From: an uncultured Gemmatimonadaceae bacterium
GTDB lineage: Bacteria > Gemmatimonadota > Gemmatimonadetes > Gemmatimonadales > Gemmatimonadaceae
Direction of reading: 5' to 3'
DNA length: 64,000 nt
NCBI GenBank assembly: GCA_963822945.1
Contig: CAWGJO010000006.1
Span: forward strand, 10,712 to 74,711
Part shown: positions 1 to 64,000 of the stretch, one piece after another
Layout of the letters: each line of letters opens with the position of its first letter
How positions within the stretch are numbered: the stretch's first letter is position 1
Position numbers and translations under genes: made by a program
The notes under the pieces: model-generated
Told to the model about the DNA's origin: nothing
Databases searched by the model: none
What the model saw: the letters and a program-made list of their open reading frames with translations, nothing else

Positions 1-143
1 AGATCACCGGACCGCGATCGCAGTTGGACGTGGCGGGCCATTACGCGCGTCCCGACATCTTCCAGCTCACGGTGTTCCGCGAGCCCCGGCCGCTGCTGCG
101 TGTGGGCGAGGCATCGGCGGGCCTGGAGCCGGGCGAGGGTTGA
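1..143 (+). CDS. Nitrilase / carbon-nitrogen hydrolase, C-terminal fragment (truncated by window edge)
   Basis: Frame 3 reads ...QLDVAGHYARPDIFQLTV...*; DxxGHYxRPD is the typical nitrilase C-terminal motif. The TGA at 141-143 overlaps the next start. Confidence 0.75.
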   Translation, partial: ITGPRSQLDVAGHYARPDIFQLTVFREPRPLLRVGEASAGLEPGEG

Positions 144-1240
144 CCGGTCCGCCGGGCGCGAGCCCCGAATTGGCGCGGGCGCTGGTCCTGCGCTACGGCT
201 GGAACTCGACCAGCTACCAGATCCTGAACCCCGGCATCTCCCACTGGTTCTCCGCGGCGGGCGATGCCGTGCTCGGCTACGCCCGCTTCCACGGCGTCTA
301 CGTGGTGGCCGGCGCGCCCATCTGTCCGGCCGACCGGCTGGCGGAGGTGGTGGACGAGTTCGAACACGAGATGCGCGCCGACGGGAGCCACGTGTGCTAC
401 TTCGGCGCCGAGGGGCGCGTGGAGCAGCTGCTGCGTGAGCGGCCCGGGCGTGCCTTCGTGATCCTCGGGGGGCAGCCGGTGTGGCATCCCGCGGCGTGGG
501 CGCCCATCGTCGCGCAGCACGCTTCGCTGCGGGCCCAGATCCAGCGGGCGCGGAACAAGGACGTGGAGGTGAGCGAGTGGAACGCGGCCCGCGCCCGCGG
601 GCGGGCGGACCTCTGGCGGTGCCTGCGCGAGTGGGGCGCCACGCGGGGACTCCCGCCCATGCACTTTCTGGTGGAGCCGCGCACGCTGGACCGGCTGGAA
701 GACCGCCGCGTCTTCGTGGCCGAGCGGGCGGGCTACGGCGTGGTGGGGTTCCTGCTGGCGTCGCCGGTTCCGGTACGCGATGGGTGGCTGGTGGAGCAGA
801 TCATCCGCGGGCGCGGCGCGCCCAACGGCTGCAACGAGCTCCTCATCGACACCGCGATGCGCGTGTTCGAGGCCGAGGGCTCCGGCTACGTCACGTTGGG
901 GCTGTCGCCGCTGTCGCGTCGCGCCCACCTGGACGAGACGGTCAATCCGGTGTGGCTTCGCTACGTGCTGGCGTGGATGCGCGCGCACGGGCGGCGGTTC
1001 TACAACTTCGACGGGCTGGACGCCTTCAAGGCAAAGCTCGATCCGGAGCGTTGGGAGCCGGTGTACGCCATTGCCGACGGGCGGCGGGTGCTGCCACGCA
1101 CGTTGTTCGCGATCGCGGCGGCGTTCAGCGGAGGCTCGCCGATTGCCTTCGTCGCCCGGGCGGTGCTCGGCGCGGCGCGCATGGAAGCGGTGTGGGCGCT
1201 GGAGAGTGCGCAGGAGTACGATGCGAAGGTGAAGGGCTGA
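140..1240 (+). CDS. DUF2156 / phosphatidylglycerol lysyltransferase (MprF C-terminal-like) domain protein, stand-alone
   Basis: Motifs VAGAPIC, APNGCNELLI, VTLGLSPL and RFYNFDGLDAFKAKLDP.WEPVY. Confidence 0.85.
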   Translation: MTGPPGASPELARALVLRYGWNSTSYQILNPGISHWFSAAGDAVLGYARFHGVYVVAGAPICPADRLAEVVDEFEHEMRADGSHVCYFGAEGRVEQLLRERPGRAFVILGGQPVWHPAAWAPIVAQHASLRAQIQRARNKDVEVSEWNAARARGRADLWRCLREWGATRGLPPMHFLVEPRTLDRLEDRRVFVAERAGYGVVGFLLASPVPVRDGWLVEQIIRGRGAPNGCNELLIDTAMRVFEAEGSGYVTLGLSPLSRRAHLDETVNPVWLRYVLAWMRAHGRRFYNFDGLDAFKAKLDPERWEPVYAIADGRRVLPRTLFAIAAAFSGGSPIAFVARAVLGAARMEAVWALESAQEYDAKVKG

Positions 1241-1350
1241 ACGGCGCAAGCTGAGAACCGCTGCCGCTGGACGCAGTCCCCTTCGCGGTGTTGATTTGGC
1301 CCGTTCGCACGGCCACGTCGTTCCTCTCCGCCCCTCCTGCCTCGACCCGC

Positions 1351-3138
1351 ATGCACTTCACGAGACTCGACTGGATCATCGTCACGGCGTCGATCGTCGT
1401 GTCGTTCCTGCCGGCGCTGTTCTTCATCAAGCGCGCGGGCTCCAGCACCGCCGAATTCTTCACCTCGGGCCGCGCCGCGCCCTGGTGGCTGGTGGGCGTC
1501 TCGATGGTGGCCACGACGTTCAGTACCGATACGCCCAATCTGGTGACGAACATGGTTCGCCAGAACGGCGTGGCCGACAACTGGCTGTGGTGGGCGTTCC
1601 TGCTCACCGGCATGATGACGGTGTTCTTCTTCGCCCGCATGTGGCGCCGGTCGCGGGTGATGACCGACCTCGAGTTCTACGAGCTGCGCTATTCGGGCAA
1701 GGCGGCGAGCTTCGTGCGCGGCTTCCGCGCCGTCTACCTCGGCCTCTTCTTCAACTGCGTCATCATGGCCACGGTGAACCTGGCGGCGGTGAAGATCGCC
1801 GGCATCGTGCTCGGGTGGCCGTCGTGGAAGACGCTCACCATCGCCGCCATCATCACGGTGTTCTTCGCCTCGGTGTCCGGCCTCTGGGGCGTGCTCGTCA
1901 CCGACTTCATCCAGTTCGGAATCATGATGACGGGGACGTTCGCCGTGGCCTACTTCGCGGTGAAGCAGCCGCAGGTGGGCGGCATGGCGGGGCTGATCTC
2001 GAAGATCGATCCCAAGACGCTGAATCTGCTGCCCGACTTCGGCAACTGGTCGGTGGCGCTGGCGGTGTTCATCATCCCGGTCACCATCCAGTGGTGGTCG
2101 GTGTGGTATCCGGGGGCCGAACCGGGCGGCGGGAGCTACATGGCGCAGCGCATGCTCGCCTCGCGCAGCGAGAAGGACGCGCTCACCGGCACGTTCCTGT
2201 TCAACGTGATGCACTACGCGCTCCGCCCCTGGCCCTGGATCATCGTCGCTCTCGCCAGCACGATCATCTACCCCAACCTGGCCTCGATCCAGCACGCCTT
2301 CCCGGCGCTCGATCCCAAGCTGCTGGGCGACGACATCGCGTACCCGGCCATGCTGCGCTTCCTGCCGGCCGGATTCCTGGGCCTCATGGTGGCCGGCATG
2401 CTCGCCGCCTACTGCTCCACCATCGAGACGCATCTCAACTGGGGCACATCGTATCTGGTGCACGACTTCTACCGGCGATTCATCAGTCGTGACCGGTCGG
2501 AGAAGCACTACGTGTTCATCGGTCGCGTGGTCACCGCGCTGCTCATGGTGTGCGCCGCGCTCCTCACCTTCGAGCTGACCACGGCCAAGGCGGCGTTCGA
2601 CCTCATCCTCTCCATCGGCGCCGGGACGGGGCTCATCTACCTGCTGCGCTGGTTCTGGTGGCGCGTGAATGCGTGGAGCGAGGTGTCGGCGATGGTGAGT
2701 TCGTTCGTCGTCGCCGTCGGGTTCTTCGTCGGCGGGAAGATGGGGCATCCGGTGGACGCCAACGTGTCGCTGGTGATCACCGTGGCCGTGACCACCGTGG
2801 TGTGGGTGGCGGTCACCTATCTCACCGAGCCGCACGACCACGCCACGCTCCTGGCCTTCTACCGGCTGGTGCGCCCCGCCGGCCCCGGGTGGACGGCCAT
2901 CCGCGCGGAGTCCGGGCTCGGGGCGTCGCCCGACAGCCTGCCACAAGCGATGCTGGGCTGGACGCTCGGCTGCCTGTTCGTCTATTCGGCGCTGTTCGGC
3001 ACGGGGAGCTTCCTCTACGGCCGCATCCCGCAGGCGATCATGTGGACCGTGTCCTTCGTGATCAGCGGGATCGGGCTCCTGATGGTGGTCCCGCGGCTGT
3101 GGAGCGGCGCGGGCTCGGAGGCAGCGGAGGGCGCATGA
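1351..3138 (+). CDS. Sodium:solute symporter (SSS) family transporter
   Basis: FFTSGRAAPWWLVGVSMVATTFSTDT and YMAQRMLA; many TM helices; ATG at 1351. Confidence 0.9.
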   Translation: MHFTRLDWIIVTASIVVSFLPALFFIKRAGSSTAEFFTSGRAAPWWLVGVSMVATTFSTDTPNLVTNMVRQNGVADNWLWWAFLLTGMMTVFFFARMWRRSRVMTDLEFYELRYSGKAASFVRGFRAVYLGLFFNCVIMATVNLAAVKIAGIVLGWPSWKTLTIAAIITVFFASVSGLWGVLVTDFIQFGIMMTGTFAVAYFAVKQPQVGGMAGLISKIDPKTLNLLPDFGNWSVALAVFIIPVTIQWWSVWYPGAEPGGGSYMAQRMLASRSEKDALTGTFLFNVMHYALRPWPWIIVALASTIIYPNLASIQHAFPALDPKLLGDDIAYPAMLRFLPAGFLGLMVAGMLAAYCSTIETHLNWGTSYLVHDFYRRFISRDRSEKHYVFIGRVVTALLMVCAALLTFELTTAKAAFDLILSIGAGTGLIYLLRWFWWRVNAWSEVSAMVSSFVVAVGFFVGGKMGHPVDANVSLVITVAVTTVVWVAVTYLTEPHDHATLLAFYRLVRPAGPGWTAIRAESGLGASPDSLPQAMLGWTLGCLFVYSALFGTGSFLYGRIPQAIMWTVSFVISGIGLLMVVPRLWSGAGSEAAEGA

Positions 3139-3962
3139 CCGAGCGCCGGCCCGCCGTGACGAAGGCCGTCGTGCTGGCGCGAGGGCTGGGTACTCGCATG
3201 CGCCGTGAGGACGCCGGCGCGGCGCTCGACGACGCCCAGGCCGCGGTGGCGGCTCGTGGCGTGAAGGCGATGATCCCGATCGGGCGTCCCTTTCTGGACT
3301 TCGCCCTGAGCGCGCTCGCCGACGCCGGTTGTACCGACGTGTGCGTCGTCGTCGCGCCGGGCCCCAACGAAATTCGTGACCACTACACGCGCACGCCGCC
3401 CGAGCGGGTGCGCGTTTCGTTTTCCATTCAGGAGGAACCCCGCGGCACCGCCGATGCGCTGCTCGCAGCCGAGGCATTCGCCGCGGGGGACCGGGTGCTG
3501 ATGGTGAATTCCGACAATTACTACCCGCCCGCCGCGCTCGCGGCGCTGTGCGCGGCGCCCGGTTCGGCGGTGCTCGGCTTCGAGCGCGACGCGCTGATCC
3601 GCGAGAGCAACATCGAGGAGGCGCGCGTGCTCCGGTACGCGCTGCTGGCGCAGAACGCCGACGGCTCGTTGGCCCGCATCGTCGAGAAGCCCGACGAGGC
3701 CACGGCCCGCGCCTTCGGCGACGACGCGCTGGTGAGCATGAACGCGTGGCTGTTCACGCCCGTCATCTTCGACGCCTGCCGGCGCGTGACGCCGTCGCCG
3801 CGGGGGGAACTCGAACTGCAGGACGCCGTGCGCATCGCCATCGAGGAGATGGGGGAGCGGATCGACGTGGTGCGCGTGGCGGCCGGCGTGCTCGACCTGT
3901 CGAGCCGCGGCGACATTGCCAGCGTGCGTGAACGGCTGGCCGGCGTGGAGGCACGGCCATGA
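3135..3962 (+). CDS. Sugar-phosphate nucleotidyltransferase (RmlA/GalU-like)
   Basis: AVVLARGLGTRM, QEEPRGTADA, VEKP and SPRGELEL; ATGA overlap with the SSS gene. Confidence 0.88.
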   Translation: MTERRPAVTKAVVLARGLGTRMRREDAGAALDDAQAAVAARGVKAMIPIGRPFLDFALSALADAGCTDVCVVVAPGPNEIRDHYTRTPPERVRVSFSIQEEPRGTADALLAAEAFAAGDRVLMVNSDNYYPPAALAALCAAPGSAVLGFERDALIRESNIEEARVLRYALLAQNADGSLARIVEKPDEATARAFGDDALVSMNAWLFTPVIFDACRRVTPSPRGELELQDAVRIAIEEMGERIDVVRVAAGVLDLSSRGDIASVRERLAGVEARP

Positions 3963-5317
3963 GCGGCGCGTTCGCGCGGCCGCTGGTGACCGCCGGCATG
4001 TCGAGTGCCGCGGCGTCCGCCAAGGACGAACTGTTCACCGCCGCCGTCGACGCCCTGCGCGCCCACGACGTCTCGGGGGAATCGCTGGCCGCCTGGTTCT
4101 CGCCGGGGCGCATCGAGGTGTTGGGCAAGCATACCGACTACGCGGGCGGACGCAGCCTGCTCTGCGCCGTGGAACGCGGCGTCTGCCTGGTGGCCTCGCC
4201 GCGCGCCGACGGGATGGTGCGCGTGATCGACGCCCGCCTGAACGATTCCGCCACGTTCCCCTTCGGGCCCGACATCGAACCGCCCATGGGGCACTGGTCC
4301 AACTATCCGATGACCGTGGTGCGCCGCGTGGCGCGCAACTTTCCCAATGCGCGCCGCGGGCTCGACATCGCGCTGGCCAGCGATCTGCCGCTCAGCGCCG
4401 GCGTGAGCAGCTCCAGCGCGCTGGTCGTCGCCATCTTCCTCGCCGTCTCGTACGTCAACGACCTGGAGCACGACGAGGCGTACCGGCGCGAGATCACCGA
4501 TCGCGAGGCGCTTGCCTCGTACCTCGGCTGCGTGGAGAACGGGCAGAGCTTCGGCACCCTGACCGGCGACCGCGGGGTCGGGATCTTCGGGGGCAGCGAG
4601 GACCAGACGGCGATTCTGTGCTGCCGGCCGCGCATGCTCAGCCAGTACTCCTTCTGCCCGGTGCGCGCCGAGGGCACGGTGCGACTGCCCGAGGGGTACA
4701 CCTTCGCGATCGCCAACAGCGGGGTGCTGGCCGAGAAGGCGGGCGCGGCCCGCGACGCCTACAACCGGGCGTCGGTGGCAACCCGCGTCATCCTGCAGTT
4801 GTGGACCGAGGCCACGGGGCGCGACGACGACTCGCTGGCCGCGGCGGCCGCCTCGTCGGCCGATGCCCCGGACCGCATCCGACAGTTGATCCGCGGCGCG
4901 ACGCACGCCGAGTATCCGCCGGGCGTCCTGATGGACCGGTTCGACCAGTTCGTGGAGGAGAGCACGCGGATCATTCCCGAGGCGCGGCGGGCGCTCGACG
5001 CCGGCGACCTGGAGCGGTTCGGCGCGTTGGTGGACGAGTCGCAGAACAACGTGGAGCGGTGGCTGGGCAACCAGATCGCGGAGACGATCGCGTTGCAGCG
5101 GCAGGCGCGCGCCCTCGGCGCCGCGGCGGCGTCGGCGTTCGGCGCCGGGTTCGGCGGCAGCGTGTGGGCGCTGGTGCGGGAGTCCGACGCGCCCGCGTTC
5201 GCGCAGAAATGGGATTCCAGGTATCGTCTAGCGTTCCCCAATGCGGGTCCGGCTGCGGAGGTATTCGTGACCGGGGCCGGCCCGGCAGCACTCCAGTTGG
5301 CTCACCCAAGGCCGTGA
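3959..5317 (+). CDS. Galactokinase-like GHMP sugar kinase
   Basis: SPGRIEVLGKHTDY, PLSAGVSSSSA (GHMP ATP loop) and GAGFGGS; ATGA overlap. Confidence 0.88.
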   Translation: MSGAFARPLVTAGMSSAAASAKDELFTAAVDALRAHDVSGESLAAWFSPGRIEVLGKHTDYAGGRSLLCAVERGVCLVASPRADGMVRVIDARLNDSATFPFGPDIEPPMGHWSNYPMTVVRRVARNFPNARRGLDIALASDLPLSAGVSSSSALVVAIFLAVSYVNDLEHDEAYRREITDREALASYLGCVENGQSFGTLTGDRGVGIFGGSEDQTAILCCRPRMLSQYSFCPVRAEGTVRLPEGYTFAIANSGVLAEKAGAARDAYNRASVATRVILQLWTEATGRDDDSLAAAAASSADAPDRIRQLIRGATHAEYPPGVLMDRFDQFVEESTRIIPEARRALDAGDLERFGALVDESQNNVERWLGNQIAETIALQRQARALGAAAASAFGAGFGGSVWALVRESDAPAFAQKWDSRYRLAFPNAGPAAEVFVTGAGPAALQLAHPRP

Positions 5318-5324
5318 GGTGCAT

Positions 5325-5711
5325 ATGTGGAAGGATTTCAAGGGTTTCCTGATCAAGCAGAACGCCATCGGACTCGCGGTGGCGGTGGTGATCGGCGTGG
5401 CGCTCAACGACGTGGTGAAGGCGATCGTGAGCGACGTCATCATGCCGATCGTGGCCGTGGCGCAACCCAGCGGCGAGTGGGCGACGTACGTGCTGCACTT
5501 GTGGAAATTCCAATTCCCGGTCGGCCACCTGGTGAATGCGGTGATCAACTTCTTCATCATCGGCTTCGTGGCCTGGCGCATCAGCAAGATCTTCGTGAAG
5601 GAGCCGCCCAAGGGTGCGCCAACCACGAAGGTCTGCCAGTTCTGCAAGTCGACCATCGACATCGCCGCCACGCGGTGCGCGCACTGCACCAGCCAACTGT
5701 CGGCGGCGTAG
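5325..5711 (+). CDS. mscL: Large-conductance mechanosensitive channel with C-terminal CxxC..CxxC zinc ribbon
   Basis: MWKDFKGFL..NAIGLAVAVVIG, VINFFII; C-terminal CQFC..ATRCAHC. Confidence 0.9.
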   Translation: MWKDFKGFLIKQNAIGLAVAVVIGVALNDVVKAIVSDVIMPIVAVAQPSGEWATYVLHLWKFQFPVGHLVNAVINFFIIGFVAWRISKIFVKEPPKGAPTTKVCQFCKSTIDIAATRCAHCTSQLSAA

Positions 5712-5720
5712 GGGCCCTGC

Positions 5721-6083
5721 ATGGCGGCACCGCGGAAGCGGGCGGACGTCCCGGGTGCGTCCGGCACGTACGCCCGCATCTACGCCGTGGTGCGCCGCAT
5801 TCCCCGGGGCCGGGTGGCCACCTACGGGCAAGTGGCCCGCGTGGCCGGCCTGCCGGGTCATGCGCGGCAGGTGGGCTACGCCATGGCGGCGCTCAAGGAC
5901 GGGATGCGGGTACCCTGGCACCGGGTGATCAACGCGCAGGGGGCGGTGAGCCCGCGGCGCGCGGGCCCCGGGGCCGGTGTGCGGCAGCGCCAGCTGCTGG
6001 AACGCGAGGGCGTGACGTTCAGCCCGCGCGGGCGGGTGTCGCTGGACCGGTACGGCTGGGAGCCTCGCGGCCGGAGCCGGTGA
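5721..6083 (+). CDS. Alkyltransferase-like (ATL, MGMT family) DNA-binding protein
   Basis: IPRGRVATYGQVA, ARQVG and PWHRV (Trp in place of the catalytic Cys). Confidence 0.9.
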   Translation: MAAPRKRADVPGASGTYARIYAVVRRIPRGRVATYGQVARVAGLPGHARQVGYAMAALKDGMRVPWHRVINAQGAVSPRRAGPGAGVRQRQLLEREGVTFSPRGRVSLDRYGWEPRGRSR

Positions 6084-6153
6084 ACACTACAGTGGATGTC
6101 GGCGGCACCGCGGGTGCGGTGCGGCGCTGGTCACGGGATGGGAGAACGGAACG

Positions 6154-6648
6154 ATGCGAGAGTACTTCAAGCGGTTGTTCGCGCATCTGCAGTGGGCGGA
6201 TGCGCGCACCCTGCGGTCCATCGTCGACAGCCAGCACCTGCCGGCGCATGCGTTGGAACTGTTCGCCCACGTGGTGGCCGCCGAGCACGTCTGGCTGAGC
6301 CGGTTGGCGGGCGTGGCCTCCAGGCTGCCCGTGTGGCCCACACTCTCGATTGCCGAATGCGATGCGCTGATGCACGAGAACCATGCGGCGTACACCCAAT
6401 TTCTGGACGAGCTGGGCGACGACGACCTCGCGCATTCGGTGGCCTATCGCAATTCGGCGGGCCGGGAATTCACGTCCACCATCGAGGAGATGCTCACGCA
6501 GGTGGCGACGCACGGCATCTACCACCGCGGTCAGATCGCGGCGCTGGTGCGCGCGGCGGGCGATGAACCGCAGCCCACGGATTACATCGCGTTCGCCCGC
6601 GGGGCGCCGTCCGCCACGCGCGGCGGCCAGGACCCGGCCTCGCGATGA
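6154..6648 (+). CDS. DinB family protein
   Basis: HVVAAEHVWL, HGIYHRGQI and TDYI. Confidence 0.85.
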   Translation: MREYFKRLFAHLQWADARTLRSIVDSQHLPAHALELFAHVVAAEHVWLSRLAGVASRLPVWPTLSIAECDALMHENHAAYTQFLDELGDDDLAHSVAYRNSAGREFTSTIEEMLTQVATHGIYHRGQIAALVRAAGDEPQPTDYIAFARGAPSATRGGQDPASR

Positions 6649-7049
6649 GTGCCGACGCCTCCGCCGATCGTCCACAGCCGCCCCATCCGTCCGGGCCGCG
6701 GCGCCACCGGCTGTACAAGCCGATGGTGTCGCGTACGGTGTACTACCGGCATCTGGTGCGGAACGCGCTCATCGGCGGCTCGATGGTCGGGGTGGCGTTG
6801 ATGGTCGGTGTGGTGGGCTACCACGTGACGGCGAGTCTCGGGTGGCTCGACTCGCTGGTGAACGCGAGCATGATCCTGGGCGGCATGGGCCCGGTGGATC
6901 CCATCCGGTCGAGCGCCGGCAAGTGGTTCGAGAGCTTCTACGCGCTGTTCAGCGGCGTGGTGTTCATCGGGTCGGTGGGCGTGATGCTGGCGCCGCCGGC
7001 CAAGCGGTTCCTGCACCGGTTCCATCTGGACATCGAGGCGGACGACTAG
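6645..7049 (+). CDS. Small membrane protein (2TM ion-channel-like)
   Basis: GYH..LGWLDSLVNASMILGGMGPV..GKWF.SFYALFSG with two hydrophobic segments. Confidence 0.65.
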   Translation: MSADASADRPQPPHPSGPRRHRLYKPMVSRTVYYRHLVRNALIGGSMVGVALMVGVVGYHVTASLGWLDSLVNASMILGGMGPVDPIRSSAGKWFESFYALFSGVVFIGSVGVMLAPPAKRFLHRFHLDIEADD

Positions 7050-7429
7050 AAGGCCACCCTCACCACGCGGATGCTGTCGGGAACGAGCCCATCGGCGGGT
7101 CCGGGCACCAGGCGCCACCAGTAGACGAGGGCTTCCTTCGCGCCGGCGTAGTAGCCGGAGACGGTGGAATACGAGATGCTGGTGTCGGCGCCCGGGCGCA
7201 AAATCAGGCAGCCCGGAATGTCGGGGCCGCATGGGGCCCACAGGATCAACGCGGACTCTCCCGCCTCGACGGGGAAGAAGCCGATTGAGAAGCTGCCGCG
7301 GTTGCTCAGATGGATGGCGGAGTCGGCGGCCGACACCGCGACAGCGAGATCTTCGCGCGGCATCGTGGGCCCGTTGCAGGCGGCCACGAGTATCGCAGCG
7401 AGGATGGCGGTAACGGTTCCGGTGCGCAT
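7046..7429 (-). CDS. Hypothetical lipoprotein
   Basis: MRTGTVTAILAAILVAAC lipobox; GGAGG RBS upstream. Confidence 0.7.
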   Translation of the reverse strand: MRTGTVTAILAAILVAACNGPTMPREDLAVAVSAADSAIHLSNRGSFSIGFFPVEAGESALILWAPCGPDIPGCLILRPGADTSISYSTVSGYYAGAKEALVYWWRLVPGPADGLVPDSIRVVRVAF

Positions 7430-7562
7430 AAGGCCTCCGTGGATGGACGGCGGCAGAGCCAACGGTTTCGTGGGCCGCCCGTCCCTACCAGAGGTCAACT
7501 CCGTCGCCGCGCCGGCGGTCACGGAACGGGCATGAGGCCCTGGCGGGATGCGGAACCGTTAC

Positions 7563-7591
7563 TTGACAGGTCCCCGATCGCCGGTGAAGAT
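7563..7591 (+). promoter_or_regulatory. Sigma70-like promoter of the phhA leader
   Basis: Perfect TTGACA (7563-7568), 17-bp spacer, GAAGAT (7586-7591); the leader ATG lies 7 nt after the -10. Confidence 0.55.
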
Positions 7592-7598
7592 TCGCGGC

Positions 7599-7682
7599 AT
7601 GACGACGCACCTCTGCGCCTGGTATTCCTACTGGTATTCGACCTCATCCACGGGCCGAAGCTGGAGGCGTGCGCACAGGTAG
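7599..7682 (+). CDS. Attenuator leader peptide MTTHLCAWYSYWYSTSSTGRSWRRAHR (Trp/Tyr control codons)
   Basis: 27-aa ORF with a W-Y-S-Y-W-Y cluster at 7620-7637, lying directly upstream of a terminator and phhA. Confidence 0.8.
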   Translation: MTTHLCAWYSYWYSTSSTGRSWRRAHR

Positions 7683-7704
7683 TCAGGCGCTGGAGTCTTT
7701 CCTC

Positions 7705-7737
7705 AGGCGGTCCGTGAAGTTCACGGGCCGCCTTTTT
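7705..7737 (+). terminator. Intrinsic terminator (attenuator hairpin) upstream of phhA
   Basis: AGGCGGTCCGTGAA-G-TTCACGGGCCGCCT followed by a T tract, about 25 nt before the phhA ATG. Confidence 0.85.
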
Positions 7738-7762
7738 CGTGTTCACCACCACCGAGGTCGCC

Positions 7763-8525
7763 ATGCTGGACGCCGCACAGAAGCTCCCAACCGAAGAGCC
7801 GCAGTTCATCGAGCAGCGGTGGAACGAGTACACCAACGAGCAGCACGACGTGTGGGCGCTGCTCTACGAGCGGCGGATGCGCGACCTGGCCGAGCATGGC
7901 AGCGAGGTGTATCTGCGGGGCGCCGAACGGATCGGGTTGTGTCCCGACTGCGTGCCCGACCTGCGCGTGGTGAACGAGAAGCTGCGGGTGCTCACCGGGT
8001 GGCAGGCGGTGCCGGTGAGCGGGTTCCTGCCGGCGCCGGAGTTCTTCCGCTGCCTGTCGCGGCGCCTGTTCCCCACCACGGTGACCATCCGGCCGCGGGA
8101 GCAGCTCGACTACCTGCCGGAGCCCGACATCTTCCACGACGTGTTCGGGCACGTGCCGCTGCACGCGAGCCCGGCGTTCGCGGACTATCTGCAGCGGTTC
8201 GGGCAGATTGCCTGCCGGGCGGAGCGGGAGGAGCAGATTGCGGGGATGGCGCGGCTGTTCTGGTTCACCGTGGAGTTCGGGCTGGTGAGGGAGGACGACG
8301 CGGGTGAAGGTGTACGGGAGCGGGCTCATCTCGTCGCACGGCGACGCGGCGCACGCGCTGGGCCCGGAGTGCGAGCGCCGGCCGTTCAGTGTGGACGCGG
8401 TGCTGGCGCAGCCGTTCGAGATCGACCGGATGCAGGACGTGCTGTTCGTGGTGGACACCTTCGGGCTGCTCTTCCACGCGGCGCAGGAGGCGGCGGACAG
8501 GTTGGGGATTCCGGACGCCGTGTGA
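7763..8525 (+). CDS. phhA: Phenylalanine 4-monooxygenase (aromatic amino acid hydroxylase); frameshift ~8300
   Basis: LDYLPEPDIFHDVFGHVP (iron ligands), RLFWFTVEFGL, then KVYGSGLISS in the next frame. Confidence 0.92.
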
Positions 8526-8543
8526 GCGTGGCATCTTGGGCGG

Positions 8544-9059
8544 GTGAAGACGATCACGGGCAGTAGACGATGGGTGGTAGCCGCCATGCTGGCAGTGGTG
8601 GGCATGGCGGCGGCGTGCAAGCAGGGGCCCACGCCGCAGCAGGTGGCGCAGCAACAGGCCGAGCGCGCGCAGGAAGTGGCGAGTTCGCCCTGTCCGGCCG
8701 ACGGGTGGTGGAAGGAGTGCAGCCTGACAGCGCGGCTGCTGGCTGCGGGGATGGGCGTGCGGCTGGACAGCGCGCCGGCCAGGGACAGTGCCATTGCCAA
8801 GCCGGGGCTGCTGTACCACATCGGCCGTTCGACGCTCAAGGTGTTCCTGTTCGCCGATTCCGCGGAGCGGAAGGCGGCGGTGGCGAAGTTGGACACCACG
8901 GGGTTCATCGGGTACGAGGCCACGCAGTCGTACCCGCCCAAGACGTCGATGCTGCAGTCGGCCAACCTGCTGGCGCTGCTGGTGAGCCAGAGCGAGACGC
9001 AGCGGCAGCGGATCGGAGACGCGATCACGGCGGGGGCGCCGCAGCCGGCGAAGAAGTAG
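8544..9059 (+). CDS. Hypothetical lipoprotein
   Basis: Hydrophobic signal ending MAAAC; GC3-rich codons. Confidence 0.7.
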   Translation: MKTITGSRRWVVAAMLAVVGMAAACKQGPTPQQVAQQQAERAQEVASSPCPADGWWKECSLTARLLAAGMGVRLDSAPARDSAIAKPGLLYHIGRSTLKVFLFADSAERKAAVAKLDTTGFIGYEATQSYPPKTSMLQSANLLALLVSQSETQRQRIGDAITAGAPQPAKK

Positions 9060-11248
9060 GGACGAGGAGGAGCACGGCCAGCACGCGCACCGGACGGTCG
9101 CTGTCGCCGCGCGCGTGGAGTTGGGCGAACGTGCGGACGGCGTTGAGCCAGGCTTCGTCGGGCATACGTGCTTCTGCAAGTTCCTGAAGCACCTGCTCGG
9201 CGCCGGCGCCGAAGGCCGAGGTGGCGGCACGGCGCGCGTCCCGGGTGAGTGGGGCGTATCGGGCACGCAGGTGCCGCGGGCTTCGAGATGCGATGCCGTC
9301 GATGCGGCGGAGCATCCGCCGGCGCGCGACGGCGGTGCCGATGGTCGCCGGCTCGAGCAGTCCGAGCGAATCGAGTTCCTCGCCCCACTCGTGCACGCGC
9401 GCCACGACCTCGTCGGCGAGGGCGGAATCGAAATCCGTTTCGCCGCCGCCGGCCGCCTCGACCGCGTCGAGAACGGAGGCCAGGTCATCGCGGGTTCGCA
9501 GCAGGTCGCCGCAGAGCAACCGTGTTTCGCCCGCGGCCTGAACGACGGCGAGGTAACCGGGTTCTGCTGCATGCGTCGCCGCCACCAGCGTCGGACCGGC
9601 AGGACGATCCGGGGTGGGCGCGAGCCAACGCTCCAACGCCTGCGTGAGCCGGCCGGCCGCCGTGAGCGCGGCCGGAGACTCGACGGCGGGGGCAGCGAAG
9701 AGGCGCGGCACGATCGCCCCCCGGATTCCGACCGCGCGCGCGGCTTCGCGCAACTTGCGGCGCAGGTGGGCTTCGAGCTGGAGCAGCTTGTTCGCGCCGG
9801 CGGGCGGCCGCATTGCGTAGACGAAGACCTCATCGTGCGGCGATCCCATACGCCGGATCCGGCCGATGCGCTGTTCGCACCGCGCGGGAGTCCACGGCAG
9901 GTCGGCATGCACCACGACGTCGGCCGCCTGCAGGTTGACTCCTTCGCTGAACAGATCGGTGGTGATGAGCGTCCGGACGCGCTGCGCCGCCGGCACCCGA
10001 TCGCGGCCGCCCGGCGCGAACTGGGCCAGGAGTTCACGCCGAGTGATCCGGCCGCCGGCGACGGCGCCTCCGCGGCCGGTGAGCATGGCGACCTGGCCGT
10101 ACGGAGCGAGGCGCCGGTAGAGCGCCTTCACGGTCTCGCCGAACTCGGCGAACACTACGATCTGTGAATCCGCGTGGCGGCGCATCACGTCCAGCAGCGC
10201 CTCGGCTCGGGTGTCGTCCGGATCGGGGTCCATCGCCAGGGCGTGCAGCAGCCACTCCACGCCGTCGCGGTGAAAGGTCGCTTCGTCGATGAGCGTTGCG
10301 TCGTCCGGGATGAGCGAATCGCTGGCGATCTGCGGAAAGGCCAGTTGCAGCGCGCCCTCGGTGTAGCACCAGGCCCGCAGTTGCGCGCGTGTCGGATAGC
10401 GATCGGCGTCGAACGCCTCGAGAAGCGCTTCGCACTGCGCCAGCCGCCGGCGGAGCGCCGACGCGAACGCGGCGCGGCTCGAACCCCATTGCCGGACGAG
10501 GGAGAGTGTGAGCAGAGCGCCGCCGTCTCCGCCGTCTTCCACCGGCACCGGAGGGGGCAACTCGAGAATCTCGTCGAGAATGCGCTCGTCGGCCCGGATG
10601 TCCAGCCACTTCAGGCCGGCCACGCGTGGGAGCACGGTACCGCGCTCGCCAGGGTCGACGTTGTCCGCCTCGCGCTTCACCACGCATGCTGCCAGACCGT
10701 CGGCGTCCAGGGCGCTCGCACGGCGCCCGAGAAAGAGCGCGAGTTGGGCGCGGAGGTCGTCGAGGCGATTGTGAACGGGCGTGGCCGAGAGGAGCAGCAC
10801 CGGCACGCGCGCGCAGAGTCGCGCTAGCGCGCGGTAGCGGCGCGTGGACGGGTTGCGAACGTGATGCGATTCATCCGCGATCACGAAGTCCGCGTCGAAG
10901 TTGAGCGCGCGTCCGCGGCTGAGCGCCTCGTACGATATGAACGTCGCCCCCATCCCGGCCCTGGCCAGCGCGTCGGTCCACATCCCGCGCAGGGCCGCGG
11001 GCGCCACGACGAGCAGGCGTTCCGCGTGTCGGGCCGCGGCGAGCGACGTGTAGGTCTTTCCGAACCCCACCGGATCCGCCAACATCGCGCCGCCGTATCT
11101 CGCCACGAGTTCGCGCAGGCGAGCGCCGGCCGCCCGCTGGTACGGGCGCAGCACGATGGTACCGAGCGTGTCGCGTCCCCGGGCGCCGAGCCACGCGCGC
11201 GCGATGGCCGCGCGCACGCATGTCCGCATTGCCGCGCGTCCAGTTCAT
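9025..11248 (-). CDS. SNF2/SF2 helicase (DExH). Start is probably the ATG overlapping the MTase stop, with a frameshift ~11225; alternative start 11229
   Basis: LADPVGFGKT, DESHH, SATPVHN, TTDLFSEGVNLQ and WTPARCEQRIGRIRR. Confidence 0.9.
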
Positions 11249-14200
11249 CGGGTGCTCCACCGAAGCAGCGGCGCCAATTGCCGCCGATCGATGCCGAATG
11301 CCTCGAGCACGCTCTCGAGAAGTTGCGCGTCGGGAATCGGGACCGGCGGGTCATGGCCCTCGAACCGCGTCACCAGCGGGGCGAGCGTTCGACGCGCGCG
11401 GTCCCAATCGGCGGGAAGGGGAAGGCGCGCCATGGTCCAACCGAGGTAACGTCGGAAGCCACCTCTTGCGGGCTCGGCGAGCACGTGCGACCACGCGGCC
11501 GCCACGGGCGAGTTGAGGATCGCGGCGAGAGTACGCGCGTCGTCCGCGTCCGCGCAGCGAATGACGTAGCAGGTGTTCATCGGCACGGTCGGGTCGCCGG
11601 CCGGCAGGACGAGCGCCCGCGGCCGCCGCCCGAAGTCGGCCCAGACGACGCGCGGGACATCGGAGCGAGCGCCGTCCGTGCGGAAGAGCGTCCACCAGGG
11701 GCACTTGCCGTGCGCATCGGTACGCGCGGCCAGACGATGCCGGTAGCGCGAGAGCCACCGTCGGGTGCGGGGCGGCAACTCCCGAAGCGCTACTCCGCGT
11801 TCGTCGCACGGCCAGACGATGCGCTCGCGATCACCGGTGCTCACCCAGGGCCGAAGAGTCTCCCCGCGAACGACCGGCCGAAGGTGGCGGCACTCGAGTT
11901 CGCCGGTCTTGCCCCCGGCGGCGCGAACCGTCGCGACCCCGCCGCGCGCGTCGAGCAACTCGACCACGAACGCGTCGTTGCACCCGCTCTTCACGCCGAG
12001 CAGCGGGCGGCCGACGGGTCCGTCGGCGAGCGGGACGCCGATGCGTGTCAGGCGATCGAACGCAGCACGCACCGCCGGCGGGAGCAGCAGCCACGGGCTT
12101 CCGGCGGTGTCGTCGAGCGTGAGTCCGCTCGGCGGGAGGTGCCATGCCTCCCGCGTCCCGTGCCGGTGCACGGCGATCGCGATCGGTTGGCGGACGGCGT
12201 CGCCGATTGCCGGCGGTTTGCGGGCGACGAGCAGGGACGGGTAGACGGCCGCGTCGAAGAGAGCGGGGGCGTCAGAGTAGTCCTCGACGCGCACCACCCG
12301 CGCATGCTCGTCCACGAGACGCCGCACTCCGCCGCCGGCGAGCGACCGCCAGAGCTTGGCGGGAAGGAGCAGGGCGAGCGTTCCGCCGTTGGCAAGCAGC
12401 GCGACGCTGCGCTCGACGAACAACGCCGCGAGGTCGACCTGGCCGGCGAACCCCGCCGACGCGTGCGCCGCGGCGGCCCCGGGCTCCCACTGCGCGCGGC
12501 GGAAGACGAAGTAGTCGGCCTGGAGCCGCGCGCGTTCTCTCGCCGGAATGCGGTGCAGCCGCACCCACGGCGGGTTGCCGATCACGACGTCGAATCCTCC
12601 CCGGTCGCCGATGTCTGCGAAGTGCACGGGAAAGGAGAAGGGGAGCGCGCCGCCGTCGGCCAGTCGGCGATGCTCGCGCTGCAGCACCACCACACGGCGT
12701 CGGAGCGATGTCAGATCCCGGCGGTCAGCGGCCGTGAGGCGATGCCGCTCGCCGAACAGATCGCGCCCACGGTGCGCCAGCACCGCTTCACGACGGGCGT
12801 GCCGCGCGGCGGTCAACTCGCGCTCCAGCAGACTCAACGCTCGTGATCGCTCCCGGCGATCGAGCGTCCGGCCGAGCGTCGACTTGCGGGCGCCCGTGGC
12901 TCGCGCGTAGCGGCGGTGGAGGAGTGCGAGCTTGGACGAGCCCGCGGCGTGTGGTCCGTCAGCCGCTCCGAAGCCGGGACCGGAGAGCGAGTCGCCGACG
13001 CGTACGTTGCGATCGAGATTCGGGAGCGGAGCGACGGCTAGCGGATCGGCGACGTCGCACTCGATAACCACGGCGAGCCAGAGCCGGAGTTCGCACAGCC
13101 AGACGGCCGTCGGGTTCCGGTCGACGCCGAACAGCGATGCGGTCAATACGTCCCGGCGCACCGCGCTCACGGGTCGCCGGTCGCCGAGCACGATCCGGAG
13201 ATCGGCAAGGCGGTGCAACGCGTGCACGAGAAAGGCCCCTGAGCCGCACGCCGGGTCGAGCAGGGTGGCGCGCGCGAGACGCCGGCGGAACTCCTCGTGA
13301 TCAGCGACCGGCGGCGCGCCCTCTACGAGCAGGCGAGCGGCGTCGGACTCCGATAATCCGGTCGCGACGAGCAACTGCTCGAGCGCCTGATCGGTGACGC
13401 GTTCGACGAGGCGCTGTGGGGTGAAGAATGCGCCGCTGTCTCGGCGGTCGTGCGATGCCATGAGCGATTCGAACGCTCGGCCGAGCATCTCCGGATCGAC
13501 GGCGGCGTCGCTCCACGTGGTCGAATCCTCACGCGCCGTGAAGCGGTATCGGGAGAACAGATCGCCGACGATTGCGCCGAGGGCCCGGTCGGCAAAGACG
13601 AGGTCGCGGTTGCGTCGTTCGACCGGCGTGGGCGCGAAGAGGCCGCCGTTCAGGAACGGGATGCGGCCGAGGGCGCGGGCGGTCGGGGCGCGCCGGGCCA
13701 GCGGTGTGTTGAGCGTGCCGAAGAAGAGCGGGCGAAGCACGCGTGCGTGAAACCGCCCGCCCGCTGCCGCGCAGGCATCGAAGCTCTCGATGAGGTACGT
13801 GCGGCGGCCGTCGAGCCACCCCTTGGCTTCGAGGAACGCGAGAAAGAGGAGGCGCGAGGTGTAGAGGAGGGCGAGCGTGCGCCGGTCGTCGGGCGGGCAG
13901 CGTCCCGGTGCCGACGTTGCGAGATCGGTCACTCGCCGCTCGAGTTCGCGGTAGAACCGCCGGCAGAGCGCGTCGCGGCCCAGGACCTCAGTCCATCGGA
14001 GGTGCTGGAGACCGGCATCCGTGTTCGCGCCCGATTGAAGGGCGCAGATCGTCTCGGCGTCGCTGACGCGCACCTGCCGGCGATCGACGAGCAGCGATCG
14101 GACGCGCGGGGGACGGCGGTCACCGCTCCAGGCGGCGAGCGCAAGGGACGCGTCGCGGTTGTCGGCCAGGGCGACCAGGCACAGCAGGTGAGGCGCGTGC

Positions 14201-14463
14201 GATTGCAGGCGCGCGGCGATACGGGGAAGCTGTTCGCGGAGCGGGGGGCCGGCCCCGATCACCCCCGCGAGCGCGCATCCGCCGTTGCCCACGGGAATGA
14301 ATGTCAGATCGCGGAATGACTCGGTAAGGCCGATCGCCGAGCGGCGACCCGCGTCGAGTGGTCGGGCGACTCCGTCGATCCCGACCGACGCCAGCAGCGT
14401 GGCGATCGCGTGCGGAGAATCCGCGGCGGCCAGGAGGGCGGCCGCGGTACGGGGGGAGAGCAC
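11245..14463 (-). CDS. Large N6-adenine DNA methyltransferase (Eco57I/type IIG-like, with TRD-like C-terminus)
   Basis: IPFLNGGLF, VDPEMLGRAFE, SGAFFTP, LDPACGSGAFL and FDVVIGNPPW. Confidence 0.9.
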   Translation of the reverse strand: MLSPRTAAALLAAADSPHAIATLLASVGIDGVARPLDAGRRSAIGLTESFRDLTFIPVGNGGCALAGVIGAGPPLREQLPRIAARLQSHAPHLLCLVALADNRDASLALAAWSGDRRPPRVRSLLVDRRQVRVSDAETICALQSGANTDAGLQHLRWTEVLGRDALCRRFYRELERRVTDLATSAPGRCPPDDRRTLALLYTSRLLFLAFLEAKGWLDGRRTYLIESFDACAAAGGRFHARVLRPLFFGTLNTPLARRAPTARALGRIPFLNGGLFAPTPVERRNRDLVFADRALGAIVGDLFSRYRFTAREDSTTWSDAAVDPEMLGRAFESLMASHDRRDSGAFFTPQRLVERVTDQALEQLLVATGLSESDAARLLVEGAPPVADHEEFRRRLARATLLDPACGSGAFLVHALHRLADLRIVLGDRRPVSAVRRDVLTASLFGVDRNPTAVWLCELRLWLAVVIECDVADPLAVAPLPNLDRNVRVGDSLSGPGFGAADGPHAAGSSKLALLHRRYARATGARKSTLGRTLDRRERSRALSLLERELTAARHARREAVLAHRGRDLFGERHRLTAADRRDLTSLRRRVVVLQREHRRLADGGALPFSFPVHFADIGDRGGFDVVIGNPPWVRLHRIPARERARLQADYFVFRRAQWEPGAAAAHASAGFAGQVDLAALFVERSVALLANGGTLALLLPAKLWRSLAGGGVRRLVDEHARVVRVEDYSDAPALFDAAVYPSLLVARKPPAIGDAVRQPIAIAVHRHGTREAWHLPPSGLTLDDTAGSPWLLLPPAVRAAFDRLTRIGVPLADGPVGRPLLGVKSGCNDAFVVELLDARGGVATVRAAGGKTGELECRHLRPVVRGETLRPWVSTGDRERIVWPCDERGVALRELPPRTRRWLSRYRHRLAARTDAHGKCPWWTLFRTDGARSDVPRVVWADFGRRPRALVLPAGDPTVPMNTCYVIRCADADDARTLAAILNSPVAAAWSHVLAEPARGGFRRYLGWTMARLPLPADWDRARRTLAPLVTRFEGHDPPVPIPDAQLLESVLEAFGIDRRQLAPLLRWSTR

Positions 14464-14539
14464 GCGAGCACGCTACCTCGCCCCGCCAACCGCACCGCCA
14501 TCACCGCACTGCGAACCGGCTCAATTCACGCCGTCAACC

Positions 14540-16659
14540 CTACGGCAACCGCTCCGCCGTGAACGAGACGATCACCGTCCGCGGCATCCCCGGCTCGTAC
14601 GCCGCCGGCTGCACCGTTCACCAGATCGGGGTTCAGGAACGCCGATCCGATGTACCGCGTGTCGGCCAGGTTCTGCACCGACACGAATCCGCGGATCCCC
14701 ACGCCGCCGGCGCTCAGCAGCGGCCGCCGCCACTCCAGCGTGAAGTTGAGAATGCTGTGCCCCGCCACCCGCACCAGGTTGGCGTCGTCGGCAAAGTACC
14801 CGCTCGCATGCTCCAGCCCCAGCTTCACCCGCGGCGCGTATGCACCGCTGAACTGCGTGCCCACCTCCACGTTGGCCATCAGGTCGGGCACGCCCATCAC
14901 CTTGTGCCCGCTGAAGTCGGCCGTGGCGCCGGGGCTGCCCAGATACGTGCTGTCCACCACGTAGTCCAGATACCGGTTGCGCGACCAGGTGAACGCGGCG
15001 TTGGCGAACACGCCGCGCGGCCCCTGCGCGGTGAGCCCCAACTCCGCCCCGCTGCGCCGCCCGCGCGCCGCCGTGAGATAGAACCGGCCGCCGTTGTAGG
15101 GGATGATCTCGTTGGACACCTCGATGTCGTACAGCGCCAGGTCCGACGAGATCCAGAACGCCGCCGCCTGCAGCCCCACCGTCTTGTAACCCACCTCGTA
15201 GCTGGTGGAACGAATGGGGTCGAGCAGCGGGTTGATGCCCACGGGCGGCATTCCCGGCCCCACATCGGTCTCGTTGCCCGCCGGCACCTCGATGCCCCCG
15301 CCCACGTTGGCATACGCGTTGGACGTGGCCGAGGTGCGCCAGCTCAGCCCCAGCTTGGGCGTCACGTGCGTGAACGCGCGGCTGTCGTTGAGCGACGGGT
15401 CGATGTAGCTGTGCGCGTAGTACGTCACGTTGTCGAAGCGCGCGCCGGCGGACAGGGTCACACGGTCGCCGAGCGGGAACTCGCCCTGCGCGAAGGCGCC
15501 CAGATTGTTGGCGCCCTCGCCCTTGTTGTCGCGCAGATCGGGGCCCCGCTGGCCGTCCACCAGCGAGTAGAAGAGAATCGCCCCGTCCTGAAACGCCTCG
15601 TCGGCGCCCGCCGTGACGCGCAACTCGCGCCCCGACGGCAGCACGAAGCTGTGCCGGCCCACCACGTTGCCCCCCACGTGGTAGCGCGTGAAGTCGCGGT
15701 AGGTGCCGCGCTCGGAACGCTGCAGGTACTTGGGACTCACGAACACCATTCCCGACAGCGACGTCGCCGAGTCCACCTGGTGTTCCACCGTGGCCCCCAG
15801 CCGCGCGATGCGGTTGTACCGGCGCTCGTCGCGCGAGGCGTACGTGGCGTTGGCCTGCCGCGGATCGGCCGTCACCTCGGCCATGGTGAGCGGCCCCGGA
15901 ATGCGGAACAGGTTGTTGGCGCCGGACGCGTACACGCCCAGCCGCGTGCGCGTCGCCCATCATCCCCACCACGCCCGCGTTCACCAGCGAGCGCCGCGCC
16001 CCCGAGTGGTCGCGCCAGCCGTCGAACGACGTGTTGGTGAAGTTCACGTACGCCATGCCGCTGCCGGTGGGCGCCGACAGGCGCGTGGAATAGCGGGCCA
16101 GTCCGTAGCCGCCGAACATCGGCTGGAAGTCGAACGCCGGCGCGCTGCCCGTGGGCACGGTGCGCACGTTGATCACGCCGCCGGCCGCGTTGCCCCACAC
16201 CGCCGACGCGTTGGACCGGATCACCTCCACGCCCTCGGCGGCGGCGAGGTCGATCTGGTCGAACGCCGTGCGCCCGTCGGGCTCGGTTTCCGGAAAGCCG
16301 TCCACGAGCACGCGCACGCCGCGCGACGTGCCGGCGTTGGAGCGGTCGCCGGCGCCGCGGGCGCCGAAGCCGCGGATCACCAGCCGCACGTCGCTGGTGC
16401 CGTAGCGCGACTGGGCCACCACGCCCGGCACCATGGTGAGCGCCTCGTCCAGCCCGAAGCCGCGCAGCGAGCGGAGCTCGAGCGCGGGGATGCTGGTGAC
16501 GGCCAGCGGCGTGGTGAGAATCAGCGAGGGGGCGCGGGTGGCGGTGACGGTCACGCCGCGCAGGGCGACGGCGCTGTCGCGCGTGCCGGCATTCTGCGCC
16601 AGCGCAGGAGGGGCGAGCAGGACGCCGAGCACGGCGACGGCAACGACACGGGTACGCAT
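14540..16659 (-). CDS. TonB-dependent receptor; frameshifts ~15950 and ~14610
   Basis: Signal peptide, VTVTATR TonB box region, plug IRGFG..VLVDG..IEVIR-like motifs; barrel ends VQNLADTRY..AYEPGMPRTV. Confidence 0.88.
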
Positions 16660-16737
16660 GAGTGGGATGGGTGGATGTTGGGGGACATGCCCATTCGACG
16701 GCGATGCGGTGCTGTGTCCGAACCCTAACCGGTGGAC

Positions 16738-17892
16738 CTACTCCACGCTGTAGGACCTTCCCTTCCATTCCAGGCGCCGCCCGCGGGCCAGGGCGATGAC
16801 CGCGATGTAGAGCACCGCCAGCAGGCCGAGCGGATAGGCGAAGGCGTACCAGACGGGGAGCTTCAGAAAGGCGTAGCCCGCCCCCCAGAACGCCACGGCG
16901 AACCCCACGGTGACCACCGCCCAGAGCAGCGCGGCCGGCGAGGTGAGCCCGGCGAGTCCGGCAAGGAGCACCACGGGCGGGGCCAGCGCCACGAGCGGAG
17001 CCCCGAGCAGGGCCAGCGGAAAGAGTGCCCGCGACAGGCGGTCCGGCATCGCGTCGCGCCCGCCCACGTACACGTTCTTCTGCCATCCGCGCACGATCTC
17101 GTCCAGCGACGTGTACATGCGCGTGCTGAGCTGGTCGAGCCCCGCCACGAGCGCCAACCGGCGTCCCTGTCGGACGAAGCGCTGCGCCAGCGCCAGATCC
17201 TCCGCTACCTTGTCGCGCACCGCCTCGTGTCCGCCGCTGGCGTCGTACGCCGCGCGCGTGACGAAGATGCACTGGCCGTTGGCGATCGCGTCGGCGGGGC
17301 GGCGGGCGTTGCTCACCCGCTCAGTGCCGCCGTAGCGCGCCACCAGCAGCCCGAACATCTGCGGCTGCACCACGCGCTCCCAGAAGGTGCCCAGTTCCTG
17401 GGCGCCGGCCACGGTGAGCAGATCGGCGCCGCGCGCCCGCATGGCGTTCACGCTCCGGGCCACGAGATCGGGTGCGTGCACGGTGTCGGCATCGGTGAAG
17501 AGCAGGACGTCGCCCGTGGCCACGGCGGCGCCCGCCGCGCACGCCCACTGCTTGCCGAACCAGCCGTCGGGGAGCGGCTCCGGCGTGATCACGCGCACCC
17601 TCGGGTCGTCGAGGGCGATCGCCCGCGCCAGCCCGCCGGTCTCGTCGGTGCTGTGGTCGTCCACCACGATCACCTCCAGGTCCGGGTGGTTGCTCGCGAG
17701 CACCGAGCGCAGGCAGCGCTCGATGTTCCGCGCCTCGTTGCGAGCGGGAATGACCACCGACACGCGCGGCACCGGAGGCGGCACGACGTCCGACCAGTCG
17801 TCCAGCGACCGCGAGTTCCGGGCCCGCAGCACGACGACCAGCGGCGCCAGCACCCAGGGCAGGGCGGCGAGGAGGGCGACGGGAACGGTCAC
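16738..17892 (-). CDS. Glycosyltransferase family 2 (CrtQ/HpnB-like)
   Basis: VSVVIPARNEA, VVDDHSTD, GWFGKQWAC, FTDAD, ANGQC and VAEDL. Confidence 0.9.
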   Translation of the reverse strand: MTVPVALLAALPWVLAPLVVVLRARNSRSLDDWSDVVPPPVPRVSVVIPARNEARNIERCLRSVLASNHPDLEVIVVDDHSTDETGGLARAIALDDPRVRVITPEPLPDGWFGKQWACAAGAAVATGDVLLFTDADTVHAPDLVARSVNAMRARGADLLTVAGAQELGTFWERVVQPQMFGLLVARYGGTERVSNARRPADAIANGQCIFVTRAAYDASGGHEAVRDKVAEDLALAQRFVRQGRRLALVAGLDQLSTRMYTSLDEIVRGWQKNVYVGGRDAMPDRLSRALFPLALLGAPLVALAPPVVLLAGLAGLTSPAALLWAVVTVGFAVAFWGAGYAFLKLPVWYAFAYPLGLLAVLYIAVIALARGRRLEWKGRSYSVE

Positions 17893-18032
17893 GACGGGGA
17901 AGGGGCCGGAGAGCGGTGCACGAACGAAACCTCCACCGGTGATCCGCCACAGGGAAGGGCCGCGGCGCGTTGACCGCGCCCGGGGAACCGTCTACGTTCG
18001 TGCGCCATGCACGTGCCCGCCGCCCGCTCCGC

Positions 18033-18934
18033 ATGAAGCGCCCGCCGCCGCTGGGCACGGGCGCGCGCGTGGCGCTGCTCGCGCCGGCCGGCCCGCTCGC
18101 CGGCCCCGACGACCTGGCGCGCGCCGAGGCGAACTGCCGCGCCATGGGATGGGAGCCCGTGCCCGGCAAGGCGGTGCTGGCCCGCGACGGCTACCTGGCG
18201 GGCACCGATCAGGAGCGGCTGGACGACTTCAACGCCGCGCTGCGCGACGACGCGATCGACGGCATCTGGTGCGTGCGCGGCGGCTACGGCGCCATGCGGC
18301 TGCTGGAGGGCATCCAGTACGACGTGTTGCGCCGCCATCCGCAAGACGCTCATGGGCTACTCGGACATCACGGCGCTGCACGCCGCCATCGGCATGCGCT
18401 GCAACCTGGTGACCTACCACGCCCCGGTGGCGCGCGCCGAGCTGACCCCGTTCTCGCGCGATTCGCTGGAGCGCGCGGTGGTGCAGCGGGTGGATCCGTG
18501 CGGCGCGGCGCCCGACGCGCGGACGCTGCGCGGGGGACGGGCGCAGGGGCGGCTCGTGGGCGGGAACCTGGCCCTGCTCGCGGCGCTGGCCGGCACGGCG
18601 TTCGCCCCCGACTACGAGAACGCGATCGTCGTGCTCGAGGACGTGAACGAGGACGTGTACCGCGTGGAGCGCATGCTCCTCACGCTGCGGTTGGGCGACG
18701 CCTTTGCCACCTGCACCGGGCTCGTGTTCGGCGCCTTCACCAACACGCCCGAGCACCGTCCCGACCACGGCGGCTCGCGCTCGCTGGCCGCCGTGCTGCA
18801 GGAGCTGGCCGATCTGCTGCGCGTGCCCTGTCTGTCGGGTGTTCCCGTGGGCCACATCGACGACCAGTGGACGCGTGCCGCTCGGCATGCACGCGCGGTT
18901 GGATGCCGACGAGCGCACGCTGTCGGTGGGCTAG
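18033..18934 (+). CDS. LD-carboxypeptidase (peptidase S66); frameshifts ~18345 and ~18875
   Basis: YLAGTDQERL, RGGYGA, GYSDITAL, GGNL, LEDVNE and PVGH. Confidence 0.9.
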
Positions 18935-18989
18935 TCTTACCCGCCGCGGCGGCCGCGATTAGGTTGCGGTCATCCCTCCACATTCGCTC

Positions 18990-19346
18990 ATGAAAACCGG
19001 TCAGGCACTTCTCGACGAAGTCAAATCGCGGATTCAGGAAACGTCCGTGGCGAGCGCGCTGGACAGCTACCGGCGGCGCGAGCACATCGTGTTCCTGGAC
19101 GTACGCGACCCAAACGAGACCGGGCTCGGCCGCATTCCGGGCGCCCTGGTGATCTCGCGCGGGAATCTCGAATCGAAAGTCGAGGCGGTGCTGCCGCGCG
19201 ACGCGATGGTGATCGTCTACTGCACCAACGGCAACCGCTCTGCGTTCGCGGCCGATACGCTGGAGCAGATGGGCTACCGGAACGTCACCTCGCTGCGCGA
19301 GGGGTATCGCGGCTGGCTGGACGCCGGCGGCGATGTGGAGGATTGA
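18990..19346 (+). CDS. Rhodanese-like domain protein
   Basis: LDVRDPNE..GRIPGA and VYCTNGNRSA. Confidence 0.9.
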   Translation: MKTGQALLDEVKSRIQETSVASALDSYRRREHIVFLDVRDPNETGLGRIPGALVISRGNLESKVEAVLPRDAMVIVYCTNGNRSAFAADTLEQMGYRNVTSLREGYRGWLDAGGDVED

Positions 19347-19364
19347 CGGCTGGCAGGCAATGAG

Positions 19365-19979
19365 ATGACGCCGCTCGACGAACTGCTGCACCACCCCGAA
19401 GTCGCGCGAATCACACGAGCACTGGCGGCCCGTCCGGGGCGGATCGTCCATCCCGACGTGCCGGTTCGCTACGCCGCCACGGCCGCGACGCTGCGCATGG
19501 GTGCGGCGGGCCCCGAACTGCTGCTGATCCGGCGTGCCGAGGTGGAGCGCGACCCGTGGAGCGGGCACGTGGCGATGCCGGGGGGGCGCATGGACGCGGG
19601 CGATCCGGACCTCGCGGCCACCGCCATCCGCGAGACGCGCGAGGAAACGGGGATCGACCTCGCCGCGGCCGGGCGAATGCTCGGCACGCTCGACGAGATC
19701 CATCCCCGCACACCCTCGCTGCCCCTGATCGTCGTGCGCCCCTACGTGGCGGCCGTGGCCGGCAATACCTCGGTGACGCCCAACCGGGAGATCGCCGGAT
19801 ACACGTGGGTTCCCTTCGCCGCCTTTCTCGACGAACGCAACTGGGGCACGGCGCCGATCGCCGTGCGGACCCTGGGCACCCAGGAGCGCCCGGTGTTCCG
19901 CTACGACGGCTACCAGGTGTGGGGGATGACCGAGTACATGCTGCGGCAGCTCGTGACGCGCTACCGGCAAACCGACTGA
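19365..19979 (+). CDS. CoA pyrophosphatase (Nudix)
   Basis: SGHVAMPGG..D..ATAIRETREETGI and VWGMT. Confidence 0.88.
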   Translation: MTPLDELLHHPEVARITRALAARPGRIVHPDVPVRYAATAATLRMGAAGPELLLIRRAEVERDPWSGHVAMPGGRMDAGDPDLAATAIRETREETGIDLAAAGRMLGTLDEIHPRTPSLPLIVVRPYVAAVAGNTSVTPNREIAGYTWVPFAAFLDERNWGTAPIAVRTLGTQERPVFRYDGYQVWGMTEYMLRQLVTRYRQTD

Positions 19980-19986
19980 GCCACCG

Positions 19987-20364
19987 CTACGGGCGCGGCT
20001 TCACCGCCATGATCGCCATGGTGTTGCCGTCGGGATCCTTGAAGAAGGTCATCCAGAGGTCGCCGTTGGGCATCGGCGCCACCAGGTGCGGCTGGTCGAT
20101 GAACTCCACCCCGCGCTCCCGCATCTCCGCGTACGCTGCCTCCACGTCGGGGACGTCGAAGTAGAGGATCGACCCCGGGTGGTCGAACTCCGGCTCGGCG
20201 CCGGCGTCCAGCATGAGCCGCGTGCCGCCGGCGTCGAAGAAGGCGAGGCTGGGCGGGGCGGCAAAGAGGAACTTCATGCCGAGGGCGTCGCGGTAGAACG
20301 CGGTGGCGCGGTCGATGTCGTGGACGACGACGGCGATCTGGCCGATGTGGGAGAGGTGGGTCAC
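19987..20364 (-). CDS. VOC / glyoxalase family protein
   Basis: IGQIAVVVHDIDRATAFYRD and FFKDPDGN. Confidence 0.9.
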   Translation of the reverse strand: MTHLSHIGQIAVVVHDIDRATAFYRDALGMKFLFAAPPSLAFFDAGGTRLMLDAGAEPEFDHPGSILYFDVPDVEAAYAEMRERGVEFIDQPHLVAPMPNGDLWMTFFKDPDGNTMAIMAVKPRP

Positions 20365-20460
20365 GGGGGGCTGGGAGGCTGTCGGACGGTCGCGCGGTGA
20401 GGCCGTCGGTGGACGGAACGGGTTCCGATGGGTTGCCGGGCGTCCGCCACGCGCGAATAT

Positions 20461-20473
20461 TTAGCTAGGCTAA
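20461..20473. promoter_or_regulatory. Putative MarR operator between the divergent VOC and marR genes
   Basis: Inverted repeat TTAGC-TAG-GCTAA in an AT-rich patch just before ATG 20487. Confidence 0.45.
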
Positions 20474-20486
20474 CCAACTATTCATC

Positions 20487-20973
20487 ATGCCAGCGAAACG
20501 CGCAACCCCCCGCCACCCGTCCCGCCCGGCGCGCGGCGCCGGACCTCGAGCCCGCCGAGATCGCCACCCGGCTGCACTCGGCCGCCATCCACCTGCTGCG
20601 CCTGCTCCGGCGCGAGGACGACGCCTCGGGCATCTCGGCGCCCCTGCTCTCGGCGCTGAGCGTGCTGGTGTTCGGGGGCCCGCGCACCCTGGGGGAACTG
20701 GCGGCCGCCGAGCAGGTGCGGCCGGCCACGATGAGCCGGGCGGTGGACGCGCTGGCCGCGGCCGGGCTGGCCGAACGGGCGTCCGACCCCAGCGACGGGC
20801 GCGTGGCGCGCATCCGGGCCACGCCGTCGGGGCGGCGCATGCTGGAGGCCGGGCAGCGGCGCCGGGTGGCCAGCCTCACCAGCCGGCTGGACGGGCTGAC
20901 GGCGGCCGACCGGCGAACGCTGGGGACCGCGATCGGGATCCTGGAACGGGTGATCGGCGAGACGCCGGGCTGA
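20487..20973 (+). CDS. MarR family regulator (start uncertain; probable frameshift in the C-run ~20510)
   Basis: LSALSVL..GPRTLGELAAAEQVRPATMSR and DPSDGRVARIRATPSG. Confidence 0.85.
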
Positions 20974-21001
20974 CCGGCGCCGGTGGCGGCTTGCGAAGAA
21001 G

Positions 21002-21037
21002 TTAGTCTGGCCTAATAATTGAGTTAGGTCGGCATAT
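21002..21037. promoter_or_regulatory. Tandem DtxR/MntR-type operator boxes upstream of mntH
   Basis: TTAGTCTGGCCTAA (21002-21015) and TTAGGTCGGCATAT (21024-21037), 22 bp apart; they resemble TTAGG..CCTAA DtxR-family boxes and the regulator is in the same operon. Confidence 0.6.
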
Positions 21038-21047
21038 ATTTCGCGCC

Positions 21048-22441
21048 ATGGTCATTCCGGGCTTTCCCCGCCGTTCGCACCGTCACGACGTCACGACGTC
21101 CACCTCCACGCCGCCGCAGGGCGGCGGCGGGTGGCGGCGCGCGCGCGTCGCCCCCAGCCTGTCCGACGCCTATCGGACGATTCCGGTCGATCGGCGCTCC
21201 TGGTGGCGCATGATGCTCGCCTTCGCCGGGCCCGGCTACCTGGTGGCCGTGGGCTACATGGACCCCGGCAACTGGGCCACCGACCTGGCCGGCGGGTCCG
21301 CGTTCGGCTACACGCTGCTCAGCGTGATCATGCTGTCGAACCTCATGGCGATCCTGCTCCAGGGGCTGGCGTCCAAGCTCGGGATCGTCACCGGACGCGA
21401 CCTGGCGCAGGCGTGCCGCGACCACTACTCCCGCCCGGCGGCGATCTTCCACTGGGTCCTGTGCGAGATCGCCATCGCGGCGTGCGACCTGGCCGAGGTG
21501 ATCGGATCGGCCATCGCCCTCAACCTGCTGTTCGGGATCCCGCTGGCGATCGGCGTGGTGATCACCGCCTTGGACGTCCTCGTGGTGCTCGTGCTCCAGA
21601 ACCGCGGCTTCCGCCTGCTCGAGGCGGTGGTGGTCACGCTCATCGCCACCATCGGCGCCTGCTTCCTGTTCGAGATCCTGCTGTCGCGGCCCGACATGGC
21701 GGCCGTGGTCGCGGGGTTCCTTCCCCAGCGCGAGATCGTGGCCAATCCGGAGATGCTCTACATCGCCATCGGCATCCTCGGCGCCACGGTGATGCCGCAC
21801 AACCTGTACCTGCACTCGTCCATCGTGCAGACGCGGCGCTACGAGGAGAACGCGGCCGGAAAGCGCGAGGCGGTGAAGTTCGCGTTCATCGACTCCACCA
21901 TCGCGCTCATGATGGCGCTGTTCATCAATGGGGCGATCCTGGTCGTGGCGGCGGCCACCTTCCACCGCACGGGCCACACGGAAGTGGCCGAGATCCAGGA
22001 TGCGTACAAGCTGCTGACGCCGCTGCTCGGCGGCGGCGCGAGCGCCGTGTTCGCGCTGGCGCTGCTGGCGTCGGGGCAGAATTCCACGCTCACCGGCACG
22101 CTGGCCGGCCAGATCGTGATGGAGGGATTCCTCAACATCCGGCTGCGTCCCTGGGTGCGGCGCCTCATCACCCGGCTCATCGCCATCGTGCCGGCGGTGA
22201 TCGTGGCCATCGTGGCCGGAGAGTCGGGCACCGCGCAGCTGCTCATCTTCAGCCAGGTGATCCTGAGCTTGCAACTCTCCTTCGCGGTGTTCCCGCTGGT
22301 GCAGTTCACGTCGGAGCGCGAGAAGATGGGCGAGTTCGTGAACCCGCCGCGCTGAAGGTCCTGGCCTGGACGATGGCCTGGTTCATCGCCGTGCTGAACG
22401 CGTGGCTGCTGTTCCAGACCCTCCGTGGATGGCTGCGCTGA
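21048..22441 (+). CDS. mntH: Nramp Mn2+/Fe2+ transporter; frameshift ~22350
   Basis: [22 protein letters not shown] and [20 protein letters not shown]. Confidence 0.95.
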
Positions 22442-22910
22442 TGTTCAAGAGGATCCTGCTGCCCGTCGAGAACTCGTCGTACGACGCGGCGATCGTCGAG
22501 TACGTGCGCGATCTCGCCAAGTGGTGCGGCGCGTCGGTGCTCGTGATCCACGTGGCCGACGGCTTGGCGGCGCGCAACGTGAAGGAGCTCAGCCTTCGGG
22601 AGTCGGAGGAGATGCGCGACGATCGCGAGTATGTGGAGCGCATCGCGGCGGAACTCTCGGCGGCGGGGGTCGTGACCGACTGCATCCTGGCCGGCGGCGA
22701 GCCGTCAAGGAGATCGTCGAGGCCGCCGAGCGCGAGCACTGCGATCTGATCGCCATGGCGACGCACGGCCACCGGTTCTTCAAGGATGTGCTCTTCGGCA
22801 GCGTGGCCAACGAGGTGCGGCATACGTCGCGGGTACCGGTGCTGCTGGTGCTCGGCAAGCCGGCCACGCCGCCACGCGCTACGCCGCCGCACGTGTCGTC
22901 GCTCGCGTGA
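22441..22910 (+). CDS. Universal stress protein; frameshift ~22705
   Basis: MFKRILLPV, then CDLIAMATHGH..LFGSVANEV..VPVLLV in another frame. Confidence 0.88.
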
Positions 22911-23614
22911 AGCCGTCGAAGTCGGGCACGGGAGCGGGCGCGCGGTCCAGGGCGCCGCTCACGGCGCCGGTGGAGGACTACCTCAAGGCGATCTACGAGT
23001 TGGAGAGCCACGGCACGGCGGCCGGCACCAAGGAACTGGCGGCGGCGCTGCGCATCGCCCCCGCTTCGGTGAGCGGAATGGTGCGCCGTCTGGCCGCGCA
23101 GGGGCTCATCGCCTACGAGCGCTACCGTGGCGCGCGGCTCACCGACAAGGGGCGCCGGGCCGCGCTCGGCACCCTGCGCCGGCACCGCGTGATCGAGGCC
23201 TACCTGGCCGAGGCGCTCGGATACCCCTGGGATCGGGTGCACGACGAGGCCGAGTTGCTGGAGCACGCTGCCTCGGACGAGCTGGTGGACCGCATGGCGG
23301 CCGCCATCGGCGAGCCGGAGACCGATCCCCACGGGGCGCCGATCCCCGCGCGCGACGGCACCATGGACGAGCGCCGCCTGGCCTCGCTGGACGATCTGCC
23401 CCCGGCGCCGAGGCGCGCATCACGCGCGTGGAGGACGACGACCCCGAGCGGCTGCGCTACCTGGGGCGCATGGGCATCCGCCCCGGCGCGCGGGTACGCA
23501 TCGTGGAGCGGGCGCCGTACGGCGGCCCCATCACCCTGCGCGTGGCCCGCGCCGAGCGGCACGTGGGATCGGAACTGGCACGCCACGTACTGGTCATACC
23601 ACCGCCCGGGATAA
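22907..23614 (+). CDS. mntR: DtxR/MntR metal-dependent repressor with C-terminal FeoA domain; frameshift ~23400; 3' end uncertain
   Basis: EDYLKAIY, RRHRVIE, VHDEAELLEH, DPHGAPIP; FeoA-like LRYLGRMGIRPGARV..APYGGP. Confidence 0.88.
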   Translation: MKPSKSGTGAGARSRAPLTAPVEDYLKAIYELESHGTAAGTKELAAALRIAPASVSGMVRRLAAQGLIAYERYRGARLTDKGRRAALGTLRRHRVIEAYLAEALGYPWDRVHDEAELLEHAASDELVDRMAAAIGEPETDPHGAPIPARDGTMDERRLASLDDLPPAPRRASRAWRTTTPSGCATWGAWASAPARGYASWSGRRTAAPSPCAWPAPSGTWDRNWHATYWSYHRPG

Positions 23615-23623
23615 CTTTCAGCC

Positions 23624-24533
23624 ATGCTGCTTCCGCTCCTCCAGCTTCTCCTGATGCAGGCCGCGCCTCCGGTCGCCGCTCCGCGGCCCGCCGTGGGGCG
23701 GGCGCAGCGGGCGGCAAGCGCGGCGCGTCCGCAGCGGCAGGCAAGCCCCGGCGCCCGCGTTCCCGCCCCCGGCGCAAGAACGATCGCGATTGACGAGCGG
23801 CTGGCCGCCGACGCGCACCTGCGCGTGGGCGACCGGCTGGTGGTGCGGTCGCGCGTGGACGGACCGGGAGACACGGTGGTGATCGGGAGCGGTGGTGCGC
23901 CGCAGCGCCGACCCGTCGGAAGTGGCGCGCGACGAGTACCGCGTGCTGATGCACCTGGACCAGCTTCAGTCGCTCATCGGGTACGGCGACCGCGTGGACC
24001 GGTTCGCCGTGGCGACGCGCGACTCCGCGGCCACCGACAGCGCGACGGCGGTAATCAACGACGCGGCGTTCGGGTTCCGGGCGTACCGCTCCCGCGACAT
24101 CGCCGTGGAGACCTCGCAGACCTTTCTGGTGGTGAGCCGCTTCCACCGGGCCATCGGCGTGATCACCATCGTGGCGAGCGCCGTGTTCCTGCTCTGCATC
24201 ATGCTGCTCAAGGTGGACGAACGCCGGCGCGACGTGGCGGCCTTGCGGCTCATGGGCATCTCGTCGGCCACGGTGCTCAAGGCGGTGGTGCTGGAGGCGA
24301 CGTTCGTGGCGGCGCTGGGCAGCCTGTTCGGCGTCGGGATCGGGATCGCGACGTCGGCACTGGTGAACCAACACTACCGCGGTGTCTATCGCACGCCGCT
24401 GGCGTTCTCGATCGTGACGCCCGACGTGGTGGCGTTCGCGGTGGCGCTGTCGCTGGCGCTGGGCGTGGTGGCCGGGTTCTTCGCGGCGCGGCGGCTCACC
24501 CGTGTGAATCCCCTCGTGCTGTTCGGCCGGTGA
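23624..24533 (+). CDS. ABC transporter permease (MacB/FtsX family); frameshift ~23890
   Basis: ERRRDVAALRLMG..VVLEA with a FtsX C-terminal TM pattern. Confidence 0.8.
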
Positions 24534-24537
24534 CGCC

Positions 24538-25722
24538 GTGCTTCTGACCCTCGCCCGGGCCTCGCTGCAGCGCCACCGGCTGCGCACCGCGCTCGCCGTG
24601 GTGGGCGTGGCGGTATCGGCCGCTCTGCTGCTCGACATGGTGATGCTGTCGAGCGGCATGCGCGAGTCGTTCCGGACGCTGCTCGAGTCGACGGGGTTCG
24701 AGATCCGCCTCACGCCCAAGGGCACCATGCCCTTCGACACCGAGGCGACGATCGACAGCGCGAGCGCGCTGATGGCGCAACTCCGCGCCAACCCGGACAT
24801 CGCGACGGTGAGCCCCGTGCTCGGCGGGCAGGTGCACGTGCAACTGGCCGGCCGGAACGTCGCGGCGGTGGCCATCGGCATCGAGCCGGCCGTGCAGGGC
24901 GACTACCAACTGCGCGGCGGGCGCGACATCGCGGCGCCCGATCAGATGGTGGTGAGCCCCGAGTTCCTCGCCGCCACCGGAGCCCATGTGGGCGACACCC
25001 TGCGCATTGCCGGCGGATACGACGCGCAGATGCGCACCCTGGTGCGCGAGCGGCGTCTCGTGGTGGCGGGAACGGCGCACTTCGTCTACATGCCGGCCAA
25101 CCCGCGCGTGGTGGCGATGCCGCTGGCCACGCTGCGCGCGATGACCGGCGCCCGCGACGACCCGGTATCGATCGTCATGCTGCGCCTGCGGAAGGGGGCC
25201 GACGCCTCGGCGGTGCAACAGTGGGTGGCGCGCAACATTCCGCGCGTGACGCCGATTTCCACGGCGGCGGCGCTGCGGCAGGTGGACCAGCGGCTCAGCT
25301 ACTTCCGGCAGCTCGCGTTCATTCTCGGATCGGTGAGCCTCACGGTGGGGCTGCTCCTGGTGACCACGCTGGTGACGGTGTCGGTGAACGAACGACTGGG
25401 AGAGATCGCGGTGATGCGAGCCATCGGAGTGGCCAGGGGGTCGATCGTGGCGCAGGTGCTGGTGGAGGGGGTGGCGATCATGCTCGCCGGCTCAGTGCTC
25501 GGGCTCGGCCTGGGTCTGGTGACGGGGCGGTATCTGAACGGCATCCTGTCGCACTTTCCGGGCCTGCCGGCGGCCATCGACTTCTTCCTCTTCCAGCCGC
25601 GCGACGCCTGGGTGTCGCTGGGGCTGCTGGCGGTGTGCGGCGTGCTGGCGGGCATCTATCCCGCGTGGCGCGGCGCCTCGATGCCGATCGCCGTCACGCT
25701 GCGCGAGGAGGCGGTGGCATGA
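24538..25722 (+). CDS. ABC transporter permease (MacB/FtsX family)
   Basis: RHRLRTALA and SVNERLGEIAVMRAIG. Confidence 0.9.
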   Translation: MLLTLARASLQRHRLRTALAVVGVAVSAALLLDMVMLSSGMRESFRTLLESTGFEIRLTPKGTMPFDTEATIDSASALMAQLRANPDIATVSPVLGGQVHVQLAGRNVAAVAIGIEPAVQGDYQLRGGRDIAAPDQMVVSPEFLAATGAHVGDTLRIAGGYDAQMRTLVRERRLVVAGTAHFVYMPANPRVVAMPLATLRAMTGARDDPVSIVMLRLRKGADASAVQQWVARNIPRVTPISTAAALRQVDQRLSYFRQLAFILGSVSLTVGLLLVTTLVTVSVNERLGEIAVMRAIGVARGSIVAQVLVEGVAIMLAGSVLGLGLGLVTGRYLNGILSHFPGLPAAIDFFLFQPRDAWVSLGLLAVCGVLAGIYPAWRGASMPIAVTLREEAVA

Positions 25723-26414
25723 CCGAGCCCGTGCTGGTGCTGAGCGCGCGCGACCTGCGGCGCGACTACCCCATGGGCGCATCGCCGGTGCACGCGTTGC
25801 GCGGCGTGTCGCTCGACGTGGCGCCCGGCGAGTACGTGGCGATCGCCGGCCCGTCGGGGTGCGGCAAGTCGACGCTGCTCAACCTGCTCGGCGCCATCGA
25901 CCGGCCGAGCGCCGGCACGGTGAGCATCCAGGGCCGGCGCGTGGACCAGCTCGGCGACCGCGAACGCACGCGGTTCCGGCTGCTGCACATCGGGTTCGTG
26001 TTCCAGCGTTTCTACCTGATGCCGGCGCTCACGGCCCGTGAGAACGTGGAACTGCCGCTGGCCGAGGCGGGCATGGGCCGCGCCGAACGGCGCGAACGCG
26101 CCCGCGAGCTGCTCACGTACGTCGGGCTCGGCGCGCGCGTGGACCACCGGCCCTCGCAGCTCTCGGGGGGCGAGCAGCAGCGCGTGGCGATCGCGCGGGC
26201 GCTGGGCAACCGGCCGGCGCTGCTGCTGTGCGACGAACCCACCGGCGAACTCGACGCGCACACCGGCGCCGAGATGATCGCGCTCTTCCACCGGCTCAAC
26301 GCCGACGGCACGACGATCGTGGTGGTGACGCACGACGACGAACTCGCCGCCGCGGCGCGGCGCGTGGTGCACATGAAGGACGGCGCCATCGTGTCCGACT
26401 CGCGGGTGCGCTGA
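25719..26414 (+). CDS. ABC transporter ATP-binding protein (LolD/MacB-type)
   Basis: GPSGCGKS, LSGGEQQRVAIARAL and DEPTGELD. Confidence 0.95.
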   Translation: MTEPVLVLSARDLRRDYPMGASPVHALRGVSLDVAPGEYVAIAGPSGCGKSTLLNLLGAIDRPSAGTVSIQGRRVDQLGDRERTRFRLLHIGFVFQRFYLMPALTARENVELPLAEAGMGRAERRERARELLTYVGLGARVDHRPSQLSGGEQQRVAIARALGNRPALLLCDEPTGELDAHTGAEMIALFHRLNADGTTIVVVTHDDELAAAARRVVHMKDGAIVSDSRVR

Positions 26415-26417
26415 GCC

Positions 26418-27977
26418 GTGCTCTCGCTGCTCTCCTTCCGTCACCTGGTGCAGCGCCCATGGCGCACGCTGTTCCTGCTCGCCGGCTACGGCCTCGGCGT
26501 GGGGGTGATGGTGGTGCTGCTGTCCATCGGCACGGCGATGCTGACGCAGGCTCGCAGCGAACGGTTGGTGGGCGGGGGCGAGATCACCGTGCTCCCCGAG
26601 GGCATCGACGTCGAGGTGATGAAGACGGGCGGGCTGGGCGGGATGTTCCTGTCCATCGACCACGCGCGCTTCGTCTACCGGCAGATTCTGGCGTCGCCGC
26701 GATTGGCGGGCGACGTGACGGCGGCGGCCCCGCAGGTGGTGGGCAAGCTCGTGTATCTCACGCTGCCCGATGGCCGGCAGCAGGCCGTGCTCGCTACCGG
26801 GCAGATCCCGTCGCGCAACGCCGCCGTGGGCGCCGGCGCGCCGATCGTCGACGGGAAGTGGACGGACGATGCGCTCGACCGCGAGTGGATGACGCCGACG
26901 CCGTACGAACTGCGCAACGAGATCGATCACTTCCACCTGCCGCCGCCGGCGGTGGCGCACGATCCGTCGTGGGCAGAGTGGCACTACTTCAACGTGGTGT
27001 CGGCGGACGGGAAGCAGTGGGCGTTCATCTCGTTCATCGTCGCCGGGCAGGTGCCGAACGGCCGGTGGGGCGGGCAGGTGCTGGTGACGCTGCACCGTCA
27101 GGGGCGGCCGGCGCGGCGCTTCGTCGCCGATGTCCCCGCGTCGCAGGTCCGCTTCTCGACCACGAAGGCCGATCTCCGCATCGGACCGTCATCGGCGACC
27201 CTGCTCCCCGACGGGAGCTATCTCCTGCACGCGAGCGCCACCGAGAGCAGCACCGGGGCGCCGCTGACCGTGGATCTCATGGTCAACCCCCAGGCGGGTG
27301 CCTACTTCCCCGGCGCCGCAATAGCCACGGACTCGATGGTATCCGGATACGTCGTGCCCGCGCTGCGCGCCACCGCCGACGGCGAGATCTGCGCCGGGTC
27401 CAAGTGCGAGCGCTACACGGGCGCGCAGGCATATCACGACCACAACTGGGGCGTGTGGCGCCGTGTGAGTTGGGAGTGGGGGGCGGGGAGGGCTGGGGAG
27501 TTGGGCGTGTTGTACGGCAGGGTGCAGGAAGCCGGTCGGACAGTCGGACAGTCGGACAGTCGGACCGCGAACGGCGGTGACTGTCGAACTGTCGGACTGT
27601 CCGACTGTCAGACTCTTCGTCCGCTGTTCGTCTACCTCACCGACTCCCTGGGCTTTCTCGCCGTCTTCCGCCCGCGCGACATCGCCTACACCGACGGCGA
27701 CACGATCGTCGTCAATGGCCACCGGGTGGCCGTGCCGTCGCGCGGGGTGATGACCGACGTGCGCGGCGACGACTCGCTGCGTGTGGAGATCGAGGTGCAG
27801 GACGCCGCGGGCACGGACACGCGCAACCCACTCGTCGAGCGCGGCGACACGCGCGCGGCGCGGGCCCTGGCCCGCCCCTACTTCATCCAGATGAAGGGGT
27901 TGCTTCACGTGACCGGCCGCGTGCACGGCCGGCCGATTACGGGAACCGGCACCGGGTTCTTCGAGACCTATCGCTGA
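26418..27977 (+). CDS. MacB-like N-terminus fused to an AttH/CrtC-like (lipocalin-like) domain; contains an in-frame repeat insertion
   Basis: RHLVQRPWRTLFLL start; WAEWHYFN and AYHDHNWG motifs typical of the AttH/CrtC fold. Confidence 0.6.
   Translation: MLSLLSFRHLVQRPWRTLFLLAGYGLGVGVMVVLLSIGTAMLTQARSERLVGGGEITVLPEGIDVEVMKTGGLGGMFLSIDHARFVYRQILASPRLAGDVTAAAPQVVGKLVYLTLPDGRQQAVLATGQIPSRNAAVGAGAPIVDGKWTDDALDREWMTPTPYELRNEIDHFHLPPPAVAHDPSWAEWHYFNVVSADGKQWAFISFIVAGQVPNGRWGGQVLVTLHRQGRPARRFVADVPASQVRFSTTKADLRIGPSSATLLPDGSYLLHASATESSTGAPLTVDLMVNPQAGAYFPGAAIATDSMVSGYVVPALRATADGEICAGSKCERYTGAQAYHDHNWGVWRRVSWEWGAGRAGELGVLYGRVQEAGRTVGQSDSRTANGGDCRTVGLSDCQTLRPLFVYLTDSLGFLAVFRPRDIAYTDGDTIVVNGHRVAVPSRGVMTDVRGDDSLRVEIEVQDAAGTDTRNPLVERGDTRAARALARPYFIQMKGLLHVTGRVHGRPITGTGTGFFETYR
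27535..27614. repeat. Inverted pair of 8-bp (GACAGTCG) tandem arrays inside a CDS
   Basis: About 4 x GTCGGACA, a short spacer, then about 4 x GACTGTCN. Confidence 0.9.
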
Positions 27978-28018
27978 GCGCGCTTGACGGGCTCCGGCGC
28001 CGGCCGCCAATTGAGGGC

Positions 28019-28825
28019 ATGGCAGGCACCGTTCATCTCGGCACGCAGGGCTGGAACTACGACGCCTGGGTGGGTCCCTTCTATCCGCCCAGGACGCGGC
28101 CGGCGGAATACCTGACCGTGTACGCGCGGGCGTTCGACACCGTGGAAGTGGATTCGACCTTCTATGCGGTGCCGGCCGCGAAGACGGTACGCGGCTGGGC
28201 CCGGCGCACGCCGGAGCACTTCCGCTTCGCGCTCAAGATGCCGCAGGAGGTGACGCACGAGCGCCGGTTGCGTGGCTGCGCCGACGTGGCCCAGGAGTTC
28301 TACGACCGCGCGCGCGAGCTGGAGGGGAAGCTCGCCGTGATCCTGCTGCAGTTCGGTCCGGATTTCGGTCCCGTCGAGCTGCCGGCGCTCGCCGAGTTCC
28401 TGCCCACGCTGCCGCCGGACATCCGGTTCGCCGTTGAGTTCCGACAGCGGGGGTGGATCCATGACGGCGTGCTCGCGCTGCTGTCGGAGCACGGCGTGTC
28501 GCTGGCGCTCAACGACGGGAAGTGGATTCCCCGCAAGCAGGTGCTGGCGCTGGCCGAGCGTCCCACGGCCGACCTGATCTACGTGCGATGGCTGGGCAAT
28601 CGCAACATCGTGGATTTCTCGCGCGTGCAGGTGGACCGCACGCGCGACCTCGACGCATGGAGCGGCGTGCTGGCGCGTCTGGAGAAGGACGGCCGCACCA
28701 TCTACGGCTACTTCAACAACCACTTCTCGGGGCACAGCCCGGCGTCGGCGCGCGATCTCCAGCGGCTGCTGCATCAGAGTCCGGTGGATCCCGAGACGCT
28801 CGGGGAGCAGATGTCGCTGTTCTAG
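28019..28825 (+). CDS. DUF72 domain protein
   Basis: GTQGWNY..W, FDTVEVDSTFY, AVEFR and YGYFNN. Confidence 0.92.
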   Translation: MAGTVHLGTQGWNYDAWVGPFYPPRTRPAEYLTVYARAFDTVEVDSTFYAVPAAKTVRGWARRTPEHFRFALKMPQEVTHERRLRGCADVAQEFYDRARELEGKLAVILLQFGPDFGPVELPALAEFLPTLPPDIRFAVEFRQRGWIHDGVLALLSEHGVSLALNDGKWIPRKQVLALAERPTADLIYVRWLGNRNIVDFSRVQVDRTRDLDAWSGVLARLEKDGRTIYGYFNNHFSGHSPASARDLQRLLHQSPVDPETLGEQMSLF

Positions 28826-28859
28826 AGTCGGACAGTCAGACAGTCGGACAGTCGAACAG
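28826..28859. repeat. 8-bp tandem array (AGTCRGAC-type, about x4)
   Basis: agtcggac agtcagac agtcggac agtcgaac directly after the stop codon. Confidence 0.9.
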
Positions 28860-28904
28860 CGCTGGCCCCGCCATGGGGCGCCGGGATTCGCTACCTTTGG
28901 CACC

Positions 28905-29633
28905 ATGTCCCGGCGCATCATCCTGTTCTCGATCATCTCCGTCGCCCTGGCGGCGCTGTTCACCCGGCTCGGCTTCTGGCAGATCAGCCGGATGCATGAA
29001 CGGCAGGCGCTCAATGCCTACATCGAGTCGCGCATGGACTCCACGCCGGTGCCCTTCTTCTCGCTCACCGACGACAGCGCCGCGACGCACTTCCGCCGCG
29101 TCACGGTGAGCGGGACTCCGGACTTCGAGCACGAGTTCTACATCACGGAAGTCTCGCGCAACGGCTCGCCGGGCGTCTACGTCGTCACGCCGATTCGCGT
29201 GGCCGGACACGACACGGCCGTGCTCGTGAACCGCGGGTGGGTGTATGCGCCCGACGCGTCGACCATCGAGCCCGACCGGTGGCACGCGCCGGACAGCACG
29301 TTCGAGGGGTACGTCGACGAGTTCCAACATCCGCTCAAGCTCCTGCGGGAACCGCATCATCTCCGCACGATCAACTACGCGCAGATCTCCGAGAAACTTC
29401 CCTATCCGATCGCCGACACCTACGTGGTGGCGCTGGGGAAGGACTCGGTGGTTTCGGGCGTGCCGCTTCGCATCGCGCCGCCGCCGCTCGACGAGGGGCC
29501 GTTCCGCAGCTATGCCATCCAGTGGTTTGCGTTCGCGCTGGTCTCCATCGGCGGCGCGACGTTCGTGGCGATGAAGGACCGCGAAGCCCGGCGGGCCGCG
29601 GTGCAAGGGGAGTCGAAACCGACGGAGGTCTGA
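28905..29633 (+). CDS. SURF1 family protein
   Basis: LGFWQISR, GVYVVTP, VLVNRGWV and SYAIQWF. Confidence 0.92.
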   Translation: MSRRIILFSIISVALAALFTRLGFWQISRMHERQALNAYIESRMDSTPVPFFSLTDDSAATHFRRVTVSGTPDFEHEFYITEVSRNGSPGVYVVTPIRVAGHDTAVLVNRGWVYAPDASTIEPDRWHAPDSTFEGYVDEFQHPLKLLREPHHLRTINYAQISEKLPYPIADTYVVALGKDSVVSGVPLRIAPPPLDEGPFRSYAIQWFAFALVSIGGATFVAMKDREARRAAVQGESKPTEV

Positions 29634-29634
29634 G

Positions 29635-31486
29635 ATGCCGGAACAGCCGAAGTCCCTGGCCAGCGAACAGGAAGCGCGCGATGTCGCCGAAGCGGCGCGT
29701 GAGACCGAGTGGTCGGGGCCCAGCTTCGTGCGCGAGTTGTTCCTCGGCCGGTTCCCGCTGAAGCTGATCCATCCCATGCGCGCCGCCCGACGCCGCCGAA
29801 GAGGCGCGCGCCCGGCCCTTCCTCGACCGGCTGCAGGCGTTCCTGGAGCGCGTCGACTCCGACATGATCGACCGCACGGGCCAGGTGCCCGAGGAATACG
29901 TCCAGGAACTGCGCGAGATGGGCGCCTTCGGGATCAAGATTCCCACCGAATTCGGCGGGCTCGGCCTCCACTATTCGAGCTACGTGAAGGCGATCGCGAT
30001 GGTGACGTCCAAGGACGGATCGCTGGCGGCGCTGCTATCGGCGCACCAGTCCATCGGACTGCCGCAGCCGCTGGAGCTGTTCGGCACTGACGAGCAGAAG
30101 GCGAAATACTTCCCGCGGCTCGCCAAGGGCGCGATCTCCGCGTTCGCGCTCACCGAAGTGGACGTCGGCTCCGACCCGGCCAACCTGGCGTCGCACGCCG
30201 AGCCGAGCGACGACGGCACGCACTGGGTGCTGAACGGCGAGAAGCTCTGGTGCACCAACGGCACGTGCGCCGAGCTGTTCGTGGTCATGGCGCGGACGCC
30301 GGACCGGGTGGTGCACGGCAAACCGCGCCGTCAGATCACGGCATTCATCGTCGAGGCGGCCTGGCCGGGCGTCGAGGTCGAGCACCGCTGCCGGTTCATG
30401 GGGCTCAAGGCGATCGAGAACGGGCTGATCAAGTTCACCAACGTGCGCGTGCCGAAGGAGAACATTCTCTGGGCCGAGGGGCGCGGGCTCAAGCTGGCGC
30501 TGGTGACGCTGAACACCGGGCGCCTCACCCTGCCGGCGAGCACGGTGGGTTCGTGCAAGGCGCAGCTCGAGGTGGCGCGCAAGTGGGCCATGGAGCGCGT
30601 GCAGTGGGGGCAGCCGGTGGGGAAGCACGAGGCGGTGGCGCAGAAGATCGCGATGATGGCCGCCGATACGTTCGCCATGAATGCCGTGTCGCAATTGACG
30701 GTGGAGGTGGCCGAGCGCGGCGGGTACGACATCCGGCTGGAAGCCGCGGTGGCCAAGATGTACAACACCGAGGGCGCGTGGCGTATCGTGGACGACACGC
30801 TGCAGATTCGCGGCGGCCGCGGCTACGAGACCGCCGATTCGCTGCGCGGGCGCGGGGAGCGTCCGGTGCCGGTGGAGCGGATGATGCGAGACTCGCGCAT
30901 CAATCTGATCTTCGAAGGCTCATCGGAGATCATGCGGCTGTTCATCGCTCGCGAGGCGGTGGACCATCATTTCAAGCTGGCGTTCCCGATCGTGGACCCC
31001 AAGTCGAGCTTCGAAACGCGCGTGCGGGCGGCCGTGCGCGCGGCGCCGTTCTACATCGGGTGGTATCCGATGCTGTGGGTGCCGCGCTTCGGCGGCTTCG
31101 GCGAGTTCGGCCGGTTGACGGGGCACATGCGGTTCGCGGAGCGCCGGGCGCGCAAGTTGGCGCGTGTGCTCTTTCACGCCATGGTGCGCTACGGTCCCAA
31201 GCTCGAGCGCAAGCAGGCGGTGCTGTTCCGCGGCGTGGACATCGGGGCGGAGTTGTTCGCGATCGCGGCGGCGTGCGTCCGGGCCGACGATGAGGCCCGC
31301 CGGGGCAACGCGGCGGCGCTCGAACTGGCGGACGTATTCTGCCGCCAGGCCCGCCGGCGGGTGGACCAGCTGTTCCGCGACTTCTATGGTCCGAACGACC
31401 AGGCGATCTACGCCCTGAGCCAGAAGGTGCTCAGTGGGGAGTATGAATGGATGGAGCGGGGAGTGATGAGCGCATGGGGAGAGTGA
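29635..31486 (+). CDS. Acyl-CoA dehydrogenase; frameshift ~29780
   Basis: SAHQSIG, AFALTE..GSD, NGEKLWCTNG, QIRGGRGYE and RDSRINLIFEGSSE. Confidence 0.93.
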
Positions 31487-31499
31487 GGGGCACAACACC

Positions 31500-31798
31500 G
31501 AGAACCAGTGCCACTTAAAGACTGCGCAGGGCCGATACTACGCAGGGCCGATACCACGCAGGGCCGAGACGGCGCAGGGCCGAAACGGCGGGGAAAGGGT
31601 GGGGCCTTCGGCCTACAACAGCGAATGTAGAGCAACGGCGAGAGAATGCGATGACGCTTCTCTCGCCGTTTTCAATTTCATCCGCCGTTTGCTTGCTTCA
31701 GCTTCCCCGCCGTATCGGCCCTGCGCTGTTCATGCCCTGCGTAGTCTCGGCTCTGCGTAGTCTCGGCCCTGCGTGGTTTCGGCCCTGCGCTGGTTCTC
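31500..31798. repeat. Composite palindromic element, copy 1: 4 x 16-bp unit, core, 5 x inverted 16-bp unit
   Basis: Unit approximately CTACGCAGGGCCGATA at 31522-31585 and reverse complement at 31713-31792; outer IR GAGAACCAG / CTGGTTCTC. Confidence 0.9.
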
Positions 31799-32012
31799 AG
31801 TTCGCTCCTTCCAGGAATGCTGTATACCCCTCATCCGCAATCGCTTCCTCGATCTGGTCGATCGTTGCGACTGCCGGATCGTGGTGAATCGTCGCCGACC
31901 CGATCTGCACGTCATCCACCGTAACCCCGGGCGTCTTCGCCAGCCGGCTGCTCACGGCGTGCACGCAGTGATTGCAGGTCATGCCTTCGATCTTGAATTT
32001 CACCTGTTCCAT
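31797..32012 (-). CDS. copZ: Copper chaperone / HMA domain protein
   Basis: MEQVKFKIEGMTCNHCV ... AIADEGY. Confidence 0.85.
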   Translation of the reverse strand: MEQVKFKIEGMTCNHCVHAVSSRLAKTPGVTVDDVQIGSATIHHDPAVATIDQIEEAIADEGYTAFLEGAN

Positions 32013-32084
32013 ATAGTGCTCCGGTAATGGCCTCGAAGAGAAGATAATCCCGGCGCCGGGCGGTGGACCAGCGTATGGTTCGCG

Positions 32085-32137
32085 CGACTGTCCGACTGTC
32101 CGACTGTCCGACTGTCCGACTGTCCGACTGTCCGACT
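32085..32137. repeat. Perfect 8-bp tandem array (CGACTGTC x6.6)
   Basis: Direct reading; lies between the DMT stop and copZ. Confidence 0.95.
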
Positions 32138-32139
32138 CC

Positions 32140-33040
32140 TTACTCCACCGTCCCCCTCCGCAACTGCAGCAGTACCACCGCGGTGGCAATCAGGACCCCG
32201 CCGCCGAGTGTTGCGGTCGTGAGCCGCTGGCCCAGCACCGAGGCGCCGAGCAGGGCCGTCCAGAAGGGCTCGACGGTGGAAATGATCGCCGTGCGCACCG
32301 GCCCCAGCACGCGCAGTCCGCGCAGGAAAGCGATGAAGGCGATGGCGGTGGACCAGAGGGCCAACGCGCCGATGGCCATCCACGCGTGGGGCGACAGCAC
32401 GACGGTGGCGTGGTTGGTGAACAGGTCGATGAGCACGAGCAACACGCCGGCCCCGAGTGCCGAATACACGGCGGCGATCGACTCCGACAACTGCACCTGG
32501 TAGTAGCCGATGAGCGGGATGTACATGGCGTAGGCGAACGCCGACACGAGCGCCAGCGCCACGCCCATGGGGTGAAGGATGCCGACGCTCGGCGTCCCGA
32601 CCATGATCGCGATGCCGGTGAGCGAGAGCACGAGCGCGAGCATACGCGTGGGCGTCATGCGCTCGGTGCCGCGCACGGCAGCGATCACCGCCACCCAGGC
32701 CGGATACGTATAGAAGAGGAAGCTGAGCGGTGCCGCGGGGATGTAGTCGAGCGCCGACAGGCTCACGAAGGCGATGAATGCCTGCGCGCCGCCGGCGAAC
32801 AGGAGCACGGGCAGCAGCCGGCGCAGGGGCGCCCGCAGCGACTTCACGCTGCCGGCCAGGAGCGCCAGCATGACGGTGCCCAGCAGATAGCGCCACGACA
32901 GCGCGTTGAGCAGCGAGGCGCCCGACCGCTCGGCGAGCGACGTGAGAATCGGGATCGCGCCGAAGCCCGTGGCGCTGATCACGATCAGTCCGGTGGCGCG
33001 CCAGCCTGGCGCCCCGCGTCGTCGCGGCGGCTTCGGTCAT
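32140..33040 (-). CDS. DMT/EamA family transporter; frameshift ~33000
   Basis: About 10 TM helices; LFYTYPAWV and STVEPFWTALLG. Confidence 0.88.
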
Positions 33041-33086
33041 CACTGTTCGGGGCGGGGGCTTGGGGATCGGCGCGAGTTCACCGCAC

Positions 33087-34507
33087 TCAGAGGAGCGTGC
33101 CAGTGAGAAACAGCTTTGGCGACGGTGAAGTAGATGATCAGGCCCGTGACGTCCACGAGCGTCGCCACGAAGGGGGCCGAGGCACTCGCCGGATCGAATC
33201 CCAGGCTCTTTCATGACGAACGGCAGCATCGAGCCGGCCAGCGATCCGAAGGTCACGATGCCGATGAGCGACACGCCCACGGTGAACGCCACCAGGTCGT
33301 GATGCAGGTCGTAGTTGGTGAGCCCGATGTGCTGCCAGACCAGAATACGGGTGATACCCAGCACGCAGAGAATGGAACCCAGCATCAGACCGGTGGGGAT
33401 CTCCCGAAGCGCGATGCGCCACCAATCTCGTAACCTGATCTCACCCAGGGCCAACGCGCGGATGATCAATGATGTGGCCTGTGACCCGGAGTTGCCGCCC
33501 GAACTCATGACCAGCGGGATGAACGCCGTGAGCACGAGTGCCTTGGCCAGTTCGTCCTAGTAATGGTTCATCGCACTGGCGGTCAGCATTTCGCTCAGGA
33601 ACAGCGCGCTCAACCACCCGCCGCGCTTCCGCACCATGCGCCAGAAGCCGATCTGCATGTACGGCTCTTCCAGTGCTTCCATACCGCCGAACTTCTGGAC
33701 GTCTTCCGTCTGCTCTTCCTCGATCGCGTCGATCACGTCGTCCACCGTGACCACGCCGAGAATGCGATTGTTCTCGTCCACCACCGGGACGGCCACGAGG
33801 TCGTAGTTCGAGATGGCGCGCGATACCTCTTCGCGGTCGCTCTGCGCCGGCACCGTCACCACCTCGGTCCACGCGAAGTCACCCACCTTCCCGCCCTCTG
33901 GCGCGGCGAGCAGCTCGCGCAGCGACAGCACGCCGCTCAGCCGGCCGGCATCGTCGGTGACGTAGATCTGGTACATCGCCTCGCGGCGCCCGCTGCGCGC
34001 GATGCTTCGCACGCTCGCCAGCGCGGCCTCGATGGTCATCGACGCGGGCACCGAGACGAACTCGGTGGTCATCAGACCGCCGGCCGTGTCGGGCTCGTAC
34101 GCCAGCAGCCGTTCGGTCTCGCGCCGGGCCTCGGCGGGGATCGCGGCGAGGATCTCCTCGGCGCGCTCCTCCTCGATCTCCTCCAGGGTGTCGGCGCGAT
34201 CGTCCGGGGTCATCTCCGAGACGAGGGCGGCGGCCTGGCGCGCGGACATCGCTTCGAGCACCTCGGCGCGGAGTTCCTCGTCGAGGTATTCGAGCACGTC
34301 GGCGGCGCGCTGCGGCGGCAGCGCGGCAAGAAGGGCGGGAACCTTCTCCCGCGGCAGCAGCTCGGCGACGTCGGCCAGATCGGCGGCGTGCAACTCCTCG
34401 GTCTCGGCCGCGACGGCGGTGGGCGAGTCGTCGAGGAGCGCGAGGATGTCGGGCGCGAGCAGTGCCGCGACCGGCCGGTCTTCCGGAGTGTGCTGAGGTG
34501 GCGTCAT
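33087..34507 (-). CDS. mgtE: Magnesium transporter MgtE; in-frame TAG at 33557-33559 plus frameshifts ~33205 and ~33115
   Basis: [13 protein letters not shown] pair, [23 protein letters not shown] and [18 protein letters not shown]. Confidence 0.93.
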
Positions 34508-34788
34508 TTCCCGGCCTCCCTGGAACGCGCAGGGCGTCTTTTCGGCGACGAACGTGGGCAGGGACCGTTCGCCCCCCGCTCAGGTCCCTCCGTAACAGCG
34601 CGCGTCAAGTTAGGCCCGCCCGCACAGGGGGACAAGGCACGAGGTCATATGCGTTCGGAGCACCCGTGCATATCCGCGCGGCGGTCCGCGCATGCCAACC
34701 CTTCGCCGGGATGTGCTGTCCAACGACGTGCAACCGCGAATCGGCCCCTCACCCCGACCTTCCCCCAGTCCCGCACCTCGTTTCGTTC

Positions 34789-37352
34789 ATGAATCGTCTT
34801 GCACTCGTTACGGCCCTGTTGGTCCCGGTCCTCCTGCCGGCCCAGCGGCCGGTGCTCGCGCAATGCGTCCTCCGACCGGCCATTGGTCGCCGACGCGTCG
34901 GCGCCCACGGCGTTTCCGGCCCCGGTGGCCACGCCCCCCGTGCTCGACGGGCGCGACGACGATCCCGCGTGGAAGAACGCCCGCCTCATCACCGCGTTCC
35001 GGGAGTTCGACCCGACCCCCAACGGCGACCCCCGTTTCCGGACCACCGCCCGCATCGCCTACGACGCGCACGATCTGTACTTCTTCGTGCGGGCCTACGA
35101 TCCGCACCCCGACAGCATCGTCGCCCTGCTCAGTCGCCGGGACGTGAAGACGGCCTCCGACCAGATCAAGGTGATGATCGATTCGTACCACGATCTCCGC
35201 ACCGGCTACGAATTCGCGGTCAATCCGGCCGGCGTGAAGCGCGACTACTACACGTACAACGACGGCGACGAGGACGAGTCCTGGGACGGCGTCTGGGACG
35301 TCGCCACCCGCATCGACTCGCTGGGCTGGACCGCGGAGTTCCGGATCCCGCTGAGCCAGCTCCGGTATCCGTCGGAGCACGAGAACACCTTCGGCATCAT
35401 GATCGACCGGGACGTGGCGCGGTTCAGCGAGCGGTACAGCTGGCCGCTGTACAGCCGTTCGCGCACGGGGATCGCCTCGCAATTCGCGGCGGTTCCGGGG
35501 TTCACCGGCCTGGCCTCGCCCCATCGCCTCGAAGTGTCGCCCTATACCGTGACGAAGACGGAGAACGCGCTCGGTCGGGAACGGCTACGCGCAACGCACC
35601 TCGGCCACCGCCGGTGCCGACATCAAGTACGGCTTGACGTCGAACCTCACCGTGGACGCGACCGTGAATCCCGACTTCGGGCAGGTGGAAGCCGACCCGT
35701 CGGTGCTGAACCTCAGCGCCTTCGAGACCTTCTTTCCCGAGAAGCGCCCCTTCTTCCTGGAAGGCCAGGGACTGTTCCGCTTCGACGTCAACTGCAACAA
35801 CGGCGTGTGCTCCGGCCTGTTCTACTCGCGCCGCATCGGCCGCTCGCCGCAGCTCGGAGGCGTGTACACCGGTGACGGGAATCCGGAACAGACCACGATC
35901 CTCGGAGCCGGCAAGCTCACCGGGCGGCTGGCCAGCGGCGCCTCGATCGGCGTGCTCGATGCGGTGACCAGCCGGGAGCAGGGGCCGGGCCATGCGACCA
36001 TCGAGCCCCGGACCAACTACTTCGTGGGCCGGCTGCAGCAGGACTTCCGCGACGGCGCCAGCGGGATCGGCGTCATGGTGACCAGCGTGCGCCGCACCCT
36101 GGACCAGTACAGCGCGCCCTACCTGCGCAACGACGCGATGGCGGGCGGCATCGACTTCCGCAACCAGTTCCTGAACCGCCGCTACAGCGTCTCCGGCTAC
36201 GTCGCGGCCAGCCGGGTGGCCGGGTCGGCGCAGGCCATCGCCGCCACCCAGCAGAGCTTCGTGCACGACTACCAGCGGCCCGACGACAACCTGGCGTACG
36301 ACAGTACCCGCACGTCGCTGGGCGGCACGTCGGCGCAGCTCAACTTCAACAAGCTCGGCGGTGGGTTCACCCGATTCTCCGTCGGGTACCAGTGGCTGTC
36401 CCCCGGATTCGAGATCAACGACGTCGGATTTCTGAGCCACGCGAACGCGCAGAACCAGTATCTCTGGTACCAGTTCGCGTTCAACAACCCGACGCGCGTG
36501 TACCGCAACCTCCGCATCAACATCAACGAATGGACCAACTTCTCGGCCCAGGGGATGCGCGAGGACGCGGGCGGCAACATCAACTGGAACAGCACGCTGC
36601 AGAACAACTGGTCCATCGGGATGGGGGCGAATGTGGACGCCGCGGTCCCGTCGCTGTGCGCCACCTGCTCGCGCGGCGGCCCGGCGCTGGCTCAGTCACG
36701 CAGCTATTCGGGGTGGGCCAACGTCAGCGGCGACAGCCGGCGCTCCATCGTCCCGGCGCTGAGCGCCGGTTGGGACCGCAGTGACGAGGGACGCTCCTCG
36801 TACGCCGAAGTCGGCCCGAGCGTCAGTCTCCGGGTGTCGAGCCGGTTCAGCGCCGACATCGGAGCGGACTGGAGCCACAACGTCAGCGCCGCGCAATGGT
36901 ACGGCAACTACGGTGCGATGGGCAGCGACACCACGCACTACACCTTTGCGCGGCTCGACCAGCACACGCTGTCGATGACCACGCGCCTCAACTTCACCGC
37001 CACGCCGAACCTCTCGCTGCAGGTGTACGCCCAGCCGTTCGTCACCAGCGGCAGTTACTCCGACTGGGTGGAGTTGAACGACCCTCGTGCGGCCCAATTC
37101 GCCGACCGATACAAGCCGTACAGCAACCCTGCCGGCCTCTCGGGCTTCAACTACAAACAACTGCGGTCCAACACCGTGGTGCGGTGGGAGTACCGTCCGG
37201 GCTCGGTGCTGTACTTCGTCTGGTCGCAGCAGCGGCAGCAGGACGGACTCGATCCGGGGACCTTCCAGTTCGGCCGCGACTACCGGAACCTGTTCCGGGC
37301 ACATCCCGGAAATACGTTCCTGATCAAGGGGTCGTACTGGTTGAACTTCTGA
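34789..37352 (+). CDS. CBM9-like + DUF5916 domain outer-membrane protein; frameshifts ~34850 and ~35575
   Basis: PVLDGRDDDPAW, GWTAEFRIP, DATVNPDFGQVEAD, ETFFPEKRPFFLEG, VRWEYRPGS and C-terminal YWLNF. Confidence 0.88.
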
Positions 37353-37356
37353 ACAT

Positions 37357-37437
37357 CGGTAGGTCGGTGAGTGGGTAGGTCGGTAGGTCGGGCAACTACG
37401 AACGCGGTGCTACCGACCTACCGACCTACCCACCTAC
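37357..37437. repeat. Inverted pair of 8-bp (GGTAGGTC) tandem arrays between convergent genes
   Basis: About 4 x GGTAGGTC-like units, spacer, then about 3 x GACCTACC. Confidence 0.85.
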
Positions 37438-37441
37438 TGGT

Positions 37442-37666
37442 TCAAACCAGCCGCCTCCGCTCCTCCACCACCTCCGCCACGTCGTAGCCGGCCACCGCGA
37501 CCGCCGCCCTCAGCGCCTCCGCCGTCGCCCGCCCGTCGTGCTCGATCACCGCCGCGCCGATGGTCACCTCGGCGTGCGCAATGCCCTGTACCGCGGTGAG
37601 CGCGGTGAACACCGCCGTGACGCAGTAGTTGCTGCGCATCCCCGGAATCGACAGGCGGGTGTACAT
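37442..37666 (-). CDS. HMA-like small protein with a degenerate metal motif
   Basis: LSIPGMRSNYCV..AL..VQGI..AVAVAGY. Confidence 0.7.
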   Translation of the reverse strand: MYTRLSIPGMRSNYCVTAVFTALTAVQGIAHAEVTIGAAVIEHDGRATAEALRAAVAVAGYDVAEVVEERRRLV

Positions 37667-37747
37667 GCCCCCCAAGTTAGCATTGGCTCTGTCCGTTGAC
37701 GCGTCCCGTCGCGTCCGCGAACTTCCGGACGCCCTCACCCAACGCCA

Positions 37748-38638
37748 ATGACCTCTGTCGCATTTCTCGGACTCGGCGCTATCGGCCGGCCCATGGCCCA
37801 GCGCGTGGCCGCCGCCGGCTTCGATCTCACGGTCTGGAACCGCACCGCCGAGCGGTCGCGCGAATTCGCCGCCGCCACCAAGGCGCGCGCCGCCGCCACG
37901 CCCGCCGACGCCGTACGCGGCGCGCAGGTCGTCGTCGCCTGCCTCTCCACCTCGCAGAACGTCGCGTCCCTGCTCGACGGGCCCGACGGCATCCTCGCCG
38001 GCATTCAGAAGGGCGCGCTGTTCGTGGACTGCACGTCGGGCGACCCCAGCACGTCGGCGCGCATCGCCGAACGCCTGGCCGAGCACGACGTGGCCTTCAT
38101 CGACGCACCGGTGAGCGGAGGCACGAGCGGCGCCGAGAAGGGCATTCTCACCGTGATGGTGGGTGGCGACGCCAAGGCGCTGGAGCGCGCGCGGCCGGTG
38201 CTCGAGTCGTTCGGCAAGAAGATCGTGCACTGCGGCGCCGTGGGCGCCGGCGACGCCGTGAAGGCCATGAACAACGCCATGCTGGCCATTCACGTGTGGT
38301 CCACCGGCGAGTGCATGGCCGCGCTCGCGCGGGCCGGCGTGAGTCCGCGGGTGGCGCTCGATGTGGTCAACGCATCGAGCGGCCGGTCGAACACTTCGGA
38401 GAACCTGTTCCCCGAACGCGTGCTCACCCGCGCCTTCCCGCGCACCTTCCGGCTGGCCCTGCTCGACAAGGACATCGGCATCGCGGCGCAGGTGGCGCGC
38501 GAGCAGAAGATCCCGTCACCCATTCTCCAGCTCGCCGCCGAACTGTTCCGCATGGCGCACGCAGAACTCGGCGAGGAAGCCGATCACGTGGAAGCGGTGC
38601 AGATGATCGAACGACTCGGCGGCACCGAGATCAAGTAA
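37748..38638 (+). CDS. 3-hydroxyisobutyrate/6PGD-family NAD(P)-dependent dehydrogenase
   Basis: FLGLGAIG, IDAPVSGG, VKAMNN and LLDKDI. Confidence 0.92.
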   Translation: MTSVAFLGLGAIGRPMAQRVAAAGFDLTVWNRTAERSREFAAATKARAAATPADAVRGAQVVVACLSTSQNVASLLDGPDGILAGIQKGALFVDCTSGDPSTSARIAERLAEHDVAFIDAPVSGGTSGAEKGILTVMVGGDAKALERARPVLESFGKKIVHCGAVGAGDAVKAMNNAMLAIHVWSTGECMAALARAGVSPRVALDVVNASSGRSNTSENLFPERVLTRAFPRTFRLALLDKDIGIAAQVAREQKIPSPILQLAAELFRMAHAELGEEADHVEAVQMIERLGGTEIK

Positions 38639-38651
38639 CCCGACAATCCTG

Positions 38652-39898
38652 ATGCCCAAGACGACCGAACAGCCGACCGCGGCGAGCGTGGACACCATCC
38701 GCTCGCACTTTCCCGCCCTGCGCCGCACCCACAATGGCCACCCGGTGGCGTACTTCGACGGGCCGGGCGGCACGCAGGTGCCGCAGGTGGTGGTGGACGC
38801 GATGGCCGACTATCTGCTCCACCACAACGCCAACACGCACTGGGCCTACCCGACGAGCGAGGAGACCGACGCCATGCTGGCGTCGGCGCGCGCGACGCTG
38901 GCCGACTTCCTGAACGGGAACGCCGACGAGATCGCGTTCGGCCAGAACATGACCTCGCTCACCTTCCATCTGGCGCGCGGACTGGGCCGCGCGTGGGGGC
39001 CGGGCGACGAGATCGTGATCACCGAACTCGACCATCACGCCAACGTGGCGCCCTGGCAGGCGCTGGCCGTGGACCGCGGGGTCACCATCCGCACGGCGCG
39101 GATGCGCCCGGAGGACGGCACGCTCGACTGGGACGACCTCGAGCGCCAGGTCAACAAGAAGACCAGGCTCGTAGCCATCGGCGCGGCGTCCAACGCGCTG
39201 GGGACGATCAGCGACGTGCGGGCCGCGTCGGAGCTGGCCCACGCGCAACGGCGCGCTGTCGTTCGTGGACGCCGTGCACTACGCCCCGCACCAGCTGGTG
39301 GACGTGCAGGCCATCGGCTGCGATTTCCTGGCCTGCTCGGCGTACAAGTTCTACGGACCGCACATCGGCATTCTCTGGGGGCGCCGCGCGCTCATCGAGG
39401 CGACGGACGTGCCGCGCCTGGCGCCGGCGCCGCAGGAGTCGCCCGAGCGGCTGGAAACGGGGACGCAGAATCACGAGGCCATCGTGGGCGCGGCGGCGGC
39501 GGTGGACTTCCTGGCCGGCCTCGCACCCCGCGGAACGCCCGGCGGCCGGCGCGGCGCGCTCGCGGCGGCGTACGGCGAACTGCACCGTCGGGGGATGGCG
39601 CTGCTGGAACAGCTCTGGACGGGGCTCGAGGCGACACCGGGCGTGACGCTGTTCGGACCGCGCCCCGGGCAGCCGCGCACGCCGACGCTGTCGTTCATCA
39701 AGCAGGGAGAGGAGACGACGGCGATTGCGCGTCGACTGGCCACCGCGGGGCTGTTCGTGTCGAACGGCGATTACTACGCGACCACGGTGATGGAGCGATT
39801 GGGACAGATAGCCGGACGGAACGGTCAGAATCGGGATGAGCTGTTATTCGAGCGCGGAGGAAGTGGAGCGGATGAACACCGCGATAGGGCGGAACTGA
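38652..39898 (+). CDS. Cysteine desulfurase-like PLP enzyme (class V aminotransferase); frameshifts ~39250 and ~39815
   Basis: YFDGPGGTQVP, LDHHANV, VDAVHYAPH, CSAYKFYGPH and ETGTQNHE. Confidence 0.92.
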
Positions 39899-39902
39899 GT
39901 AA

Positions 39903-40290
39903 CTACGCAGGGCCGGTACTACGCAGGGCCGATACGACGCAGGGCCGAAACCACGCAGGGCCGATACGACGCAACGGCGATACTACGCCAGGGCGATACG
40001 ACGCAGTACCGATACAGCGCAGGGCCGAAACTACGCAGGGCCGGTGCCACGCAGGGCCGAAGCCACGGGGAAGGGGTAGGGGCCTGCGGCCCTGACAACT
40101 GCGAGTTGGATTCGCCCCGTCCCAGGGCGCCGCCGCCGGTCGGGTGCGACGTTCCATCCCACGCCGTTTCACCACCCACCCGCCGTTTTCACCCTTCCGA
40201 ATCCCCGCCGTACCGGCCCTGCGTTGTTTCGGTCCTGCGCTGGATGTGCCCTGCGTCGTATCGGCCCTGCGCCGTATCTCGGTCCCGCTG
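39903..40290. repeat. Composite palindromic element, copy 2: 10 x 16-bp unit, core, 4-5 x inverted unit
   Basis: Units at 39903-40062; reverse-complement units at 40211-40290; core motifs shared with copy 1. Confidence 0.9.
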
Positions 40291-40302
40291 TATCTTGGTT
40301 GA

Positions 40303-41521
40303 ATGCTTCGCCGCCTCCTCCTCCCAGCCCTGCTCCTCGCCGGCTGTACCGTCCACTCTCCCGCCGTCACTCCGCCGCGGGCCGAGTTCCTGCTCGTTTC
40401 CGGCGACTCCACGTACTGGGTCACCAGCGGCGACGACGGACTCTCCGTGCGTGGTTCGCCGATTGTGCTGGCGGAGTACGGCGGCCGGTTCCACGAGCTG
40501 TACGTGGCCGACGATGACCACTCGTACTACAACGCACTGCTCGTGGGCCAGCTCGTGTTCTCCCGCGACCTCATCACGGGCGATTCCACCGCCGTGTTCA
40601 CCGATACGCTGGTGGATCGCGTCACCCGGGACTACGAACGGTCGCACCCGGACGACGTGCCGCTCGGCCCCGACGATCCGGTGGCCGACCGCCCGCGCTT
40701 GGTGGCCACGTCGGACGTCTCGCTGCTGGCGGTGCACGGGCCCTTCCTGTCTCTCGAGTACCACGCCGACACGCGCACCCGGCCGAACCCCGGATACCAC
40801 GCCACCTGGCGCACCGTGGTCGACATGCGGGTGGGCCATCCCGTGGGCGTCGCCGATCTCGTCGGCATCCGAGCAGGCGCCGCGGATGATCGCCGAGGGG
40901 CGGCGGTCGTATCAGACCGTGATCGATGCCGCGCGCAACGGGGAGCACGCATTGGGCGACGTCGTGTCGCTCGTGCTGTCGGAGGTGAGCTTCGACGATC
41001 GGAGCTTTCGGTTGACCGACGTCCACGGGCATCCGGCGATCGTCTTCGCCGGACGCATCGCCGGCCGGCGCGACGGGCAGGGCGCGCTCCCGCTGCTCCC
41101 CATTCCCATCGATTCCGAATCGTGGTGGGGCACCGTCCGTCCGACCCTTCCCACCAGCCGCGACAGCAGCCAGGCACGGTGGGCCCGGCCGGGCTACAGT
41201 GTGGTTGCGCGCATCGATACGGCCGACAGCGTGGCCGACGTGACGCTGGTCGATTCCCTGTCGCATCGCAGCTTCAGTGTGGCGCAGGTCCACACGCCGC
41301 TCCGGCGCGTGTACTGGCTCGACGAGCCGCCCATCGATTCGACCACGCGGCGGGCGCTGAAACGCGCGTTCAACGACGCGGCCCTGTACGACGACAACGT
41401 CCGCGTGGCCGCGCACCGTCCGCCGCCCGGTCCGACGCTGCTGCACCCGGCCGTCCTCACCCGGTCCAACCCTCGACCAGCCGCTCGGCGCGATGAACGC
41501 CGGCGCCCCGTACAGCCATGA
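40303..41521 (+). CDS. Hypothetical lipoprotein; frameshift ~40870
   Basis: MLRRLLLPALLLAGC lipobox; the coding-like frame continues in ORF 40106-41521. Confidence 0.7.
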
Positions 41522-42024
41522 GCCCATCCGCGCGCGCCACGAAGACCGTCAAGGAGAGCCAACACGAGTCGTCGCAGCTCATGATGCCCGGCGACGCGAA
41601 CAACCTGGGCCACGTCTTCGGCGGCGTGGTGCTCTCGATGATGGACAAGACGGCGGCCATTGCCGCGCTGCGCCACTGCCGCAACTCCGTCGTCACCGCG
41701 TCCATCGACCGCGTGGACTTCCGCGAGCCCATCCACCTGGGCGACCTGCTGGTCATGAAGGCCAGCGTCAACTACGTGGGGCGCACCTCCATGGAGGTGG
41801 GCGTGCGGGTAGAGGCCGAGGACCTGCTCACCGGCCTGCGGCGGCACACCAATTCCTGCTACCTCACCTTCGTGGCCGTGGACCGCAATGGGCGCCCGGT
41901 GGGCGTCCCGGCGCTCAAGCCGGAGAGTCCCATAGAGTTACGCCGGTACGAGGCCGCCGAGGCCCGCCGCCGCCGGCGGCTGGAGGAACGTGAGGCGGAG
42001 CGGCGACAGGAGGAAGAGGCCTGA
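41518..42024 (+). CDS. Acyl-CoA thioesterase (hotdog fold)
   Basis: DANNLGHVFGG, VTASID, VGRTSMEV and TFVAVD. Confidence 0.93.
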   Translation: MSPSARATKTVKESQHESSQLMMPGDANNLGHVFGGVVLSMMDKTAAIAALRHCRNSVVTASIDRVDFREPIHLGDLLVMKASVNYVGRTSMEVGVRVEAEDLLTGLRRHTNSCYLTFVAVDRNGRPVGVPALKPESPIELRRYEAAEARRRRRLEEREAERRQEEEA

Positions 42025-42074
42025 CGCCCGCCGGTGCATTGTTCGGGGTGCGCGCTTCTGGGTATACTCCAGAC

Positions 42075-42477
42075 ATGAAGCTATTCACCGTCGATCAGGC
42101 AAACGCGACGCTGCCGCTCGTGCGGAAGATCGTCGCTGACGTGGTGCGCGAGCACGCCGTATGGCGCGAGAAGATTCTCGAACTCGACCTCGCGGCCTCC
42201 GAACGCGCACGCCGAGAGCGAGCGTGCCAACACCGAGCGGTTGGAGCGCGAGGTTCAGGCGCGGGCCCGCGAGATCTCGGGCTTCCAGCGCGAACTCGGC
42301 GCCCTCGGCATCGAGATGAAGGATCCGCGGCTTGGACTCGTGGACTTCCCCAGCGAGATCAACGGCCGCCGGATCCTGCTCTGCTGGCGCCTGGGCGAGC
42401 CCGAGATCCAGTTCTGGCACGAGGTGGACGGCGGGTACGCCGGCCGCCAACCGCTGGAGCCCTCGCTGGTCGGCTGA
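42075..42477 (+). CDS. DUF2203 domain protein; frameshift ~42205
   Basis: FTVDQANATLP; KDPRLGLVDFP..LCWRLGEPEIQFWH..GYAGR. Confidence 0.88.
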
Positions 42478-42518
42478 CCTCCCGCTCTCGACCTTCCTCA
42501 CTCTCCCGAACCCCACCC

Positions 42519-42827
42519 ATGCTCACCTACAACGCGCCGGACGGCATTCAGTACACCGTTCAGGTTGCGGTTCCGGCTTCCAGCAACGCCGTGGTGTACT
42601 TCCGGCACCCCGACGGGCAGCACACGCGCCTCGACCGGTACAACTGGTACATCAGCCACGGGCCCGAGGCGCGCAGCGTCACGGGCCGACTCGATCCGAA
42701 GCTCGTGGAACAGTCGCTGGACCAGGAGATGCTGGCGCGGCTCTTCCGCCGGTCGATGCCGGTGTCGCGTCCCGATCCGGCGCACGACGTCTGGCGTTCG
42801 GAGACATCACACTCTGGGCGGAACTGA
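42519..42827 (+). CDS. Hypothetical protein
   Basis: MLTYNAPDG...; GC3-biased ORF between known genes. Confidence 0.6.
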   Translation: MLTYNAPDGIQYTVQVAVPASSNAVVYFRHPDGQHTRLDRYNWYISHGPEARSVTGRLDPKLVEQSLDQEMLARLFRRSMPVSRPDPAHDVWRSETSHSGRN

Positions 42828-43757
42828 GCCCTCTCCCGCGTCGCGGTAGGGCACGTCGATCTCCATTCCGTCCTTCCCCACGACCGTGTCGCGGAACACT
42901 TCCCGCGCCTCGCGGGCGAGGTCGGACGTATCGCGCGAGTAGCGCGCCGACAGGTGCGTGAGCACGAGCCGGCGCACGCCGGCCTTCGCGGCGACCTCCG
43001 CCGCTTCCCTCGCCGTGGAGTGCCCGGTCTCCCGCGCGCGCTCCGCCTCCTCATCCGCGAACGTGGCCTCGTGGAGCAGCAGATCGGCGTCGCGTGACAT
43101 CTCGATGGTGGTCTCGCAGGGGCGTGTGTCGCCGGTGACCACCACCGTGCGGCCCGGACGCTCGGGGCCCACGAGTTCGCCGGGCTCCACGACGCGCCCG
43201 TCGGCAAGGGTCACCGCCTGGCCGCGGTGGATCTGCCCCCACTGCGGCCCTTCGGGAATGCCGAGTTCGCGCGCCCGCTCCGGGTTGAAGCGTCCCTTGC
43301 GGACCTGTTCGATGAGCGCATAGCCGAACGAGGTCGCCGGGCCGTGGTCCACGGGGAAGGGCACGATCGCATAGTCGCCGTACTCCACGCGCTGCATCGC
43401 GTCCAGTTCGACGATCTCCACCGGGAAGCTGATGCGATCGACGCCGAACTCCTTGGCCCGTTTCAGATGCCGGCCCGCGCCGCGGGGGCCGAACAGTCGC
43501 ATGGCGTCGGTGCGTCCCTGCAGCGCCATGGTGCGCATGAGGCCGATCACGCCGATCACGTGGTCGGCGTGGAAGTGCGTGAAGTAGATGTCGCGCAGGG
43601 AGAACGACACGCCGTAGCGCATCATCTGGCGCTGGGTGCCCTCGCCGCAGTCGAACATGATCGTCTCGCCCTCGCGCACGAGGACCACGGAAGACACGTT
43701 GCGCTCCACCGTGGGGCGCGAGGCGGAGGTGCCGAGCAGGCCGAGGGAGAGGGACAT
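42807..43757 (-). CDS. rnz: Ribonuclease Z
   Basis: FDCGEGTQ, THFHADH, exosite GxPxGP, GDTRP, HEATF, GHST and THLSARY. Confidence 0.95.
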   Translation of the reverse strand: MSLSLGLLGTSASRPTVERNVSSVVLVREGETIMFDCGEGTQRQMMRYGVSFSLRDIYFTHFHADHVIGVIGLMRTMALQGRTDAMRLFGPRGAGRHLKRAKEFGVDRISFPVEIVELDAMQRVEYGDYAIVPFPVDHGPATSFGYALIEQVRKGRFNPERARELGIPEGPQWGQIHRGQAVTLADGRVVEPGELVGPERPGRTVVVTGDTRPCETTIEMSRDADLLLHEATFADEEAERARETGHSTAREAAEVAAKAGVRRLVLTHLSARYSRDTSDLAREAREVFRDTVVGKDGMEIDVPYRDAGEGSVPPRV

Positions 43758-43773
43758 GGGGGTGCAATATAGA

Positions 43774-43845
43774 GACGGTCGGACGGTCAGACAGTCGGAC
43801 AGTCGGACAGTCAGACAGTCGGACAGTCGGACAGTCGGACAGTCA
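43774..43845. repeat. 8-bp tandem array (GACRGTCR x9)
   Basis: Direct reading; fills most of the gap between the dehydratase and rnz. Confidence 0.95.
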
Positions 43846-44816
43846 GGAAGCGGAGTGGTCCAGCACCGCGCGCCAGCGTGCGTCGTCGATGTTGCCGCCC
43901 GAGACGATGACGGCGGCCGGAAATTCGAGCCGCGACTTGTTGAACAGCACCGCGCCGGTGGCGACAGCGCCCGCCCCCTCGACCTTCAGGTCGTGCGCGA
44001 CGTGCAGCAGCGCGATCGCCTTGCCGATCTCCTCCTCGGTGAGCAGCACGATGTCGTCGAGCGCGTGGAGTCCGATGTCGAGCGCTTCCTCGTCGATCTG
44101 GCCGGCCAGGCCGTCGGCGAGGGTGGGCGTCACCGGGATCTCGATCACTCGGCGCGCGGCCACCGACCTGGCCATCGCCGCGGTCTGGTCGCTCTGCGCG
44201 CCGACGATGCGGACCGGCGGCGCTTCGCGGCGCAGCAGCGAGGCGCATCCGCCCAACAGTCCCCCCCGCCCACGCATACCACGAGCGTGCGCAGCTCCGG
44301 AAGCTGCTGCATGATTTCCAGCGCCACCGTGCCCTGGCCTGCCAGGAGCATGTCGCCGAGGCAGGGGTTGATGAACGTCAGTCCGTGTTCGCGGCCGAAC
44401 GCCTTGGCCGCCGCCATCGCGGCGTCGTAGTCGGGTTGCGAATCGTCCAGCGTGGCGCCGAGCGCGCGGATGCCCGACTTCTTGACCTCCGGGGCGTTGG
44501 CGGGCACGAAGATCGTGGCCGCTATGCCCAGCGCTCTGGCGGCGTAGGCGACGCCCAGTCCGTGGTTGCCGGCGGACGAGGCGACCACGCCGCGCCGCTT
44601 GGCGTCGGGAGGGAGTGTGGCCAGCGCGTTGAGCGCTCCGCGCAACTTGAAGGAGCCCGTGACCTGGCGGTTCTCGAGCTTCAGGTAGACATCGCCGCCG
44701 GCGATGTGCGACAGCGCGTCGCTCTTGAGCAGCGGGGTGCGGATCGCGTGGGCCGCGATGCGGTCGGCGGCACGGTGCACTTCCAGTGGGCGGAGATCTT
44801 CGAACATGGGGGGCAT
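43843..44816 (-). CDS. Threonine/serine dehydratase (PLP); frameshift ~44265
   Basis: LKLEN.Q.TGSFKLRGA, SSAGNHG, GQGTVALE, VGGGGL and VSGGN. Confidence 0.92.
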
Positions 44817-44957
44817 GCTAGGGCGGCCCGGGGTGCCGAGCAAGGGAACATCCGGGTCCCGGGCCGGGCGGGTGCGCCGTCCCGGGTCCGGGCCGGCCGG
44901 GGGACCGGATGGCGTGGGCACGCGAGTTGTGACCGTAAGCACAAGCCGGTCGTCACC

Positions 44958-44986
44958 TTGACTGTAGAGGGTCGTGAGACTAGGAT
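44958..44986 (+). promoter_or_regulatory. Sigma70 promoter for tRNA-Ala
   Basis: TTGACT-17 bp-TAGGAT. Confidence 0.6.
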
Positions 44987-45079
44987 TCACTCAGTCGAGC
45001 GGCCCCGCACGCGGGGCCGTTGCTGTAGGAACCCGGGTGCGAACGGGCAGCGCAGTCTTTCCGGCGTCTCGGGCCTTTC

Positions 45080-45152
45080 GGGGCTGTAGCTCAGCTGGGA
45101 GAGCGCTGCAATCGCACTGCAGAGGTCAGGGGTTCGATCCCCCTCAGCTCCA
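45080..45152 (+). tRNA. tRNA-Ala(CGC), CCA not encoded
   Basis: GGGGCTG/CAGCTCC acceptor with G3:U70; anticodon arm CTGCA-ATCGCAC-TGCAG; GGTTCGATC T-loop. Confidence 0.95.
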
Positions 45153-45244
45153 TTCGCGAGGCAACTCGCGCAAAAATAATTGCCCGCCGCCGTTCGGTAG
45201 GACGGAGAGTTCCAATGACGGCGAGCGTGGCAAACAACAATGGC

Positions 45245-45280
45245 AACGCCGCGAACCAAGTGTTCGCGGCGTTCTTGTTT
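45245..45280. terminator. Hairpin, probable terminator between tRNA-Ala and the convergent gene
   Basis: 12-bp stem AACGCCGCGAAC/GTTCGCGGCGTT followed by CTTGTTTT. Confidence 0.55.
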
Positions 45281-45302
45281 TGAGACGGTTGGCCGAAGGC
45301 AG

Positions 45303-46616
45303 CTACTTCGGCGGAAGGAGCGCTCCGTAATCGGAGCGTGCTGCGTCGAAGGCGTGGCCGAAGAAGGCGAATTCCTGCTTCTCGACGTCACCGTTCTGGT
45401 CCAGGAGCACGCGCGAGATCAGTCCGCCGATGAAGCGCATGATGGAGCTCTCGTGGACTTCCGCGTGCGAGCGCCGGGTGAGGATGGTCTGCGCGCCGGC
45501 CGTGTCGCGCACCGAGACCTCGTACCACATCCCCTGGCCCTGGAAGGGGCGCTTGAGGGGCGCGCTCAGGAAGTGCGCCGCGGCGAAGGGCAGCAGCCAG
45601 TCGGGTTCCTGTCCGAAGTGGAGCGTCCACGAACGCTCGTGCGCCGAGCGCGCGATGACGAAGTCCGAGGTGAAGTGGTGCACGCCCACCCGGAAGAACT
45701 TGACCTTGGTGGAGAACGAGCCCGACAGCACCAGCGAATCGGGGAGCGGGCGTTCGCCGCCGGCGAGGGGAAGGAAGTCGCGTCCGAGCACGCGCGCCCG
45801 CACCACGACCGGCGGGCCGTCGGAGCGCGCCGAGAAGTATTCGGCGCCCGCATGCGACGACAGATGAAAGTCGTATTGCGTGGGGCCGACGTACTTCTTC
45901 ATGTATTCGGCGAACGCCGGGTACCTGGCCCGCAGCCGGTCGGGGTGGAGCGTGAAGTGCATCGTCACCAGTTCCGACCCGTCCGGTTGGCGCTCGGCGA
46001 GCAGCGAGTCCATGGAGAAGAGCTGGGACGCCACGGCGCTCGTGCGCGGGAACGCGGCCAGATAGTCGGCGCGGATGGCGCTGTCGCTGCGGGCGCCCGC
46101 CGAGGTGAGGAGGCCGACGATGCCGTCCGCCACGTCGCGCGCGCTGATGCTGCCGAAGGCGATGGCGACGTCGGTGTCCCAGGCGTAGTCGTCGTCGCCG
46201 AGCTTGCGAAGGCGCACCAGGTGCTTGGCGTCGCCCAGCTTCGCGGGCCAGGGCACCGAGTCCATCACTTCCTGCTCGGTGATGCCCGCGGGCGTGACGA
46301 ATTCGCTGAGTTCGAGCTGGCGGGTGAGCGAATCGGGTTCACGCGTCCAGACCGTCGTGTCGTCGAACACGTGCGACGGTACGAGCACCGTGCTGGCCAG
46401 CCGGTCGCGGACGTGCGCGTAGCGGGGGCCGTGGTGGATGTTGGCGTAGCGTTCGTAGAGCGCGGTGAAGGCCTGTTCCACGCGCTGGCGGCCGCCCGGT
46501 GTGGTGCCGGCGAGGGGAAGGGCGCCTTCGCGGCAGGCGCCCAGACCAAGGGCCGCTGCCAGGGCGAGCGCGGTGGCCGTTCGGCGGCGACTGGCCGGGG
46601 AGGTGGAGCGTGGCGT
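45303..46616 (-). CDS. Hypothetical lipoprotein (start codon unresolved)
   Basis: ORF 45303-46481 stays open upstream into RRRTATALALAAALGLGAC (Cys codon 46533-46535). Confidence 0.65.
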   Translation of the reverse strand, partial: TPRSTSPASRRRTATALALAAALGLGACREGALPLAGTTPGGRQRVEQAFTALYERYANIHHGPRYAHVRDRLASTVLVPSHVFDDTTVWTREPDSLTRQLELSEFVTPAGITEQEVMDSVPWPAKLGDAKHLVRLRKLGDDDYAWDTDVAIAFGSISARDVADGIVGLLTSAGARSDSAIRADYLAAFPRTSAVASQLFSMDSLLAERQPDGSELVTMHFTLHPDRLRARYPAFAEYMKKYVGPTQYDFHLSSHAGAEYFSARSDGPPVVVRARVLGRDFLPLAGGERPLPDSLVLSGSFSTKVKFFRVGVHHFTSDFVIARSAHERSWTLHFGQEPDWLLPFAAAHFLSAPLKRPFQGQGMWYEVSVRDTAGAQTILTRRSHAEVHESSIMRFIGGLISRVLLDQNGDVEKQEFAFFGHAFDAARSDYGALLPPK

Positions 46617-46734
46617 AAGTCTAGAAATGAACAGGACTAAGCTCGACTTTCGGGGGCGGCGGCGAGGGTTGCCTTTGCGTAAGTCGAAAACTAACTTTGG
46701 GGGCCTCGGCGCGCAGTTATACGTTCGAGGTAGA

Positions 46735-46807
46735 TGCCCCTTGGTGTAACTGGCAACACGCCTGACTCTGGATCAGGAGAGTCCTGGTTCGATCCCAGGA
46801 GGGGCAA
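46735..46807 (+). tRNA. tRNA-Gln(CTG)
   Basis: TGCCCCT/AGGGGCA acceptor; CCTGA-CTCTGGA-TCAGG anticodon arm; GGTTCGATCC. Confidence 0.95.
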
Positions 46808-46814
46808 CTGCAAT

Positions 46815-46848
46815 AGCCCGTGGACGTTCCACCGTCTGCGGGCTTTTT
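46815..46848 (+). terminator. Intrinsic terminator after tRNA-Gln
   Basis: AGCCCGTGGACG..CGTCTGCGGGCT plus a T tract. Confidence 0.8.
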
Positions 46849-46944
46849 GCATGCCCCCCGGAATCGTGGCGCCTCAAGAGTCCCCTCAATAGTCCCGCCG
46901 CGAGCCGCGAGTCGAGAAAGGGCCGTGTAGGTCACTGGATATGT

Positions 46945-47331
46945 GTGAAACACACATCCATTGGCGACCTGCCAGCCGAGTGGCGGGAGCGAGCGGACTA
47001 CCTCCGCGAGTACGGCGATACCAACTCGGCCAAACTGTGGGAACTCGCCGCCGCTGAACTCGAACGCGCGTGGACCGCATTCGGCGAGGACACGCTGTCC
47101 TTGGCCGATGCCGCGCGGCAATCCGGCTACACGCCCGGACACCTCGGCGCGCTGGTCAAGCGTGGCCTGATCCCCAATGCCGGGCGTCGTGGCGCCCCGC
47201 GCATCCGTCGCAGTGATCTGCCGGTGAAGCAGCCCGGCGGTCCTGGCCGCCCCTCCCGACCTCGGGCGGTCCCCAGCCGCGCACACCTTCGGCGCGCGGC
47301 CCTTTCCACCCCTCCGCAGGAGACTCCATGA
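46945..47331 (+). CDS. Excisionase-like HTH protein
   Basis: LSLADAARQSGYTPGHLGALVKRGLIP..RIRRSDL; ATGA overlap with the integrase. Confidence 0.7.
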   Translation: MKHTSIGDLPAEWRERADYLREYGDTNSAKLWELAAAELERAWTAFGEDTLSLADAARQSGYTPGHLGALVKRGLIPNAGRRGAPRIRRSDLPVKQPGGPGRPSRPRAVPSRAHLRRAALSTPPQETP

Positions 47332-48519
47332 AACGGAAACTGTGGTCCGTCACTCGCATCACGCACCCCAAGCACCCCGGCTTGGTGGTCCGCGTGGGCG
47401 AGTATCAATCCGGCGGCACGCTGCACGTGTTCCGCTGGGTGCGCGGCAAGCAAATCAGCCGCTCATTGAAGTGTCGGCGCGTCGATCTCGGGACCACGAC
47501 GCGGCAGCAGGAACGCGAGGCGCGACGCTTGGGCGCGGAGTTCATTGAAGAACTCGCATCCGCCCCGCCCGAGAGCGGCGATGAGGATCCCACGCGCCAT
47601 CGGCTCCGGGGACCGCTGACGTTGAGCGCACTCGCGGATCGCTACGAACGGGACGGGTTCGCGGGGCGCACGAAGGGGTACAAGCGGGACGCCCTGGCCT
47701 CGATACGCCGTGTGGCGGCGGCGCTCGGCGCCGATCTGCCCATCGCCCACATCAAACCCTCTCACCTCGCACGTTACCTCGCTGCGCGGGTGGCGGAGGG
47801 GCATGCGCCCGCTGGGCGGCGTGACTTGGTGGCGACGACCATCGCGCTGAACTGGGCGTGCGGTGAGGAGTTGATTGACGCGAACCCGCTGGCGACCAAA
47901 CGCGCCCGCGACGCCATGCGGATCGACCACGAGCCTCGCCGCCCGGTGGTCACGAAGGCCCGTTACGCGGCGCTCTGCCAGGTGGCCCCGCAACTGCCGC
48001 CCGCATTCCTGCCGCTGCTGCATCTGGCGTGGCACACCGGCCATCGGATCAGCGCCATTCTCGGGCTCCGCTGGGAGCATATCGTGTTCACCGCTACGCC
48101 CGACGCGCCCCACGGGCGGATCACCTGGTACGCCGGGGCCATTCGGAATCGCAAACGCCACGAGCACACGCTGCCGATGAACAAGCCCGCGCACGACGCG
48201 CTCCTCGTGTGGCAGCGGCGGCGGGGCAAACAGGTCGGGGCAGGGTGGGTGTTCCCGGGCGCAAAGGACCCCACACCAGCCGCTCGATCAATTCCCGCCC
48301 CGCACCTGGATGCGGAACGCCGAACGGCTCGCCAAGCTCCCCCACCTCGATGGCGGCAGTTGGCACCCCTTCCGCCGAGGGTGGGCCACCGCGCGGAAGG
48401 CGCTGCCGTTGAAGGACGTGGCCGCTGGGGGCGGGTGGACCGACACCGCGACCGTCCTCAAGTCATACCAGCACGCGGATGCCGAGGCGACCAAGGCGGC
48501 GACGACGTTCGTAGCGTAG
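47328..48519 (+). CDS. Tyrosine recombinase/integrase; frameshift ~48280
   Basis: HTGHRISAILGLRW (R), WHPFRR (HxxR), GGW and KSYQH (Y). Confidence 0.9.
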
Positions 48520-48625
48520 CCGGATACCGGCGAATTCTTCGGCAGGTGGGGTTTTTAGTTCTTTGAACCCACGCTGTCTGGCGTCGTTCCCTTGTCGTGG
48601 GCGTCGATAACGGTCAGTTTTCGGC

Positions 48626-49769
48626 TTGATCCTTCGCAGGCATCAACACGCCGACATCGACGCCGCCTACAACTTGTTGACGTCAGGGAAGTCTCTCCGT
48701 ATAGGACCCGGCCAATCCGGCCAGCCGATCGCCTCCATCTGGAAGTTTTGGGTTGAAGGGAAGGAGGTGTATGCGATGAACCGCGACTTCGGTATCCCGA
48801 AGATTAGCGTGCATGCCTCCGGCCAGATTCACTACCGTCCGACCCCCCGGGACGTGCAACTGCTTGCTCCGGCCCTACCGCTGCCGGACACGCCGTGGCA
48901 AGCGGCTCTGCAGATTCGATTCCTGATCACCGCCAACCGCACCCATCAGCGCCTCACCAAGAGCTTAAGAGGGGCGAAGAGGCGCGCCTCGTACAGGTCG
49001 GGGACGGCCAAATGCTGATCCTAGACCTGTTGGTTGCTCCTCCCGGCACGCGAGGGGACACTGCCAACCCGCCTGTTCTTTCCAGCGCGCAGCGCGCGTG
49101 GGCGGCATCGCTGCACGGATGGGCGTCAAGCGCTGCTCCTGGCCCGAGTGACCGATCTCGATGAAGAGAACAGGGGACACGCCGCATTTCTGCGGGGCCC
49201 GGACCGCCCGAAACTGACGGGTCGCAGGGGCAGTCCCCGAAATCCTGCGCATTCGCGGTAGCTCGGAAGGAAACATTCTGCTGATCGTCCCGGCCAGGCC
49301 TGAGGCAGTTCGAACGCTCGGTCCCCCAGCGTCGCAGGAGCCTGATCCTGCGCTTAGACGTCAGCCGAGCGCCAATATCTCCTGCCCAGACGCCCGCTGT
49401 GAGATTGTCGCCCCCGACGGGAGACCGGTAGGAATCCTAGGCCTGACCGGCTCCAACTCTGTCGTGACACTGTCGAAGAATGATCGCGTGATGGTGCAAC
49501 TCGGTGTGGTAAGGCTCACGTTGCATGAGGCCAATTTGATTCCGGACGGGCGCTTCGAACTGCCGACGATTCACCTCGCGTACATTCCGGCCGTTGGGAG
49601 CCTTCGCCCGCGCGAGTGGGGGCTCAATGCTCGGTGCACGTTCGACGGCGCCGTGTTCAAGGTTGAACTCGCCCCCAAGTCCGTTGGTCTGTTGCCGAAC
49701 GGCGCCCCGCCAACACCTGAGGTCCTTGCCGATGAGCAACTTCGTTCACTTCGCCACCGTCGACGCTAG
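48626..49769 (+). CDS. Hypothetical cargo protein, fragmented over several frames (ends uncertain)
   Basis: Protein-like consecutive segments in ORFs 48626-49018, 48895-49164, 49034-49261 and 49464-49769. Confidence 0.45.
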
Positions 49770-50168
49770 TTCTGACGGCGACCCGATCAAATCCAATCGC
49801 AACAGCGGCACTCAACGGGACACTTGTCCTGCACGACAGAATATCACCGTCGCAACCAAGCTGATCCACATGCCTGAATGGTACCGGTTCAAGTTTTTCT
49901 CTGGCGTTCTCTGCGCCTTGTCACGAGCGTCAAGTGATCGCCCTACCTCACGCGCTGCAACACGCCCCAAGACTACCTGCATACCCGCACCGACGACGAG
50001 ATCAAAGAACTACAGGTCGCGTTCACTGTCAGGCTGCACAACCACCACCGAGAGGAACGATCTGGCCCGCCTCATTCACGCCGAGGGGCGCCGACGCAGG
50101 CTGTGGTAGCCGCTGCCGGGCGCGATGATTGCCCACCGCGCCGTCAATGAACGATTGAGGCCGAACCC

Positions 50169-50978
50169 ATGCTCGCTATCGTCGTTACCGTCGGACTCAG
50201 TCTCTTGTCGCTGTACGTCGGCATGGCGGCAGCAGGCGCGCAGCAAGACCGGGCTGCCTTGCGACGGCAGCGCGGTGTGGCCAAGGCGCTGCTGGCCGAA
50301 CTCGACCGCATCGACGCGGAGATTTCCCGCATGCAGCAGACGGGGCTTCTCCCATACACGGGCTACCCCCCGGTTCCGGTCCCCACCACGATTCATCGCT
50401 GGATTGAGGGCCTCATCTCGCAAATTGCCGACGAGGCCCCAGATGTTGTTGGTGGGTTCATGCGCCTAGAAGTAGCGCTCGTTGTGTTAGCGCAGGTCAC
50501 CGACCGCGCTCGAACCTCATTCACCGCAGTCGGCCACGCCTACGATGACTTTATGCTCTATGAGGAGAGGCGTCGGGAAGACTTTTCGGCGTGGCGACAT
50601 GACGGGAACACCAACCGATGGGCTGCCCCCGCACCAGACGCGACGATGGACGAACTGCCGGACGACGCGGAATCGCTTCTGCGACTCGAACTGAGATCTC
50701 CTTCGCTCAAGGCGGCCGCTGCCGCCAAGCGCAAATGGCTTGAGGCGGTGGCAATCAACGAGAAAGACGTTGCGGAGTATCGGAGTCAACCCTTGGCCGT
50801 CAGGTCAATCTTGATCCGCCTCCAAGAACGGCTCTACCCAATCGCGCGCCGGGTGATCCCGACACTTCCAAACCTCGTGTTGAAGACGGCTATTCCACTG
50901 GTCGAAGATGCTCAAGACGCGCAACGGGCGGATGAGAAAGCACTCGAGGAATTCCGCTCCGGACACCGCCAGTTGTAG
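50169..50978 (+). CDS. Hypothetical protein, N-terminal TM plus helical domain
   Basis: 269-aa ORF with a hydrophobic N-terminus, atypical codon use and GAGG RBS. Confidence 0.65.
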   Translation: MLAIVVTVGLSLLSLYVGMAAAGAQQDRAALRRQRGVAKALLAELDRIDAEISRMQQTGLLPYTGYPPVPVPTTIHRWIEGLISQIADEAPDVVGGFMRLEVALVVLAQVTDRARTSFTAVGHAYDDFMLYEERRREDFSAWRHDGNTNRWAAPAPDATMDELPDDAESLLRLELRSPSLKAAAAAKRKWLEAVAINEKDVAEYRSQPLAVRSILIRLQERLYPIARRVIPTLPNLVLKTAIPLVEDAQDAQRADEKALEEFRSGHRQL

Positions 50979-51007
50979 CACGCCGTCCACCCGCGCGCTG
51001 CACGAGT

Positions 51008-51292
51008 TTACTTGCGCCGCTCGCCTTCCCGCTCCACCGCGTCCGCGAGCGTCAGGAGCGCAGCGGCGTGCTGCCGCACTGCCTGCACGAGCTGGGCCCG
51101 CGTGGCAAGCTTGGGCGTTGAGGTGCCCTGCTGCCACGCCATCGCCGCACTCCGGCCCACTCCGGCCCATCGGCCGATCACCGTCAGCGTGGGGCGCAGG
51201 GCATCCAGCAGCGCGGGGAGGTGGTTCGCGGACTTCGGCGGGACCTTCACGAGATCACCGGGCCCCCAGGTGAAACGACTGTTGCGTGCCAT
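51008..51292 (-). CDS. Small XRE-like HTH protein
   Basis: TLTVIGRWAGVGRSAAMAWQQGTSTP; GGAGG RBS. Confidence 0.6.
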   Translation of the reverse strand: MARNSRFTWGPGDLVKVPPKSANHLPALLDALRPTLTVIGRWAGVGRSAAMAWQQGTSTPKLATRAQLVQAVRQHAAALLTLADAVEREGERRK

Positions 51293-51305
51293 AGCGTTCC
51301 TCCGG

Positions 51306-51557
51306 TCAGCGGACACGGGGCGGCCAGCACCCGAACTCGACTTCCTCTAACGCCTCGACTCGCGCGGTGGCGGTGGGAAGATCGTGCCAGAGGAATTCTA
51401 CGCGCACGCTGTCCGGGCGCGAGGACCACGCCACGCGACAGCGCACCGCGTAACAGTCCGGGACGTGGGGATCGGCCACCGCTTGGACGGCGGCGACGTG
51501 CGTGGCGCCGGTGTAGGCGCGGACATCCTTGGTGATCGTAGCGAGCAGCGGTTCCAT
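51306..51557 (-). CDS. Small hypothetical protein upstream of the HTH gene
   Basis: MEPLLATITKDV...; AGGAG RBS. Confidence 0.5.
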   Translation of the reverse strand: MEPLLATITKDVRAYTGATHVAAVQAVADPHVPDCYAVRCRVAWSSRPDSVRVEFLWHDLPTATARVEALEEVEFGCWPPRVR

Positions 51558-51737
51558 GCGAGGGCTCCTGTGTGAACGGTGGGCCATACGACAAGGGTCA
51601 TAATGACCAAGGCCCTCGCCCTGCCCAAGCGCCATGCCGCCCCGCTACTCTTGGCGGATCATCTTGATCCGCCCGCCACCCGCCCGAGAACTCGTGGCCT
51701 AGCAACGAGTTCTGTCGTTCACACGCGCTGATGAGGC

Positions 51738-51776
51738 ATCAGGAGAGTCCTGGCTTGATCCCAGGAGGGGCAACTG
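51738..51776 (+). repeat. att site: duplicated tRNA-Gln 3' half
   Basis: ATCAGGAGAGTCCTGGCTTGATCCCAGGAGGGGCAACTG. Confidence 0.92.
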
Positions 51777-51892
51777 AAAGCGACTCAACCAGTTCGGTTG
51801 GGTCGCATTCTTGTGGTTTCGGGGGGCGCCGCCAGATTGGTCGCTGCCGATTGTGGTCACCGGTTCAACTGGCGACAGACCGGAGGATAGAA

Positions 51893-52462
51893 TTGACCAG
51901 CAGCAAGAGGCCGCCGCGACGTGGAGGGCTCTACAGTCGCCCGAGCCATTGGCGCTCTTGGGTTTTGCGAGATGCTTCAGGGGTGGTCGTCGGCGCCGTC
52001 GCTATTCTCGCGTCCCTGTTCTACTTCAGCTTCAGCTGGAGGAACGTGGGCGCCGGCGTGGCGGTCTTGGTGATCTCGTACGTCTCGCTGCGCAGCGACC
52101 GGGCACGCCTTCGCGCCGTTGAGGCCGAGCAACCTCCGTTACCGCCGCCCGACCCGAATCCCCAGTTCCACTACGTTACGAGCGGCATCGGGATGGACGG
52201 CGGCACGTTCGTGTTCGCGCACGAGGGTCCGCTGCCCATCCGGAACCTCGACGTGGCGTGCAAGCACGGATCGGCCCGCGTGAGCCCGTCATCCGAGTTG
52301 GAGCCAGGCGCGAGGGTGACGGTGTCGATCCGTGGGCTCCGCGCTATCGAACCGACGTTTGGCTTCACCCTCACGTACACGGACGCCAACGGGGCTCAGT
52401 GCCGTGCAGTGTTCACATCCGTCGCGCGCGACCGCTTCACCATCGAGTACTCCACGGACTGA
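51893..52462 (+). CDS. Hypothetical membrane protein (2 TM plus beta-rich domain)
   Basis: GGAGGA RBS before TTG 51893; two hydrophobic helices. Confidence 0.55.
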   Translation: MTSSKRPPRRGGLYSRPSHWRSWVLRDASGVVVGAVAILASLFYFSFSWRNVGAGVAVLVISYVSLRSDRARLRAVEAEQPPLPPPDPNPQFHYVTSGIGMDGGTFVFAHEGPLPIRNLDVACKHGSARVSPSSELEPGARVTVSIRGLRAIEPTFGFTLTYTDANGAQCRAVFTSVARDRFTIEYSTD

Positions 52463-52673
52463 GCGAGGCGTGCCCGTGATCCAAGGTTGGGTCGCGTTTT
52501 ATTGTGTCTTCGGGCGGCTCCCCCAGATTGGCGCCTGAAGGTTCCTCGAGGCCGCTTGAGCGGAGAAACAGGCCGCGAGCGCATGCGGGGAATGGCCATC
52601 CGCGGAGGGTGATCTCGTTGACGTTGACCCAGAAGAGTGATCTGCCGCGCATTGAATCGCCGCTGGGACAATC

Positions 52674-53066
52674 ATGGGCACATTACTCGGCGTCGTGTTC
52701 GGTGGAATCACGGCGATCGGTGCTGCCCACGGTGATTCGACTATTCGTTCCGGCTTGGGCCCAGCGCAAAGTTTCGTGTTGTCACTCGCTGGGTGGACCT
52801 CCAGTGCGACTCTCATCGCTGAACTTTGGAAGCATGCCAGGAGTGAGCGTTCGGCCATTTGGGTGAGCATCGGCTCAGTCGTTCCGTTCGTGCTGACTTC
52901 GCTGATGATCGCGTCTCCCGGCTCCGAGTTTCTCTTGCCACTCGAGGTGGTCTCCTTCATCGTATGTGAAGCAATTGCCGGAGTCGTAGTCGGGGAACTC
53001 GGGTGGAAGTACTTCGGGCCACTGTCCAGCCACGATCAGGAGAACGCTTCCGAAATGCGCGAGTAG
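52674..53066 (+). CDS. Hypothetical membrane protein
   Basis: About 4 hydrophobic segments. Confidence 0.45.
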   Translation: MGTLLGVVFGGITAIGAAHGDSTIRSGLGPAQSFVLSLAGWTSSATLIAELWKHARSERSAIWVSIGSVVPFVLTSLMIASPGSEFLLPLEVVSFIVCEAIAGVVVGELGWKYFGPLSSHDQENASEMRE

Positions 53067-53179
53067 CGTCTTTTCGGGCGGATTGGTGCCTGAACATTTT
53101 CAGGCCACGCCCGCGGGGTGCCTCACATGGCCGAGTCATCGTTTGCGGGCTCCGGCTAACTCAGATAGGCGGACGTTGC

Positions 53180-53551
53180 ATGCCTCAATCCAAGAAGCGA
53201 ACTGGGCGTGGTGTTGACCCGCTGACGCTGCTTGCAGGCCTGGTCCTCGGGCTCGACTCTATCTTCGGGCTCCTCATCGCCGCAGGCACGGTCGATACCT
53301 ATCAGCCGGTTCAAGTCATGTGGGCACTCACTCTCGTGACCGGGTTCCCGATGTACTTGCTCGATCTTTGGCTCAATACGAGGTTGGCGGTTGCGTTGCT
53401 GGCACTCTTGATATTTCGCTCAATGGCGGCGTACCTCGTTGATCCCGGCATCGCCGCCAATTGGCGGCTCAGTGCGCTACTCTTCACCGGTTTCTTGCTG
53501 GTTCAGACCTCCCGGCTACTCCGACGGCCCCCCTCCGCCGGTGAGAGCTAA
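53180..53551 (+). CDS. Hypothetical membrane protein
   Basis: MPQSKKRTGRG followed by 4 hydrophobic segments. Confidence 0.55.
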   Translation: MPQSKKRTGRGVDPLTLLAGLVLGLDSIFGLLIAAGTVDTYQPVQVMWALTLVTGFPMYLLDLWLNTRLAVALLALLIFRSMAAYLVDPGIAANWRLSALLFTGFLLVQTSRLLRRPPSAGES

Positions 53552-53756
53552 TGTCACGAGTTGTCAGAGCTTGGAACTTACCCTCGCCCTGCGTGCCAGG
53601 TACTCAGAGTCTCAGCCGCCGAAGAACGGGCGCCTCAAGGTGAAAGTGGCAGTACGGTCAGACAGCCGTAGCCTTGCAAGTCTCCGATCCCCCCACGGCG
53701 CCAGCACATCCGCCTGAGACGCATCGCCCCCTCCGGCCCACTTCGATCCGCCACCC

Positions 53757-54056
53757 ATGATCGAGATCCTTCACACCCCCGACGCCGCGCACGCCGAAAT
53801 CGTTCGGCTTGCCCTCGAAGCCGCGGGGATCAAGGTCCGGTCGGTCGACGATACCTACGACCCGTACCTGCATCGCCACGTGCTGTCCGTGAGCGAGGCC
53901 GACGCCGCGCGGGCGGTCGACATCCGCCGCCGGATCGAGCGGCAGGACGCGGCCGACGCGCCGCGTCATCCGCCCCTACGCAAGTCCGTCGTGGCCGGGA
54001 TCGTCGCGTTCTGGATCGTGGTCTATCTGCTGCTTCGCTGGTTCGCGACGCGCTAG
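53757..54056 (+). CDS. DUF2007-like (putative signal-transducing) small protein with C-terminal TM
   Basis: AEIVRLALEAAGI..V.EADAARA. Confidence 0.65.
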   Translation: MIEILHTPDAAHAEIVRLALEAAGIKVRSVDDTYDPYLHRHVLSVSEADAARAVDIRRRIERQDAADAPRHPPLRKSVVAGIVAFWIVVYLLLRWFATR

Positions 54057-54069
54057 TCGCGGATCCCGG

Positions 54070-55188
54070 TCAGACCACCGCGACCTTCACGTTGTGAATG
54101 GGCGGCAGCGCGTCGAACACGCACTCCCATTCATCGCCCCCGTCGCGCCCGATCCAGAGCTGCCCCGTCGTGGTTCCGAAATACAACGCCGGCGACTGCA
54201 GTTCATCGATGTCCATCGCGTCGCGCTGGACGGTGAAGAAGGTGTCCTTCTTCGGCAGTCCCTTCGCGAGCCGCTTCCACGAGTCGCCGCCATTCTCGCT
54301 GCGCCATACGGCCGGCGCGCCGTCGGGACAGGTGCGCGTGGCGGGCGCGAGCGGCATTACATAGACGGTATCGGGATCGTGCGGATGGACGACCACCGGA
54401 AATCCGAAATCGGAGGGAAGCCCCTTCGCGATCGACCTCCACGTGCGGCCGTAATCGTCACTGCGCAGCACGCCGATGTCCGGCCGTCGACCGCCGGGCC
54501 CGTCCCACTCGCCCCAACCGCCGTGGTTCTGCATGTACAGGCGACCGGGTGCGTCCTTGTGCCCCACGATCTTGTGCACACACTGGCCGAACTCCGGGTA
54601 CGGATCCGGCGTGAATCCCGCTCCCACGCCCGAGTTCGACGGGTTGAACGTCTGCCCGCCGTCTTCGCTGACGTAGTGGCCGCCCGTCGAAATGCCGACG
54701 TGCATGCGGTTGCCGTCGCGCAGAATCGTGTGCAGGCAAAGCCCGCCCGCGCCGGGGTTCCATTTGCGCGCGTGCGGATGGTTGCTGATGCCCTCGACCA
54801 TCTGCCACGAGTCGCCGCTGTCGCGGCTGTGGAACAGCGCCGCCGGCTCGACGCCGCACCAGATCTCGTTCCTCGCCGCGCCGGGCTCGAGCGACCAGAT
54901 GTTGGCGAGCGCCCGGCCGTCATCCTTGGGGAACGCCGGCGCCGACTTCGTTTCCTTGAACGTCTTCCCGAGGTTGGTGGAGCGAAGGACCTTCATGCCG
55001 AAGAACGGATTGCAGCTCGAGGCGTAGATCCTGGGCGTGCCACGCGTGTCGATCATGCTCGAGTAGACGGCGACGCCGCTCGCAAACGGCCCGCGGAGCG
55101 CGAACCGCCGCCGGCCTTTCGCCGCTTCGGCAACGAACAGTCCCTTGCGGGTTCCGATGGTGAGGAGCACACGATCTGGCATCGTCAA
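54070..55188 (-). CDS. BNR/Asp-box beta-propeller (WD40/YVTN/sialidase-like) protein
   Basis: IGTRKGLF; repeated SxDxGxxW boxes (SRDSGDSW, SEDGGQTF, SDDYGRTW, SENGGDSW); GQCVHK and QNHGG. Confidence 0.88.
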   Translation of the reverse strand: MTMPDRVLLTIGTRKGLFVAEAAKGRRRFALRGPFASGVAVYSSMIDTRGTPRIYASSCNPFFGMKVLRSTNLGKTFKETKSAPAFPKDDGRALANIWSLEPGAARNEIWCGVEPAALFHSRDSGDSWQMVEGISNHPHARKWNPGAGGLCLHTILRDGNRMHVGISTGGHYVSEDGGQTFNPSNSGVGAGFTPDPYPEFGQCVHKIVGHKDAPGRLYMQNHGGWGEWDGPGGRRPDIGVLRSDDYGRTWRSIAKGLPSDFGFPVVVHPHDPDTVYVMPLAPATRTCPDGAPAVWRSENGGDSWKRLAKGLPKKDTFFTVQRDAMDIDELQSPALYFGTTTGQLWIGRDGGDEWECVFDALPPIHNVKVAVV

Positions 55189-55472
55189 CCTCCAGAGACG
55201 GCGGGAAGGATGATCACGACGTCGCCGGCGGCGAGGGCGGAATCGAGGCCGTCGAGATCGCGCATGTGCAATTCGTTGACGAAGATGTTGATGTGGCGGC
55301 GAACGGCGCCCGTCTCGTCGCAGACGTTGACGTAGAGCATGGGGTGCACGCGCTCGATCTCCTCGAGGACGGCGCGTACCGTTCCCCCGGAGACCTCGAG
55401 CGTGCGCGCGTTGCCGCAGTAGGTGCGCAGCAATTCCGGAACGAAGACTTCGACACCGAGCGTTGTGGGCAT
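55185..55472 (-). CDS. MoaD/ThiS family ubiquitin-like protein
   Basis: RRHINIFVN..GDVVIILPAVSGG C-terminus. Confidence 0.92.
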   Translation of the reverse strand: MPTTLGVEVFVPELLRTYCGNARTLEVSGGTVRAVLEEIERVHPMLYVNVCDETGAVRRHINIFVNELHMRDLDGLDSALAAGDVVIILPAVSGG

Positions 55473-55575
55473 ATGATTCGCCAATCTAGTGCGCTCCTGC
55501 CGGCCGGCGGAATAGGCGAGCAAGCGGCACCCGTAGATTGGCCCCTGAACCTTTCGTGGACGGGAGAGTTCTGCG

Positions 55576-56007
55576 ATGAAAACGCTGTCCCTGCTGGGCT
55601 ACCTGCTCATGGCGAGCGGCATCCTCGGTCTTGTCGCGATGGGCGCGCTGTTCGCGCACGCGCCGGTGGCCATCGGCGTGCAGGCCATCGCCGTCGTCCT
55701 CATGATCTCTGCCCGTATCACGTTCGGCCTGCGGAGCTTTCACGCCACAGCGAATCCGACGAAGGGGCGCCTCGTGACGTCCGGTCCGTACCGGTTCATT
55801 CGCCATCCGATCTACACCGCGCTGGTGCTCTTCGCCTTCGCCGGGGCGTCAGCGCACCTCGCGCCGCCAGTCGTCGGTCTTGCGCTGCTCGTGCTGGTGG
55901 GAGCCGCGATTCGGATGCATCTGGAAGAGCGGTATCTCACGGCGGGGTATCCCGAGTACGCGGCGTACGCAGCGCGCACCAGGCGGATGATTCCATTCCT
56001 CTTCTAG
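55576..56007 (+). CDS. Isoprenylcysteine carboxylmethyltransferase (ICMT/PEMT) family protein
   Basis: LVTSGPYRFIRHPIY, EERYL and YAAY..RT.RMIP. Confidence 0.9.
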   Translation: MKTLSLLGYLLMASGILGLVAMGALFAHAPVAIGVQAIAVVLMISARITFGLRSFHATANPTKGRLVTSGPYRFIRHPIYTALVLFAFAGASAHLAPPVVGLALLVLVGAAIRMHLEERYLTAGYPEYAAYAARTRRMIPFLF

Positions 56008-56085
56008 CCACGGTTCGTGCCGTGATGCACGCGGAAGTGAGTGGGGACGAACGTGCCGGAGTTGGTCCAGCGCCCGGAAGCCGAT

Positions 56086-56805
56086 TCATCCGGCGCCTGC
56101 CTCGGCCAGGATCCGCCCCACGCCCCCGTTCTCCGGCGTCACGTTCGACCAGGAGGCCAGCTTTCCGTCGCGCACGACCACGGTCGCCGACTCGGGCGGC
56201 AGCGCGATCGACTTGTTGGTCGGCTTGAGATCGCGGATTCCCAGCGCGGGAATGGCGAGCGTGCCCGTGTGACGCATGGTCAGCGATACGTCGAAGCGCA
56301 CCGTGCCGCCGGCGTCGGTGAAATTCGTCGCGTTGAAGCGAAGGTCCGGCATGGCCGCGTGAAGCCCCTGATGAACGCCGAGCCAGGCGTCGGGGCCGAT
56401 GGGCTGGGGGACGGGTCCGCTGAACTGGAAATCGTCGCGCAGGAGCGCCCGGGCGGCGGTGAAGTCTCCCCCTTCGATCGCGCCGATGACCTGCTTCACC
56501 ACGCCTGCGGCGCCCCCCACGCCCACCATGGCGTAGACCTCGAACTTTTCGATGGAGGCGGGAGACGGGCGCGCGTGCTTGCTGGCGGCGACCCGCTTCT
56601 GGACCTCGGCCATCGCCGTCGAGGCCGCGGCCTCAGACTCCCATACCATGATCGAGAGGCGCGTGCCCTTCTCGCGGTTGGCGAGCCAGAGGCCGGTGAG
56701 GCCCGCCGCGTGCTCCAGGGCGGGAATGACGTCGTCGAGGACGTGGGCGATCCCGGCATCCACTTGGTCCGGGTTTTCCTGGAAGGTCACGATCTGGGCG
56801 TACAT
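56086..56805 (-). CDS. ABM-like dimeric barrel domain fused to a SnoaL/ester-cyclase domain
   Basis: N-terminal MYAQIVTF..IP.LE..G..G..WESE; C-terminal AAMPDLRF..HTGTL..PTNKSI. Confidence 0.65.
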   Translation of the reverse strand: MYAQIVTFQENPDQVDAGIAHVLDDVIPALEHAAGLTGLWLANREKGTRLSIMVWESEAAASTAMAEVQKRVAASKHARPSPASIEKFEVYAMVGVGGAAGVVKQVIGAIEGGDFTAARALLRDDFQFSGPVPQPIGPDAWLGVHQGLHAAMPDLRFNATNFTDAGGTVRFDVSLTMRHTGTLAIPALGIRDLKPTNKSIALPPESATVVVRDGKLASWSNVTPENGGVGRILAEAGAG

Positions 56806-56827
56806 AACGGTTCCTCAAGGGTTGAAG

Positions 56828-56844
56828 TTTCCTTTCGAAGGAAA
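56828..56844. promoter_or_regulatory. Putative MarR operator
   Basis: TTTCCTT-TCG-AAGGAAA palindrome in the short gap between divergent genes. Confidence 0.55.
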
Positions 56845-56857
56845 GTATATTGTCCCC

Positions 56858-57361
56858 ATGCCCAAACACGCAAGAGGAACACCCGAGTATCTCCGCCCCG
56901 ACGAGTTCGAGGCCTGGCACGGAACCCTGCTGGCCGCCAACCGCGTGCTCCGAGCGCTGGACCAGGGGCTGCGGGCCCAGCACGGCCTCTCCGTGGCGGA
57001 ATTCGACGTGCTCATCACCCTGGCCAATGCGCCCGACCGCCGGCTCCGGATGGCGGAGCTGGCACGCTCGGCGGCCCTGAGTCCGGCCGGTCTCACCCAC
57101 CTGGTGACCCGGCTCGAGCGCGAGCGGCTCGTGGCCCGCGAAGTCGACGCGGGCGACCGCCGGGGCTTTCACGCCGTGCTCACCGAGACCGGTGAGGCGC
57201 GCCTCAATGCCATGCGGCCGCTCCACAACCGCATCGTCCGCGAGCAACTCCTCAGCCGTATGAGCACCGCCGACCGGCGGCGGCTTGGTGCCATCTGGAA
57301 GCGCGTCAGGGCAGACGCAGTGAAGCCACGGCGAACCGCCGCGGACCAGACGCCGGACTAG
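56858..57361 (+). CDS. MarR family regulator
   Basis: HGLSVAEFDVL, LRMAELA, LVTRLE and DRRGFHAVLTETG. Confidence 0.9.
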   Translation: MPKHARGTPEYLRPDEFEAWHGTLLAANRVLRALDQGLRAQHGLSVAEFDVLITLANAPDRRLRMAELARSAALSPAGLTHLVTRLERERLVAREVDAGDRRGFHAVLTETGEARLNAMRPLHNRIVREQLLSRMSTADRRRLGAIWKRVRADAVKPRRTAADQTPD

Positions 57362-57404
57362 GAATCGAGAACACCCGGGTTCGGAATTCCGCCTCCAGGC
57401 CTGG

Positions 57405-58238
57405 TCACGCCGGCACCGCGCGACCCACCCGACGGCCGGCCGGGGCCTCGAGGCACGCGTCCAGCGCCGGGAATACGTCGTGCAGGATGTGCGTGTGCAA
57501 TGCCGTGAGGTAGCCGGTCACGGACCCGCCGTAGGCGGGCGGGCCGTCGGCGAAGGTGACCTCGGGGCTCAGCTGTCCGGACGCGCGCAGACCCTCACGC
57601 CGCGCCGGGGGGATCTTCCGGCCGGACGCATCCTTGACGTCCAACACGGCGATCTCGGCGCCGGCGACGAGCCGGCCCCGCCAGCCGGTGACCCGGGACC
57701 CGGGCGGCAGCCCCGGGCCTTCGACGGCGACACCCGCGCTGCTCGGCGCCTCGGCGAACAGCGCGATGTGCCGGTGCCTGTCGACGTGCGCCAGATCGCG
57801 CAGCACCGAGAGCGGGTGCCCGTATCTGACCGTCATCCGATGGTACGGCTGGAGGGCCTCGATGGCCGCCGTTGCGGCCGGGCTCAGGTGGCGCAGCCGC
57901 CGGATGGCGTCCGCGGGCCACGCCGCGGCGTCGTCGACGATCACGAATCGGATCTGCTCCGCCTCGTCGTCCGACGGCGACCGCCCGAGGTGCTTCGCCG
58001 CGAGGGCGTACGCCAGACTGTCCAGCGCGCCGCGCGTATTGTGGAGGATGTCCCCGATTCTGAGACTCCAGTCCCGGGGGAATGGCTTGGGCGCCCGAAG
58101 CGCCGCCATGTAGTGCTGTCGTTTCTCGTCGAAGCGCACGGTGAGTTCGTACGGCGTTGCCGCCATGAAACGGCTCATGTCGGCCTGGAGCGCCTCGAGG
58201 TGCTTGCGCGCCCAGCGTAGCTTGGCGTGATGATCCAT
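57405..58238 (-). CDS. Hypothetical protein
   Basis: AKLRWARKHL, IGDILHNTRGALD, IEALQPY and LRDLAHVDRHR. Confidence 0.7.
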   Translation of the reverse strand: MDHHAKLRWARKHLEALQADMSRFMAATPYELTVRFDEKRQHYMAALRAPKPFPRDWSLRIGDILHNTRGALDSLAYALAAKHLGRSPSDDEAEQIRFVIVDDAAAWPADAIRRLRHLSPAATAAIEALQPYHRMTVRYGHPLSVLRDLAHVDRHRHIALFAEAPSSAGVAVEGPGLPPGSRVTGWRGRLVAGAEIAVLDVKDASGRKIPPARREGLRASGQLSPEVTFADGPPAYGGSVTGYLTALHTHILHDVFPALDACLEAPAGRRVGRAVPA

Positions 58239-58963
58239 CGTTCGGTGCGCGGACTGTTGGCTGGTCCGGCCCATCGGCCGGAAGGGGGGCGGCCTCGCCT
58301 GGGCTGAAAGCTGGGGGGGGCGGCAGGCGGCCGCCGTGGTGGGGGTCACCAAGCGCCCCAACGGTCTGGCGAGTCCGGATGCGGCCGGCCGCGTGAGGAC
58401 ATACTTTCGGCGGGCCCGCCTCTCCCACCTCCCTCGTGCCCCCGGTACCGTCGAAATGCGACCTGCCCACGCTACCGCCTCTGATCGTTCGCCTGCGCTT
58501 CGCTGTGGGCACCACGTCGGGCGGCGTCTTCCGTAGCCGCAACAACCTTGTGGTCTGGGGCCCGGTGTTCGACGCGTACGGCACCGCGCTCTCCATACTG
58601 GGCTCGCGGCCAGACTTGCGGGTCGCGTCCACTGGTGCGAAAACTAGGGTTCTGGGTGCTCCGAGCGCGACCAAGGGGCCGCCGCTCGAACGATCGCTGC
58701 GCACCAGGGGCATCTGCTCCCCTGCGCTTTCGAACAAACGAAGCATTAGGGAAGACGGTACGCGATATGGCTGAGCGCAATTTCCTGGCGAAGGAACGAT
58801 TCGTTGAAGCCATCGAGTCGTTTATTTCGATCGTCTGTCCTCGCGCGATACGCGACACGCTGGCGTTCTTGGCCGCGGCGTGGTCCGACCCTCCAGTCTC
58901 TCTGATGCTTTCTGCGCGGGCTGTCGACCCCGGCGAAACTATCACTCCGTCATAGGAGCTTGC

Positions 58964-59806
58964 ATGCGCGCTCCCTTCATTCTCGGCGCCGCGCTGGCGG
59001 TCATCCCCCTAGCCGTGTGCGCGGCCCCCACACGCCCCGTTCAGCCGCCGTCAACGATGGTCTGGCGCGCGCACGAACCGGCCGGCATGACGCCGCTTAT
59101 CGATAGCCCATTCGATTCGGTCGCGATCACGGACGAAGAGACAGTGGAAGGGTGGACCTTCAACGGTGTAGGCTCGCTTAGAAGGACATCCGACGCGACC
59201 GCACCAGTGTCGCCGCCGTCAGTCAGCCAGTTCATCTTCTCAGGGTCGCTATCGTACGGGAGCGGGCCGGCTACGCTCGCCTATCGACTGCCTCCAGGGT
59301 ATACCAAGCTCTATCTCACCTTTGCCGTCAGACTGTCCTCCAATTTTTTCGGGCCGGGCCATCAGAAGCTGTTCTACATTTATGGTGCAGGCAATTCTCC
59401 GCTCCCAGCCGCAGTAGTAGAGTTCAGCGTGCCACAGCGCACGACGGGCCCAGTCTACCCGTTTGTTGAAACCGAAAACACCGGGGGTGCGGACCGCGAC
59501 TACTGGCCGAGGAGTGTGGCCGACATCGGGTCACGGGGCAAGTGGCACGAGTACGAGGTGTACATCGCGCTCAACGACCCCGGTTTCGCCAACGGAACGC
59601 TGAAGTTCTGGTTGGACGGAGTCGAGCAATCCAACTCCGGTGCGACGCCGGACGGGTCTTCCTTGCAACTCATTCCGGTCGGTGGCACGAAGCAGGTGGT
59701 GGAGGTCGACTTCAGTCCGACCTATGGCGGTGGCGGCACGCCGATGTCGCCACCGGCCACGCAGTACATATATCTCGACCACGTCTACATCAGTGTGTCC
59801 AAGTGA
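58964..59806 (+). CDS. Secreted beta-sandwich protein (polysaccharide-lyase/LamG-like)
   Basis: Signal peptide; GKWHEYEVY..N..G..NGTLKFWLDG and YIYLDHVYIS; AGGAG RBS. Confidence 0.6.
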   Translation: MRAPFILGAALAVIPLAVCAAPTRPVQPPSTMVWRAHEPAGMTPLIDSPFDSVAITDEETVEGWTFNGVGSLRRTSDATAPVSPPSVSQFIFSGSLSYGSGPATLAYRLPPGYTKLYLTFAVRLSSNFFGPGHQKLFYIYGAGNSPLPAAVVEFSVPQRTTGPVYPFVETENTGGADRDYWPRSVADIGSRGKWHEYEVYIALNDPGFANGTLKFWLDGVEQSNSGATPDGSSLQLIPVGGTKQVVEVDFSPTYGGGGTPMSPPATQYIYLDHVYISVSK

Positions 59807-59898
59807 TGGCGCGGCGCTTTCCGGCCGGTGGCCCACGGCCCAAGCGTACGGTGGTGAGTAGTCACGGGCTCGGTGGATACCACCAAAACGTACATTCG

Positions 59899-60607
59899 TC
59901 AGTCGGGTTCGATTTCCTTGAGCACCTTGGCCGGGGAGCCTCCCGCCAGGGTGTACGGCGGCACATCTCGGGTGACGATCGAGCCGGCCGCGATCACGGA
60001 ATGGTCGCCGATCGTCACTCCGCGCATGACGATCGATCTGGTGCCGAGCCATACGTTCTTCCCAATCACAACCGGGGCCGATTCCTCGAGCGTGAACGAA
60101 TCGTGACGCAATCGGCGAGACGGGGAGAGCGGGATGGCTGATGTTGTCGTAGATCTGGACCCCGCCCGCCACCATCGTGTCGTCGCCAATCCGGACACTG
60201 CGGGCCACACTGATCATGTTTTGAAAGTTGAGGCTGACCCGATCGCCGATGATCAACTCTGCTCCCTGCGATACCTTGAATCCCACGACCCAGGTGCACC
60301 GGCCACCAATAGAAGCGTCATCCCCAAGCTCGATCCGGCCGTCCCCGAAGATCTGCGGCATGGCACCTTCCAGATGCAGGCGCTCACCTACACGGGCGCA
60401 GCGGTAGCGTAACAACGGCTCGCGATAGAACTTCTGGGCCAGCAGGGGCAGGAAGATGGCTCGCGCGTTTCGTTCGGCGTAGAGCAGCGCTGCCAGCGGG
60501 CGGAACACGGGGACGCGGAAGCCCAGCATCTTGCGCCAGGCCGGCCGAGCGTAGCGCAAGACCCCACGTCCCTGCCGGGCCGCGGTCATCAGGTCGTCCC
60601 AGGTCAT
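59899..60607 (-). CDS. Hexapeptide-repeat O-acyltransferase; frameshift ~60130
   Basis: IIGDRV, IGDDTMV, PVVIGKNVWLG and VTRDVPPYTLAGGSPAK. Confidence 0.9.
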
Positions 60608-61926
60608 TGCAAACCCTCCAGTGCTTCGACGAGCTTAGCCATCTGACGGTCTGTCGTCCATTCTTCCAGGATGGGCCCGCCCGCCGGCGTCCCGCGGGCT
60701 TCCAGCAATGCCTCCAGCGCCGTCGCCACGGCGGCCGGATCTTCGTCTGCCACCACCTGATGCCCGCCTGCTTGCCGCAGCATGAGTGCGCTCTCGCCCT
60801 CGTCGTCCGCCAGGGCCAACACCGGCACGCGGGTGCCAAGGTACTCATACAACTTGTTCGGAACCTGGTCGGGCTGGCGCATGGCGAGCAACAGCAGGGC
60901 GTCGGCTTCGGTGATCAGCCGCTGGCATTCCGCGTGGGGAATCCAATCGTGGAAGCGCACGAGGTCCGTCAAGCCTCGACGCTCCACCTCCTGTTCGACG
61001 GAAATGCCGTGGAACCACTTGCACTGTCCGACCAAGTCGACTTGCAGCTGGTCCGCTGTAAGCCCCCGTCGGTTGCGCAACATGGCCAGTCCCGCGAGGA
61101 ACGGTCTGGGGTCGCGGCCGTAATAGAAGGTCCCCACGTGGATGATTCGAAAGGGTCCGCGCGCGCTTTGGCCGCGACGGCGGAAGCAGCGTATCGATGC
61201 CGTTCCGAACGAGCAGAAGCCGCGTGTCGGCTCGTTCGACCTTTCGGCGAAACATGCGATGGATCCCGTCCGAGACGGCGACGACGAGATTCGCGCGGCG
61301 CAGCGTGCGGCGCTCGAAGCGCCGCTCGAGGCGCGTCGGTGAGTGCCGTGCGCACATGCCAGGTTTCCAGGCGTTGTCCGTCCATGGGTCGCGAAATTCA
61401 GCGACCCAGAAGGTCTTTGCCGAGGCCAAGTCGAAGGCCCACCAGATGCATCGAGAAGGGCGGCGCCGTCGTGTACACGATGTCGCCACGCCGGAGCAGT
61501 GATCGAGCCGCCCGCACGGCGGGACCGATGAATCCCTGACGGTCGTCCGGGAGCCAGAGCAGGGAGAAGATGGCGCGCTTCCAGAACGGGACCCGCGTCG
61601 GAACCGTGTACCCGCCCGCCTCGCTTGCCGGCTCGGCGGCCGGTGCGTCGGGCTTGCGTGGGGCGCAAGCGCCGCTTGAGCGAAGCGTACCATTGACGAG
61701 GATTCCAGCCGAGCGGAACGGTGATGATTCGAACCCCGTCCGCATTCGGCCGATCCTCGTTACCTTCATCCGGCAGCCGGCAGGTGACCACGATCACATC
61801 GAATCCGGCGCGCTGCAGAGCGCGTGCGACCTTGGCCGCACGAAAACCGCCGACCTCTGGGCTCGGCGGGTAGTAGTACGACAGCAGAACAACTCTTCGG
61901 CGGGCGGCGGGTTCAGCCACTGCCAT
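60604..61926 (-). CDS. Glycosyltransferase family 4; several frameshifts
   Basis: LSYYYPP..VGGFR, YTTAPPFS.H, WVAEFRDPW and VPNKLYEYL. Confidence 0.88.
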   Translation of the reverse strand: MAVAEPAARRRVVLLSYYYPPSPEVGGFRAAKVARALQRAGFDVIVVTCRLPDEGNEDRPNADGVRIITVPLGWNPRQWYASLKRRLRPTQARRTGRRAGKRGGRVHGSDAGPVLEARHLLPALAPGRPSGIHRSRRAGGSITAPAWRHRVHDGAALLDASGGPSTWPRQRPSGSLNFATHGRTTPGNLACAHGTHRRASSGASSAARCAARISSSPSRTGSIACFAERSNEPTRGFCSFGTASIRCFRRRGQSARGPFRIIHVGTFYYGRDPRPFLAGLAMLRNRRGLTADQLQVDLVGQCKWFHGISVEQEVERRGLTDLVRFHDWIPHAECQRLITEADALLLLAMRQPDQVPNKLYEYLGTRVPVLALADDEGESALMLRQAGGHQVVADEDPAAVATALEALLEARGTPAGGPILEEWTTDRQMAKLVEALEGLQ

Positions 61927-62753
61927 CTCATGTTCTCCGGTTCGCCACGATCCCGGAGCAAGGTCCGATCGCTCCGATGCAGCGGTCGGCGATCACTTGC
62001 AGGCGCCCGGTGAGGCTTGAGAGCGATCCTTCGCCATTGGCGAGCAGGTGTTGCGTAATCCCGTCGTAATGATCATCCACGCACTGGTCTGGGCAGGAGC
62101 GGCAGGGAGGACAGCATCTCGTGGCAAAGGCTCAGTGAGCCCCCGCGAGAACGCGGGAGTAAATTTTGCCCCGATCGCCATTCTAGGCAAGGGAGGAAAC
62201 GGTAATAAGCGGACCGAAGGCCTATCATTGAAGCACCGACATTGCGCGCGCCGGGGCGGTCGTCAATCCCGTGTTCAGGCCGGGCGCCGTGACAGGACTG
62301 CTGCACGTGCGTCTTACCCTGCACGGCATCGATGCCCTCGTCCAGATCGAACGGTTCACCTTCTCTGAGACGGCCGCTGCCATCGGAGAGGGTGCGGGGG
62401 ACCGCACTTTCGGTGGGTACCTTCTCGACTTCCGTCGTCCTCATGGCGTGGGTGGTGTCCTTGGGAACGAGTGGAGATCCTGCCAGCGATCCACACTCCG
62501 GTACCGCAGTACCAACTGAATTTCCGTAGCCCTGGGGCGTACCTGCAGGCGCACAAAGGAAGTGTAAGGGCCGCCATACGTTCTCGCCAATGGCGTTTCG
62601 CTCGGCGAAGCTCCTCAGCGATGTCGCCGAGGTTCTTCTCTCCCCGGGATGCGGCTGGCGCTAATTTTGGGAACTTCGCCTGCCATATGGCGCAGCTTCC
62701 GCCAAGCCATTAGAATCGCGCGACCGTGTTGGCGGGTCCCAACTGGAGGTAGC

Positions 62754-63557
62754 TTGACCGATCACCTCGCTCGCGTCAAAGGCCGGCTCAAGGCGGCGTT
62801 GGCATGGGTCATATATCGTACCGGGCTCCACCGCTGGCTCTCGAGAGGCCGGGCGTTGATCGTGGTCTTCCATCGCGTGGATGATCGCTATGCGGGCAAC
62901 CCGATCAGCAACACACTCGGCGAGTTCGCGGGCTACCTCGCGTTCTTCAAGCGATTCTACACCGTGATCTCCCTCGGCGAACTGCTCGACCGCCTCCAAC
63001 GAGGCGACGACGTGAGCAGGTGCCTGGTGATCACCTTCGACGACGGGTACCGGGACAACTTCCAGGAAGCCGCGCCGCTGCTGCTGCGTTTCGGCCTGCC
63101 GGCCTGCTTCTTTATGGTCGCCGATTTCATGGGCTCGGACCACGTGGCGTGGTGGGACGAGGAACTTGGCATCAAGTCGGAATGGATGACGTGGGACCAG
63201 GTCCGGGAATTGCATGCGCGGGGCTTCGAAATCGGCGCGCATACCATGAGCCATGTGGATCTCGGCGTCACGGTCGGCGACGAGGCGTTCGACCAAATTG
63301 CCGGATCCAAGGCGCGTCTCGAGTCCGAGCTTGGCAGCCCGGTGACCTTCTTCAGCTATCCGTACGGCCGACGCCAACAGATGCTCGAGGAGAACCGGGA
63401 CGCGGTGCGGCGCGCCGGCCTTGCCTGCTGTCTGTCTGCGTTCGGCGGTGCCGTGCGGTCGGGCGACAGTCTCTACCATCTCAATCGCTCGCCGATCACT
63501 TCCTGGTACCAGTCGCCGTACCAGTTCGGCTTTGCTGCGGTACTCGACCGCACGTGA
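62754..63557 (+). CDS. Polysaccharide deacetylase (NodB/CE4)
   Basis: VFHRV, ITFDDGYRDN, EIGAHTMSH and FSYPYG; GGAGG RBS before TTG. Confidence 0.92.
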   Translation: MTDHLARVKGRLKAALAWVIYRTGLHRWLSRGRALIVVFHRVDDRYAGNPISNTLGEFAGYLAFFKRFYTVISLGELLDRLQRGDDVSRCLVITFDDGYRDNFQEAAPLLLRFGLPACFFMVADFMGSDHVAWWDEELGIKSEWMTWDQVRELHARGFEIGAHTMSHVDLGVTVGDEAFDQIAGSKARLESELGSPVTFFSYPYGRRQQMLEENRDAVRRAGLACCLSAFGGAVRSGDSLYHLNRSPITSWYQSPYQFGFAAVLDRT

Positions 63558-63644
63558 GCCGGGTGCGGGTGGCGCGCTGGGCGTATATTGGCCGCATGCC
63601 GGCCTGCGCCGCTCCTCTAGCCTCCGCCCCGCGGTCAGGGGCCT

Positions 63645-64000
63645 GTGAACGATCGTGCGGCGTGGCCGGCCCTCGTGTTCGGCAGCGGCGTGACGCCGCT
63701 GGGCGTGGTGCGCGCGCTGGCGCATGCAGGAATCCCTGCCTTCGTCGTGTCCGACCGCGACGATTTCGTGCGCCACTCGCGCTGGTACCGCGCGGCGCCC
63801 AGGCGCGCGCAGGACACCAGCCTCGCGGATTATCTCGAAGGGCTCCGCACCCCGCGTGCGATCCTCATTCCGTGTTCCGACTACTGGGTGTCCGCCATAG
63901 CGGCGCTCCCGGCCGGGCTTCGCGAACGCTTTCCTGCGGCGGTCCCGTCGCCCGAGGTGGCGGAGACGCTGGTAGACAAGCTGCGATTCGCCGAGGTGCT
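63645..64000 (+). CDS. ATP-grasp carboxylate-amine ligase (D-aspartate-ligase-like), N-terminal part, truncated by window edge
   Basis: GVTPLGVVRALAHAGIP, HSRW, LIPCSD and LVDKLRF. Confidence 0.75.
   Translation, partial: MNDRAAWPALVFGSGVTPLGVVRALAHAGIPAFVVSDRDDFVRHSRWYRAAPRRAQDTSLADYLEGLRTPRAILIPCSDYWVSAIAALPAGLRERFPAAVPSPEVAETLVDKLRFAEV

Follow-up and report, generated by a model that had tools for sequence, protein, structure and literature searches.

What controls the phenylalanine hydroxylase gene phhA in this member of the Gemmatimonadaceae, and which signal does it follow? In the window (the whole stretch of DNA analysed, 64,000 nucleotides long), phhA is preceded by a promoter-like sequence, a short open reading frame rich in aromatic codons, and a terminator hairpin; a sequence-only reading took these parts for an attenuator sensing Trp and Tyr together. 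Judging from sequence comparison, the element is very probably a ribosome-mediated transcription attenuator; it would sense charged Tyr-tRNA and switch phhA on when Tyr is scarce. The parts as first read off, namely a TTGACA-17-GAAGAT promoter, a 27-aa ORF with W-Y-S-Y-W-Y, a terminator, and a segment 2 able to pair within it, all agree with the sequence at the following positions.

7563..7568, + strand: predicted -35 hexamer, TTGACA (from the sequence)
7586..7591, + strand: weak predicted -10 hexamer, GAAGAT, with a 17-nt spacer from the -35 (from the sequence)
7599..7682, + strand: leader ORF of 27 codons, predicted leaderless (ORF call)
7620..7637, + strand: control codons W8 Y9 S10 Y11 W12 Y13 (codons 8-13 of the leader ORF)
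7637..7659, + strand: helix 1:2, the anti-antiterminator and predicted pause hairpin, central mismatch conserved (RNAalifold)
7649..7657, + strand: segment 2, the 5' strand of antiterminator 2:3 (pairs with 7708-7716)
7705..7737, + strand: intrinsic terminator 3:4 with U-tract (stem 7705-7733, 13 pairs, 5-T run)
7708..7716, + strand: segment 3, common to antiterminator and terminator (pairing, alignment)
7754..7757, + strand: Shine-Dalgarno-like GAGG of phhA, outside the hairpins (from the sequence)
7763..8525, + strand: phhA, phenylalanine 4-monooxygenase, with a one-base insertion at 8300-8301 (PRK11913 and PF00351 matches)

The leader ATG at 7599 lies 7 nt after the -10 hexamer, and segment 2 (7649-7657) is identical to part of the terminator 3' arm. 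At this genome's Tyr frequency, at least three Tyr residues in a given six codons would be expected with P ~2.4e-4. The leader sequence of the window has a folding z-score of -1.69, the single terminator found in 3 kb equals the shuffle mean of 1.0, and a consensus scanner called no promoter at the leader. A chance origin is thus excluded by conservation across homologues and not by this window alone. On the minus strand, a small lipoprotein-like ORF (7046-7430) separates the upstream gene from the phhA promoter; it has no Pfam or NCBIfam match and is missing at the equivalent site in many members of the genus. Elsewhere in the window, an SNF2-like helicase with weak similarity to DISARM DrmD/DpdE stands beside a large ORF with DNA methyltransferase-like motifs, recognized by eye (9025-11229 and 11245-14463, minus strand); the pair is a possible defence locus.

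The phhA frame that opens at 7763 is lost beyond about residue 179, with the remainder of the protein encoded in another frame ending at 8525. Both parts match PRK11913 and PF00351, so the earlier assignment of the gene holds, although the frameshift at 8300-8301 had been missed. The extra base is absent from four aligned relatives and from the contigs of two DNA runs from two studies, and is likely an assembly error or a strain-private lesion. A 99%-identical orthologue (L002) is intact, with 253 residues and a PRK11913 score of 294 bits against a cut-off of 247. The PhhA residues aligned with H138, H143, and E184 of structure 1LTU, which we take to be the His-His-Glu iron ligands, are identical to them.

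To survey the distribution of the leader, PhhA was searched in 61 relatives, 36 of which matched, and in 401 genomes of the phylum, with 82 matched at E up to 1e-60. Eighty loci were examined: all 39 matches of the first search, 40 from the second (33 chosen as the best new matches, plus seven weaker matches), and a single pattern hit. In two of the 80, the upstream DNA was too short for scoring. A homologous Tyr-rich leader was found upstream of phhA in 49 of the 78 scorable loci, belonging to 48 genomes of the Gemmatimonadota. Its presence follows the enzyme: 49 of the 58 loci in the near PhhA group carry it versus none of the 20 in the distant group, a grouping drawn from a quick tree and identities. 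The nine near-group loci without a leader include all four of one genus. Conservation of an aromatic-rich upstream ORF at orthologous loci had been set beforehand as a test of the attenuator, and its outcome was favourable, with the open frame kept in 49/49 leaders and, in 36 of these, closed by a stop codon 31 nt beyond segment 2. The terminator hairpin occurs in 49/49 by construction, since the leader search demanded it; its covariation does not. Among the leaders, L022 belongs to an unpublished genome, G022, and supports no claim by itself. A DNA pattern scan of the genome contigs returned one true phhA leader (L128, titled Gemmatimonadaceae) among the 120 matches listed; the other 119 were not phhA leaders, and the pattern was set aside as too loose for a distribution survey. 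One genome (G009) holds two near-identical phhA copies on different contigs, each with its own leader (L005 and L031). What look like remnants of decayed leaders, with no gene following them on their strand, were seen at L267 (G096:C21:248203-248320), directly behind a tRNA-like sequence, and at L272 (G027:C6:114089-114203).

Tyr is the constant signal of this leader family. The control window contains at least one Tyr codon in 49/49 leaders and at least two in 48/49, and the last of them lies 14 nt upstream of segment 2 in 38/49. The two Tyr codons are used almost equally (82 TAC, 80 TAT), as would follow if the amino acid, and not the codon, counts. Phe appears in the control window of only one of the 49 leaders. 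Trp is present in all 16 leaders of the genus, in six of the 33 others, and in 22 of 49 overall; the family as a whole does not keep both codon types in the manner of a thrL-type dual attenuator.

RNAalifold recovered two helices from the leaders, the terminator and a hairpin at 7637-7659 (helix 1:2). The earlier inventory had placed antiterminator and terminator correctly and had overlooked helix 1:2, which covaries. Helix 1:2 is paired in 92.1% of cells with 38 double changes, and terminator 3:4 in 95.9% with 47 double changes, both counts being inflated by the relatedness of the leaders; for each helix, none of 500 shuffles scored as high. Antiterminator 2:3 is paired in 92.7% of cells versus 29-41% for slid partners, and shows one double change among the 49 leaders, no excess over shuffles, the helix being nearly invariant. 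Covariation of both alternative helices had been named as a check: it is present in the terminator, whereas the antiterminator keeps its pairing without covarying. A further helix (CTGGAGG at 7661-7667 with CCTCAG at 7701-7706), once proposed to extend the antiterminator, was rejected, being paired in 61.5% of cells with covariation no better than that of shuffles in a poorly aligned region; a shifted inner helix may occupy the site. Helices 1:2, 2:3, and 3:4 are mutually exclusive, with 1:2 competing with 2:3 for segment 2. The central position of helix 1:2 forms a standard pair in only 3/49 leaders and is mismatched in the other 46, which would leave this helix weaker than 2:3. Together, the short ORF and the choice between 2:3 and 3:4 support the trpL/pheL-type geometry.

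In the proposed switch, transcription would start at the leader ATG, with a ribosome trailing RNA polymerase and the polymerase pausing at hairpin 1:2. A shortage of Tyr-tRNA would halt the ribosome no later than Tyr13, where it would cover segment 1 and leave segment 2 free; 2:3 would then form before segment 4 emerges, the terminator would be blocked, and phhA would be transcribed, its product converting imported Phe to Tyr. With ample Tyr, the ribosome would translate through segment 2 and reach the stop codon, 3:4 would form, and transcription would end near 7737-7741.

The folding part of this scheme was modelled by removing the RNA under and behind a ribosome assumed to cover 12 nt from the first A-site base. 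Such masked folding covered 47 of the 49 leaders, L176 and L187 being omitted because their segment 2 was mis-anchored. With the ribosome on the last Tyr codon, P(2:3) exceeded 0.5 in 47/47 leaders, in line with the switch first proposed for a Tyr stall; 2:3 formed in 57% of leaders with the ribosome two codons past the last Tyr and in 6% at three codons. In this model, a stall frees segment 2 and read-through covers it, the switch lying 2-3 codons past the last Tyr. In naked RNA, 2:3 was above 0.5 in 20 of the 47. For the full-length stalled RNA at equilibrium, the terminator is preferred by 11.9 kcal/mol, with a barrier of 9.2 kcal/mol from the antiterminated fold. Four E. coli control attenuators behave alike (preference of 4.7-25.0 kcal/mol, barriers of 5.8-15.6 kcal/mol), and the switch must thus be kinetic, as in the textbook cases. 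Masked folding of the pre-terminator transcript with the ribosome on codons 26-28 again permits 2:3 (P 0.9-1.0), folded about a ribosome that has nearly reached the stop codon; shut-off would thus depend on timing or steric effects.

The likeness to the E. coli leaders trpL, pheL, hisL, and thrL is one of design. These likewise possess a short ORF, cognate codons overlapping segment 1, helices 1:2, 2:3, and 3:4, and an intrinsic terminator, and they share the thermodynamic pattern in the stalled-ribosome model. The phhA leader differs from them in its probable sensing of Tyr, in its target phhA, and in its likely leaderless start, and no sequence relationship is apparent, with leader model R1 matching 0/4 of them at E up to 1.

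As to the start, a TTG[AC][CA] motif lies 34-38 nt upstream of the leader ORF in 40 of the 49 homologues, a conservation that is partly by construction because leader starts were picked with the -35 distance in mind. Of these 40, 35 have an A2/T6 -10-like pattern that ends 5-8 nt ahead of the start codon, against a shuffle mean of 6.8 and maximum of 15, and only 4/40 carry a Shine-Dalgarno-like word there. The leader ORF is therefore likely initiated leaderless, with transcription starting at its ATG, as had been suggested from the window. Three phhA leaders (L168, L169, and L196) lie within a few bases of a tRNA-Gly gene and lack a -35 at the usual distance, which suggests co-transcription from the tRNA promoter. 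A single RNA run yielded two small contigs, both lying within phhA, and left the leader uncovered, which is uninformative either way.

Does the leader also read Trp? The sequence-only reading proposed dual sensing, and selection on the Trp codons of the genus could have made phhA inducible by Trp shortage as well. Trp immediately precedes the last Tyr in 16/16 genus leaders, two genus members carry Trp where the upstream Tyr would be, and masked folds with the ribosome held at W8 or W12 form 2:3 as well (P 1.0), so some response to Trp is physically expected. Outside the genus, however, only 6/33 leaders contain any Trp in the control window, and within it five Tyr leaders upstream of tyrA operons have none. 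Moreover, predicted pairing makes the UGG codon an extension of helix 1:2 in 12 of the 16 genus leaders, which explains the conservation of Trp without sensing. PhhA also retains the residue aligned with W180 of 1LTU, a residue that presumably favours Phe over Trp as substrate. Dual sensing is thus doubtful for this family, and selection for it in the genus appears rather unlikely, since Trp is mostly genus-specific and has a structural explanation in the predicted pairing. Two other leaders deserve mention here. L014 (G005) has two Trp codons and a single Tyr, stands before a faster-evolving PhhA, and is a candidate for shifted specificity. A Y-S-W-Y-W-Y leader upstream of DAHP synthase (L260/L283; G084:C1:1207131-1207261) is a candidate for true Trp and Tyr sensing of the common aromatic pathway, and a better such case than the phhA leader.

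The Tyr reading gains from second copies of the scaffold, which were sought in the genomes with a covariance model built from the 49 phhA leaders. The scaffold with Tyr codons was found upstream of operons containing tyrA at 12 loci. In the genus, exactly the five genomes with a prephenate dehydrogenase have a Tyr-rich, Trp-free leader before a tyrA operon, organized as DAHP synthase-chorismate mutase-tyrA or chorismate mutase-tyrA; other genomes contribute six more tyrA operons and one chorismate mutase-TyrA fusion. Six further leaders lie upstream of DAHP synthase with no tyrA within the stretch fetched, and one of these six, containing both Tyr and Phe codons, is upstream of prephenate dehydratase. 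With His codons, the scaffold precedes hisG at 12 loci, of which three were assigned by family scan and the rest by N-terminus. One of them lies in the present genome, where a His-rich leader (L213; G000:C20:770532-770675) is situated directly 5' of hisG; a strict genome-wide leader scan missed it and a looser one recovered it. A leader with a Trp codon upstream of DAHP synthase-trpE was found at one locus, and a Cys-codon match upstream of cysK had a weak covariance-model score. In pairwise comparison with the window leader, scaffold likeness was clear for aroF (z 10.0), hisG (z 4.9), and trp (z 5.0), versus z -0.3 for the Thr leader of this genome and z 0.2-2.7 for the E. coli leaders; the cysK case, at z 2.5, falls in the latter range and is indistinguishable from background. 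Ten other candidates (L227, L228, L229, L234, L255, L257, L259, L264, L270, and L271) were discarded as ordinary terminators or noise lacking a convincing leader.

No scaffold leader was found upstream of trpE in the four genus genomes checked, nor upstream of the lone chorismate mutase of the present genome (L290; G000:C20:695294-695593). This gene is 66% identical to the chorismate mutase of the Tyr-leader operons, stands without aroF or tyrA, and is possibly a remnant of a lost operon. The same genome has a leaderless-looking Thr-rich ORF followed by a terminator (G000:C21, minus strand from 291745; eight Thr in the region of codons 5-12), on a scaffold that differs from that of the phhA leader; the next gene is, from the look of its N-terminus, presumably a threonyl-tRNA synthetase gene.

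Because the Tyr, His, and Trp codons match the pathway downstream, the sensor codons track the pathway product, and this match is the strongest argument for Tyr as the signal and PhhA as a maker of Tyr. We lean towards one ancestral leaderless cassette in the Gemmatimonadota that was duplicated and re-targeted by sensor-codon swaps: Tyr for phhA and aroF-CM-tyrA, His for hisG, Trp for DAHP synthase-trpE, and perhaps Cys for cysK.

The same comparison bears on a TnaC-like arrest peptide, in which nascent T-G-R with its basic tail would stall the ribosome on free Phe or Tyr and induce phhA for catabolism. The T-G-R motif and Arg-rich tail are indeed well conserved, the genome encodes the Tyr catabolic enzyme HPPD, and PhhA is classically catabolic (PMC1173090). 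T-G-R is encoded by segment 2, however, whose bases are fixed by pairing, and several leaders (L012, L022, L023, and L194) change frame or end early downstream of the motif. Stalling there would also cover segment 2 and favour termination, Phe is all but missing from the control window (1/49), and the scaffold recurs upstream of the biosynthetic tyrA and hisG operons. An arrest peptide is thus very unlikely here. Still less probable is an RNA switch that works without translation (a riboswitch, a T-box-like element, or a protein-binding one), the ORF being incidental: strong nucleotide-level conservation and the conserved mismatch in helix 1:2 would suit it, but Rfam gave no family at gathering scores and none at E up to 5 in 7400-7900, the start codon, open frame, and stop position are all conserved, and the Tyr codons vary synonymously and are swapped for His or Trp upstream of other pathways.

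Tyr attenuation of phhA would make sense if PhhA supplies Tyr, a role proposed at the outset and supported by the occurrence of the same leader upstream of tyrA operons. In the genus, prephenate dehydratase was not found in 16/16 genomes, and prephenate dehydrogenase was not found in 11/16, the present one (G000) included. Phe is likely imported, then converted to Tyr on demand. Across a wider set, a prephenate dehydrogenase match was obtained in 8/23 leader-bearing genomes versus 24/38 others, a weak trend among kin that are not independent. G000 carries pterin dehydratase, HPPD, DAHP synthase, chorismate synthase, and TrpA, with the pterin dehydratase gene about 16 kb from phhA on the same contig. 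It is 88% complete, and trpE, present in 12/12 genus relatives, was not found in it, probably through incompleteness; its own gene absences are therefore weak evidence. In other bacteria, there is genetic support for PAH as a main or redundant Tyr route (PMC7311316).

Several described systems resemble the phhA leader in part. For E. coli aroF-tyrA, attenuation through Tyr-tRNA was proposed in 1980 (Camakaris et al.) as a hypothesis (PMC8632094, PMC2659441), and in Acholeplasma, a member of another phylum, uORFC-13-1 is a Phe-codon uORF upstream of aroF (PMC8632094). Both likewise concern control of an aroF operon by termination through aromatic codons; neither involves phhA. Putative attenuators, their type unstated, have been noted upstream of tyrA operons (PMC1173090). 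The mycobacterial polycysteine attenuators (bioRxiv 10.1101/834739) share a leaderless short ORF in which one amino acid is sensed by ribosome stalling; they sense Cys and free a ribosome-binding site, whereas the phhA leader has a predicted intrinsic terminator and a Shine-Dalgarno sequence outside the hairpins. The phhABC operon of Pseudomonas aeruginosa encodes the same enzyme family, but is described as catabolic, with a PhhR activator, a sigma-54 promoter, and phhB and phhC in the operon (PMC1173090); here, control lies in an RNA leader and the pterin dehydratase gene is far from phhA.

The literature search, in the parts of the sources it reached and with subscription papers on comparative attenuation outside its coverage, found no phhA attenuator and no leader in the Gemmatimonadota, in agreement with the initial remark that none was known to that reader for phhA. 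In particular, no phhA attenuator was found in the consulted portions of PMC2965389, PMC2659441, PMC1173090, PMC8632094 (with one supplement), and PMC11109978. No demonstrated attenuator for tyrosine was found by the search. Attenuation itself is classical; what appears to be new is the amino acid sensed, the target gene, the likely leaderless start, and a scaffold common to His, Trp, and other Tyr leaders.

With the phhA leader, classical leader-peptide attenuation would extend to tyrosine as a sensed amino acid, and the near PhhA group would be marked as an enzyme that makes Tyr, as opposed to one that initiates the breakdown of Phe. If the cassette was indeed duplicated and re-targeted, these bacteria would possess a ribosome-read Tyr regulon spanning both Tyr routes without a TyrR/PhhR-type protein, and would provide a natural case of plug-and-play attenuator evolution; the codon-swapped common scaffold would make the origin and specificity change of attenuators directly testable. 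The leader is also a compact candidate Tyr biosensor, and leaders of this kind may offer a readout of amino-acid physiology in a mostly uncultured phylum of soil and sediment.
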